Assembly: GCF_000026545.1 (NCBI RefSeq)
Contig: NC_011601.1
Direction: 5' to 3' (one strand)
DNA from: Escherichia coli O127:H6 str. E2348/69
Lineage (GTDB): Bacteria; Pseudomonadota; Gammaproteobacteria; Enterobacterales; Enterobacteriaceae
Length of the DNA: 64,000 nt
Positions 1 through 64,000 of this stretch are shown in pieces. The notes below the pieces were generated by a model. The model saw nothing but the letters and a program-made list of their open reading frames with translations. It was not told where the DNA came from and searched no databases. Both the position numbers and the translations under genes were made by a program. Position 1 is the first letter of the stretch, and every line of letters begins with the position of its first letter.

Positions 1-559
1 TGATGTAAGAGAGACGGAAACTCCCCAGCGCGACAAAGCCTTGAGCAAAGGTAGAGAAACCACTGTCAAAACCGGAAATTGGCGACGCCCCGACAAAGTC
101 GTAATAGAGCGAGTTAATGCCGTAGACGATAATCATCGTACCGAGCGTGGTAATGAACGGCGTCACGTTGAGATAGGCGATAATCAGGCCGTTGATCAAA
201 CCGATCACCGCACCAATGGCACAGACAATCAGAATAACCAGCGCAATCGGCATCGTCGCCATTTCCGGGAAGACTTTGTTGGCGTTATCCATGGACTGCA
301 ATAACGTCGCTGCTACTACTGCCGCCAGCCCCACCTGGCGACCAGCAGAAAGGTCAGTCCCCTGGGTGACAATTAACCCTGCCACACCAAGCGCGATAAT
401 AATACGCACCGATGACTGGGTGAGAATATTACTTAAGTTCAACAGACTTAAAAATGTTGGGTCCTGGAAAATAATAATCGCCAGCAAAACTAAAAGAACG
501 ACGTAAATACCGCCCTCTTTCAGGTAAGTAAGAAAACTTTTCTTATTTAACGCACTCAT
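1..559 (-). CDS. mglC: MglC galactose/methyl-galactoside ABC transporter permease, N-terminal ~186 codons (3' part lies outside the window)
   Basis: Absent from the ORF track because it runs off the edge. Reverse-strand reading from ATG 559-557 gives MSALNKKSFLTYLKEGGIYVVLLVLLAIIIFQDPTFLSLLNLSNILTQSSVRIIIALGVAGLIVTQGTDLSAGRQVG..., open to position 1. Polytopic hydrophobic sequence recognised as MglC. Starts 15 nt after the mglA stop. Confidence 0.9.
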   Translation of the reverse strand, partial: MSALNKKSFLTYLKEGGIYVVLLVLLAIIIFQDPTFLSLLNLSNILTQSSVRIIIALGVAGLIVTQGTDLSAGRQVGLAAVVAATLLQSMDNANKVFPEMATMPIALVILIVCAIGAVIGLINGLIIAYLNVTPFITTLGTMIIVYGINSLYYDFVGASPISGFDSGFSTFAQGFVALGSFRLSYI

Positions 560-574
560 GGGAAGCCCCTAATC

Positions 575-2095
575 TTAAAGGTGCAAAGACGCAAGACGCA
601 GAATTTCGCTTTGCGTTGTTGTTTTTGTATCGACAATTCCGGAAACGAGACCATTGCTCATAACCAGAATACGGTCTGTTATCCCTAACAACTCTGGCAT
701 TTCGGAGGAGATAATAATAATCCCCTTGCCTTTCTTCGCCAGTTCGGCAATTAACTGATAAATCTCAAACTTAGCCCCAACATCAATACCGCGCGTCGGT
801 TCATCGAGCATTAATATTTCTGGTTGCGTTAACAGCCAGCGACCAATAATCACTTTTTGCTGATTACCACCGGAGAGCGAACCAATTTGCGTCCGATGCC
901 CCGGTGTTTTTACCCGCATCGAATCAATCACCCACTGGGTATCGCTTTTCATCCGCGAGTTATCCAGTAAACCAACTTTATTTTTATAGTTGCGGATATT
1001 GGAAATTAACGAGTTAAAGCCAATATCCAGATAGGCATAAATTCCCGTTGAGCGGCGCTCTTCAGTTACCAGTGCAAATCCGTGGTTTATGGCTTCGTTG
1101 GCATTATGGTTATTGATCTTTTTGCCGTGCAACGTAATGGTGCCAGCCGATTTCTCGCGAATACCAAATAACGTCTCAACAATATCGGTACGTTTCGCTC
1201 CCACCAGACCGGCTATACCGAGAATCTCCCCTTTATGCAGATCAAACGAGACATCGCGAATCGACGGCTGGCGCAGCGACGTCAGGTTACGCACTTCCAG
1301 AATCACTTCGCCCGGCTTGTTTTCTTTGTCAGGGAAACGCTGGTTAAGAGAACGCCCAACCATCATGGCGATGATCTTGTCCATCGTCAGCCCTGCCAGC
1401 GGTTCGGTAGCGATCCACTGACCGTCGCGCAATACGGTAACTTCATCACATAACTGGAAGATTTCTTCCATTTTATGCGAGATATAAACAATACCGCAGC
1501 CGCGCTCTTTTAATTTACGAATAATAGTGAACAGATGATTGACCTCTTTTTCGGTTAACGAAGAAGTCGGTTCATCCATAATCACAATTTTCGCGTTATA
1601 GGAAAACGCTTTGGCAATTTCGATCATCTGCATTTGCGAAACAGATAATGTACCGACGCGCGCACGCGGATCGATATCAATATCCAGTTCATCAAAAATC
1701 GCTTTGGTTTCGCGGTACATTTTGTCCTGATCGACAAACATGCCTTTGGTGGGATATCGCCCCAGCCACATGTTGTCCATCACCGAACGTTGTAATACCA
1801 GGTTTAACTCCTGGTGTACCATCGAAATACCATTTTCCAGTGCTTCTTTGGCGGAATGGAAATCGATCTCTTTACCCTGGAATAAAATGGTGCCGGAGTC
1901 TTTTTGATAAATACCAAACAGGCATTTTAATAATGTCGATTTTCCTGCACCGTTTTCCCCCATTAATGCATGGATAGAATGTGGTCGGACTTTTAAATTA
2001 ACGTTATCAAGTGCCTTAACACCAGGAAAAGACTTGTTGATACCGCTCATTTCCAACAAGTATTCCCCGGAAGACGGAGTCGTTGAGCTGACCAT
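575..2095 (-). CDS. mglA: MglA galactose/methyl-galactoside ABC transporter ATP-binding protein (duplicated ATPase)
   Basis: 506-aa ORF. Walker [10 protein letters not shown] with signature LSVSQMQ, then a second half with GLVGAKRT and LSGGNQQK. Sits between mglB and mglC. Confidence 0.96.
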
Positions 2096-2124
2096 ATAAT
2101 TTTACCTTGTTGGCCATACAATAA

Positions 2125-2147
2125 GGGCGCAGTAAACGACTGCGCCC
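2125..2147 (-). promoter_or_regulatory. Intercistronic stem-loop in the mglB-mglA spacer (8-bp stem GGGCGCAG/CTGCGCCC, 7-nt loop)
   Basis: Perfect inverted repeat read directly in the 60-nt spacer. Hairpins in this position usually act as mRNA 3' stabilisers or partial terminators, giving more binding protein than ATPase. Confidence 0.5.
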
Positions 2148-2155
2148 AATCAGTC

Positions 2156-3154
2156 TTATTTCTTGCTGAATTCAGCCAGGTTGTCTTTATCTACGCCAAC
2201 ATAAGGTACGCGGACCACTTTGTTGTCGATTTTCCAGTTGGTGCCATCAGCCGCACCTTTGCCATCGGCCAGGTTTTTCGCCAGATCAAAGGTCGCTTTC
2301 GCCTGGTTGTTAGCATCGTTCAGTACGGTGCCCGCCAGTGCACCGGATTTCACCAGCGCCAGCGCTTCTGGCAGCGCATCGACGCCAAACACCGGAATGC
2401 TGGACTTGTTGTGTGCTTTCAGTGCTTCTACCGCGCCCATTGCCATCGCGTCGTTGTTGGCGATAACCACCTCGATTTTGTTGGCGTTCGGGCCAGACAG
2501 CCAGGCATCCATCTTATCTTTCGCCTGAGCGGTGTCCCACATAGCGGTATCTAACTGTAACTGTTCAGTTTTAATGCCTTTGTCGTTCAATTCTTTAATC
2601 ACGTAAGTGGTACGTGCTTCTGCATCCGGATGCCCCGGCTCACCTTTCAGCAGTACGAATTGAATCTGACCGTCTTTGTTCAGATCCCAACCCTGATTCG
2701 CCGCCCAGTGTTTAGCAATCAAATCGCCCTGAATAATGCCGGACTCTTTGGAGTCAGTGCCAACGTAGTAGGCTTTGTCGTAGCTATCCAGCGCCTTACG
2801 AGACGGTTCTTTGTTGAAGAAAACCACCGGCACGTTTTGCCCACGCGCTTTCTCAATCACCGTACCCGCAGCTGCCGGGTCAACCAGGTTGATTGCCAGT
2901 GCCTTCACCCCTTTCGCCAGCAATACGTCGATCTGATCGTTCTGCTTGGACTGGTCATTCTGAGAATCATTCATCAGCAGCTGAACATCTGGCGCGGCTT
3001 TCGCATCTTGCTCAATAGCCTTGCGCACTACAGACATAAAGTTATCGTCGTACTTATAGATTGTTACACCAATGCGAGTATCAGCAGCGTGTGCAGCGGC
3101 ACCGAATAACATGCTGGCCATCACAGCAGACAGGGTTAACACCTTCTTATTCAT
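2156..3154 (-). CDS. mglB: MglB periplasmic D-galactose/D-glucose-binding protein
   Basis: 332-aa ORF with signal peptide [23 protein letters not shown]. Type I periplasmic sugar-binding fold. First gene of mglBAC. Confidence 0.97.
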
Positions 3155-3405
3155 GGTATCTCCGGTTTTTCTTATGCAGGGTAGTGCTTGAGATAAATGC
3201 TCGGCGGGGCAGTAGAGTTAATGAAGTGTTACTGAACGCCGAAGCTCACTTTTTAAAATTCGTTCTTCCATGCCCGGTAACGCTCCAGAAAACGGCTTTA
3301 ATTGTTGTTATGACGCTATTACCTCGGTGAAAGTGATTATTAACTGTTACATACTGGTTACAACGTTAAAACGGTGCAATCATAGCCATCACATTGTTAA
3401 GATAC

Positions 3406-3421
3406 TGTGAAATCACTCACA
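3406..3421 (-). promoter_or_regulatory. CRP site of the mglB promoter (TGTGA-N6-TCACA, perfect half-sites)
   Basis: Plus strand reads tgtgaaatcactcaca; the reverse strand reads TGTGAGTGATTTCACA. It lies upstream of mglB and directly adjacent to the gal-type operator. Confidence 0.85.
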
Positions 3422-3422
3422 G

Positions 3423-3439
3423 ATTGAAAGCGGTTACAT
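3423..3439 (-). promoter_or_regulatory. GalS/GalR operator of mglB (reverse strand ATGTAACCGCTTTCAAT)
   Basis: Matches the gal operator pattern TGKAANCGNTTMCA at all but one position. It abuts the CRP site and overlaps the galS stop codon (3434-3436). Confidence 0.8.
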
Positions 3440-4474
3440 CGCCTGATTTGTTGAGTTAGTGATCGCCGCCGCATTCTGGCGTGTTGCGACAGAATGGCGA
3501 CGCACTAACGTCGGCATAAAACAGTGGCTGGCACGAGGATCAATATTGTCTGCTGCCCCCTGCAAGGCCAGTTCGGTAGCTAATTTAGCCATTGAAGCAA
3601 TGGGATAACGCACCGTCGTTAATTGCGGGTCGGTGTAACGGGCGATGGGAATATCATCGAAACCAATGATTGAGAGATGTAACGGAATCGCAATGCCATT
3701 ATCTTTTAATGCTGTCAGTGCGCCAGCGGCCATATTGTCGTTATAAGCAAATACAGCGGTTAGTTGTAGGTTGCGCCCCAGCAGTTCAACCATCGCCGCC
3801 TCACCGCCCGGCATGTCCGGCGTGCCAGTGCCAATCCAGCTTTCCGGCGGAATAATATCCTGCTCTTTCAACGCACTCATCCAGCCTGCTTTACGCATGG
3901 CGTCATCTTCAATGCCGTGGCTGGAAGAAAGATAACCAATACGTTGATGACCGTTATTCAGCAACATGCGCGTCGCCATTCGGGCACCGCTGAGATTATC
4001 CAGGCAAACGCAACGATGGGCGTACCCCGGCACAACGCGGTTGATTAACACCATACCGGGAATGTTATCCATAAATTGTGCCAGTTCATCGTCACTCAAT
4101 GCTTTTGAGTGAACAATCAACGCATTACAACGCTGGCGAATTAACACCTCAATGGCGTGACGCTCTTTTTCCGCTTCATGATAGCTATTGCCGATTAGCA
4201 CGTATTTCTGATGCTGCTGGGCGACCAGATCCACCGCTTTTACCAGCGCGCCGAAAAACGTATCAGAAACGTCCATCACCACCACGCCAATGGTATCGCT
4301 AACCTGAGTTGCCAGCGCCTGGGCATTGGCGTTTGGCCGATAATCCAGCTCACTCACGGCTTTCATTACTGCTTCACGCGTATCGGCACTGACCAGCGTG
4401 CTGTTATTGAGCACCCGGGAAACCGTTGCCACAGAGACGCCAGCCTGACGCGCTACATCACGAATGGTGATCAT
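3434..4474 (-). CDS. galS: GalS, LacI/GalR-family isorepressor of the gal regulon / mgl
   Basis: N-terminal [27 protein letters not shown] followed by a periplasmic-binding-protein-like core. I place the start at ATG 4474; the track ORF begins two codons upstream at GTG 4480. Confidence 0.95.
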
Positions 4475-4550
4475 ATTCACTACCTGTTATGAGATTGCAG
4501 TAAATGACTGCTCGCTGGCGGCTATTTTGTCAGCACTGAATACAGGACTT

Positions 4551-4566
4551 CGTGAATCGAGTCACA
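4551..4566 (-). promoter_or_regulatory. CRP-like site in the galS promoter (reverse strand TGTGACTCGATTCACG)
   Basis: TGTGA-N6-TCACg read directly, about 80-90 nt upstream of the galS ATG. Confidence 0.7.
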
Positions 4567-4568
4567 GC

Positions 4569-4586
4569 AATGGAAACGGTTACAGC
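4569..4586 (-). promoter_or_regulatory. GalS/GalR autoregulatory operator of galS (reverse strand core TGTAACCGTTTCCA)
   Basis: The core fits TGKAANCGNTTMCA at every position. It lies immediately upstream of the CRP-like site. Confidence 0.75.
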
Positions 4587-4615
4587 CGTTTTGTTAACGA
4601 ATGTGATCCAGATCG

Positions 4616-5773
4616 TTATCTTGATGTTTTAGATATTGTCGGTCCGGCAGCACGCAAAGTTAACTGACGCCAGAGCCATTCCACCGGCCCCTGGCGGAAG
4701 TAACGCAGCCAGATAACAGAGAAGAAGATATTCGCCAGCCATACCGGAATAACAAACGCCAGCAGCTCCAGACGGTCAAACTGCATAAACAAACCGAGGT
4801 GGTAAAAAAGCGTAGTACAAATCAGCGTTTGCAATAGATAGTTGGTCAGTGCCATCCGTCCGACACAGGCGATTGCCAGCACCAGCTTAAAGCGGCTTAA
4901 TTGCGGCCAGAAGCCATAAAACAGCGACGCATAGCCAATCGCCTGAAACGGCGCACTCAGTTCCCGCGGCATCTGAAGTAAGAAGGCGCACCAACGATAC
5001 GCCCAGTCCAGTCGCCATTGCAGGGCGATGACAGGAAGGTTAATGATCATCCCAATCGCCACCAGCACAAAACCAGTACGACGATAGTGACGTAAGCTGA
5101 ACTGCCCTTTCAGCCAGCCACTGCGCATCAATGCGGCACCAATGAGCATCATCCCAGCCAGTTGCCAGCCATACTGTGCGCCCAGTGCCAGTAAACTGTT
5201 GCCAACACCATCGGCACGATTACTGATCGCTTCAACACCACCGTGAAGTTTCCAGTGCTTTTCATACAAAATAGCCGATGCATCAGGTGTCCAGGCGCGG
5301 CTGGTCTGGCTATCGGAAATCAACCCCAATAACAGCAAAACGCCAAGCCCCACCAGATAAAGCATGACGCCGGTATTAAACAGGCTTTTTACCGATGGCG
5401 CATCGCGCACCAGCCGCCAGCAGATTAAGCCCACCAGCCCGTAAGCCAGCAGAATATCGCCGTCCCAGAACAATAAACCGTGAATAAAGCCCAGCAAGAC
5501 TAACAGCGTTAACCGCGACTGGATCCATCGTCTGCCACGGGGCAGCAACATTTGCAGGCCCGCACCAAACAACAGCGCAAAAAGCGTGAGGAATTTCACC
5601 TGGCCGATGAGATCGAGAAATGCCCAGGTCCATGCATCCTGTGGCGTAATAGCGCCGTACCAGGCGGGATTGAGATAAGCCGCCTTTGGTAGCCCAAAGG
5701 CGCTGATGTTTAATAGCAGGATCCCCAGAATGGCGACGCCGCGAACAAAATCGAGCGTGACGTTGCGCTCCAC
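4616..5773 (-). CDS. yeiB: YeiB, DUF418-family inner-membrane protein
   Basis: Polytopic hydrophobic ORF. The 428-aa track ORF starts inside folE. I place the start at GTG 5773 (VERNVTLDF...), 16 nt after the folE stop and preceded by AGGCAGGA, giving 385 aa as I recall for YeiB. Confidence 0.88.
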   Translation of the reverse strand: MERNVTLDFVRGVAILGILLLNISAFGLPKAAYLNPAWYGAITPQDAWTWAFLDLIGQVKFLTLFALLFGAGLQMLLPRGRRWIQSRLTLLVLLGFIHGLLFWDGDILLAYGLVGLICWRLVRDAPSVKSLFNTGVMLYLVGLGVLLLLGLISDSQTSRAWTPDASAILYEKHWKLHGGVEAISNRADGVGNSLLALGAQYGWQLAGMMLIGAALMRSGWLKGQFSLRHYRRTGFVLVAIGMIINLPVIALQWRLDWAYRWCAFLLQMPRELSAPFQAIGYASLFYGFWPQLSRFKLVLAIACVGRMALTNYLLQTLICTTLFYHLGLFMQFDRLELLAFVIPVWLANIFFSVIWLRYFRQGPVEWLWRQLTLRAAGPTISKTSR

Positions 5774-5789
5774 GGTTCCTGCCTTTTTA

Positions 5790-6458
5790 TCAGTTGTGAT
5801 GACGCACAGCGCGCAGAAACTCGTGGCGCGTATTCTGACTGGATTTGAACAATCCACCAAGAGAGGTCGTTGTCGTGGCACTGGTTGCATCGCGGATGCC
5901 ACGCGCCTTCACGCAGTAATGCACCGCGTCGATAGAGACAGCCACATTATTGGTGCCCAGCAGCGTTTGTAGCGCAATGAGAATTTGCTGCGTCAGACGT
6001 TCCTGTACCTGCGGACGCTGGGCAAAGAACTGCACAATACGGTTAATTTTTGACAGACCAATGACCGAATCTTTCGGGATATAGGCCACCGTCGCTTTGC
6101 CATCGATGGTAACAAAATGGTGTTCACAGGTGCTGGTCAGAGTGATATCGCGCACGGTGACCATTTCATCGACCTTCATTTTGTTTTCAATGAGGGTGAT
6201 TTTCGGGAAATTGGCGTAATCCAGACCGGAGAAAATTTCATCGACATACATTTTAGCGATGCGATGCGGCGTTTCCATCAAACTGTCATCAGCCAGGTCG
6301 AGATTCAGCAGCTGCATGATTTCGGTCATATGACCAGCAATAAGGCTTTTGCGCGTTTCGTTATCCATTTCATGCACGGGCGGGCGCAGCGGTGTTTCCA
6401 GTCCTCGCGCAACTAACGCTTCATGAACCAGGGCCGCTTCTTTACTGAGTGATGGCAT
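5790..6458 (-). CDS. folE: GTP cyclohydrolase I
   Basis: 222-aa [27 protein letters not shown]... with the catalytic ...TSTCEHHF... segment. Recognised as FolE. Confidence 0.97.
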
Positions 6459-6682
6459 TTATGATTTCTCCTGCAGGTGTGACGCCTCCGCCCTGCGTGG
6501 GGGCAAAGTTATTAAGCTGATTTACAGCCTGATTATTGTGCGTGAGGCGGCGCACATAATCCAGTATTCACAGCGATAATTATTGTAATTGCCGCTGCCT
6601 TTCATCAGCAGATGTTAAAACATCGTTATGCAAATACGGAAGTGAAAGTTACTCACAGCACATTGAATAAACGGTATGATGA

Positions 6683-7552
<870 letters not shown>

Positions 7553-7558
7553 AAGTCC

Positions 7559-7574
7559 GCCCGGTTCGCCGGGC
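7559..7574. terminator. Shared hairpin between convergent yeiG and cirA (GCCCGG-ttcg-CCGGGC)
   Basis: 6-bp GC stem with a TTCG loop, 7 nt after the yeiG stop and 10 nt before the cirA stop. There is no strong U-tract on either strand, so confidence is moderate. Confidence 0.45.
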
Positions 7575-7583
7575 ATCTTCTCA

Positions 7584-9575
7584 TCAGAAGCGATAATCCA
7601 CTGCCATAAAGTAACGACGTCCGTCTTCGTTATAGCTGTAGTCGTCACGACTGAGATCCTTGTCGCCAAGGTTCAGCACGCCTGCGCGCAGTTTGACGTC
7701 TTTAGTTACCTGCCAGGCCGCACCGGTATTCCAGATGGTATAACCGCCCGGAGTTTTAGCCGTCGCGCTGTCGGCGCGTTTCTGCCCGGTATAGTGACCA
7801 GAAACATAGAATGACCAGTCTTCCAGCGCCAGCGGTTTCCAGTCCAGCGTACCGTTAGCAGTATGGAACGGCAGATCGGATAGCGGTTTGTTTTCGCCGT
7901 TGCTGACATCACGACCATCGTTGTAGGTGTAGTTGATCGACAGTTTCCATTCATCGTTGAACGGAATTTTCAGTTCGGTTTCCACGCCCTGAATACGAGC
8001 TTTGTTAACGTTGTAGTAGCTAAATACCGGTATGCGCCGTCCGTTAGCGCCCGTCTCAAAACCGACAAAGTTTTGGTAGCCCGGTGCAGCGTTGACGTCA
8101 GACGTACGGCTGATGCTGATACGATCTTTCACATCGTTACGGAAAACGGTAACGCTGGATTCAACCCCTTCCAGCCAGCCTTCTTCACCCATGTAGTAAA
8201 GCCCCAGCTCCCAACTTTCGCTGGTTTCTGGTTTCAGATCCGGGCTACCCACAATCTTACATGCGCCACGGCAGGAATTGCTCGTCCAGTCAGGGCTAAG
8301 TTGCAACAGAGAAGGTGCTTTAAATGCCGTCGCCCAGCCCCCTTTCACCGTTACGGTGTCGGTGGCGTTATAAACCAGGTAGGCACGCGGACTCCAGTGT
8401 TCACCGTAGGTTTCGTGATCGTCCATACGCACGCCGGTCGTCAGCGCCAGCGGCTCGAAGATCCGCCATTCATCTTCCACAAACAGCGCGTACTGGCTGG
8501 CAGACGTTTTGGAGCTGGTTCCCCCGGTCAGGTTCACCGCATCGCTAAGTTTGTCGTGACGCCATTCACCGCCAACCGTGAGAAACTGATTAATCGCCGT
8601 CAGCGGCAACGTGTATTTGCCGTCGACCGTATTGCTTTCGGAAGTTATCGGGCTGCTGTTGCCAGGGTTTTTGTTCTCGATTTTCTCACCGTAGTATTTC
8701 AGTTCGCTGGTGCCGTAATCCCAACGCCCATTATGGCTGACGGAGTAGTTCTGGCGTTCCAGGCGGTTTTTGTCCAGCGAGTCGGAATCACGATCCTGAC
8801 GGTCGAAACCGTATCCGGCAGTAAAATCGTGATTTTGATTCGGTGTCCAGGCAAATTCGACATTGCCGTCGCGGCTGGAGAATCCTTCAATACGCGGCGT
8901 TTCTCCGGTATCGGTGGTTGTTGAGTTTTGCGGGTCATCCTTTTCACGTTTTGCCAGGCTGCCGTAAGCTTTCATTCCCAGCACGCCGTCAATTAATGGT
9001 CCGCTGGTAAAGAATTGACCGTTATAGGTATCACCGCGATCGCGATGTTCCTGAACGGTGGTATCGACGGTAACGGTGCCCGACCATTTCTGACCGATTT
9101 TTTTGGTGATGATATTCACTACACCGCCGAGCGCATCGGAACCGTACAGCGACGACATCGGGCCACGGACCACTTCAATACGTTCGATGGAATCGACAGG
9201 GATCCAGTTCAGATCGAAATCATTGTGGCGGAAGACGGCATTGCGGGAGTTAACGCGTTTACCGTCGACAAGAATCAGGGTGTAGCTGCTGTCCAGACCA
9301 CGAATACTTACGCCCTTACGGTTATCCCCTTCGTTCGTCAGTTGTACGCCAGGCACTTCTTTGAGGACATCCTCCAGATTCTGTACCGGTTTTCGCTGCA
9401 GGTCTTCCTGGGTAATGACGCTGATACTGGCGGGAGCATCTTTAAGGTTTTGTTCAACGGAAGATGCAGTGACAACCATCGTTTCGCCATCATCATCGAC
9501 CGCTAACACAGGCCATGCACAAGAAATAGCGGACAAACACAGCCCGACCCGTACGAAAGGGTTCAACCTAAACAT
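7584..9575 (-). CDS. cirA: CirA, TonB-dependent catecholate-siderophore / colicin I receptor
   Basis: Start placed at ATG 9575 ([25 protein letters not shown] signal peptide). TonB box ETMVVTA, plug plus 22-strand barrel, terminal ...AVDYRF. The extra 65 codons in the track ORF are the untranslated leader. Confidence 0.96.
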
Positions 9576-9743
9576 TCCATATCTCCATGAGGTAACTACG
9601 AAAATAAAATGGGTATCGCTCACATCTTCTTTACGTCCCCTTGCGTACGGCAGCATCGCGGTGGACTTATTTGTATGCAGGTGATCATCCCAGAAAGCCG
9701 GAACAGCCTCTGATTTGTCAGCCTTTTTTGATTGCGGCGTAAC

Positions 9744-9768
9744 GATAATGCAAACGATAACAATTATC
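9744..9768 (-). promoter_or_regulatory. Fur box(es) in the cirA promoter
   Basis: Plus strand gataatgcaaacgataacaattatc, reverse GATAATTGTTATCGTTTGCATTATC. It is built of GATAAT/ATTATC hexamers like the Fur consensus GATAATGATAATCATTATC. It lies about 170-190 nt upstream of the cirA ATG. Confidence 0.85.
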
Positions 9769-9818
9769 AATCCAAATGTTAAATTTTATATCAGCATGAT
9801 TTGTCAGGGAAATGGAAT

Positions 9819-9847
9819 TGAAAAAGCCCTCTCGGTTGAGAGGGCTT
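9819..9847 (-). terminator. Rho-independent terminator of lysP
   Basis: 10-bp stem AAGCCCTCTC/GAGAGGGCTT with loop ggtt, followed on the minus strand by TTTTT. It starts 20 nt after the lysP stop. Confidence 0.9.
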
Positions 9848-9866
9848 AGCAAGGAAGCGAGGAAAC

Positions 9867-11336
9867 TTATTTCTTATCGTTCTGCGGGAACTTCATTTCG
9901 CTGTAGCGTACGAAGTGAGTTCCTTTAATCAGCTTGTAGCCGAACCAAATAATCAGGAACAGCGGGATACCAATATACGTTGCCGCTACGCCGCCCCAGT
10001 CAATGGTATCTTTCAGGAACGCTTCGTAGTTCTGGCCCAAAGTGATAATCAGACACAGAATGAATGCGAAGATCGGCCCCAGTGGGAAGAAACCTGAACG
10101 GTACGGCAGATCGTTAATGTCGTGTCCCTGCAATACGTAACCGCGACGGAAGCGATAGTGGCTAATGGCAATCCCCAGCCAGGCGATAAAACCCGTCATC
10201 CCGGAGGTGTTCAGCAGCCACAGGTATACCGTCTGGTTGCCAAACATGGAGGTCAGGAAGCACAAACCGGCAATCACCGTCGTCGCATACAGCGCATTAC
10301 GCGGCACGCCACCACGCGACAGTTTAGCGAAAATGCGCGGCGCTTTACCGTCACACGCCAGGGTATACAGCATACGAGTAGACGCATACATACCGGAGTT
10401 ACCTGCTGACAGCACTGCCGTCAGAATAACTGCGTTCATCACCGCCGCCGCAGAGAGCAGACCCGCGTGCTGGAACACCAGGGTGAACGGACTGACGCTG
10501 ATGTCTTTAACATCGTTACGCAGCAGGCTCGGATCGGTATACGGAATAATCAGGCTGATAATCAGGATCGCGAACACATAGAACAACAGGATTCGCCAGA
10601 ATACCTGACGTACCGCGCGTGGAATGTTTTTCGCCGGATCTTCGGACTCGCCTGCAGCAATACCGATCAGCTCGGTTCCCTGGAAAGAGAAGCCGACAAT
10701 CATAGCTACGCCGATCATCGCCGCAAAACCACCAGCAAACGGCGCTTCGCCGATTGTCCAGTTGCTCCAGCCTGCAGGCTGCGCGCCTTTGAAGATACCG
10801 ATAATCATCAGCACGCCAACGATGATAAAGACAATAACTGTCGTGACTTTGATCAGTGAGAACCAGTATTCCGCTTCACCAAAGCCGCGAACAGAGATGT
10901 AGTTCAACAGGAAGATAACGCCGAGGAACAACGCACTCCAGATCCAGCCCGGTGTATCCGGGAACCACCAGCTCATGACCAGCTGTGCTGCAACCAGGTC
11001 AACGGCAATAGTCACCGCCCAGTTGTACCAGTAGTTCCAGCCCAGCGCGAAGCCAAAGCCTTCTTCAACATAGTTCTGACCGTAAGTGGCAAACGAACCG
11101 GAAACCGGCATATATGCAGCCAGTTCACCGAGACTGGTCATCAGGAAGTAAACCATCAGGCCAATCAGCATATACGAGAGCAATGCCCCGCCCGGACCTG
11201 CCTGAGAAATCGTTGCGCCAGAGGCAACAAAAAGACCTGTACCGATGGAACCGCCAATGGCAATCATCGTCAGGTGACGCGCCTTCAATTCACGGCGTAA
11301 GCCCGGCGCTTCTGTAGTTTTAGTTTCGGAACCCAT
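9867..11336 (-). CDS. lysP: Lysine-specific permease (APC family)
   Basis: 489-aa 12-TM amino-acid permease ORF (…HLTMIAIGGSIGTGLFVASG…). Recognised as LysP. Confidence 0.97.
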   Translation of the reverse strand: MGSETKTTEAPGLRRELKARHLTMIAIGGSIGTGLFVASGATISQAGPGGALLSYMLIGLMVYFLMTSLGELAAYMPVSGSFATYGQNYVEEGFGFALGWNYWYNWAVTIAVDLVAAQLVMSWWFPDTPGWIWSALFLGVIFLLNYISVRGFGEAEYWFSLIKVTTVIVFIIVGVLMIIGIFKGAQPAGWSNWTIGEAPFAGGFAAMIGVAMIVGFSFQGTELIGIAAGESEDPAKNIPRAVRQVFWRILLFYVFAILIISLIIPYTDPSLLRNDVKDISVSPFTLVFQHAGLLSAAAVMNAVILTAVLSAGNSGMYASTRMLYTLACDGKAPRIFAKLSRGGVPRNALYATTVIAGLCFLTSMFGNQTVYLWLLNTSGMTGFIAWLGIAISHYRFRRGYVLQGHDINDLPYRSGFFPLGPIFAFILCLIITLGQNYEAFLKDTIDWGGVAATYIGIPLFLIIWFGYKLIKGTHFVRYSEMKFPQNDKK

Positions 11337-11540
11337 ACAAAAATGCTATCCATCTTAAAAATGAGGCGCGATTGTAGCAGACGATTGGCAATCCTTCCGG
11401 CAGAAATACACGGTTATAAGACACCTTCATGATCGCCCAGGGATTATAAGTAAAGCAGCCAATCTCTTTTCTGGCGAATGCATGCTGAGGGCGCTGCGTC
11501 ACGAAATCGACACAGCACCAGCATGTTCTTGTACAGCACC

Positions 11541-12422
11541 TTAACGCGGTACATTCGCGGGATCGCAATAGTCCAGAAAGCGCCGTAGCGCGTTGGAAAG
11601 GTGTTTTTGCCGATGATGTATACGCCACAACGTACGCATCAGGCGCGGCAGAGGGACTGCAACTTCACTTAATGTGCCTGCCTGCAATTGATCTTCAATC
11701 ACCCGTCGCGACAGGCAACTAATTCCCAACCCATGACGCACCGCATGTTTGATTGCCTCGGAGTTACCTAATTCCATCGCCATCTCAAACTTCGGTAAAT
11801 GTGACAGCAACAGATAATCGACAATCTCCCGCGTGCCGGAACCGCGTTCACGCAGGATCCACGGCGCAGCGGCCAGCTGTTCTAAGGTGACCGGACCACG
11901 AGCCAACGGCGAAGTCGGCGCGGCGAAAACCACCAGCTCGTCTTCCAGCCACGGTTCAGAAATGATTTCAGTGCTGTGGCACGGTCCTTCAATAAAGCCA
12001 ATATCAACGCGGAAATCCAGCACCGCTTGCATCACGTCCTGGCTATTCCCAACGCTAAGTTCAATCGGCAACTGCGGATAATCATGGCGATAACGGGCGA
12101 TAACTGCAGGCAGAATGTAGTTACCGATGGTACTACTGGCATAGATACGAATCGCGCCGTTGTCTTCGCGAAACAGTTGTTCGATTTCAACCGCCTGTTC
12201 AAGCAGTGCCAACGCTCGCGGATAGAGCAGCCGCCCGTGTTCATTAACAACCAGTCTTTTCCCCACGCGATCAAACAGTTGAACGCCAAGCTGCCCTTCC
12301 AGGTCGGTCAAGGCTGCGCTCACTGCTGATTGCGACAACGCCAGCATCACCGACGCCTGGGTGGTTGATCCACTTTTCAATACTTCTGCAAAAACTTCCA
12401 ACTGCCGGAGGGTGATGTGCAT
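11541..12422 (-). CDS. yeiE: LysR-family transcriptional regulator YeiE
   Basis: 293 aa with N-terminal [45 protein letters not shown]. Divergent from yeiH. Confidence 0.93.
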
Positions 12423-12435
12423 AGTCGCTTACCAC

Positions 12436-12454
12436 TTATAAAGATTAATTATAA
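12436..12454. promoter_or_regulatory. Candidate LysR-type (T-N11-A) box in the yeiE-yeiH divergent region (TTATAAagattaaTTATAA)
   Basis: Two palindromic TTATAA hexamers 7 bp apart in the 98-bp divergent spacer. The position is typical for autoregulatory LTTR sites. No direct evidence. Confidence 0.3.
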
Positions 12455-12520
12455 ATATATAATCAATTTTATTTTTAAACCAGTTAGTCGTAACCTTATG
12501 CCCGGTTAAAGGAGAGGGTT

Positions 12521-13570
12521 ATGACGAATATCACCTTACAGAAACAACATCGTACACTGTGGCATTTTATTCCGGGGTTAGCCCTGAGTGCAGTTATCAC
12601 CGGGGTCGCCCTGTGGGGTGGTTCCATTCCCGCGGTTGCGGGTGCCGGGTTTAGTGCCCTCACCCTCGCAATCTTGTTGGGGATGGTTTTAGGCAACACC
12701 ATTTACCCGCACATCTGGAAAAGCTGTGACGGTGGTGTGCTGTTTGCCAAGCAATATTTATTACGTCTGGGTATCATTCTTTATGGCTTCCGTCTGACGT
12801 TCTCGCAAATTGCCGATGTCGGTATCAGTGGGATCATCATTGACGTGTTGACGCTGTCCAGTACCTTCCTGCTGGCTTGCTTCCTGGGGCAGAAAGTGTT
12901 TGGTCTGGATAAGCACACCAGCTGGTTGATCGGTGCCGGTAGCAGTATCTGTGGTGCTGCCGCGGTACTGGCGACTGAGCCGGTAGTGAAAGCAGAAGCC
13001 AGTAAAGTAACCGTGGCTGTTGCAACCGTTGTTATCTTCGGGACCGTCGCGATTTTCCTCTACCCGGCGATATATCCGCTGATGTCTCAATGGTTTAGTC
13101 CGGAAACTTTCGGTATCTACATTGGTTCTACTGTGCACGAAGTGGCGCAGGTGGTGGCGGCAGGTCATGCCATCAGCCCGGATGCAGAAAACGCAGCAGT
13201 TATTTCCAAAATGCTGCGCGTGATGATGCTGGCTCCGTTCCTCATCCTGCTGGCGGCGCGTGTTAAACAGCTGTCTGGGGCGAACAGCGGCGAGAAAAGC
13301 AAAATCACTATTCCGTGGTTTGCCATCTTGTTCATCGTCGTTGCCATCTTTAACTCGTTCCACCTGTTACCGCAGAGCGTGGTGAACATGCTGGTAACGC
13401 TGGATACCTTCCTGCTGGCAATGGCGATGGCGGCGCTGGGTCTGACCACTCACGTCAGCGCGCTGAAAAAAGCCGGGGCGAAACCTCTGCTGATGGCACT
13501 GGTACTGTTTGCCTGGCTGATTGTTGGTGGTGGTGCGATTAACTATGTGATTCAAAGCGTCATCGCATAA
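12521..13570 (+). CDS. yeiH: YeiH, UPF0324-family inner-membrane protein
   Basis: 349-aa polytopic ORF with SD GGAGAGGG 5 nt upstream. Recognised as YeiH. Confidence 0.92.
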
Positions 13571-13584
13571 ACCACTACATCTTG

Positions 13585-13636
13585 CTCCTGTTAACCCGCT
13601 ATCATTACCGTTTTCCTCCAGCGGGTTTAACAGGAG
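13585..13636 (+). other. Long imperfect inverted repeat between yeiH and nfo (16/17-nt arms, 19-nt loop) whose 3' arm contains the nfo Shine-Dalgarno
   Basis: Left arm ctcctgttaacccgct (13585-13600). Right arm agcgggtttaacaggag (13620-13636). Complementary apart from a 1-nt bulge. AGGAG at 13632-13636 lies 7 nt before the nfo ATG. Confidence 0.7.
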
Positions 13637-13643
13637 TCCTCGC

Positions 13644-14501
13644 ATGAAATACATTGGAGCGCACGTTAGTGCTGCTGGCGGTCTGGCAAATGCCGCAATT
13701 CGCGCCGCCGAAATCGACGCAACCGCGTTTGCCTTGTTCACCAAAAACCAACGTCAGTGGCGTGCCGCACCGCTCACGACGCAAACCATCGATGAATTCA
13801 AAGCCGCCTGTGAAAAATATCACTACACATCGGCGCAAATTCTTCCCCACGACAGTTATCTGATTAACCTCGGACATCCGGTTGCTGAAGCTCTGGAAAA
13901 ATCGCGCGATGCCTTTATAGATGAAATGCAGCGTTGCGAACAGCTGGGGCTTTCTTTGCTCAACTTCCACCCTGGCAGCCATCTGATGCAGATTTCAGAA
14001 GAGGATTGCCTTGCGCGTATTGCCGAATCCATCAACATTGCGCTGGATAAAACTCAAGGTGTCACCGCGGTGATTGAAAACACCGCCGGTCAGGGCAGTA
14101 ACTTAGGGTTTAAATTCGAACATCTCGCGGCGATTATCGACGGCGTGGAAGATAAATCCCGCGTCGGCGTCTGCATTGATACCTGCCATGCTTTCGCTGC
14201 CGGGTATGATTTGCGTACTCCTGCCGAATGCGAGAAAACGTTCGCTGATTTTGCCCGTATTGTAGGCTTTAAGTATCTGCGCGGGATGCACCTCAACGAT
14301 GCGAAAAGCACCTTTGGCAGCCGCGTTGACCGTCATCATAGCCTCGGCGAAGGCAATATCGGTCATGATGCGTTCCGCTGGATCATGCAAGACGACCGTT
14401 TCGACGGCATTCCGCTGATCCTTGAAACCATCAACCCGGATATCTGGGCAGAAGAGATCGCCTGGCTGAAAGCGCAACAAACTGAAAAAGCGGTGGCCTG
14501 A
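13644..14501 (+). CDS. nfo: Endonuclease IV (AP endonuclease)
   Basis: 285-aa [42 protein letters not shown]... Recognised as Nfo. Confidence 0.97.
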
Positions 14502-14504
14502 TCG

Positions 14505-15593
14505 ATGAACGACAGGGAAAAGCAGATTCTTAAAATTTTACGGCGTAACCCGCTGATTCAACAGAATGAAATCGCCGATATTCTGCAAATCAGCCGCTCA
14601 CGTGTTGCCGCTCATATTATGGATTTGATGCGCAAGGGTTTGATTAAAGGCAAAGGATATATCCTTACCGAGCAGGATTACTGTGTGGTTGTGGGTGCAA
14701 TCAATATGGATATTCGCGGAATGGCGGATATCCGTTACCCGCAAGCAGCCTCTCATCCAGGTTCTGTTCACTGTTCCGCAGGCGGCGTCGGACGTAATAT
14801 CGCGCATAACCTGGCTCTGCTTGGTCGGGATGTGCATTTAATTTCAGCTATTGGCAACGATTTTTACGGCGAGACATTACTGGAAGAAACGCGCCGCTCG
14901 GGCGTGAACGTTTCAAACTGCATTCGTCTGCATGGACACAGCACTGCAACTTATCTCGCTATCGCTAATAAGCAGGAAGAAACTATCCTGGCAATCAATG
15001 ACACACATATTCTGCAACAGCTAACGCCTCAACTGCTCAATACTTCACGGGACTTGATTCGCCATGCTGGTGTGGTGCTGGCTGATTGTAATCTCACACC
15101 TGAAGCCCTGGAGTGGGTCTTTACCATTGCTGATGAAATTCCGATGTTTGTCGATACCGTTTCCGAATTTAAAGCGAACAAAGTAAAAAACTGGTACAGC
15201 CGGATCCACACTCTGAAACCGACACAAAATGAACTGGAAATTTTGTGGGGGCAACCGATTAAAGACGACAACGATCGTATCAGAGCTGTAAATTCGCTGC
15301 ATCAACAAGGTGTTAAACGCATTTTTGTTTATCTGAAAGATGAATCTGTATTTTGCAGCGATAAGGATGGAGAACAATTTTTGCTGACCGCGCCAGCGCA
15401 TACGACAGTAGACAGTTTTGGTGCTGACGATGGTTTTATGGCGGGCCTGGTATATAGCTTTCTTGAAGGATACAGTTTCCGCGACAGCGCCCGTTTTGCG
15501 ATGGCCTGCGCGGCAATTTCACGCGCCAGCGGCAGCTTAAACAACCCTACCCTGTCTGCCGATAACGCGCTTTCATTAGTGCCAATGGTGTAA
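14505..15593 (+). CDS. yeiI: YeiI, winged-HTH domain fused to a PfkB-family carbohydrate/nucleoside kinase (paralogue of PsuK)
   Basis: 362 aa. Residues 1-55 (MNDREKQILKILRRNPLIQQNEIADILQISRSRVAAHIMDLMRKGLIKGKGYIL) look like a MarR/Lrp-type wHTH. The remainder aligns with PsuK (GGVGRNIAHNLALLG, ADCNL, HTLKP, GADDGFMAG). The ATG is 3 nt after the nfo stop. Confidence 0.92.
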   Translation: MNDREKQILKILRRNPLIQQNEIADILQISRSRVAAHIMDLMRKGLIKGKGYILTEQDYCVVVGAINMDIRGMADIRYPQAASHPGSVHCSAGGVGRNIAHNLALLGRDVHLISAIGNDFYGETLLEETRRSGVNVSNCIRLHGHSTATYLAIANKQEETILAINDTHILQQLTPQLLNTSRDLIRHAGVVLADCNLTPEALEWVFTIADEIPMFVDTVSEFKANKVKNWYSRIHTLKPTQNELEILWGQPIKDDNDRIRAVNSLHQQGVKRIFVYLKDESVFCSDKDGEQFLLTAPAHTTVDSFGADDGFMAGLVYSFLEGYSFRDSARFAMACAAISRASGSLNNPTLSADNALSLVPMV

Positions 15594-15600
15594 CAATGTT

Positions 15601-15634
15601 GCCGGATTCGACGCTTGACCGCATCTTATCCGGC
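15601..15634. repeat. Degenerate REP-like palindrome between convergent yeiI and nupX
   Basis: gccggattcgacgcttgaccgcatcttatccggc has GCCGGAT...ATCCGGC ends and resembles the REP consensus GCCGGATAAGGCGTTTACGCCGCATCCGGC. Confidence 0.6.
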
Positions 15635-15648
15635 TCATAAATTGCGCA

Positions 15649-16899
15649 CTACGCTAAACCAATAAAGAATCCTGCAATAGTAGCACTCATCAGGTTAGAA
15701 AGTGTCGCCGCCGCCAGCGCGCGTAAACCAAGTTGGGCGATTTCCGGCGCACGGTGTGGCGCAACCGCAGAAAACGCCCCCACCACCACCCCGATAGAAC
15801 CAAAGTTAGCGAAACCGCACAACGCGAAAGAAATAATCGCCACGGTTTTAGCATCCAGAGTGCCACCCGTTTGCAGATATGGCGAGAAATTGAGATAAGC
15901 GACAAATTCATTGATCGCCAGCTTCTGCCCAATCAAACTCCCGGCAAGATTTGCATCACTCCAGTCAACCCCCATCACCCACGCCAATGGGGCCAACAGG
16001 TAACCTAAAATCGACTCCAGCGAAGCATGTTCAAAACCAAACCAGCCGCCAACACCGCCGATAATACCGTTAATCAACGCAATTATTGCAACAAATGCCA
16101 TCACCACTGTCGCCACACCTGCGGCGATTTTCAGCCCGGTCATTGCCCCTGTTGCAGCGGCTTCAATAATGCTCTTTGGCGGTGTTTCGGTGAAAGAGAG
16201 GTTATTAAAGGAAACCTGCGAAGATTCCGTAGCCGGGCTTAACAGGCGGGCAAACAAGATCCCACCGGGAATCGCCATTAACGATGCCGCCAGCAGATAT
16301 TCCACAGGCACGCCCAGTGCGGCGTAACCAATCATTGTCGAACCAGCAATCGAGGCCATACCGCTGCAAATCGCTGTAAATAATTCATTGCGATTCAGCC
16401 GATCGATAAAGGGTTTGACGATTGCCGGAATTTCGTTTTGCCCGAGGAAAATGGTAGTGACCGCGACGAATGACTCGATCTTGCTGATATTTAATGCTTT
16501 CTGGAAGATACCGCCGAGAATTCGAATTAAGATCCCCATCACACCGATGTAGTAGAGAATACTCACCAGCGCGGTGACGAAGATAATTGCCGGTAACACC
16601 CTGAAACCAAAGATAAATCCTGCGCCATCAAATAAGGTATCCATTTTCGGTCCGACCAGAGAACCGAAAATAAATGCGCTACCCGCGTCGCTGTACGCCA
16701 TCACTTTATGGACGCCAAAAGCGACTTTTTCTGCGACCCAACGCCCTGGCGGTAACCAAAGCATTATGCCGCCAATCACGACCTGTAACACTAACGCCGC
16801 GCCAACGGTACGCAGGCTGATCTTCTTTTTGTTTACTGACAGCAAAAACGCAATAGCCAGTAATACCACCATTCCCAGAACACTTCTCATGACATCCAT
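15649..16899 (-). CDS. nupX: NupX, NupC-family (CNT) nucleoside transporter
   Basis: 416-aa polytopic ORF. Aligns without gaps to PsuT (18835-20085). Recognised as NupX/YeiJ. Confidence 0.94.
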   Translation of the reverse strand: MDVMRSVLGMVVLLAIAFLLSVNKKKISLRTVGAALVLQVVIGGIMLWLPPGRWVAEKVAFGVHKVMAYSDAGSAFIFGSLVGPKMDTLFDGAGFIFGFRVLPAIIFVTALVSILYYIGVMGILIRILGGIFQKALNISKIESFVAVTTIFLGQNEIPAIVKPFIDRLNRNELFTAICSGMASIAGSTMIGYAALGVPVEYLLAASLMAIPGGILFARLLSPATESSQVSFNNLSFTETPPKSIIEAAATGAMTGLKIAAGVATVVMAFVAIIALINGIIGGVGGWFGFEHASLESILGYLLAPLAWVMGVDWSDANLAGSLIGQKLAINEFVAYLNFSPYLQTGGTLDAKTVAIISFALCGFANFGSIGVVVGAFSAVAPHRAPEIAQLGLRALAAATLSNLMSATIAGFFIGLA

Positions 16900-16998
16900 A
16901 GTTATTATCTCTTCATGTCATTTTGGGCGACGGCTCTCTGCCCATCATAAATAGCCGGGCCTGCATCTTGCGATACTGACCCGGCTTGTTATCAACAC

Positions 16999-17940
16999 TT
17001 AATGGGTTTTTATGTAGCCGCGTACGCACTCTTCGACTAATCCCCAGAACCAGTCGGTATCAATAGTGATGCCGACTTTGGTATTGGCGGGCTTGCCAAG
17101 AACACCCAGCTCGTCGCAGACGGTACGCCCATAGCAAGGGCCACTGTTAACGTCCACTTCGACGTACATTTCCTGGGTTTTAATGCCATCAGGGTTAATC
17201 AAATAACCGATGCAGGTGGCGTCGTGCACCGGGCCGCCAGCCAGGCCGTAGTTTTCGAACTGCGTTTTGAGAGTGAAGTTCATGATGTCGCTGAACAGCT
17301 CTCCGGCAGGGCCGCCAGCCCTTTCCATCCGAGCAATCACATCCGGGGTGCAAACGGTCTGGTTGGTAAGATCGAGGCCCATCATCACTAATGGAACGCC
17401 GGAGGTGAACACCACACGTGCGGCCTCCGGGTCAGCAAAGATGTTGAACTCAGCAGATGGGGTGAAGTTGCCAGTACCATAAGCACCGCCCATCAGAACA
17501 ATTTCACGGATTTTCGGCAGGATCGCGGGTTGCATACGCATTGCCACCGCGATGTTTGACAACGGACCAACCGGCACCAGAGTGATATCGCCATCGCTTG
17601 CCATAAGGGTATCGATGATATATTTCACCGCATGAGTGTTTTCTGCCTGGCGGGTCAGCGGCTCGAATACCGGGCCATCCAGTCCGGTTTCACCGTGAAT
17701 ATTATCGGCAACAATTTGTTGACGCATAATGGGCTGCGGCATCCCCGCATAAACCGGAACATTAATCTCCAGTTTCTGGCAAACATTCAGGCCATTAATT
17801 AATGTTTTATCGAGGGTTTGATTACCCGCTACAATGGTGATACCTAATAAATCAATCGCCGGATGTTTCGCCGCCATCATTATAGCAATAGCATCATCAT
17901 GACCCGGATCACAATCCAGAATAATTTTTCTCTTTTCCAT
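16999..17940 (-). CDS. rihB: RihB, pyrimidine-specific ribonucleoside hydrolase (IU-NH family)
   Basis: 313 aa with the N-terminal aspartate cluster [12 protein letters not shown]. Recognised as RihB/YeiK. It lies upstream of nupX on the same strand with a 99-nt spacer. Confidence 0.95.
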
Positions 17941-18008
17941 TGTTTATTTCCTCTGTTTCCAGTTGCGTTATTGTTTCTACAGCAAAGAAAATTCGATCGG
18001 GCCGATGA

Positions 18009-18022
18009 TTGAATCTTAACAA
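18009..18022 (+). promoter_or_regulatory. FNR/CRP-family-like site upstream of yeiL (TTGAAtcttAACAA)
   Basis: 8 of 10 matches to TTGAT-N4-ATCAA. It is centred about 30 bp upstream of a TATGAG -10-like hexamer (18041-18046). As I recall, yeiL is reported to be FNR-dependent. Confidence 0.45.
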
Positions 18023-18108
18023 CAGCGTACGTATGCTAAATATGAGAAATCTCATAGCGGATAAACATCGTGAAAGAAATCCACAATAATGATCTTAAGC
18101 AGCAATTG

Positions 18109-18768
18109 ATGAGTGAATCTGCGTTTAAGGATTGCTTTTCAACGGATGTTTCAGCCGATACGCGGCTGTTTCATTTTTTAGCGCGTGACTACATTGTGCA
18201 GGAAGGGCAACAGCCGTCCTGGCTGTTTTACCTGACGCGAGGCCGCGCCAGGCTTTACGTCACGCTTGCTAATGGTCGCGTGTCGCTGATCGATTTCTTT
18301 GCCGCGCCCTGTTTTATTGGCGAGATTGAGTTAATCGACAAAGACCATGAACCGCGTGCAGTGCAGGCTATTGAAGAGTGTTGGTGCCTTGCGCTCCCTA
18401 TGAAGCATTACCGCCCGTTGTTATTAAACGACACGCTATTTTTACGAAAACTCTGCGTCACCTTAAGTCATAAAAATTATCGTAATATTGTTTCTTTAAC
18501 TCAGAATCAATCATTTCCGTTAGTGAATCGCCTGGCAGCTTTTATATTACTCTCGCAGGAAGGTGATCTTTATCACGAAAAGCATACGCAAGCGGCAGAG
18601 TATTTAGGCGTCTCTTATCGTCATCTTTTATATGTTCTCGCGCAATTCATTAATGACGGTTTATTAATTAAAAGCAAGAAAGGGTATCTCATTAAAAACA
18701 GAAAGCAGTTGTCAGGACTGGCGCTGGAGATGGACCCGGAGAATAAATTCTCCGGGATGATGCAGTAA
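18109..18768 (+). CDS. yeiL: YeiL, CRP/FNR-family transcriptional regulator
   Basis: cNMP-binding-like beta-roll plus a C-terminal HTH (…[19 protein letters not shown]…). Start placed at ATG 18109 (219 aa). The track ORF starts at GTG 18070. Confidence 0.88.
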
Positions 18769-18788
18769 AAATTATTGGCAATAGTGCG

Positions 18789-18829
18789 ATTGCCGGATGC
18801 AACGCTTAATAAGGTGTACATCCGGCAAT
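18789..18829. repeat. REP-like palindrome between convergent yeiL and psuT
   Basis: attgccggatg...catccggcaat, with 11-bp perfect arms and a REP-like interior (gcaacgcttaataaggtgta). Confidence 0.6.
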
Positions 18830-18834
18830 GAAAC

Positions 18835-20085
18835 TCAAGCTAAACCAATAAAGAACCCGGCAATGGTCGCGCTCATCAGGTTAGAAAGTGTCGCCGCCGC
18901 CAGCGCCCGTAAACCAAGCTGGGCGATTTCCGGCGCACGTTTTGGCGAAATAGCCGAAAACGCCCCAACGACAACACCGATAGAACCAAAGTTAGCAAAA
19001 CCACACAGCGCAAAGGAGATGATCGCCACGGTTTTCACTTCCAGCGTGCCGCCCGTTTGCAGATATGGCGAAAAACTCAGGTAAGCGACAAATTCGTTAA
19101 TCGCCAGTTTCTGCCCAATCAAACTTCCGGCAAGATTTGCATCACTCCAGTCCACCCCCATAATCCATGCCAACGGGGCCAGCACATAGCCGAAAATGCT
19201 TTCCAGAGAGACATTGGCAAAACCAAACCAGCCGCCAACTCCACCAATAATGCCGTTGATCAGCGCAATGATCGCCACAAATGCCATTACCACCGTCGCC
19301 ACACCGGCGGCGATTTTCAGCCCGGTCATTGCACCGTTCGCCGCAGCTTCAATAATGCTTTTTGGCGGTGTTTCGCTAAACGACAGATTTTCAAATGTCA
19401 CCTGCGAAGGCTCGGTGGCTGGGCTAAGAATACGTGCAAACAAAATACCACCAGGGATCGCCATCAGCGATGCCGCTAACAGGTAGTCAATTGGTACGCC
19501 CATTCCGGCATAACCAATCATCATCGAACCGGCAATGGACGCCATCCCGCTACAAATTGCCGTAAATAGCTCGTTGCGATTCATGCGATCGATAAACGGT
19601 TTAACGATCGCCGGGATCTCATTTTGCCCGAGGAAAATAGTGGTAACCGCAACAAAAGATTCGATTTTGCTGATGTTGAGGGCTTTCTGAAAAATACTAC
19701 CAAGAATGCGGATTAGCAGCCCCATCACGCCAATGTAGTACAGCAGGCTGATGAGCGCGGTAACGAAAATAATCGCCGGGAGTACGCGAAAGGCGAAGAT
19801 AAAGCCCGCACCGTCAAACAGAACATCCATTTTGGGACCGACCAGCGAACCAAAAATAAAGGCACTTCCTGCGTCACTGTAGGACATCACTTTATGGACG
19901 CCTAATGCCGCCTGCTCTACTGCCCATTTTCCCGGGGGAAAATAGAGCATGATGCCACCAATGGCAATTTGCAGCAGCAGCGCAGCCCCAACCGTGCGCA
20001 AGCTGATGCTCTTTTTATTTACCGACAACACAAAGGCAATTGCCAGCAATACCACCATCCCCACAACACTTCTCATTATATCCAT
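18835..20085 (-). CDS. psuT: PsuT, NupC-family transporter (putative pseudouridine transporter)
   Basis: 416 aa. By my manual count about 46 substitutions and no indels versus NupX. Last gene of psuK-psuG-psuT. Confidence 0.94.
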   Translation of the reverse strand: MDIMRSVVGMVVLLAIAFVLSVNKKSISLRTVGAALLLQIAIGGIMLYFPPGKWAVEQAALGVHKVMSYSDAGSAFIFGSLVGPKMDVLFDGAGFIFAFRVLPAIIFVTALISLLYYIGVMGLLIRILGSIFQKALNISKIESFVAVTTIFLGQNEIPAIVKPFIDRMNRNELFTAICSGMASIAGSMMIGYAGMGVPIDYLLAASLMAIPGGILFARILSPATEPSQVTFENLSFSETPPKSIIEAAANGAMTGLKIAAGVATVVMAFVAIIALINGIIGGVGGWFGFANVSLESIFGYVLAPLAWIMGVDWSDANLAGSLIGQKLAINEFVAYLSFSPYLQTGGTLEVKTVAIISFALCGFANFGSIGVVVGAFSAISPKRAPEIAQLGLRALAAATLSNLMSATIAGFFIGLA

Positions 20086-20178
20086 AATGATTTTCCCTTC
20101 ATGCCAGTAAACCCGGCGTCAGCGCCAGGTTTTGGTATGTTTGATGAGTACGGGCGACGGCTTTCTGCCCACCAGAAA

Positions 20179-21117
20179 TTAACCCACGAGACGCTGATAT
20201 TCTTTGGCAATTTCGCTCGCCAGAATGGCGTTATTAAAGACCAGTTGAATATTGGATTTCAGGCTATCACCGCCGGTTAGCTCCGCAACACGCGCCAGCA
20301 GGAACGGTGTACTCTCTTTCCCAATAACACCCTGTTCTTCGGCTTCAGCAACGGCTTGATCAATTGCTGCATTGATGGTTTCTTCTGGCATCGCAAACTG
20401 TTCCGGGATCGGGTTCGCTACCACCAGGCCGCCGTTCAAACCGGTTTGCCACTTCACTGCCATCGCGCGAGCAATTTCGCGGGCACTGTCAAGACGAATG
20501 CTGACTTCAAATGGGCTGGTTCGGCAGAAAAACGCAGGCAGCGCTTTTGTCTGATAACCAATTAACGGTACACCGAAGGTTTCTAAATATTCTGTTGTTA
20601 ATCCTAAATCGAGAATAGATTTTGCCCCCGCACAAACAACAGTGACATTGGTATTTGCCAGTTCCTGTAAATCGGCAGAAATATCGAAGGTATGTTCCGC
20701 TCCGCGATGCACACCACCAATACCTCCGGTTGCAAAAACTTTAATCCCAGCCAGTGCTGCAATAATCATGGTTGATGCAACGGTAGTCGCGCCATTTTTC
20801 CCTGCAGCAACGACAAAAGGTAAATCACGACGACTAACTTTCGTCACGTTATGTCCTTCACGGCCCAGCAATTCGATTTCTTCTTTACTTAAGCCCACTT
20901 TCATCACACCGCCAATAATGGCGATAGTGGCTGGTACTGCGCCCTGTTTACGAATTGTTTCTTCTACTTCAATTGCGGTTTGGGCATTTTGTGGGAATGG
21001 CATTCCGTGAGAAATTATGGTCGATTCCAGCGCAACAACCGGTTTTTTATTTTTTAAAGCATCCTGTACTTCAGCGGATATTTGTAATAATTCAGGGGAC
21101 AGAGTTAATTCAGACAT
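20179..21117 (-). CDS. psuG: PsuG, pseudouridine-5'-phosphate glycosidase
   Basis: 312-aa ORF MSELTLSPELLQISAEVQDALKNKKPVVALESTIISHGMPFPQN... Recognised as PsuG/YeiN. Its start overlaps the psuK stop by 13 nt. Confidence 0.95.
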   Translation of the reverse strand: MSELTLSPELLQISAEVQDALKNKKPVVALESTIISHGMPFPQNAQTAIEVEETIRKQGAVPATIAIIGGVMKVGLSKEEIELLGREGHNVTKVSRRDLPFVVAAGKNGATTVASTMIIAALAGIKVFATGGIGGVHRGAEHTFDISADLQELANTNVTVVCAGAKSILDLGLTTEYLETFGVPLIGYQTKALPAFFCRTSPFEVSIRLDSAREIARAMAVKWQTGLNGGLVVANPIPEQFAMPEETINAAIDQAVAEAEEQGVIGKESTPFLLARVAELTGGDSLKSNIQLVFNNAILASEIAKEYQRLVG

Positions 21118-22046
21118 TCTGTGTTCTCCACTAACGATGTAACATTGGCAATTGATAATTCAGGGTTGTTGGTATATTCACAGGCAAGTGCCATTGACGA
21201 ACATCCCTGCGCAAATCGAACAGAATCGATAAACGGCATACCGTCTACCCAACAGGAGGCCAGCCCCGCCATCATGGCGTCGCCTGCCCCAGTAACATTG
21301 ATGACATTCGTTTTAATAGGGGCCGACCACCCACTTTCACCGTTGATATCACTGTAGTAAACGCCATCCCCTCCCATGCTCAGCACCAGGCGGTTCAGGC
21401 CGTGTTGATGAAACCAGGCGGCGACCTTTGCGACATCTTCACGTCCGGAAAGTGCAATTCCGCTCAACGTTTCGGCTTCAAGACGGTTAGGTTTTAACGT
21501 ATGGATTTTGCTCAGATGATCGCGGATTTTGACGCATTTCCATGCCGATACCGGATCAATAAATACAGGCGTTTCCCCGCTATTTTCCAGAACCCAGACC
21601 AGCGCCTCTTCACTAAGGTTGCAATCCGCGACAATAACCTTTGCACCGCGAATAAACTCCTGATGCTGGGCAAGAAATTCTGCAGAAATACAGTCACTAA
21701 TACTCATATCATTTATCGCGACAAGCATTTCTCCTGTATTATCGAGCAGTGATAAATAGCTGGATGTATTCTCACCCGGAACAATTAAGCATTTATCGAC
21801 ATAAACACCGGATTGATTAGTTTGCGCCAGTAATGATTGCCCATAAAAATCACCACCTACTGCACTTAAAAGCCAGGCATTTTTCCCCAGTAACGCCAGA
21901 TTATGAGCGATATTCCTTCCCACGCCACCTGGGGTAAATTTAATTTTTCCGGGATTCGAATCCGCATAATTCAATGGATGATGTGAATACCCAGCCACAT
22001 CAATATTCGCCGAGCCAATAATTACTATGTAGTCCTTTTCGCGCAT
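21105..22046 (-). CDS. psuK: PsuK, pseudouridine kinase (PfkB family)
   Basis: Start placed at ATG 22046 (MREKDYIVIIGSANIDV..., 313 aa). PfkB motifs GGVGRNIAHNLALLG and NVTGAGDAMMAG. The 38 extra N-terminal codons in the track ORF are AT-rich promoter sequence. Confidence 0.93.
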   Translation of the reverse strand: MREKDYIVIIGSANIDVAGYSHHPLNYADSNPGKIKFTPGGVGRNIAHNLALLGKNAWLLSAVGGDFYGQSLLAQTNQSGVYVDKCLIVPGENTSSYLSLLDNTGEMLVAINDMSISDCISAEFLAQHQEFIRGAKVIVADCNLSEEALVWVLENSGETPVFIDPVSAWKCVKIRDHLSKIHTLKPNRLEAETLSGIALSGREDVAKVAAWFHQHGLNRLVLSMGGDGVYYSDINGESGWSAPIKTNVINVTGAGDAMMAGLASCWVDGMPFIDSVRFAQGCSSMALACEYTNNPELSIANVTSLVENTECLN

Positions 22047-22345
22047 AGCACGCCCCCTGGCAATAAATTGCCAACGAAGAAATTGGGTAAAATAGTCATT
22101 ACAGTCAATAAGACTATTAGAGCACGTGTTCAGATTTAAACACATGTTCATAATAAGCATGTTTAACGTAATGTAAATCGATCAGAAAAAACGAAATCGG
22201 CCAGATATGAAGGCGGTCACAAAATTTGTCTATTTATGCAGCAACAAAAGAGAAAGTTGTGATGTGTAACACACAATATGGCAGGCAAGAAAAAGGGCAG
22301 AGATGTTTCTGCCCTCAGATTGTTGACAATGCGCGCTTTGTTCAT

Positions 22346-22443
22346 GCTGGATGTGGCGTAAACGCCTTATCCGACCTACAAAAGCGCAAAAATTCAATAT
22401 ATTGCAGGGTTCATGTAGGTCTGATAAGCATAGCGCATCAGGC
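22346..22443. repeat. BIME: two inverted REP units in the psuK-fruA intergenic region
   Basis: REP 1 is gctggatgtggcgtaaacgccttatccgacctac (22346-22379). REP 2 is in the opposite orientation, gtaggtctgataagcatagcgcatcaggc (22415-22443). Both are close to the canonical REP consensus. Confidence 0.85.
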
Positions 22444-22457
22444 AATTTTGCGTTTGT

Positions 22458-22493
22458 CATCATCGGGGCAGAGATGTCTCAGCCCCGATGATG
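22458..22493 (-). terminator. Strong hairpin immediately downstream of fruA (probable fruBKA terminator)
   Basis: catcatcggggcagaga-tg-tctcagccccgatgatg, a stem of about 16 bp with one A/A mismatch, beginning 9 nt after the fruA stop. The U-tract on the minus strand is weak. Confidence 0.6.
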
Positions 22494-22501
22494 AAGAGAA
22501 A

Positions 22502-24193
22502 TTATGCGTTTTTTTCTACTATTTGTGTTTCCGGGCGTTTGAGGAAGGCATAGGCCAAACCCGCCACCAGCGTACCGGCAATAATTGCTACCAGGTAACC
22601 CAATACCGGCGTAATAGCGCCAGGGATCAGCAGAACAAACAGACCACCGTGTGGTGCCATCAGTTTCGCACCAATCGCCATTGAAATTGCGCCAGTCAGC
22701 GCCCCACCAACGATACAGCACGGTAGCACACGCATCGGATCACGAGCAGCAAACGGAATTGCACCTTCCGAAATAAAGCACAGACCAAGTACCAGAGCGG
22801 CTTTGCCACCTTCCTGCTGCGCTTTGTCGAATTTGCGACGCGCCACCATTGTTGCCAGACCCATTGCCAGCGGTGGCACCATACCTGCCGCCATAATCGC
22901 CGCCATCGGGCCATAGGTTTGAGTACTCAGCAGACCCACACCGAATGCGTACGCTGCTTTGTTTACCGGACCGCCCATGTCAGTACACATCATGCCACCG
23001 AGGATCGCCCCCAGCAGAACCGCATTCGCAGTCCCCATGGTCTGCAGCCAGTGAGTCAACCCATCGAGAATGCCAGCAACCGGTTTACCGATTAGGTAGA
23101 TCATCGCCAGACCGACCACCAGACTGGAAATTAGCGGAATGATCAGGATCGGTTTCAGTGCCTCCATACTCTGTGGCAGTTTCAGTTGCGTACTGATTAA
23201 CTTCGCAATGTAACCCGCCAGGAAGCCCGCAATAATACCACCAATGAAGCCAGAACCGGTGCTAACCGCCAGCATACCGCCAATCAGACCCGGCGTGAGA
23301 CCCGGACGATCGGCAATGGAGAAGGCAATATAACCTGCCAGTACCGGCACCATCAGCGCAAAGGCTGAACCACCACCAATCTGCATCAGCGCCGCTGCCA
23401 ACGTACCCGGCTCTTTAAACGCTTCGATACCAAAAGCAAAAGAAAGCGCGATACACAGACCACCTGCAACAACCATCGGCAGCATGTAAGAGACGCCCGT
23501 CAGCAAGTGACGGTAAGCACCTGCACTCTCTTTCTTACCTTCAGTGGTCGCTGTTTGAGTTTTGCCCGCCGGTTCATACGGCGTTGCTTCAGCAACCGCT
23601 TTATCCAGTTCCTGCGCAGTTTTCTTCAGCGCCAGACCGGTAGAGGTGCGATACATCGGTTTACCAGCAAATTTCGCCAGATCCACTTCGATATCTGCCG
23701 CCACAATCACCAGATCCGCTGCTGCGACTTCTTCAGGGGTGATTGCATTGCCCGCGCCAACAGAACCACGGGTTTCAACTTTCACCCACCAGCCACGTTT
23801 TTTCGCTTCGGTTTCAATGGCTTCAGCCGCCATAAAGGTGTGTGCTACGCCAGTCGGGCAAGCAGTCACCGCAACTACGCGTTTCGGACCGCTGGCAGCA
23901 ACCGGTGCTGTCGCAGCGACCGGCGCAGTGTAAGGTTTCGCATGGCCTTTGGCTTCACTCAGGAACAACTCAGGGTGCGCAACTGCCCGGGAAATATCAC
24001 CCAGCCAGACATTTTTACCGTTCAGCGCGCTGTCATTCGGGATGGAATCACCGAGAACAATCGCCATTTCTGCGTCGTTCGGATTGTCGATGATTTCCAG
24101 TTTTGCTTTTCGCGCCGCCGCGCCCAGCAGGGTCTTCGCCATATAGGCGCGTGCCTGACCGAGATTAGCGTCAATAATCAGCAGCGTTTTCAT
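22502..24193 (-). CDS. fruA: FruA, fructose PTS EIIB'BC component
   Basis: 563-aa ORF with N-terminal IIB'/IIB domains (…VVAVTACPTGVAHTFMAAEA…) and a C-terminal polytopic IIC domain. Recognised as FruA. Confidence 0.97.
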   Translation of the reverse strand: MKTLLIIDANLGQARAYMAKTLLGAAARKAKLEIIDNPNDAEMAIVLGDSIPNDSALNGKNVWLGDISRAVAHPELFLSEAKGHAKPYTAPVAATAPVAASGPKRVVAVTACPTGVAHTFMAAEAIETEAKKRGWWVKVETRGSVGAGNAITPEEVAAADLVIVAADIEVDLAKFAGKPMYRTSTGLALKKTAQELDKAVAEATPYEPAGKTQTATTEGKKESAGAYRHLLTGVSYMLPMVVAGGLCIALSFAFGIEAFKEPGTLAAALMQIGGGSAFALMVPVLAGYIAFSIADRPGLTPGLIGGMLAVSTGSGFIGGIIAGFLAGYIAKLISTQLKLPQSMEALKPILIIPLISSLVVGLAMIYLIGKPVAGILDGLTHWLQTMGTANAVLLGAILGGMMCTDMGGPVNKAAYAFGVGLLSTQTYGPMAAIMAAGMVPPLAMGLATMVARRKFDKAQQEGGKAALVLGLCFISEGAIPFAARDPMRVLPCCIVGGALTGAISMAIGAKLMAPHGGLFVLLIPGAITPVLGYLVAIIAGTLVAGLAYAFLKRPETQIVEKNA

Positions 24194-24209
24194 TATGCCT
24201 CTCCTGCTG

Positions 24210-25148
24210 TCAGTTAAAAGGTTGTAAGTCGACGCGCGCCATCATTGCGGCCAACTGCGGACGATCGGTAATACCCACATTGCTTTGACTTACCGCCAGG
24301 GCTGCAACAGCTGTCGCCAGACGCAGTGTGTGTTCACTGGATTCACGCATCAGCAAGCCATAAATCAGGCCACCAACCATAGAATCCCCTGCGCCAACGG
24401 TGCTTACGACATCGACTGACGGTGGTTTGGCGATCCATTCGCCGGAGGCATTAACCCAAAGCGCGCCTTCGGCACCCAGTGAAATAACAACATGCGCGAT
24501 GCCTTGTTCACGCAGCGCATGCGCAGCTTCAATCACATCTTTCATTTCAGGCAGTTTACGGCCTGCCCAGATTTCCAGCTCGCGGCGGTTAGGTTTCACC
24601 AGCCACGGTGCCGCTTTCAAACCTGCTACTAACGCTTCACGGCTACTATCAAAGATAATGCAAGGACACTGACTACGCAGGCGAGTCATCCAGTCGGTGA
24701 ACGCTTCCGGGCTGACGCCTGACGGTAAGCTTCCGCTGACACAGACCATATCGAACTGACCGAGCCAGCTCAGAGAATCAGTCACAAAGCGTTCCCAGTC
24801 GGCGGGGGTGACTTCAAAACCCGAGAAGTTGAAGTCGGTCACTTCGCCGTCTTTTTCCGTCAGCTTAACGTTAATTCGGGTGCGCCCCTGTACAACCTGG
24901 AAACGGTTGGCAATGCCCAGCTCGCTGAACAGTTGCTGAAAACCATCCTGATTGTCTTTACCCATGAAGCCGCCAACGGTGACATCAATTCCCAGGTCTT
25001 TTAATACTTTGGCCACGTTGATGCCTTTACCCGCCGCATGCAGACCGGTGGTTTTCACCAGGTTCACTTCGCCGCGTTCAATTTCCGGGCAGAAACCAAC
25101 AAGGTCATAAGCCGGATTAAGGGTGATAGTAGCAACACGTCTGCTCAT
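24210..25148 (-). CDS. fruK: FruK, 1-phosphofructokinase
   Basis: 312-aa PfkB-family ORF (…VSTVGAGDSMVGG…). Its ATG overlaps the fruB TAA by 1 nt (TAATG). Confidence 0.97.
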   Translation of the reverse strand: MSRRVATITLNPAYDLVGFCPEIERGEVNLVKTTGLHAAGKGINVAKVLKDLGIDVTVGGFMGKDNQDGFQQLFSELGIANRFQVVQGRTRINVKLTEKDGEVTDFNFSGFEVTPADWERFVTDSLSWLGQFDMVCVSGSLPSGVSPEAFTDWMTRLRSQCPCIIFDSSREALVAGLKAAPWLVKPNRRELEIWAGRKLPEMKDVIEAAHALREQGIAHVVISLGAEGALWVNASGEWIAKPPSVDVVSTVGAGDSMVGGLIYGLLMRESSEHTLRLATAVAALAVSQSNVGITDRPQLAAMMARVDLQPFN

Positions 25149-26278
25149 TATGCGCCCTCCCCAAGACCAGCAGCGATAGCGTCGCCAATGGCTTTCAGCG
25201 CCTGTTCAGCATCTGCACCCTGGGCGGTAAAGCGTAGGCGATGACCTTTCTTAACGCCAAGTGCCACAACTTTCATCAGACTACGTCCGTTTGCCGGTTT
25301 GCCGGTGCCATCAAGGTTTGTCACGGTAATATCACTGTTAAATTGTTTAATGGTATTGACCAGCATGGTACCTGGACGAGCATGCAGGCCGTGTTCATTG
25401 CGCACCACAAACTCCGCGCTTAACACGTCGTCGGTCGGCGCATCATCGCTGGTCAGCAGCGCCAGCAACGTTGCCGCATCCGCTTTCAGCAAGCGGTCAG
25501 CTTTATTATCGAGCAACAAATCAGCGAGACGCTTAAGAACCGCGATGGGCTGATCGTCATTCATCGCCACACTCACCAGCATGGCTGCCGTTTCGCCGTC
25601 CACATCAAAAGCATTTGCCGCACGGCTTACCGCAATCGCGCTACGCAGATTGCCTTCGGCGCTATCGCTCAGCCAGATACCCTGCCCGAGGTTCAGCGGT
25701 TGTTCATTGATGGCTTTGGTGACGAAAGTGGCGTCAACTGCCCCCGCTTCTTTCAGACGCGCAGCGTTCAGCGCCTGAAGAGTCAGCAGATCGCTGGCGA
25801 CGATATCCAGCGTCAGCATTTCGTTGTCGAGCTTCAGCTGCTCACTCTGCTTTTCGCCCATCAGCAATGCGCGAAGTTCTTCTGCTGTTGTTGCTGACTT
25901 CAGTTGTTCAGCAACGGAATCATCGCTCAGTACGTGGGTCAGCTGGCGTAGCAGGCCCAGATGTTCATCCGAGCTGGCAGCAATACCGATCGCCACGTAC
26001 GCTACCTGGCCGTCACCCCAGGTGACGCCTTCCGGGAACTGAAATACCTGAACGCCGGTTTTCAGCACCTGATCGCGGGTGTCGGTAGTGCCGTGTGGAA
26101 TAGCAATACCATTGCCGAGGAACGTTGAGGTTTGCTGTTCGCGCGCCAGCATGCCATTGACGTAGCCTTCAGCTACATTACCGGCCTGCACCAGCGCCGC
26201 AGCGACCTGGCGAATCGCCTCTTCTTTGTCTCCGGCCTTTTCGCCCGGATGGATGTCCTGTACGGATAACTGGAACAT
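25148..26278 (-). CDS. fruB: FruB, fructose PTS EIIA-M-FPr (diphosphoryl transfer protein)
   Basis: 376 aa. N-terminal IIA(Fru)-like domain and C-terminal HPr-like domain (…[14 protein letters not shown]…). Confidence 0.97.
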
Positions 26279-26299
26279 AGTTCTCCTCTCTTGCTGAAT

Positions 26300-26313
26300 T
26301 GAAACGATTCAGC
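26300..26313 (-). promoter_or_regulatory. Cra (FruR) operator, promoter-proximal (reverse strand GCTGAATCGTTTCA)
   Basis: Matches the Cra consensus GCTGAAWCGWTTCA. It lies 22-35 nt upstream of the fruB ATG and is embedded in the longer palindrome gctgaat-tgaaacg-attcagc (26293-26313). Confidence 0.85.
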
Positions 26314-26363
26314 TTCTATGAGAAAAAAGCGCCAACCTGGCTTAGGGTTAAAGACAAGATCGC

Positions 26364-26377
26364 GCTGAAACGTTTCA
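26364..26377 (-). promoter_or_regulatory. Cra (FruR) operator, distal (GCTGAAACGTTTCA, perfect palindrome core)
   Basis: Read directly; a textbook Cra box 86-99 nt upstream of the fruB ATG. Confidence 0.9.
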
Positions 26378-26644
26378 AGAAAGCATAATACTTTTGTTTC
26401 AGCACGCAAGGAAAGCCGTAAAGTTATGAGCAAAAGTTTGATGTGCTGCACAATTTTTTGTCATTTTTCCTAATTGCTGATGGGAAAATCCGTTATCAGC
26501 AATTTCATTTCAGCAGCGTCAGCAGCCAATCAGCAACAGTGAAATGGCATTTTGATTATTCGTGGCGCTTTTGATTTCGCTGTCTGTTTATTTTCTGACA
26601 AGCAGCGTAAACTCCGCGTCTTCCTCTTCCAGTGATCGACCAGC

Positions 26645-27826
26645 ATGCATAACTCCCCCGCAGTCACCAGCGCGAAATCGTTTGACCTGACCTCGATGGC
26701 GTTTTTAATCGTTGCCTTTCTCACCGGTATTGCGGGCGCTCTGCAAACCCCGACACTCAGTATTTTTCTTACTGATGAAGTACATGCCCGTCCGGCGATG
26801 GTGGGATTCTTCTTTACCGGCAGCGCAGTCATTGGGATTCTGGTGAGTCAGTTTCTCGCCGGGCGCTCTGATAAGCGCGGCGATCGCAAATCGCTGATTG
26901 TCTTTTGCTGCCTGTTAGGCGTGCTGGCCTGCACCCTTTTTGCCTGGAATCGCAACTACTTTGTTTTGCTATTCGTTGGCGTCTTTCTTAGCAGCTTTGG
27001 CTCGACCGCTAACCCGCAAATGTTTGCCCTTGCCCGTGAACATGCCGACAAAACCGGACGTGAGGCGGTGATGTTCAGCTCTTTTTTACGCGCTCAGGTT
27101 TCACTGGCATGGGTCATTGGCCCACCGCTGGCTTATGCCTTAGCGATGGGTTTCAACTTTACGGTAATGTATCTGAGCGCAGCGGTAGCGTTTATTGTTT
27201 GCGGCGTGATGGTGTGGCTGTTTTTGCCGTCGATGCAAAAAGAGCTTCCGCTGGCGACCGGCACGGTTGAAGCGCCGCGCCGTAACCGTCGCGATACGTT
27301 GCTGCTGTTTGTCATTTGTACATTGATGTGGGGCTCGAACAGCCTGTACATCATCAACATGCCGCTATTTATTATCAACGAACTGCATCTTCCCGAGAAA
27401 CTGGCCGGTGTGATGATGGGGACCGCCGCCGGGCTGGAAATCCCGACCATGTTGATTGCCGGATATTTTGCCAAACGTCTAGGTAAGCGCTTCTTAATGC
27501 GCGTTGCTGCCGTGGGTGGCGTCTGTTTTTACGCAGGAATGCTGATGGCGCATTCACCTGTCATTCTGTTGGGCTTGCAGCTGCTAAATGCTATTTTTAT
27601 TGGCATTCTGGGCGGCATCGGGATGCTCTATTTTCAGGATTTGATGCCCGGTCAGGCAGGTTCAGCCACCACGCTCTATACCAACACGTCGCGCGTGGGC
27701 TGGATCATCGCAGGATCAGTGGCGGGCATCGTCGCCGAGATCTGGAATTATCACGCTGTGTTCTGGTTTGCGATGGTGATGATTATCGCCACTCTGTTTT
27801 GCTTACTGCGAATTAAAGATGTTTAA
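26645..27826 (+). CDS. setB: SetB, MFS sugar efflux transporter
   Basis: 393-aa 12-[51 protein letters not shown]... Recognised as SetB. Confidence 0.95.
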
Positions 27827-28077
27827 GGCGCGGTCAGCATTTCCAGATCGATAAGCCAGGTCATTGCCTGCTGACGCGAGTTACCGCACATTTCAGCGCT
27901 GGCTTGTAAGCCTGCACAGACTTTCGGTCGCAGTGGCGAGGTGAAAATTTTACAGCGTTGCTGTTCATCAAGCTGAATGCAGGGCGTATTGGCGGGCTTG
28001 CCATCTGGCATACCGGGAATAGGGCTGGAAATTGAAGGGGCAGTGCAACACGCCCCGCAACCCGGACGGCATTCCAT
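27823..28077 (-). CDS. yeiW: YeiW, UPF0153 (CxxCxxCC-type) cysteine-rich putative Zn/Fe-binding protein
   Basis: Start placed at ATG 28077 ([45 protein letters not shown]..., 84 aa, 8 Cys). The 128-aa track ORF extends upstream without support. Confidence 0.85.
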
Positions 28078-28231
28078 ACGTTGTTCTCTTAAGGTTAACC
28101 ACCGGATTGATGAGCGCGCACAGTACCACCTTTTTTGCACCAGCAAAAGTGCGAATACCACTTGCCCGAAAGGCCCGTCGCGAGTACTTTGTCGCGATAT
28201 TTTTGACATTTTTGACTACAGGAATTTTTCG

Positions 28232-28804
28232 ATGCCAAGAGCGAACGAAATTAAAAAAGGTATGGTACTGAATTACAACGGCAAACTGCTGCTGGTTAAG
28301 GACATTGATATTCAGTCGCCCACTGCCCGCGGTGCCGCTACGCTGTACAAAATGCGTTTTTCTGATGTCCGTACCGGGCTGAAAGTAGAAGAGCGTTTCA
28401 AAGGTGATGATATCGTTGACACCGTGACGCTGACCCGCCGTTACGTTGACTTCTCCTATGTCGATGGCAACGAATATGTCTTTATGGATAAAGAAGACTA
28501 TACCCCGTATACCTTCACCAAAGATCAGATTGAAGAAGAGTTGCTGTTTATGCCTGAGGGCGGCATGCCGGACATGCAGGTGCTGACCTGGGACGGTCAA
28601 TTGCTGGCGCTTGAGCTGCCGCAGACCGTTGATCTGGAAATCGTTGAAACTGCACCAGGCATCAAAGGGGCATCTGCCAGCGCCCGTAACAAACCGGCGA
28701 CATTGAGCACTGGTCTGGTGATTCAGGTACCAGAATACTTAAGCCCGGGCGAAAAAATTCGTATCCATATCGAAGAACGCCGTTATATGGGTCGTGCTGA
28801 CTAA
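28232..28804 (+). CDS. yeiP: YeiP (EfpL), elongation factor P paralogue
   Basis: 190 aa [43 protein letters not shown]... with the three-domain EF-P architecture. Start at ATG 28232. The 275-aa track ORF is an unsupported extension antisense to yeiW. Confidence 0.94.
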
Positions 28805-28820
28805 CTTCAGCCGCATGCAG

Positions 28821-28851
28821 AAAAGGGATAGCTCAGGCTGTCCCTTTTTTA
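28821..28851 (+). terminator. Rho-independent terminator of yeiP
   Basis: Stem AAAAGGGA/TCCCTTTT with a 12-nt loop, followed by a T-run (tccctttttt aattt). It starts 17 nt after the stop. Confidence 0.75.
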
Positions 28852-29026
28852 ATTTATTATACCAATCTTCTATTTTGCGCTTCCTGAACACCTTACGCCC
28901 GCAATTTTCACTCGTTGATTGATCGCCCTCACACTTCATCGCATTAACAATCCAGACCAATTTCAATTGTTGTCATATAACTTTACACTGTCATTGTTAA
29001 TTAATCGTTACTAAGACGTGACTCCT

Positions 29027-30493
29027 ATGAATACAATCGCCTCCGTTACGCTCCCGCATCATGTACACGCTCCACGATACGATCGACAGCAGTTGCAATC
29101 ACGTATCGTTCATTTTGGCTTTGGAGCCTTTCACCGCGCACATCAGGCATTACTGACCGATCGTGTGCTGAATGCCCAGGGCGGCGACTGGGGGATCTGT
29201 GAAATCAGCTTGTTCAGCGGCGATCAACTGATGAGCCAACTCCGCGCACAGAACCATTTATATACCGTGCTGGAGAAAGGTGCGGACGGCAATCAGGCGA
29301 TAATTGTCGGTGCCGTTCACGAATGTCTGAATGCAAAACTGGATTCCTTAGCGGCAATTATTGAGAAATTTTGCGAGCCACAGGTGGCAATTGTTTCCCT
29401 GACGATTACCGAAAAAGGCTATTGTATTGACCCGGCCACCGGTGCACTCGACACCAGCAATCCGCGTATTATTCACGATCTACAAAACCCTGAAGAACCT
29501 CACTCCGCGCCAGGTATTCTCGTCGAAGCACTGAAACGCCGCCGTGAGCGCGGCCTTACACCGTTTACCGTGCTCTCCTGCGACAATATTCCCGACAATG
29601 GCCATGTGGTGAAAAACGCGGTGCTGGGAATGGCAGAAAAACGTTCGCCAGAACTCGCCGGGTGGATAAAAGAACACGTCAGTTTTCCGGGAACTATGGT
29701 CGACCGCATTGTTCCGGCTGCAACCAACGAATCACTGGCGGAAATAAGCCAGCATCTGGGGGTGAATGATCCCTGCGCAATTAGCTGCGAACCGTTTATC
29801 CAGTGGGTGGTTGAAGATAACTTCGTCGCTGGGCGTCCTGCCTGGGAAGTCGCAGGTGTACAAATGGTGAATGATGTCCTGCCATGGGAAGAGATGAAAC
29901 TGCGGATGCTTAATGGCAGCCACTCTTTTCTCGCTTATCTGGGTTACCTCTCAGGATTCGCCCATATCAGTGATTGCATGCAGGATCGCGCATTTCGCCA
30001 TGCTGCCAGAACATTAATGCTGGATGAGCAAGCGCCGACACTGCGGATTAAAGATGTCGATTTAACACAATATGCGGATAAGTTAATTGCACGTTTTGCT
30101 AATCCGGCACTGAAACATAAGACCTGGCAAATCGCGATGGATGGCAGCCAAAAATTACCGCAACGCATGCTGGCAGGTATTCGCATACATCTGGGGCGCG
30201 AAACGGACTGGTCGTTGCTGGCATTAGGCGTTGCAGGCTGGATGCGTTACGTCAGCGGCGTTGATGATGCCGGAAATGCCATTGATGTTCGCGATCCGCT
30301 TAGCGATAAAATTCGTGAACTTGTTGCGGGCAGCAGCAGTGAACAACGCGTAACCGCCCTGCTTTCCCTGCGTGAAATTTTCGGTGATGATCTGCCAGAT
30401 AACCCGCATTTTGTGCAGGCCATCGAACAAGCCTGGCAACAAATCGCACAATTCGGCGCGCATCAGGCGCTATTAAACACCCTCAAAATTTAA
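29027..30493 (+). CDS. yeiQ: YeiQ, mannitol-dehydrogenase-family oxidoreductase (fructuronate/mannonate reductase-like)
   Basis: 488 aa from ATG 29027 (MNTIASVTLPHHVHAPRYDRQQLQSRIVHFGFGAFHRAHQA...), with an N-terminal Rossmann GFGAFHR motif. The track ORF starts 3 codons earlier at GTG. Confidence 0.92.
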   Translation: MNTIASVTLPHHVHAPRYDRQQLQSRIVHFGFGAFHRAHQALLTDRVLNAQGGDWGICEISLFSGDQLMSQLRAQNHLYTVLEKGADGNQAIIVGAVHECLNAKLDSLAAIIEKFCEPQVAIVSLTITEKGYCIDPATGALDTSNPRIIHDLQNPEEPHSAPGILVEALKRRRERGLTPFTVLSCDNIPDNGHVVKNAVLGMAEKRSPELAGWIKEHVSFPGTMVDRIVPAATNESLAEISQHLGVNDPCAISCEPFIQWVVEDNFVAGRPAWEVAGVQMVNDVLPWEEMKLRMLNGSHSFLAYLGYLSGFAHISDCMQDRAFRHAARTLMLDEQAPTLRIKDVDLTQYADKLIARFANPALKHKTWQIAMDGSQKLPQRMLAGIRIHLGRETDWSLLALGVAGWMRYVSGVDDAGNAIDVRDPLSDKIRELVAGSSSEQRVTALLSLREIFGDDLPDNPHFVQAIEQAWQQIAQFGAHQALLNTLKI

Positions 30494-30510
30494 CGATTTC
30501 TGCGGTTAAA

Positions 30511-30535
30511 GCGGATGAAGCTCGCCTTCGTCCGC
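30511..30535 (+). terminator. Candidate terminator hairpin after yeiQ
   Basis: 10-bp stem GCGGATGAAG/CTTCGTCCGC (one G-U pair), loop ctcgc, followed by a pyrimidine/T-rich tract (tctccccttctcttttctgcctttttt). Confidence 0.5.
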
Positions 30536-30610
30536 TCTCCCCTTCTCTTTTCTGCCTTTTTTAGCCAGGATTAACGCTCAGTTAACTTACCAGAGTATTG
30601 CGGAGCCGTT

Positions 30611-31597
30611 GTGACCAGAACCAACCTCATCACCGGTTTTCTCGGCAGCGGGAAAACTACGTCGATTCTTCATCTGTTAGCCCATAAAGATCCCAACGAA
30701 AAATGGGCGGTACTGGTTAATGAATTTGGGGAAGTCGGAATTGATGGTGCTTTGCTCGCCGATAGCGGCGCACTGCTGAAAGAGATCCCCGGCGGCTGCA
30801 TGTGCTGCGTTAATGGTTTACCCATGCAGGTAGGGTTGAATACCTTACTGCGTCAGGGAAAACCAGACCGCTTGTTGATAGAGCCGACCGGGCTGGGCCA
30901 TCCGAAACAGATCCTCGATCTCTTAACCGCACCCGTCTATGAACCGTGGATAGATCTGCGCGCCACGTTGTGCATTCTCGATCCACGCCTGTTGCTGGAC
31001 GAAAAAAGCGCCAGCAATGAAAACTTCCGTGACCAACTGGCTGCCGCAGACATTATTGTCGCCAATAAATCCGACCGTGCGACGCCCGAAAGTGAGCAAG
31101 CGCTAGAGCGCTGGTGGCAGCAAAATGGTGGCGATCGGCAATTAATTCACAGCGAGCATGGAAAAATTGACGGTCATCTTCTGGATTTGCCGCGTCGCAA
31201 TTTAGCCGAGTTGCCCGCCAGCGCCGCGCATTCTCATCAGCATAGCGTGAAAAAAGGGTTAGCAGCGTTAAGCCTGCCAGAGCATCAACGCTGGCGTCGC
31301 AGTCTGAACAGCGGACAAGGGCATCAGGCCTGTGGCTGGATATTCGACGCTGATACGGTATTCGACACCATTGGTATTCTGGAATGGGCGCGACTTGCAC
31401 CGGTGGAACGCGTCAAAGGCGTGCTGCGTATTCCCGAAGGGCTGGTGCGAATCAACCGTCAGGGCGATGACCTGCACATTGAAACGCAAAACGTTGCGCC
31501 ACCGGACAGTCGTATTGAGCTGATTTCCAGCAGCGAAGCTGACTGGAATGCCTTGCAGAGCGCGCTGTTGAAGCTTCGTTTAGCGACTACCGCGTAA
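30611..31597 (+). CDS. yeiR: YeiR, COG0523-family metal-chaperone GTPase
   Basis: 328 aa with a GTG start. P-loop GFLGSGKTT, CxCC motif GGCMCC, and a His-rich stretch AAHSHQHS in the linker. Confidence 0.93.
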   Translation: MTRTNLITGFLGSGKTTSILHLLAHKDPNEKWAVLVNEFGEVGIDGALLADSGALLKEIPGGCMCCVNGLPMQVGLNTLLRQGKPDRLLIEPTGLGHPKQILDLLTAPVYEPWIDLRATLCILDPRLLLDEKSASNENFRDQLAAADIIVANKSDRATPESEQALERWWQQNGGDRQLIHSEHGKIDGHLLDLPRRNLAELPASAAHSHQHSVKKGLAALSLPEHQRWRRSLNSGQGHQACGWIFDADTVFDTIGILEWARLAPVERVKGVLRIPEGLVRINRQGDDLHIETQNVAPPDSRIELISSSEADWNALQSALLKLRLATTA

Positions 31598-31635
31598 GGT
31601 TGCCTGCGTTTTTCAGTAAGATAATTAGAGAAAAT

Positions 31636-32349
31636 ATGATTAAAAATTTGCCGCAAATAGTGTTGTTGAATATTGTCGGCCTCGCGCTGTTTCTTTCCTG
31701 GTATATTCCCATTAATCATGGATTCTGGTTGCCGATTGATGCGGATATTTTTTATTTCTTTAATCAGAAACTGGTCGAAAGTAAGGCCTTTTTGTGGCTG
31801 GTTGCATTGACCAACAATCGCGCTTTCGACGGTTGTTCACTGCTGGCGATGGGAATGTTGATGCTGAGTTTCTGGCTGAAAGAAAACGCCCCAGGCAGAC
31901 GACGTATCGTGATTATTGGTCTGGTCATGCTATTAACTGCAGTGGTATTAAACCAGCTGGGTCAGGCACTAATTCCTGTAAAACGGGCCAGCCCAACGTT
32001 GACTTTTACCAATATTAACCGCGTCAGCGAACTGCTCTCTGTTCCCACGAAAGATGCCTCACGAGATAGCTTTCCCGGCGATCACGGTATGATGCTGCTT
32101 ATTTTTTCGGCATTCATGTGGCGTTATTTCGGCAAAGTTGCAGGCCTTACCGCCCTTATTATTTTTGTGGTTTTTGCGTTTCCCAGAGTAATGATTGGCG
32201 CACACTGGTTTACTGACATCATCGTCGGTTCCATGACCGTGATATTGATCGGCTTGCCCTGGGTGTTGCTGACGCCATTAAGTGATCGATTAATCACCTT
32301 TTTTGACAAATCACTACCTGGAAAAAACAAACATTTCCAAAACAAATAA
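31636..32349 (+). CDS. lpxT: LpxT, lipid A 1-diphosphate synthase (PAP2 family, undecaprenyl-PP phosphotransferase)
   Basis: 237 aa from ATG 31636 (MIKNLPQIVLLNIVGLALFLSWY...). PAP2 motifs KRASP, PGDHG and RVMIGAHWFTD. Confidence 0.92.
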   Translation: MIKNLPQIVLLNIVGLALFLSWYIPINHGFWLPIDADIFYFFNQKLVESKAFLWLVALTNNRAFDGCSLLAMGMLMLSFWLKENAPGRRRIVIIGLVMLLTAVVLNQLGQALIPVKRASPTLTFTNINRVSELLSVPTKDASRDSFPGDHGMMLLIFSAFMWRYFGKVAGLTALIIFVVFAFPRVMIGAHWFTDIIVGSMTVILIGLPWVLLTPLSDRLITFFDKSLPGKNKHFQNK

Positions 32350-32760
32350 CTCACAGTAATTAACATCATCAGGTTTATTTTTATAGTGAGGATAATCCTG
32401 ATGATGCGCCTCCTGCTTTCATCCATCGAGCGCAAAAATCATTCTCTAAGTAAATGAATGGATTGCATGCGTTTCACTCAATCGTACTTTAATTGACCAA
32501 TCCCGCTGATTAACTTTCTGTATCACTTTTTCTTATAAAAAATCATGTAAAACCGCTCGCCAAGACCGCACCAATCGGGTAATCTCGAACTCGTTTTGCC
32601 TCGGCGGTAGATTATCCTCACAGCATATAATTTTGTGCGTTAGTCCACAGATTTGGCCTTAAGGAATTGTTTCAACATGCCCAGGTAATTAGTCTCGTGT
32701 CGCTTGGCATTTTTTTATAACGATATTTGTCGTTAAGGACTTCAAGGGAAAACAAACAAC

Positions 32761-33327
32761 ATGGTCAAATCTCAACCGATTTTGAGATATATCTTGCGCG
32801 GGATACCCGCGATTGCAGTAGCGGTTCTGCTTTCTGCATGTAGTGTAAATAACACCGCAAAGAATATGCATCCTGAGACACGTGCAGTGGGTAGTGAAAC
32901 ATCATCACTGCAAGCTTCTCAGGATGAATTTGAAAACCTGGTTCGTAATGTCGACGTAAAATCGCGAATTATGGATCAGTATGCTGACTGGAAAGGCGTA
33001 CGCTATCGTCTGGGCGGCAGCACTAAAAAAGGTATCGATTGTTCTGGTTTCGTACAGCGTACATTCCGTGAGCAATTTGGCTTAGAACTTCCGCGTTCGA
33101 CTTATGAACAGCAGGAAATGGGTAAATCTGTTTCCCGCAGTAATTTGCGCACGGGTGATTTAGTTCTGTTCCGTGCCGGTTCAACGGGGCGCCATGTCGG
33201 TATTTATATCGGCAATAACCAGTTTGTCCATGCTTCCACCAGCAGTGGTGTTATTATTTCCAGCATGAATGAACCATACTGGAAGAAGCGTTACAACGAA
33301 GCACGCCGGGTTCTCAGCCGCAGCTAA
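32761..33327 (+). CDS. mepS: MepS (Spr), NlpC/P60 murein DD-endopeptidase lipoprotein
   Basis: 188 aa with lipobox LLSAC and NlpC/P60 catalytic residues (…GIDCSGFV… and …HVGIY…). Confidence 0.96.
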
Positions 33328-33373
33328 TAAACCGTTTGGATGCAATCCCTTGGCTATCCTGACGAGTTAACTG

Positions 33374-33405
33374 AAAGCACTGCTTAGGCAGTGCTTTTTT
33401 GTTTT
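33374..33405 (+). terminator. Rho-independent terminator of mepS
   Basis: 10-bp stem AAAGCACTGC/GCAGTGCTTT with loop ttag, followed by TTTTTTGTTTT. Confidence 0.9.
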
Positions 33406-33507
33406 CATTCATCAGAGAAAATGATGTTTCCGCGTCTTGATCCAGGCTATAGTCCGGTCATTGTTATCTTTTAAATGTTGTCGTAATTTCAGGAAATTAA
33501 CGGAATC

Positions 33508-35064
33508 ATGTTTATACGCGCTCCCAATTCTGGACGTAAGCTCCTGCTTACCTGCATTGTTGCAGGCGTGATGATTGCGATACTGGTGAGCTGCCTTCAG
33601 TTTTTAGTGGCCTGGCATAAGCACGAAGTCAAATACGACACACTGATTACCGACGTACAAAAGTATCTCGATACCTATTTTGCCGACCTTAAATCTACTA
33701 CTGATCGGCTCCAGCCGCTGACCTTAGATACCTGCCAGCAGGCTAACCCCGAACTGACCGCCCGCGCGGCGTTTAGCATGAATGTTCGTACGTTTGTGCT
33801 GGTAAAAGATAAAAAAACATTCTGTTCATCTGCGACCGGTGAGATGGACATTCCACTCAATGAATTGATTCCGGCGCTCGACATTAATAAAAACGTCGAT
33901 ATGGCGATCTTACCCGGCACGCCGATGGTGCCGAACAAACCCGCAATCGTCATCTGGTATCGCAACCCTTTGCTGAAAAATAGCGGCGTGTTTGCCGCTC
34001 TGAATCTCAACCTGACGCCTTCACTCTTTTATAGTTCACGGCAGGAAGATTACGATGGCCTCGCCCTCATTATTGGTAATACTGCGCTATCTACCTTTTC
34101 TTCACGTTTGATGAACGTTAATGAATTAACCGACATGCCGGTCCGTGAAACTAAAATTGCGGGCATTCCTCTGACCGTTCGGCTTTATGCAGATGACTGG
34201 ACATGGAACGATGTGTGGTACGCATTTTTACTGGGTGGCATGAGTGGAACTTTCGTTGGACTTCTCTGCTATTACCTGATGAGTGTGCGTATGCGCCCAG
34301 GCAGAGAAATCATGACCGCCATCAAGCGCGAACAATTTTACGTGGTATATCAACCGGTGGTTGATACACAAGCTTTGCGGGTAACGGGCCTGGAAGTACT
34401 GCTACGCTGGCGGCATCCAGTAGCAGGTGAAATCCCCCCGGATGCCTTCATTAACTTTGCCGAAGCGCAAAAGATGATTGTGCCACTGACTCAGCACCTG
34501 TTTGAGTTGATTGCCCGCGATGCCGCAGAATTAGAAAAAGTACTGCCGGTAGGCGTCAAATTTGGCATTAACATTGCGCCGGCCCACTTGCACAGCGAAA
34601 GCTTTAAAGCGGATATCCAGAAACTGCTCACTTCCCTGCCCGCACACCATTTCCAGATTGTGCTGGAAATTACCGAGCGCGATATGCTGAAAGAGCGAGA
34701 AGCCACACAACTCTTCGCCTGGCTGCATTCGGTCGGCGTAGAAATTGCTATTGATGACTTCGGCACCGGGCACAGCGCGCTTATCTATCTTGAGCGTTTT
34801 ACGCTCGATTATCTGAAAATTGATCGTGGATTTATCAACGCCATCGGTACGGAAACGATCACTTCACCCGTACTTGACGCGGTGCTGACGCTGGCGAAAC
34901 GTCTCAATATGCTGACAGTTGCTGAAGGGGTCGAAACGCCAGAACAGGCACGATGGCTAAGCGAACGCGGCGTTAATTTCATGCAAGGCTACTGGATTAG
35001 TCGCCCGTTACCGCTGGACGATTTTGTTCGCTGGCTGAAGAAACCGTATACGCCGCAGTGGTAA
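33508..35064 (+). CDS. rtn: Rtn (PdeN), CSS-domain / EAL-domain c-di-GMP phosphodiesterase
   Basis: 518 aa. N-terminal TM, periplasmic domain, second TM, then EAL motifs (EVLLRW, EITER, DDFGTGHS, KIDRGF). Confidence 0.93.
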   Translation: MFIRAPNSGRKLLLTCIVAGVMIAILVSCLQFLVAWHKHEVKYDTLITDVQKYLDTYFADLKSTTDRLQPLTLDTCQQANPELTARAAFSMNVRTFVLVKDKKTFCSSATGEMDIPLNELIPALDINKNVDMAILPGTPMVPNKPAIVIWYRNPLLKNSGVFAALNLNLTPSLFYSSRQEDYDGLALIIGNTALSTFSSRLMNVNELTDMPVRETKIAGIPLTVRLYADDWTWNDVWYAFLLGGMSGTFVGLLCYYLMSVRMRPGREIMTAIKREQFYVVYQPVVDTQALRVTGLEVLLRWRHPVAGEIPPDAFINFAEAQKMIVPLTQHLFELIARDAAELEKVLPVGVKFGINIAPAHLHSESFKADIQKLLTSLPAHHFQIVLEITERDMLKEREATQLFAWLHSVGVEIAIDDFGTGHSALIYLERFTLDYLKIDRGFINAIGTETITSPVLDAVLTLAKRLNMLTVAEGVETPEQARWLSERGVNFMQGYWISRPLPLDDFVRWLKKPYTPQW

Positions 35065-35145
35065 GGTGTGCTTACGTCCCTTATTATTCATAGTGAAAGC
35101 ATGCCGGATTGCGGCTAATGATGAGTAAAAGGAAATCCGTTGCAG

Positions 35146-36960
35146 ATGATTGTGCGCATACTGCTGCTGTTTATCGCTCTGTTCACCTTTGGTGCGCAGG
35201 CGCAGGCTATCAAGGAAAGCTATGCCTTTGCCGTACTGGGCGAACCCCGGTACGCATTTAATTTCAACCATTTTGATTATGTGAACCCCGCCGCGCCAAA
35301 AGGTGGGCAAATAACGTTGTCTGCCCTCGGCACCTTCGATAATTTCAACCGCTATGCACTGCGCGGCAATCCGGGCGCACGCACCGAGCAGCTGTACGAC
35401 ACGCTATTTACGACTTCCGATGACGAACCAGGCAGTTATTACCCGCTGATTGCTGAAAGAGCACGCTATGCTGACGATTATTCCTGGGTGGAGGTCGCTA
35501 TTAATCCACGCGCCCGTTTTCATGATGGTTCGCCCATTACTGCCCGCGATGTAGAGTTTACTTTTCAAAAATTTATGACCGAAGGCGTGCCGCAATTTCG
35601 TCTGGTCTACAAAGGCACCACCGTCAAAGCCATTGCGCCGTTAACCGTGCGCATTGAGTTAGCTAAACCCGGCAAAGAAGATATGCTGAGTCTGTTTTCG
35701 CTGCCGGTATTTCCAGAAAAGTACTGGAAAGATCACAAACTTAGCGACCCGCTCGCCACGCCTCCGCTTGCCAGTGGTCCGTACCGCATTACGTCCTGGA
35801 AAATGGGGCAAAATATTGTCTATTCCCGCGTGAAAGATTACTGGGCAGCAAACTTACCGGTAAACCGTGGACGCTGGAATTTCGACACCATTCGCTACGA
35901 TTATTACCTCGATGATAATGTCGCCTTTGAAGCGTTTAAAGCAGGAGCCTTTGATTTGCGTATGGAAAACGACGCCAAAAACTGGGCCACGCGCTATACC
36001 GGTAAAAATTTCGATAAAAAATACATCATCAAAGATGAGCAAAAGAACGAATCAGCCCAGGATACGCGCTGGCTGGCGTTTAATATCCAACGTCCGGTAT
36101 TCAGCGATCGCCGGGTCCGGGAAGCGATCACTCTCGCCTTTGACTTTGAATGGATGAACAAAGCGTTGTTTTACAATGCCTGGAGTCGCACGAACAGTTA
36201 TTTTCAGAATACCGAATATGCGGCCAGAAATTACCCCGACGCCGCGGAACTGGTGCTTCTGGCACCAATGAAAAAAGATCTACCGCCAGAAGTCTTCACG
36301 CAAATCTACCAGCCGCCGGTATCCAAAGGCGATGGCTACGATCGTGACAACCTGTTAAAAGCCGACAAACTTCTCAACGAAGCAGGCTGGGTGCTGAAGG
36401 GTCAGCAACGCGTTAATGCCACAACGGGTCAGCCACTCAGCTTTGAATTATTGCTTCCCGCAAGCAGCAATAGTCAGTGGGTATTGCCGTTCCAGCACAG
36501 CCTGCAACGGCTGGGTATCAACATGGACATTCGCAAGGTGGATAACTCGCAAATCACCAACCGCATGCGCAGTCGCGACTATGACATGATGCCGCGCGTA
36601 TGGCGGGCGATGCCGTGGCCCAGTTCCGATTTACAAATTTCCTGGTCATCGGAATATATCAATTCCACTTATAATGCCCCCGGCGTGCAAAGCCCGGTTA
36701 TCGACTCGCTGATCAACCAAATTATTGCCGCGCAGGGAAATAAAGAAAAATTACTGCCGTTGGGGCGAGCACTGGATCGCGTATTAACGTGGAATTATTA
36801 CATGCTGCCAATGTGGTATATGGCGGAAGACCGTCTCGCCTGGTGGGATAAATTCTCCCAACCCGCTGTACGCCCTGTTTACAGCCTGGGTATCGATACC
36901 TGGTGGTATGACGTTAATAAAGCGACGAAACTGCCGTCAGCCAGACAACAGGGAGAGTAG
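35146..36960 (+). CDS. yejA: YejA, periplasmic family-5 substrate-binding protein of the YejABEF peptide (microcin C) ABC importer
   Basis: 604 aa from ATG 35146 with signal peptide [21 protein letters not shown]. The track ORF starts 2 codons earlier at TTG. Confidence 0.94.
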
Positions 36961-38055
36961 ATGGGCGCTTATCTGATTCGCCGTCTGTTGCTGGTGATCC
37001 CAACGTTATGGGCGATTATCACTATCAACTTTTTCATCGTGCAAATTGCGCCTGGCGGTCCGGTCGACCAGGCCATCGCCGCCATTGAGTTTGGTAATGC
37101 CGGAGTATTACCCGGCGCAGGCGGTGAAGGTGTTCGCGCCAGCCATGCGCAAACGGGCGTCGGCAATATCAGCGACAGTAATTACCGTGGCGGACGCGGA
37201 TTGGATCCAGAAGTGATCGCCGAGATCACTCATCGCTACGGTTTCGATAAGCCGATCCACGAACGTTACTTCAAAATGCTCTGGGACTACATCCGTTTTG
37301 ATTTTGGCGACAGCCTTTTTCGCAGCGCCTCGGTGCTGACGCTGATTAAAGACAGTCTGCCGGTCTCCATCACCCTCGGATTGTGGAGCACGCTGATTAT
37401 CTATCTGGTGTCGATTCCGTTAGGCATTCGCAAAGCTGTTTATAATGGGAGCCGTTTTGACGTCTGGAGTAGTGCATTTATCATCATCGGCTACGCCATT
37501 CCGGCCTTTTTGTTTGCCATCCTGCTGATTGTCTTCTTCGCGGGCGGCAGCTATTTCGATCTGTTCCCTCTGCGCGGCCTGGTTTCCGCTAACTTTGATT
37601 CGCTGCCGTGGTATCAGAAAATCACCGATTATCTGTGGCATATCACGCTGCCGGTGCTGGCGACAGTGATTGGCGGCTTTGCGGCTCTGACCATGCTGAC
37701 AAAAAACTCATTCCTTGATGAAGTGCGTAAGCAATACGTGGTGACGGCACGTGCGAAAGGGGTAAGTGAAAAAAATATTCTCTGGAAACATGTGTTCCGC
37801 AACGCCATGCTGCTGGTGATTGCCGGTTTTCCGGCGACGTTTATCAGCATGTTTTTTACCGGCTCGCTGCTGATTGAGGTGATGTTTTCACTCAATGGCC
37901 TCGGCTTACTGGGCTACGAAGCGACCGTCTCGCGCGATTATCCTGTAATGTTTGGTACCTTGTATATTTTCACCCTGATTGGCCTGCTGCTGAATATTGT
38001 CAGTGATATCAGCTATACGCTGGTCGATCCGCGTATAGATTTTGAGGGACGCTAA
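36961..38055 (+). CDS. yejB: YejB ABC permease
   Basis: 364-aa polytopic ORF of the BPD-transporter family. Its ATG directly follows the yejA TAG. Confidence 0.95.
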
Positions 38056-39080
38056 TGCCGCGACTCAGCCCCGTCAATCAGGCCCGTTGGGCGCGTTTTC
38101 GCCATAACCGTCGCGGCTACTGGTCGTTATGGATTTTCCTCGTCTTGTTTGGTTTGAGTTTGTGTTCTGAACTTATCGCCAACGATAAACCGTTGCTGGT
38201 GCGTTATGACGGCAGTTGGTATTTCCCGTTGTTGAAAAACTACAGCGAAAGCGATTTTGGCGGCCCGCTGGCAAGTCAGGCTGATTATCAGGACCCGTGG
38301 CTGAAACAACGGCTGGAAAATAACGGCTGGGTACTGTGGGCTCCGATTCGCTTTGGTGCTACCAGTATCAACTTTGCTACCGATAAGCCCTTCCCTTCTC
38401 CACCCTCCCGGCAAAACTGGCTGGGAACGGATGCCAATGGCGGCGATGTACTGGCACGCATTCTCTATGGCACGCGGATCTCAGTTCTGTTTGGCCTGAT
38501 GCTGACCCTCTGCTCCAGCGTGATGGGCGTGCTGGCGGGGGCACTACAAGGCTATTACGGCGGTAAAGTCGATCTCTGGGGGCAACGTTTTATTGAAGTA
38601 TGGTCGGGGATGCCGACGCTGTTTTTGATTATTTTACTTTCCAGCGTCGTACAGCCTAACTTCTGGTGGCTGCTGGCAATTACTGTCTTGTTTGGCTGGA
38701 TGAGTCTGGTCGGTGTGGTGCGGGCGGAGTTTTTACGTACCCGTAATTTCGACTACATCCGCGCGGCGCAGGCGCTTGGCGTCAGCGATCGCAGTATCAT
38801 CCTGCGTCATATGTTGCCAAATGCCATGGTCGCTACCCTCACTTTTTTACCGTTTATTTTATGTAGTTCGATAACCACCCTGACCTCACTCGATTTCCTC
38901 GGCTTCGGTCTGCCGCTCGGTTCACCGTCACTCGGCGAACTGCTGTTACAAGGGAAAAATAACCTTCAGGCCCCGTGGCTTGGGATCACCGCCTTCTTGT
39001 CGGTGGCGATATTGTTGTCTTTGCTGATCTTTATTGGTGAAGCCGTCCGCGACGCATTTGATCCTAATAAGGCGGTGTAG
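38055..39080 (+). CDS. yejE: YejE ABC permease
   Basis: 341-aa polytopic ORF. TAATG overlap with yejB. Confidence 0.95.
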   Translation: MPRLSPVNQARWARFRHNRRGYWSLWIFLVLFGLSLCSELIANDKPLLVRYDGSWYFPLLKNYSESDFGGPLASQADYQDPWLKQRLENNGWVLWAPIRFGATSINFATDKPFPSPPSRQNWLGTDANGGDVLARILYGTRISVLFGLMLTLCSSVMGVLAGALQGYYGGKVDLWGQRFIEVWSGMPTLFLIILLSSVVQPNFWWLLAITVLFGWMSLVGVVRAEFLRTRNFDYIRAAQALGVSDRSIILRHMLPNAMVATLTFLPFILCSSITTLTSLDFLGFGLPLGSPSLGELLLQGKNNLQAPWLGITAFLSVAILLSLLIFIGEAVRDAFDPNKAV

Positions 39081-39081
39081 C

Positions 39082-40671
39082 ATGACGCAAACTCTGTTAG
39101 CGATTGAAAATTTGTCGGTGGGTTTTCGCCATCAGCAAACCGTACGTACAGTAGTCAATGATGTTTCACTACAGATTGCGGCTGGCGAAACGCTGGCGCT
39201 GGTAGGTGAGTCTGGTTCAGGTAAGAGCGTTACCGCGCTGTCAATTTTACGCCTGCTCCCTTGCCCGCCGGTTGAATATCTCTCCGGCGATATTCGTTTT
39301 CATGGCGAATCGCTGCTTCATGCCAGCGATCAAACGTTGCGCGGTGTACGCGGTAATAAGATCGCCATGATTTTTCAGGAGCCGATGGTGTCGTTAAATC
39401 CATTACATACCCTGGAAAAACAGCTTTATGAAGTACTTTCACTCCACCGCGGGATGCGTCGGGAAGCGGCTCGTGGCGAAATTCTTAACTGCCTTGATCG
39501 CGTCGGTATCCGCCAGGCGGCAAAACGGCTGACAGATTATCCGCATCAGCTCTCCGGCGGCGAACGCCAGCGGGTGATGATTGCGATGGCGCTGTTAACG
39601 CGACCGGAATTATTAATTGCCGATGAACCAACCACCGCGCTGGACGTCTCTGTCCAGGCGCAGATTTTACAGCTGTTGCGCGAACTGCAAGGCGAGCTGA
39701 ATATGGGTATGCTGTTTATTACTCATAACCTCAGCATTGTCAGAAAACTGGCCCACCGCGTGGCGGTAATGCAAAACGGTCGCTGTGTCGAGAAAAATAA
39801 CGCCGCTACGCTATTTGCCTCACCCACTCATCCTTACACACAAAAGCTACTCAACAGTGAACCATCTGGCGACCCGGTGCCATTGCCAGAACCTGCCTCA
39901 ACTTTGCTAGATGTTGAACAGCTTCAGGTTGCCTTCCCCATCCGCAAAGGGATTTTGAAGCGCATTGTGGATCATAATGTGGTGGTGAAAAACATCAGTT
40001 TTACGCTACGGGCAGGTGAAACACTGGGTTTAGTGGGCGAGTCCGGTTCCGGGAAAAGCACGACGGGACTGGCGCTGCTGCGACTGATTGACTCTCAGGG
40101 CAGCATCGTCTTTGACGGTCAGCCACTGCAAAATTTAAATCGCCGCCAGCTGTTACCTATTCGTCATCGCATTCAGGTGGTATTTCAGGATCCAAACTCC
40201 TCACTCAACCCACGACTCAACGTTTTGCAAATTATTGAGGAAGGCTTACGGGTTCACCAGCCGACGCTTTCTGCCGCACAACGCGAACAACAAGTGATAG
40301 CCGTGATGCATGAAGTGGGATTAGATCCTGAAACACGCCACCGTTATCCGGCGGAGTTCTCTGGTGGTCAGCGGCAACGTATTGCGATTGCCAGGGTGTT
40401 AATTCTTAAGCCCTCGCTGATCATTCTTGATGAACCAACATCATCACTCGACAAAACGGTGCAGGCGCAAATATTGACGCTATTGAAATCATTGCAACAA
40501 AAGCATCAACTGGCCTATTTGTTTATCAGCCACGATTTGCACGTTGTCCGCGCGTTATGTCATCAGGTTATCGTACTGCGACAAGGGGAAGTAGTGGAAC
40601 AAGGACCGTGCGCGCGCGTGTTTGCCGCACCGCAGCAGGAGTATACGCGTCAGCTACTGGCGTTGAGCTGA
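39082..40671 (+). CDS. yejF: YejF, fused double ABC ATPase
   Basis: 529 aa from ATG 39082 ([15 protein letters not shown]...). Two Walker A motifs (GESGSGKS twice) and two signatures ([16 protein letters not shown]). Confidence 0.95.
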
Positions 40672-40674
40672 CGC

Positions 40675-51130: not shown

Positions 51131-52180
51131 TTTACTCTCCTGCGGCGACAAATGTTGCATCGCCTGCGCGATACTACGTTCGATCACCGCACGGCGAGTA
51201 TCGTTGGCAGGTAAGAGTTTCAACATCATCTCCCACGCGGCAACGGCTTCGCCAAATCGTTGCTGCTCAAAGGCATTAAATGCATACATGCTTAACACAC
51301 GGATATTGCTATGGTCCGTTCTCACCAACTGGCGCAGCAGTTCGCCGCCGAGGCGGTTGTCGTTGGGATCAGATGAACGTGTCAACGCTTCAGCGTATCC
51401 CAGTGCAGCATCGCTGTTTTTCGGATCGAGGCGATACGCAGTGGCGTATGCATCGGTGGCGATACTGGCGTTACCCAGCGCCATGCCAACGCGGCCCAAC
51501 ATAATCCAGCCTTCTATATCTCCCGGATTTTTTTGCAGTTGAGTACGCATCCCCAGCGCAAGGCGCGACATCTCTTCTTCGTTGAGCGGATCGGCTTTCG
51601 GATCCAGCGCCCTGTCCAGTAACGCCGGAGCCTGTGCCGTGGCCTGCTGCCAGATTTTCACCTGCTGATAATTGCCAGTCTGGTAGTAGCTGACGCCAGC
51701 CACAATTAACGCCACCACAATACCCGGCAGATAAACAACATATCCGGCACGCTTACCTTCCGGCACGCTTTGTTCTGGAAACGCTTCCGGCACCACGCGT
51801 ACCCGACGCCGCGAACGGGCGTATATGGCCCAACCGCCAATGCCAATAGCCACTACTGGCAGCACCCACAGCAGCACGGTCAGCGGCGTTAACGGCGGAT
51901 CGTAAGTGACGAAGTTGCCGTAACGCGCCACCATATAATCGACAATCTCTTTCTTACTTTTGCCTTCCTGCATCAGTTCATACACTTTCTGGCGCAGGTC
52001 GGTGGCAATCATCGAGTTGGAATCGGCAATGCTGTTGTTCTGGCATTTCGGGCAGCGCAGTTCTTCAGTGAGCTGACGGAACTGTTGTTCCTGTGCTTCA
52101 TCTTTAAACTGCAACACGTCGATGGTCGCCAGCGCTGAGCCGGAGATCATCAGCATCAGCACGCCCAATAAAAACCTCAT
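51128..52180 (-). CDS. ccmH: CcmH, cytochrome c maturation protein (CcmH domain fused to TPR CcmI-like domain)
   Basis: 350 aa with the LRCPKCQNNSIADS redox motif, TM segments and C-terminal TPR repeats. Confidence 0.95.
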   Translation of the reverse strand: MRFLLGVLMLMISGSALATIDVLQFKDEAQEQQFRQLTEELRCPKCQNNSIADSNSMIATDLRQKVYELMQEGKSKKEIVDYMVARYGNFVTYDPPLTPLTVLLWVLPVVAIGIGGWAIYARSRRRVRVVPEAFPEQSVPEGKRAGYVVYLPGIVVALIVAGVSYYQTGNYQQVKIWQQATAQAPALLDRALDPKADPLNEEEMSRLALGMRTQLQKNPGDIEGWIMLGRVGMALGNASIATDAYATAYRLDPKNSDAALGYAEALTRSSDPNDNRLGGELLRQLVRTDHSNIRVLSMYAFNAFEQQRFGEAVAAWEMMLKLLPANDTRRAVIERSIAQAMQHLSPQESK

Positions 52181-52734
52181 TGTGCGGCCTCCTTACTGTA
52201 TTTCTCCCACAGTGGCTTGATCTCTTCTTCCCAGACGCGAGGATTGAGATCGCCCGCATGGCGATAGCGAATGATGCCGTTGCCGTCAATAAGGAACGTT
52301 TCTGGCGCGCCATAGACACCGAGATCCAGCCCTAACATGCCGTCGCCATCAAACAGGCTTAGCGCGTAAGGATTGCCCAGCTCTTTCAGCCAGCTGATTG
52401 CCTTCTGGCGATCGTCTTTATAGTTCATGCCGACCACGCGGATGCCCTGCGCAGAAAGCTGATTCAGATATTGATGTTCCGCACGGCAGGTCGGACACCA
52501 GGTCGCCCAGACGTTAAGCAGCACCGGTTTGCCCTGAGTCAGCACATCCGCCTGATAAAACTGCCCCGGATTGTCCAGTGATTCGAGGCGAAACTTCGGC
52601 ACTGGCTTGCCAATGAGCGCCGATTCCAGATTGGTCGGATCATCCCCTTCGGCATTACGCGCCAGCTGCCACAGCAGCGCCGCGGCAATCGCCAGGAAGA
52701 TAATCAACGGAATTAACAATACCTTGCGCTTCAT
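52177..52734 (-). CDS. ccmG: CcmG (DsbE), periplasmic thiol:disulfide oxidoreductase
   Basis: 185 aa with an N-terminal anchor and the thioredoxin motif WATWCPTC. Confidence 0.96.
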   Translation of the reverse strand: MKRKVLLIPLIIFLAIAAALLWQLARNAEGDDPTNLESALIGKPVPKFRLESLDNPGQFYQADVLTQGKPVLLNVWATWCPTCRAEHQYLNQLSAQGIRVVGMNYKDDRQKAISWLKELGNPYALSLFDGDGMLGLDLGVYGAPETFLIDGNGIIRYRHAGDLNPRVWEEEIKPLWEKYSKEAAQ

Positions 52735-54674
52735 GCAGCCTCCGGCGCAGTTTTCTGCGGGTTCACGCGCTTACGATAGCGAGGATCAAACAGACACAGC
52801 AGTCCGCCCAACGCCATCATCAGCCCGCCCGCCCAAATCCAGCGAACAAATGGTTTGTAGTAAAGACGCACGGCCCACGCGCCGTTTTCCAGCTCTTCAC
52901 CGAGCGCCGCGTACAGGTCACGCGTGATGCCACCGTCAATCGCCGCTTCGGTCATCATCGACCCGGCAGTGTTGTAATAACGTTTTTCTGCATACAGCAC
53001 TGTTTCCGGCTTGCCATCTCGCGTTACGCCGATAGTCGCCACACCGCCACGCCAGTTCGGACCAGTCACCTCTTTGACATCACGGAAAGTGAAGCGATAT
53101 TCATGAATATCGACGCTATCGCCGGACTTCATGCGCACATCACGCTCAACGCTATAGTTCTGACTAAAAGCAATGCCAACAATTGTCACTGCCAGCCCCA
53201 GGTGAGCCGCCACCATCCCCCAATAACTGAAGGTGGTTTTCGTGCCGCGTGAAATACGCAGCGCAGCTTCCGCAATTGCCAGCACCGCAATCCAGCAGGC
53301 CATTGCCAGGCCGAGCACCGTCATCGCCACAACTTTGCTTTCGAACAGCCACGGCAACAGCAGCGACAGCACCAGCGTAGAGATGAAGGCGATAATCAAC
53401 AAATTGCGGATTTTTCGTGGGCGATCGCGTCCCCAGCGCACCAGAGGGCCGACACCAAGCAGTAGCGCAAACGGCACCATCAGCCAGGTAAACATGGTGT
53501 TGAAGAACGGTTCGCCAATCGAAATACTGCCCAGTCCCAGTTGCTTGTGCACCAGCGGCAGCAACGTCCCCAGCAACACCACCAGCATCGCGGCGACCAG
53601 CAAAACATTGTTCGCTAACAGCAAAGATTCCCGCGACCACAGCGCATTGTTTACGCGTGAGCGAACTTTGTGTCCACGCGCGGCAAACAGCAGCAGCGAA
53701 CCGCCAATCACCAGCACCATAAAGGCGAGGATAAACATACCGCGCGCCGGATCAGACGCAAACGCGTGTACCGATACCAGCACGCCGGAACGCACCAGGA
53801 AAGTCCCCAGCAGACACAACGAGAAGGCACTGATTGCCAGCAGCAATGTCCACGCTTTGAAGCTGGCGCGTTGTTCAGTGACCGCCAGTGAGTGCATCAG
53901 CGCAGTCCCCACCAGCCACGGCATAAACGAGGCGTTTTCTACCGGATCCCAGAACCACCAGCCGCCCCAGCCGAGTTCGTAATAGGCCCATGCGGAACCG
54001 AGCACAATGCCGAGCGTCAGGAAGATCCACGCAGCCAGCGTCCACGGACGAGTAAAACGCGCATAAGTGCTGTCCAGACGCCCACTCAACAAAGATGCAA
54101 TGGCAAAAGCAAACGCCACCGAGAAACCGACGTACCCCATATAGAGCAGAGGCGGGTGGAAAATCAGCCCCGGATCCTGCAACAGTGGGTTAAGATCGCG
54201 CCCTTCAATCGGGAAATTCGGCAGCGTGCGTGAGAACGGGTTAGAGGTAAAGAGAATGAACAGCAAAAAGCCGACACTGACCATCCCCATTATCGCCAGT
54301 ACGCGGGCAACAATATCCAGCGGAATACGCTGACTAAAAATCGCTACCGCAAAGGTCCAGCCGCTCATCAGCAGCACCCACAGCAGGAGCGAGCCTTCAT
54401 GCGCGCCCCAGGTAGCCGCCACGCGATACCACACCGGAAGCTGGGTATTGGAGTTGCTGGCAACATAGGTGACGGTAAAGTCGTTGACCACGAAAGCATT
54501 GACCAGCACCAGAAATGCGCCAGCCACAGACATAAACAGCAGCCAGGCAAACAAGCGGGAAGACGCCATCATGCGCGCGTCCCCGCGCGCCACGCCCCAT
54601 AGCGGATACACAGACAGCAGCAGCGCAATTCCTAGCGCCAGACACAGCAGCCCGTTACCAATTTCTGGCATCAT
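52731..54674 (-). CDS. ccmF: CcmF, haem lyase subunit
   Basis: 647-aa polytopic ORF with the WWD motif [12 protein letters not shown]. Confidence 0.96.
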
Positions 54675-55150
54675 GATGCTGGGTCCTTATAAACACTCGC
54701 CGGGCGACGGTGGTTAGCTTCCATCGCTTTCTCAACTTCTGGCGGCGTATAGTTTTCATCATGTTTCGCCAGCACTTCTTTCGCGAGGATATGATTGCCT
54801 TTTTCCAGCTCGCCCTGCACCACAACGCCCTGCCCTTCACGGAACAGATCCGGCAAAATGCCTTCGTAAGAGACATCTACTGAACCTTCAGCATCGTAAA
54901 TGGTGAAAGTTACTTTTAGCGAATTGGGATCGCGCTGCACACTACCCGGCATCACCATCCCGCCAACGCGCAGACGCTGACCGACTTCCGGCATTTGCTG
55001 AGTTTCACGCTTGCCGTAGAGAATTTCCCCCGGCGTATAAAAGAGATCAATATTCGAGCGCAGCGCATATAGCACCAGACCGATAGTCAGCGCCAGCCCC
55101 GCCAGCACGGCACAGGCAATCCACAAGCGGTTTTTACGGCGAATATTCAT
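54671..55150 (-). CDS. ccmE: CcmE, periplasmic haem chaperone
   Basis: 159 aa with an N-terminal anchor and the haem-binding segment [12 protein letters not shown]. Confidence 0.96.
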
Positions 55151-55356
55151 GCAGCCTCCTGCTGTTGCGCAGCACGTAAACGCGCCTCACGCGCCCGCTG
55201 TTGCGCCACGCCACGCAGAATTGCACGATGCTGCATCACCGAGTGCACGACTAAAACCACCAGCGGAATAACGGTCATCACCACCGCCAGCCAGACAAAA
55301 AAGGCGTAACCGCCCATTGCGAAAAATTCATTCCAGGAAGCAAATGCAGGGGTCAT
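55147..55356 (-). CDS. ccmD: CcmD, small haem-exporter membrane protein
   Basis: 69 aa with a single TM helix. Translationally coupled on both sides by ATGA overlaps. Confidence 0.92.
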
Positions 55357-56090
55357 TTACGGCCTCTTTTCAGTATCAGTTCACTCACCCACGGACGGCG
55401 TTTTTCCATCAGCAAAATCAAATTACGCATCCGCATCAGCGTCAGCGTGGCAGACAGGAGCAGGAAGCCAAAAATCGACCAGCGCAGCGGCGAACGCATC
55501 GCCGGATCGATACTTTGCTGCATCCGCGTTGATCCCTGATGCAGGGTGTTCCACCACTCAACGGAGTAATGAATAATCGGCAGATTCACCACGCCAATCA
55601 GCACCAGGATACCTGCCGCACGGCCAGCCAGACGACGGTCGTCGAAGGCGTGCCACAGGGCAATGACACCAACATACAGAAACAGCAGCACCAGTTCAGA
55701 AGTCAGACGTGCATCCCATACCCACCAGGTGCCCCACATCGGTTTTCCCCATGCAGAGCCGGTAACCAGGGCAATAAAGGTAAACACGGCACCAATGGGG
55801 GCCATCGCCGCCACCGCCAGGTTGGCCATTTTCATCTGCCAGACCAGGCCAATAAACGCTGCCACCGCCATTGATGCATAAATGCCCATCGACCAGATCG
55901 CCGCAGGCACATGCAGGTAGATAATGCGGTAGCTATTTCCCTGCTGATAATCAGCCGGAGCAAAGCCGACCCCCCAGATCCAGCCGACGGTAAGCACGAC
56001 CACACTGGCAATTGCCAGCCACGGTATAAACCAGCCACAGATTTGATACAGCCGTGGTGGGATCGCCAGTTGATGCAGTGTTTTCCACAT
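55353..56090 (-). CDS. ccmC: CcmC, haem exporter / haem delivery protein
   Basis: 245 aa from ATG 56090 (MWKTLHQLAIPPRLYQICGWF...) with the WWD motif WGTWWVWDARLT. The track ORF has 8 extra codons. Confidence 0.95.
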   Translation of the reverse strand: MWKTLHQLAIPPRLYQICGWFIPWLAIASVVVLTVGWIWGVGFAPADYQQGNSYRIIYLHVPAAIWSMGIYASMAVAAFIGLVWQMKMANLAVAAMAPIGAVFTFIALVTGSAWGKPMWGTWWVWDARLTSELVLLFLYVGVIALWHAFDDRRLAGRAAGILVLIGVVNLPIIHYSVEWWNTLHQGSTRMQQSIDPAMRSPLRWSIFGFLLLSATLTLMRMRNLILLMEKRRPWVSELILKRGRK

Positions 56091-56131
56091 AGTTTCGATA
56101 CCAGACTCGAACAAAAATCAGTAATCCAGCG

Positions 56132-56794
56132 TTATTGAATGCTGATTCGTAACGCTGCCGCCATCGCAAAAGGACTTAATGTCGCGGTGCCTGCCAGCAA
56201 CGCGCCTAAAATTGCCAGATACCCATCAACGGGCAAATGCATAGAAGCCGCGTCCATCGCGGCGGTGGCAAAGATGAGTAATGGGATAGTCAGCGGTAAC
56301 ACCAGTATGCTGAGCAGCACACCACCGCGCTTAAGTCCCACTGTCAGCGCCACGCCCGGCGCACCAAGAAAGCCAAGCGTAGGGGTTCCCAGCAGTAGCG
56401 TTAACGCCATCACTTGCCAGCCATAAACATCCATTCCCAGTAGCATTGCTACCAGGGGCGAAAGGATGAGTAACGGCAGACCGGTTACCATCCAGTGCGC
56501 CATCACCTTCGCCAGCACAACGGCGGGCAAGGGTAACGGCAACAACATCAATTGTTCAAGACTGCCGTCCTGCAAATCGTCACGGAACAGTCGCTCGAGT
56601 GCCAGCAAGGATGAAAGCAGCGCGGCAACCCAGATAATGCCCGGCGCAATACGCGCCAGCAGTTGCGGCTCCGGACCGATACTGAGCGGAAAAAGGGTAA
56701 TTACAATCAGGAAGAACCACAGCGGGTTGGCGATTTCGGCGCTATGGCGAAACGCTACGCGCAGCTCAAGACGGAAAATGCGCCAGAACATCAT
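56132..56794 (-). CDS. ccmB: CcmB, haem exporter membrane subunit
   Basis: 220-aa polytopic ORF downstream of ccmA, with a 4-nt overlap. Confidence 0.95.
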
Positions 56795-57414
56795 GCGGCC
56801 CCCGTTTGCGTCAGTGAAATGCGGCGAATTTTACTTTCAGCAACGTTGAGCGGCTGGTGGGTAGTCAGAATCACAATCCCCCCCTGCTCCGTATGCTGCG
56901 CCATACGCTGGGTCAGACGATCGACGCCGTTAACGTCAATCGCGGTAAAAGGCTCGTCGAGTATCCATAACGTGGCACGGGTCAACCACAGACGCGCTAA
57001 AGCGACGCGGCGTTGTTGCCCGGCAGAAAGTTGATTTACCGGAATATCTTCGAATCCGGCAAGCCCGGCCTGCGCCAGGGCTTCCAGACATTGTGCGGTA
57101 TCGCCATCGCGATGATAAAAGTGCAGATTTTCTAACGCCGTCAGCCGGGTTTTGATCCCCGGCTGATGGCCTATCCATAACAGGTTTTGATGGTAGCTGT
57201 CGCGTACCTGATGCAAGGGCTGCCCTTGCCAGAGAACCTCGCCTGCGTCAGGGCGAGACAACCCCGTCAGCAAACGGAGAAGCGTTGTCTTCCCCGCGCC
57301 GTTGCTACCGGTGATTTGTACCCACTCTCCTGCGTTCAGCGTAAATGATAAACCACTAAATAAGGTTCGTTCATCCCGCTCGCAAAGTAACTCTCTGGCT
57401 TCAAGCATACCCAC
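56791..57414 (-). CDS. ccmA: CcmA, haem exporter ABC ATPase
   Basis: 207 aa with a GTG start. Walker [10 protein letters not shown], signature LSAGQQRR, Walker B LWILDEP. Confidence 0.95.
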
Positions 57415-57426
57415 GCAATAACCCTG

Positions 57427-58029
57427 TTAAAAACCTGGCTCGACTTCACGCATGTCGGGCAGCTTGTGCGCTATCCCTTTATGGCAATCAATACAGGTTT
57501 GCCCATCTTTCACCGCCTGGTCATGCATCTTCGCGGCAACCGATTTCTGGGCGGTTGTATCCATATACTCGAAGTTGTGACAGTTACGGCACTCCTGCGA
57601 GTTGTTGTCCTTCATGCGCCGCCACTCATTCTGTGCCATCGTCAGGCGATGAGCTTCAAATTTCTGCGGCGTGTCAATAACGCCAAAAATTTTACCATAC
57701 AGCTCTTTACTTGCTTTGAGCTTGCGTATCATCTTTGGCACAAACTCGTGCGGAACGTGACAATCCGGACAGGTCGCACGGACGCCGCTACGGTTGTTGT
57801 AGTGCACGGAATCCATGTATTCCTGATACACCGTGTTACGCATTTCGTGGCAGCTAATGCAGAACTCTTCGGTATTGGCTTTTTCCATCCCGGTGTTAAA
57901 GCCGCCCCAGAAGACGATGCCGCCGACAAAACCGATCAACAGCAGCGTCCCTAGCGCCAGACGGCTGGGGGTACGCCACCATTTCCACAGGCGCTTAATC
58001 AGACCAGGCTTACGGTCAGAATTTCCCAT
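57427..58029 (-). CDS. napC: NapC, membrane-anchored tetrahaem quinol dehydrogenase (NapC/NirT family)
   Basis: 200 aa with four CxxCH motifs (CISCH, CPDCH, CRNCH, CIDCH) and an N-terminal TM helix. Confidence 0.96.
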   Translation of the reverse strand: MGNSDRKPGLIKRLWKWWRTPSRLALGTLLLIGFVGGIVFWGGFNTGMEKANTEEFCISCHEMRNTVYQEYMDSVHYNNRSGVRATCPDCHVPHEFVPKMIRKLKASKELYGKIFGVIDTPQKFEAHRLTMAQNEWRRMKDNNSQECRNCHNFEYMDTTAQKSVAAKMHDQAVKDGQTCIDCHKGIAHKLPDMREVEPGF

Positions 58030-58038
58030 AATAACCTC

Positions 58039-58488
58039 TTATTTCCCGTAACCTTTTGATGGGGTAAAGGTATTCCCCACGATTGGCGCGGTATCGGCCT
58101 GCGGTACGTGACATTGCAGACAGAAATAACGACGCGGAGCCACTTCCGCGCCCACTTTGCCGTCGCTGTCCATAAAGTGAGTAGGACTAATGCGCGGCGC
58201 GCCAGTGGTGCGATAACTTTCGACACCGTGGCACTGCAAGCAGCGGTTGGTATTGGTCGTTACCTGATAACCTTCAACGCTATGCGGGATCATTGGCGGC
58301 TGATTCACATAGTTCAGCGGCATCCGATCCTGCTCTTTTGGCATCCGAATGGCCCCTTCCTGCGTCCCGGATACTTCCGGCGACTGGCTAAAATCGACGC
58401 CATTAGCCGCCCAAACCGCGCCGCTTACCACCAGGGCCAGCATCGCCGTCCATTGACACAGCGCTTTCTTCAGGTCATGGCTTTTCAT
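58039..58488 (-). CDS. napB: NapB, dihaem cytochrome c subunit of periplasmic nitrate reductase
   Basis: 149 aa from ATG 58488 ([27 protein letters not shown] signal peptide) with two CLQCH motifs. Confidence 0.95.
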   Translation of the reverse strand: MKSHDLKKALCQWTAMLALVVSGAVWAANGVDFSQSPEVSGTQEGAIRMPKEQDRMPLNYVNQPPMIPHSVEGYQVTTNTNRCLQCHGVESYRTTGAPRISPTHFMDSDGKVGAEVAPRRYFCLQCHVPQADTAPIVGNTFTPSKGYGK

Positions 58489-59348
58489 GATTTCGCTCCC
58501 GAACTCCATCGTGTAGTTATTGTAAATACATCCTCAGAACAGACATCCACGCAGCGACCGCACGTCATGCAATCGCGGCTGGTGACCTGCACCGGGCTTT
58601 GTTCATCCAGCACCGGGGCACGTAGCACATGCGGTTCCGGGCAAACATGAAAACAATCCATACAGCGGTTACATTTCTGCCGATCGGTGGCCGCAACGGT
58701 AATCACACCTTTGCTACCCAGCACGCCATACAGTGCACCAACCGGACAAATGTGCCCGCACCAGCCGTGTTCAACGACCAGTAGATCAAATAAAAACAGC
58801 GCGAGAATAAGCAGCGCGCCGCTGCCGAAGCCCATTACCAGGCTACGCCCCATCAGAGAAACGGGGTTGATCCATTCCCAGATGAGCGTGCCAGTTAAGG
58901 CCGATCCCACCAGAATGACCACCAACAGCACGTAGCGAATATGGCGAGGGATCGTCGCAGACTGATTGAGGTCAAATCGTCTGCGTAACCAATTTGCTAA
59001 GTCGGTAATCGGGTTCAGCGGACAGACCCAGCTGCAAAATAATCGCTTTCCTGCCAGGGCGTAGAGCACGGTGATAATCACCGCACCGGTCAACGCCACC
59101 GTGGCAGGCAGATGACCGCTGGCAAGACTTTGCAGTGTCATCAGCGGATCGGTCAGTGGAACGGTGTCGAATAACAGGCTACTGCTGTAGTTGCCGTGCA
59201 AGATCCACACACCAAACCACGGACCGCTCAAAAACATCCCCAGCACGAAGAACTGACAAAGGCGACGTAACACTAACCAACGGTGACTGCGCCACCAGCC
59301 TTTTTTCTCCAGCGCCTCGCGCCCGGCGTCACGTTTACGATTTGCCAT
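58485..59348 (-). CDS. napH: NapH, membrane ferredoxin-type quinol dehydrogenase subunit
   Basis: 287 aa with four TM helices, two CxxxCP motifs and C-terminal clusters [12 protein letters not shown] and [12 protein letters not shown]. Confidence 0.95.
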
Positions 59349-60030
59349 TGTTCCCCTCCAGCCAGCCGAAGCGGTAATGGTGACCTAACTCCCCTTTCGC
59401 CAGTGACAGCGGTAACACCTTGATTGCCGGTTGTTCCAGCACGCACACTTTTTCGCACTTACCGCAGCCGGTACAGGCGTCGCTGTGAACCGTCGGCAGA
59501 AAGCGGGCGTGCTTACCGGTTCGCGTGTTGCGCTCCAGCTCCAGGGTGATGGCCTCATCAATTTTCGGGCATTCGCGATAACAAACATCGCAGCGCAGCC
59601 CCTGAAAGTTGAGACAGTTTTCCTGGTCCACCAGTACCGCCAGCCCCATCCGCGCGTCGTCGATCGATTCGATCTCACGATCCAGCGCACCGCTCGGGCA
59701 CACTTTGGCGCACGGAATGTCCTCACACATTTCGCAAGGAATATCCCGTGCGACAAAATATGGCGTGCCCGCCGACAGACCAGAGGCCAGCGTCGCCAGT
59801 TTTAAGGTGTCGTAAGGGCAAGCCTGAACACACTGACCGCAACGCACACAGGCACTGGCAAAGGCGTTCTCGTTTATGGCTCCGGGCGGGCGCAACCGCA
59901 CACCAGATGCGCGTGCGGTTTGCTGTTGTAACCCCAGCGCCACACCCACGGCAGCCAGCCCGCCTGCTGTGCGAACGACATCGCGCAGAAAGCGGCGGCG
60001 ACCATTTTGAGGTTTCGCTGACCGGGACAT
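59335..60030 (-). CDS. napG: NapG, periplasmic 4x[4Fe-4S] ferredoxin-type subunit
   Basis: 231 aa with a Tat signal ([11 protein letters not shown]...) and four CxxCxxCxxxCP-type clusters. Confidence 0.95.
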
Positions 60031-60036
60031 AATGGC

Positions 60037-62523
60037 TTACACCTTCTCCAGTTTGACCGCGCACTTCTTGAAGTCCGTCTCTTTCGAGAGCGGATCGGTC
60101 GCATCCAGCGTCAGTTTGTTAACCAGCTGTGCGGCGTCGAAGAACGGCATGTACACCAGGCCCTGCGGCGGACGGTTACGACCGCGCGTTTCGACAATCG
60201 AGATCACTTCGCCACGGCGAGAAACCACTTTCACTTTGTCGCCACGGCGCAGATCGCGCGCTTTCGCATCCAGCGGGTGAATAAACAGAACCGCTTCCGG
60301 GAAGGCGCGGTGCAGTTCCGGTACACGGCGAGTCATACTGCCGGTATGCCAGTGCTCCAGGACGCGTCCGGTAGAGAGCCACAGGTCGTACTCTTCATCC
60401 GGTGCTTCCGCCGCAGGTTCGAACGGCAGCGCGAAGATCACCGCTTTGCCATCCGGTTTACCGTAGAACTTGTAGCCTTCGCCCGCTTTCACGTACGGGT
60501 CGTTACCTTCGCTGTAACGCCACTGCGTTTCTTTACCGTTCACCACCGGCCAGCGCAGACCGCGTGCTTTGTGGTAGTCATCGAACGGCGCGAGATCGTG
60601 ACCGTGACCGCGACCAAACCATGCGTACTCTTCGAACAGCCCTTTTTGCAGATAGAAGCCCAGCTCGTGGGATTCATCGTTCAGCTGATCTTCCGCCAGT
60701 TCGGATAGCGGGAATTTGCTCACTTCCGGGGTGGCATACAGAACTTCGTACAGCGTTTTGCCACGCAGTTCCGGTTTCTTCGCCAGCAGCTCTTCCGGCC
60801 ATACTTCTTCAGTTTTGAAGCGGCGGGAGAACTGGACTAACTGCCAGAGATCCGATTTCGCTTCGCCCGGTGCCTGTACCTGCTGACGCCAGAACTGAGT
60901 ACGGCGTTCGGCATTACCGTAAGCGCCCTCTTTCTCTACCCACATTGCGGTCGGCAGGATCAAGTCCGCTGCCAGCGCACTGACCGTCGGATACGGATCG
61001 GAAACGATGATAAAGTTGCGCGGATCGCGCCAGCCCGGCATACGCTCTTCATTAATGTTCGGTCCGGCCTGCATGTTATTGGTACACATGGTCCAGTAAA
61101 CATTCAGTTTGCCGTCTTTCAGCGCACGGTCTTGTGCCACCGCGTGCAGACCGATTTTCGCCGGAATGGTGCCACTCGGGATATTCCACTTCTTCTCGCA
61201 AATATCACGATGTTTCTCGTTAGTCACCACCATGTCCGCAGGCAGACGGTGAGCAAAGGTGCCCACTTCACGCGCAGTACCACACGCGGAAGGCTGCCCG
61301 GTCAGGGAGAACGGACCGCAACCCGGCTGGGAAATTTTGCCGGTCAGCAGGTGCAGGTTGTAGACCAGGTTGTTGGCCCACACACCACGGGTATGCTGGT
61401 TGAAGCCCATCGTCCAGTAGGAGATGACTTTCTTGTTCGGATCGGCATACAGCTGCGCCAGTTGTTCTAACTGGTCTTTCGGCACGCCGGTCATTTCGGC
61501 GGTTTTTTCCAGCGTATATTCAGCAACGAAGGCTTTGTAATCTTCAAAGCTCATCGGTTCGGAGGCGTCAGAACCCGGATTCTTAGCTGCTTTTTCCAGC
61601 GGATGGGTCGGACGTAAACCGTAGCCGATGTCCGTCGCCCCTTTGCGCAGGTTAACGTGTTTGCTGAAGAAGTCCTGATTTATCGCATTGTTTTGAATGA
61701 TATAGTTGGCGATATAGTTCAGGATCACCAGGTCAGATTGCGGCGTAAAGATGATGCCGTTATCCGCCAGCTCGAAGCTACGATGCTGGTAGGTAGAAAG
61801 CACCGCCACGGTGACGTTCTGGTTAGAAAGACGACGGTTAGTGATGCGCGACCAGAGGATCGGGTGCATCTCCGCCATGTTGGAGCCCCACAGCACAAAC
61901 GCGTCAGCCTGCTCGATGTCGTCGTAGCAGCCCATCGGCTCATCCATACCAAAGGTACGCATAAAGCCAACGACCGCTGACGCCATACAGTGACGCGCGT
62001 TCGGGTCGATGTTGTTAGAACGGAAGCCCGCTTTGAACAACTTGGACGCGGCATAACCTTCCCAGATAGTCCACTGACCAGAACCGAACATACCGATCGA
62101 TTCCGGCCCTTTTTCTTTCAGGGCGGTTTTGAATTTCTCTTCCATCACATCGAAGGCCTGATCCCAGGTGATTGGGGTAAATTCGCCTTCTTTGTCATAT
62201 TTACCGTTTTTCATACGCAGCAGCGGCTGCGTCAAACGGTCTTTACCGTACATGATTTTGGGCAGGAAATAGCCCTTAATGCAGTTCAGGCCACGGTTAA
62301 CCGGTGCGTCCGGGTCGCCCTGACAGGCCACCACACGCCCCTGCTGCGTTCCGACCAGAACGCCGCAACCCGTACCGCAGAAACGGCACGGCGCTTTATC
62401 CCATTTAATGGCTTCCTGCTGACCAACAACGGCGCGGGCAACGCCCGGCACGCTGAGACCGGCAGCCGCCGCAGCGGCCGCAACGGCGTTAGCTTTCATA
62501 AAGCTACGACGACTGAGTTTCAT
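60037..62523 (-). CDS. napA: NapA, periplasmic nitrate reductase catalytic subunit (Mo-bisMGD, [4Fe-4S])
   Basis: 828 aa with Tat signal [31 protein letters not shown] and the N-terminal cluster CRFCGTGCG. Confidence 0.97.
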
Positions 62524-62783
62524 GGTGTTTCCTCACCTTGCTCTTCCTGCTGGTGATAAACCAGCGACACCGCCAGCACGCCCTCTACGTTGCGTACTGA
62601 CTCAATGGTTTGGATCAGCGTTTCGCTGTCTTCTGCTTCCACCACCACAATCAACTGACCGCTCGGCGCGTCGCTGACAGCAACTTCACAGCCGGTAAAG
62701 GCGTTCAGTTGGGTGCTGATGTCTGAAATTCGTTCGCTTTTGGCCTGCACGACCAGGCTGCAAACTTGCCAGTTAGTGTGCAT
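62520..62783 (-). CDS. napD: NapD, NapA signal-peptide-binding chaperone
   Basis: 87 aa. ATGA overlap with napA and an 11-nt overlap with napF. Confidence 0.93.
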
Positions 62784-63267
62784 GGAGATACTCCGCAGTT
62801 ATGGCTGATACCGGACAGCTGGCTGCACATGCTCCACATCCGTTGCAAAGTTGGCTATTAAGTTGCGGCTGGTAGATCCCGGAGAGCGTCGGGCGAAAGA
62901 TAATTGCCATTGGCTCACAGCTATCCTGACAGCGGCGGCATTCAACTGTTTGATACGCCAGGCACGCGTCCCCAATGGTGAACTGCAAATCCCAGGCCCT
63001 GGTGTGGCGCGGAGAAAATAGCGATTCGGGGCAAGCCTGCGCGCAGGCGTAACAGAAGCTGCACTCGTTATTTTTGAAATTAACGCTCGGATAGCCACCC
63101 GCGCCGCGTTGCAGAATGTTGTTTTCACAAGCATTAATACAGGCGTCGCAGCGAGTGCAATGGGTCAGAAAATGAGATTCATCACCGGACCAGGGCGGAC
63201 GGATACCGTTACTGGCTTTGCGCCAGCGACCAGTGAGTATGCCCCGACGAGATGCATCAATCTTCAC
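62773..63267 (-). CDS. napF: NapF, cytoplasmic ferredoxin-type Fe-S protein
   Basis: 164 aa with a GTG start (M)KIDASRRGILTGRW and several Cys clusters (CTRCDACINAC, CSFCYACAQAC, CNGCGACAASC). Confidence 0.94.
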   Translation of the reverse strand: MKIDASRRGILTGRWRKASNGIRPPWSGDESHFLTHCTRCDACINACENNILQRGAGGYPSVNFKNNECSFCYACAQACPESLFSPRHTRAWDLQFTIGDACLAYQTVECRRCQDSCEPMAIIFRPTLSGIYQPQLNSQLCNGCGACAASCPVSAITAEYLHAH

Positions 63268-63375
63268 ATTGACCTTCCATCATTAACGCGCTCTGAAAAT
63301 TGAGAGCGACCAAATAAACCGCATAATTAATAAGCCATTTTTATAGCCGCTAAGATATTAAAGGATGTGTCAAAG

Positions 63376-63540
63376 ATGCATACCCCGATCGGGGTAAAAC
63401 CTGTAGCAGGATCAAAAGAGTGGCGGGAAGCGTGGCAAAAACGGGCTTTTGCTCACATTTCAAATGGTTATAAACATATTTATATAGCGATTAATTCGCC
63501 AGAGATATTTCTGCTGGTTTGTTTTCTCATCAGAATTTAA
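63376..63540 (+). CDS. yojO: yojO, 54-codon hypothetical ORF (coding status doubtful)
   Basis: ATG 63376 gives MHTPIGVKPVAGSKEWREAWQKRAFAHISNGYKHIYIAINSPEIFLLVCFLIRI and ends at TAA 63538-63540. It corresponds to the K-12 annotation yojO. There is no convincing SD, and it lies entirely on the napF regulatory sites. Confidence 0.3.
   Translation: MHTPIGVKPVAGSKEWREAWQKRAFAHISNGYKHIYIAINSPEIFLLVCFLIRI
63381..63396 (-). promoter_or_regulatory. NarP/NarL 7-2-7 heptamer pair of the napF promoter (TACCCCG-AT-CGGGGTA)
   Basis: Perfect 7-2-7 inverted repeat of TACYYMT-like heptamers. Taking the published position -44.5, the transcription start falls near 63344. Confidence 0.85.
63402..63415 (-). 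promoter_or_regulatory. FNR site of the napF promoter (reverse strand TTGATcctgCTACA)
   Basis: One perfect TTGAT half-site and one weak half-site. Its centre is exactly 20 bp upstream of the NarP site centre, consistent with the published -64.5/-44.5 arrangement. Confidence 0.7.
63466..63489 (-). promoter_or_regulatory. ModE operator upstream of napF (reverse strand CGCTATATAaatatgTTTATAACC)
   Basis: TATATA-N6-TTTATA inverted-repeat type. Its centre is 89 bp upstream of the NarP site centre, i.e. -133.5 if NarP is at -44.5, matching the position I recall from the literature. Confidence 0.7.
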
Positions 63541-63674
63541 CACTAAAAGAGCAGGTAAAATTATCTGAATGTTCTTTAAGTTATTCATAAAGCAAATTAA
63601 TAAATCTGATGAATATGTTAACCTTCAGCGACATCATCGGTGAAAACCTATAAATGAAGAAGGAAAGCAAAAAA

Positions 63675-64000
63675 ATGAAGACCATTCTACCTGCAGTATT
63701 GTTTGCCGCTTTCGCCACCACTTCCGCCTGGGCGGCAGAAAGCGTCCAGCCACTGGAAAAAATCGCACCTTATCCACAAGCTGAAAAAGGCATGAAGCGT
63801 CAGGTGATTCAGTTAACTCCGCAAGAAGATGAATCTACCCTGAAAGTAGAACTGTTAATCGGTCAGACGCTGGAAGTCGACTGCAATTTGCATCGTCTCG
63901 GCGGGAAGCTGGAAAGCAAAACGCTGGAAGGCTGGGGCTATGATTATTATGTCTTTGATAAAGTTAGCTCGCCGGTTTCCACGATGATGGCCTGCCCGGA
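63675..64000 (+). CDS. eco: Ecotin, periplasmic serine-protease inhibitor (N-terminal 108 codons; 3' end beyond window)
   Basis: ATG 63675 preceded by AGGAAAG. Gives [77 protein letters not shown]...STMMACP, open to the window end. Confidence 0.93.

Follow-up and report, generated by a model that had tools for sequence, protein, structure and literature searches.

Exchange between paralogues in enterobacteria is known from gene conversion of tufA and tufB in Salmonella, from recombination between rrn operons and from rhs-mediated rearrangements. The usual quoted minimum of sequence identity for RecA-dependent exchange in E. coli is ~25 nt, and copies of ~78% identity recombine by this route at strongly lowered rates when mismatch repair is active. 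The pair of genes studied here codes for transporters of the CNT family. NupX and PsuT fall into one subclade with vcCNT; NupX shows weak uptake of uridine and cytidine, and no uptake of uridine, cytidine or xanthosine was seen for PsuT (PMC11241209).

We analysed a window of 64,000 nucleotides from E. coli E2348/69, in which both genes lie on the minus strand: nupX at positions 15649-16899 and psuT at 18835-20085, as given by the open reading frames and by RefSeq. They are collinear paralogues of 416 codons, the left and right copies of a direct repeat with a register offset of 3186 bp and no indels, so that the co-orientation and spacing given in the preliminary description hold in both the coordinates and the gap-free alignment. 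The copies share 80.0% of nucleotides and 89% of amino acids; their last 34 residues (RAPEIAQ...FFIGLA), previously noted as identical, are indeed so when aligned. Between them lie rihB, coding for a ribosylpyrimidine nucleosidase (16999-17940, minus strand), and yeiL, coding for a CRP/FNR-type regulator (18070-18768, plus strand) whose homologue carries the Pfam domains cNMP_binding and HTH_Crp_2. All four gene names were taken from the 100%-identical E2348/69 record in RefSeq. nupX closes a rihB-nupX unit, and psuT closes psuK-psuG-psuT.

The pair had been described as a 1.3-kb repeat including both flanks. The repeat proper is the 1251-nt coding sequence, accompanied by short patches of flank similarity but by no continuous flank homology: just outside both genes, ungapped identity falls to 18-46%. 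Downstream of each stop codon stands a GC-rich imperfect palindrome with GCCGGAT/ATCCGGC arms like those of E. coli REP elements, at 15601-15634 for nupX (GCCGGAT...ATCCGGC) and at 18789-18829 for psuT (20-nt arms, 80% complementary); they are called REP-like by comparison with the general REP consensus. In E2348/69 the distal arm alone can be aligned between the two downstream flanks, compared with ~55 nt of REP in K-12-type strains. The number and type of these elements vary among strains, with an extra 52-nt REP at K-12 nupX and two types 3' of psuT.

Upstream, the similarity resides in two blocks. The first is a 28-nt leader hairpin (GGGCAGAGAGCCGTCGCCC on the gene strand), placed at 16925-16952 for nupX and at 20152-20179 for psuT (both minus strand), where it directly follows the psuG stop codon. 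The two copies match at 25 of 28 positions with a 41-nt shift, and the block is kept in six genera with three covarying pairs. The second, a 21-nt block in the ribosome-binding region next to the ATG, matches at 16 of 21 positions as counted by eye on the alignment. The palindromes and these two blocks are thus what stands of the reported flank similarity, which was otherwise overstated. Comparison of 15400-20400 with Rfam at E<=1 gave no match, and pattern scans for promoters and terminators returned no more than shuffle level.

It had been predicted that RecA-mediated recombination between the copies would remove 3186 bp with rihB and yeiL and leave a chimeric transporter. We ran a query joining the yeiI-side and psuG-side flanks against 5,426 complete E. 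coli genomes, and such a loss does occur in nature. In two of them, CFSAN004176 and 11PC, yeiI and psuG are separated by 1251 bp instead of 4437; the draft assembly GCA_004028195.1 represents a third single-transporter lineage. All three have the order yeiI, a lone 416-aa CNT gene, psuG, without rihB and yeiL. The loss is as long as the offset between the two copies, and each strain retains a single in-register reading frame of 1251 nt.

Each remaining gene is a psuT 5'/nupX 3' hybrid of extant alleles with a single junction, fitted with 0, 0 and 1 mismatches per 1251 nt, the parental alleles being proxies from other strains. After the junction the hybrids follow nupX, including its stop codon and downstream REP flank. 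In CFSAN004176 the crossover maps to CDS nt 965-977 (window 15923-15935, psuT equivalent 19109-19121), with no mismatch to two parents over the whole gene. A repair-linked origin of four substitutions 5' of this junction was considered and dropped, as a better psuT parent (L101) left none of them. In 11PC the two-parent fit places the crossover at CDS nt 1198-1202 (15698-15702), and in GCA_004028195.1 it falls in a 30-nt block of parental identity at CDS nt 711-740 (16160-16189, psuT equivalent 19346-19375). All three junctions lie within the 3' 43% of the gene, its more similar part, and since they differ, the deletions are independent events.

Could the single-transporter genomes instead retain an ancestral layout, or result from assembly collapse? 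A psuK-psuG-single CNT-yeiI order does exist in Kluyvera sichuanensis and Leclercia sp., and distances over the 3' part of this single gene did not separate an ancestral state from a parallel deletion in Kluyvera and Leclercia. In addition, 11PC is known from one assembly; its hybrid protein equals ordinary PsuT, and where the K-12-type PsuT protein was viewed in context, all arrays were intact. Against this, the hybrids are mosaics of present-day psuT and nupX alleles, at 0-1 mismatches, that end in the nupX stop and REP flank, and their junctions are three different ones. The CFSAN004176 hybrid protein recurs in at least 24 assemblies or contigs, always in the identical context, and is therefore no assembly artefact; the GCA_004028195.1 haplotype is found in four assemblies. 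Finally, rihB-yeiL is wholly missing from just 8 of the 5,426 genomes. An ancestral or collapsed arrangement is thus extremely unlikely. Judged from these genome sequences, recombination between nupX and psuT has demonstrably deleted the intervening genes of E. coli on three or more independent occasions.

The reciprocal product was sought with a synthetic query (yeiL flank, psuT 3', nupX 5', rihB flank), which was fully covered in none of the 5,426 genomes. Tandem duplications are unstable, so its absence weighs little. Among further candidates, psuT seemed to be missing from two hits, H50 and H59; the one inspected, H50 (23CRST029), turned out to have a complete array in which psuT is divergent and an ERIC-like insert of 130 nt is present. 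The deletion in TUM2820 is ISKpn26-associated and has no connection with the repeat. Another unrelated event, the 1138-bp internal nupX deletion of the CFT073/ST131 type (15690-16827), destroys the repeat; its junction is present in 971 of the 5,426 genomes.

The junctions also bear on the route of exchange. With the proxy parents, the GCA_004028195.1 junction occupies the 30-nt identity block next to another of 32 nt, and the other two fall in blocks of 13 and 5 nt, where local identity is 84-88% with the best proxies. As the two shorter blocks lie below the ~25-nt minimum, a RecA-independent route, by replication template switching or by single-strand annealing between the diverged repeats, is possible, and the overall copy identity of ~78% speaks in its favour as well. 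On the other hand, one junction does have long identity beside it, every junction is in register and within the most similar gene part, and a spacing of 3.2 kb is large for slippage, whose RecA-independent form drops steeply as repeats move apart. We regard this route as rather unlikely, though it deserves consideration.

A second outcome of exchange was suspected from the identical 3' tract of the two genes, read as a trace of past gene conversion. The 35-mer on which attention had centred was verified at both positions, 15686-15720 in nupX (CDS nt 1180-1214, containing the 11PC junction) and 18872-18906 in psuT. An exact-match search found it exactly twice; it is the longest identical run between the genes, and none is expected by chance in shuffled sequences. 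At each of the five paralogue-diagnostic sites in CDS 1188-1203, E2348/69 psuT has the nupX base, unlike the majority of the other psuT alleles. Taken alone, however, the 35-mer reaches only p=0.07-0.09. In a run test on a panel of 12 nupX and 13 psuT alleles, the E2348/69 pair gave p=0.11, and the 35-mer is therefore no proven conversion tract by itself. In the same test, K-12 nupX and B2-type psuT share a 57-nt tract with a global p=0.005. Short patches of conversion type are polymorphic in E. coli, as in the psuT-like 3' end of K-12 nupX; many nupX-like states in B2-type psuT may derive from a deeply divergent psuKGT haplotype, not from conversion.

Concerted evolution is seen in the 3' third as a whole (nupX 15649-15998, minus strand, ~CDS nt 901-1251; psuT 18835-19184). 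The similarity is not uniform: the share of synonymous codons differing between nupX and psuT declines from 0.54 in codons 1-200 to 0.33 in codons 341-416 (Fisher p=0.003), whereas the same measure is flat along the gene in orthologue comparisons. Between the paralogues, pS drops from 0.75-0.85 over the 5' half to 0.29-0.45 over codons 361-416. Over this 3' segment, the paralogues are 11-19% different, against ~20-22% in comparison with Entomohabitans. In neighbour-joining trees, bootstrap support for the monophyly of E. coli nupX and psuT is 100% for nt 901-1248, 90% for nt 1021-1248 and 2% for nt 1-600. Besides E. coli, Entomohabitans independently shows such within-genome clustering of the 3' third; support is 90-100%.

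Without any conversion, the 3' similarity might simply reflect stronger purifying selection, acting either on the helices of the C-terminus or on an embedded nucleotide-level element; the identical last 34 residues, the low dN at the 3' end and the insignificance of the 35-mer taken alone would all fit. Yet the signal sits at synonymous sites, the orthologues of another genus are unconserved there (pS of 0.54-0.76 between E. coli and Entomohabitans over the same stretch, against 0.29-0.45), and genome-wise grouping of the 3' ends, at a bootstrap of 90-98%, is seen in both genera. We thus find selection alone very improbable. The comparisons support gene conversion as acting on the 3' third of nupX and psuT at an evolutionary scale.

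We now propose how the locus may have been shaped. nupX and psuT are old CNT-family paralogues, each terminal in a nucleoside-catabolic unit, and the direct-repeat pair serves as a substrate of homology-dependent recombination in two ways. A rare in-register crossover removes the 3186 bp comprising the 5' part of nupX, rihB, yeiL and the 3' part of psuT, leaving a full-length psuT 5'/nupX 3' gene fused to the psuKG operon and adjoining yeiI. On an evolutionary scale, non-reciprocal exchange keeps the 3' thirds closer within a genome than to their orthologues in another genus, leaving conversion patches that may include the five diagnostic sites making up the 35-mer in E2348/69 psuT. The enzymes involved are presumably those of the RecA/RecBCD or RecF pathway, which mismatch repair would hold back given a copy identity of no more than 78-88%. 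Crossover deletions combined with conversion of the 3' third very probably explain the locus.

A scan of genome contigs gave no Escherichia, Shigella or Salmonella relatives among the matches listed. Klebsiella spallanzanii and Dryocola have a free-standing yeiL-rihB-nupX module elsewhere. Between E. coli lineages, the nupX-rihB-yeiL stretch is 2-6% diverged, compared with 10-27% for its flanks (yeiI; psuT-psuG-psuK). One may imagine nupX-rihB-yeiL as a cassette lost and gained by homologous exchange and, separately, the leader hairpin of this CNT clade as an undescribed cis-regulatory or mRNA-processing element. The cassette reading is compatible with the three deletions, with the Kluyvera/Leclercia and Klebsiella/Dryocola layouts and with the low cassette divergence; the proposal as a whole is quite improbable.

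The mechanism is ordinary and reveals no new one; it is newly documented for the nupX/psuT locus. What the pair offers is natural, allele-resolved recombination at ~80% identity, with three in-frame hybrids and mapped junctions, and the concerted evolution limited to its 3' third adds to the value of the example. It could be used to calibrate the identity needed for natural homeologous recombination. Annotation would benefit too, as the hybrid genes now carry generic CNT transporter labels only, and studies of CNT specificity could draw on these nature-made swaps of PsuT and NupX domains.

Altogether, the locus resembles the described systems in kind and departs from them in degree. As in the CNT family at large (NupC/vcCNT), which RefSeq labels NupC/NupG family CNT, Nucleos_tra2_N, Gate and Nucleos_tra2_C (PF01773, PF07670 and PF07662 in precomputed Pfam hits) are found in K-12-type PsuT, in NupX homologues and in the hybrids. 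NupX and PsuT are functionally distinct proteins; in the natural hybrids, the remainder of NupX follows on ~240 to ~400 initial codons of PsuT. As with tuf, rrn and rhs, co-oriented nupX and psuT act as portable homology: crossover deletes the interval while a hybrid copy remains, and non-reciprocal exchange homogenises part of the pair. Unlike tuf or rrn, whose copies exceed 98% identity, nupX and psuT are ~80% identical; events are therefore rare (2/5,426 genomes), conversion tracts are short and lie mostly in the 3' third, and the identity blocks that contain the junctions are very short.

The region 14505-21117, identical at 100% to the E. coli E2348/69 record NZ_CP059840.2, carries in RefSeq gene order a yeiI-type sugar kinase, nupX, rihB, yeiL, psuT and psuG. 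Both nupX (15649-16899) and psuT (18835-20085) are minus-strand ORFs of 416 codons that align without a single indel at a constant offset of 3186 nt, with 80.0% nucleotide and 89% amino acid identity, which bears out the co-oriented repeat of the preliminary description. Their longest identical run is a 35-mer with exactly two occurrences, at the places previously given (15686-15720 and 18872-18906), and the C-terminal 34 residues of NupX and PsuT are indeed identical. The similarity said to continue into both flanks was overstated: short patches exist on each side, but homology is not continuous, and ungapped identity beyond the coding sequences is 18-46%. REP-like imperfect palindromes lie downstream of nupX (15601-15634) and psuT (18789-18829), of which the distal arm alone is alignable between the two genes in this strain. 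Upstream, a 28-nt block matches at 25 of 28 positions (16925-16952 versus 20152-20179), displaced by a 41-nt indel; both genes also share, adjoining the ATG, a ribosome-binding block some 21 nt long.

A conserved leader precedes transporter genes of the nupX/psuT clade in several genera (16900-16998 and 20086-20178 in the window, minus strand), starting directly after the stop codon of the upstream gene or within about 50 nt of it. Its first hairpin, (C)GGGCAG..GTCGCCC(G), has three covarying pairs among nine sequences; the second, CCTGGCG-N4-CGCCGGGTTT, is absent from E. coli nupX, corresponding to the 41-nt indel, and a conserved ribosome-binding block follows. The leader region has no match in Rfam.

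The predicted loss of rihB and yeiL, leaving a single hybrid transporter, has occurred in nature. A query in which the 800 nt to the left of nupX, towards yeiI, were fused to the 800 nt to the right of psuT, towards psuG, was run against 5,426 complete E. coli genomes; its two pieces were merged only at a separation of at most 1300 nt, a spacing that the predicted deletion alone produces. Two genomes matched, CFSAN004176 and 11PC, both annotated with yeiI, a single 416-aa CNT (concentrative nucleoside transporter) gene and psuG, without rihB or yeiL. A third lineage, assembly GCA_004028195.1, came to light by chance when 40 members of the PsuT protein cluster were sampled: its protein, WP_128391571.1, has the pattern of PsuT in its N-terminal part and that of NupX in its C-terminal part, and the gene order is psuK-psuG-hybrid-yeiI on all four contigs. 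Since the CFSAN004176 hybrid protein occurs on at least 24 contigs, with the same context in every one, this haplotype is no artefact of assembly but a genuine lineage that has been passed on. Only 8 of the 5,426 genomes lack rihB-yeiL entirely; a search for the reciprocal duplication hybrid found none. In-register exchange across the nupX/psuT repeat eliminates rihB and yeiL together with the 5' part of nupX and the 3' part of psuT, and leaves a full-length hybrid transporter in third position in the psuKG operon.

Compared with 22 nupX and 23 psuT alleles, all from intact arrays, every hybrid follows one psuT allele as far as a single switch point, beyond which it follows one nupX allele. 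The junctions fall at CDS nt 965-977 in CFSAN004176 and 1198-1202 in 11PC (0 mismatches in 1251 nt each), and at 711-740 in GCA_004028195.1 (1 mismatch in 1251 nt). For 11PC, whose junction sits within the stretch forming the 35-mer in E2348/69, the two-parent fit also holds across the flanks on either side, with no mismatch in 1406 nt. No single allele explains any of them, the best leaving 48 (CFSAN004176), 6 (11PC) and 85 (GCA_004028195.1) mismatches. Three different junctions mean three independent events. All are exactly in register and fall within the last 43% of the gene, its most similar part, in identity blocks of 30 nt (GCA_004028195.1), 13 nt and 5 nt; the pattern is therefore homology-dependent. 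The route was probably RecA-type homeologous recombination held back by mismatch repair, and a RecA-independent one may apply to the two junctions with short blocks.

Since the 11PC junction falls where the two proteins agree, the hybrid there encodes a protein no different from ordinary PsuT. The other hybrids are NupX to the C-terminus from about codon 325 (CFSAN004176) and about codon 240 (GCA_004028195.1). Weak uridine and cytidine uptake is reported for NupX; for PsuT none was detected with uridine, cytidine or xanthosine, and it is assigned to pseudouridine solely from operon context (PMC11241209).

Whole-gene dS between nupX and psuT is about 1.2-1.5, equal in size to that between E. 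coli and Entomohabitans orthologues; they are old paralogues. Identity between them is not uniform: paralogue pS drops from 0.75-0.85 across the 5' half to 0.29-0.45 over codons 361-416, where orthologue pS is 0.54-0.76. The fraction of differing synonymous codons falls from 0.54 to 0.33 toward the 3' end in paralogues (Fisher p=0.003), with no such trend in orthologues. Divergence of the 3' segment is 11-19% between E. coli nupX and psuT and 11-12% within the Entomohabitans pair, against about 20-22% between genera. Neighbour-joining bootstrap for E. coli nupX+psuT monophyly is 2% over nt 1-600, 100% over nt 901-1248 and 90% over nt 1021-1248; the Entomohabitans pair are likewise sisters in the 3' part (95-98%). 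Protein-level selection could be invoked for the 3' similarity, yet it cannot account for an effect seen at synonymous positions, which are free to diverge between orthologues. The sequence comparisons argue instead for concerted evolution of the 3' third, arisen independently in two genera. The past gene conversion proposed earlier is upheld on these grounds, but the 35-mer is not significant alone: shuffles yield a 35-nt run in 7-9% of cases. In a GENECONV-type (Sawyer-type) run test the E2348/69 pair gave p=0.11, whereas a 57-nt tract shared by K-12 nupX and B2-type psuT reached a global p=0.005; such formal tract tests are weaker than the divergence and tree signal.

Conversion patches vary among E. 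coli strains. At five diagnostic sites in CDS nt 1188-1203, psuT carries nupX bases at 5/5 in E2348/69, 3/5 in CFT073 and 0/5 in K-12-type strains, and in K-12 the 3' end of nupX, its stop codon and the first ~20 nt of its flank are psuT-like. After nupX, K-12 has this psuT-type stop region together with an additional 52-nt REP (2590-2695 of the fetched locus). For psuT, the stop codon with its REP segregates in E. coli as a TGA and a TAA type, and strain 23CRST029 has an ERIC-like insertion of ~130 nt downstream of psuT (8265-8460 of its locus). An unrelated deletion of 1138 bp within nupX (15690-16827), found in CFT073/ST131-type strains, leaves a 66-nt annotated pseudogene remnant and abolishes the direct repeat in these lineages. 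Of the 5,426 complete genomes, 971 (18%) have its junction; the deletion starts on the left inside the 35-mer, and inspection by eye revealed no obvious microhomology.

Two islands of extreme allelic divergence, 14500-15500 (yeiI) and 18750-22500 (psuT-psuG-psuK and the psuK-fruA spacer), bracket the nupX-rihB-yeiL core: identity of E2348/69 to K-12 and O157 is 73-85% in yeiI, 75-95% in psuK/G/T and 94-98% in the core. For 2049 genomes the best-place identity to the flank-join query is at least 99%, and for 3091 it is 80-90%, so that the population looks bimodal at these flanks; strain 1008S19 is a recombinant of the two haplotypes. TUM2820 has an IS5-family ISKpn26 copy at a deletion spanning nfo to yeiL, and a psuG with an internal stop; GCA_900450115.1 has an IS1 copy in place of yeiL and part of rihB. 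Frameshifts affect psuT in MB06234 and rihB in D8, and 6 plasmid records of the E. coli collection are reported to contain matches to rihB-yeiL.

Entomohabitans has a complete E. coli-like array. In Kluyvera and Leclercia the order is psuK-psuG-single CNT-yeiI, with psuKG-CNT next to yeiI just as in the E. coli strains that bear the deletion. Conversely, yeiL-rihB-nupX is present in Klebsiella spallanzanii, Dryocola and an Enterobacterales MAG, and psuK, psuG, yeiI, nfo and yeiH were not detected in these fetched loci. Because they are found apart, the psuKG-CNT and yeiL-rihB-CNT modules are separable. Pseudomonas lundensis has a psuK-psuG-CNT unit, with a transporter 73% identical to NupX, that may reflect horizontal transfer.

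In the literature searched, no publication described nupX/psuT recombination; the one paper there on these transporters, PMC11241209, treats their transport function and phylogeny. The significance is modest: recombination between paralogues is a well-understood type of event, and this newly documented locus adds a case whose natural products are unusually clear.
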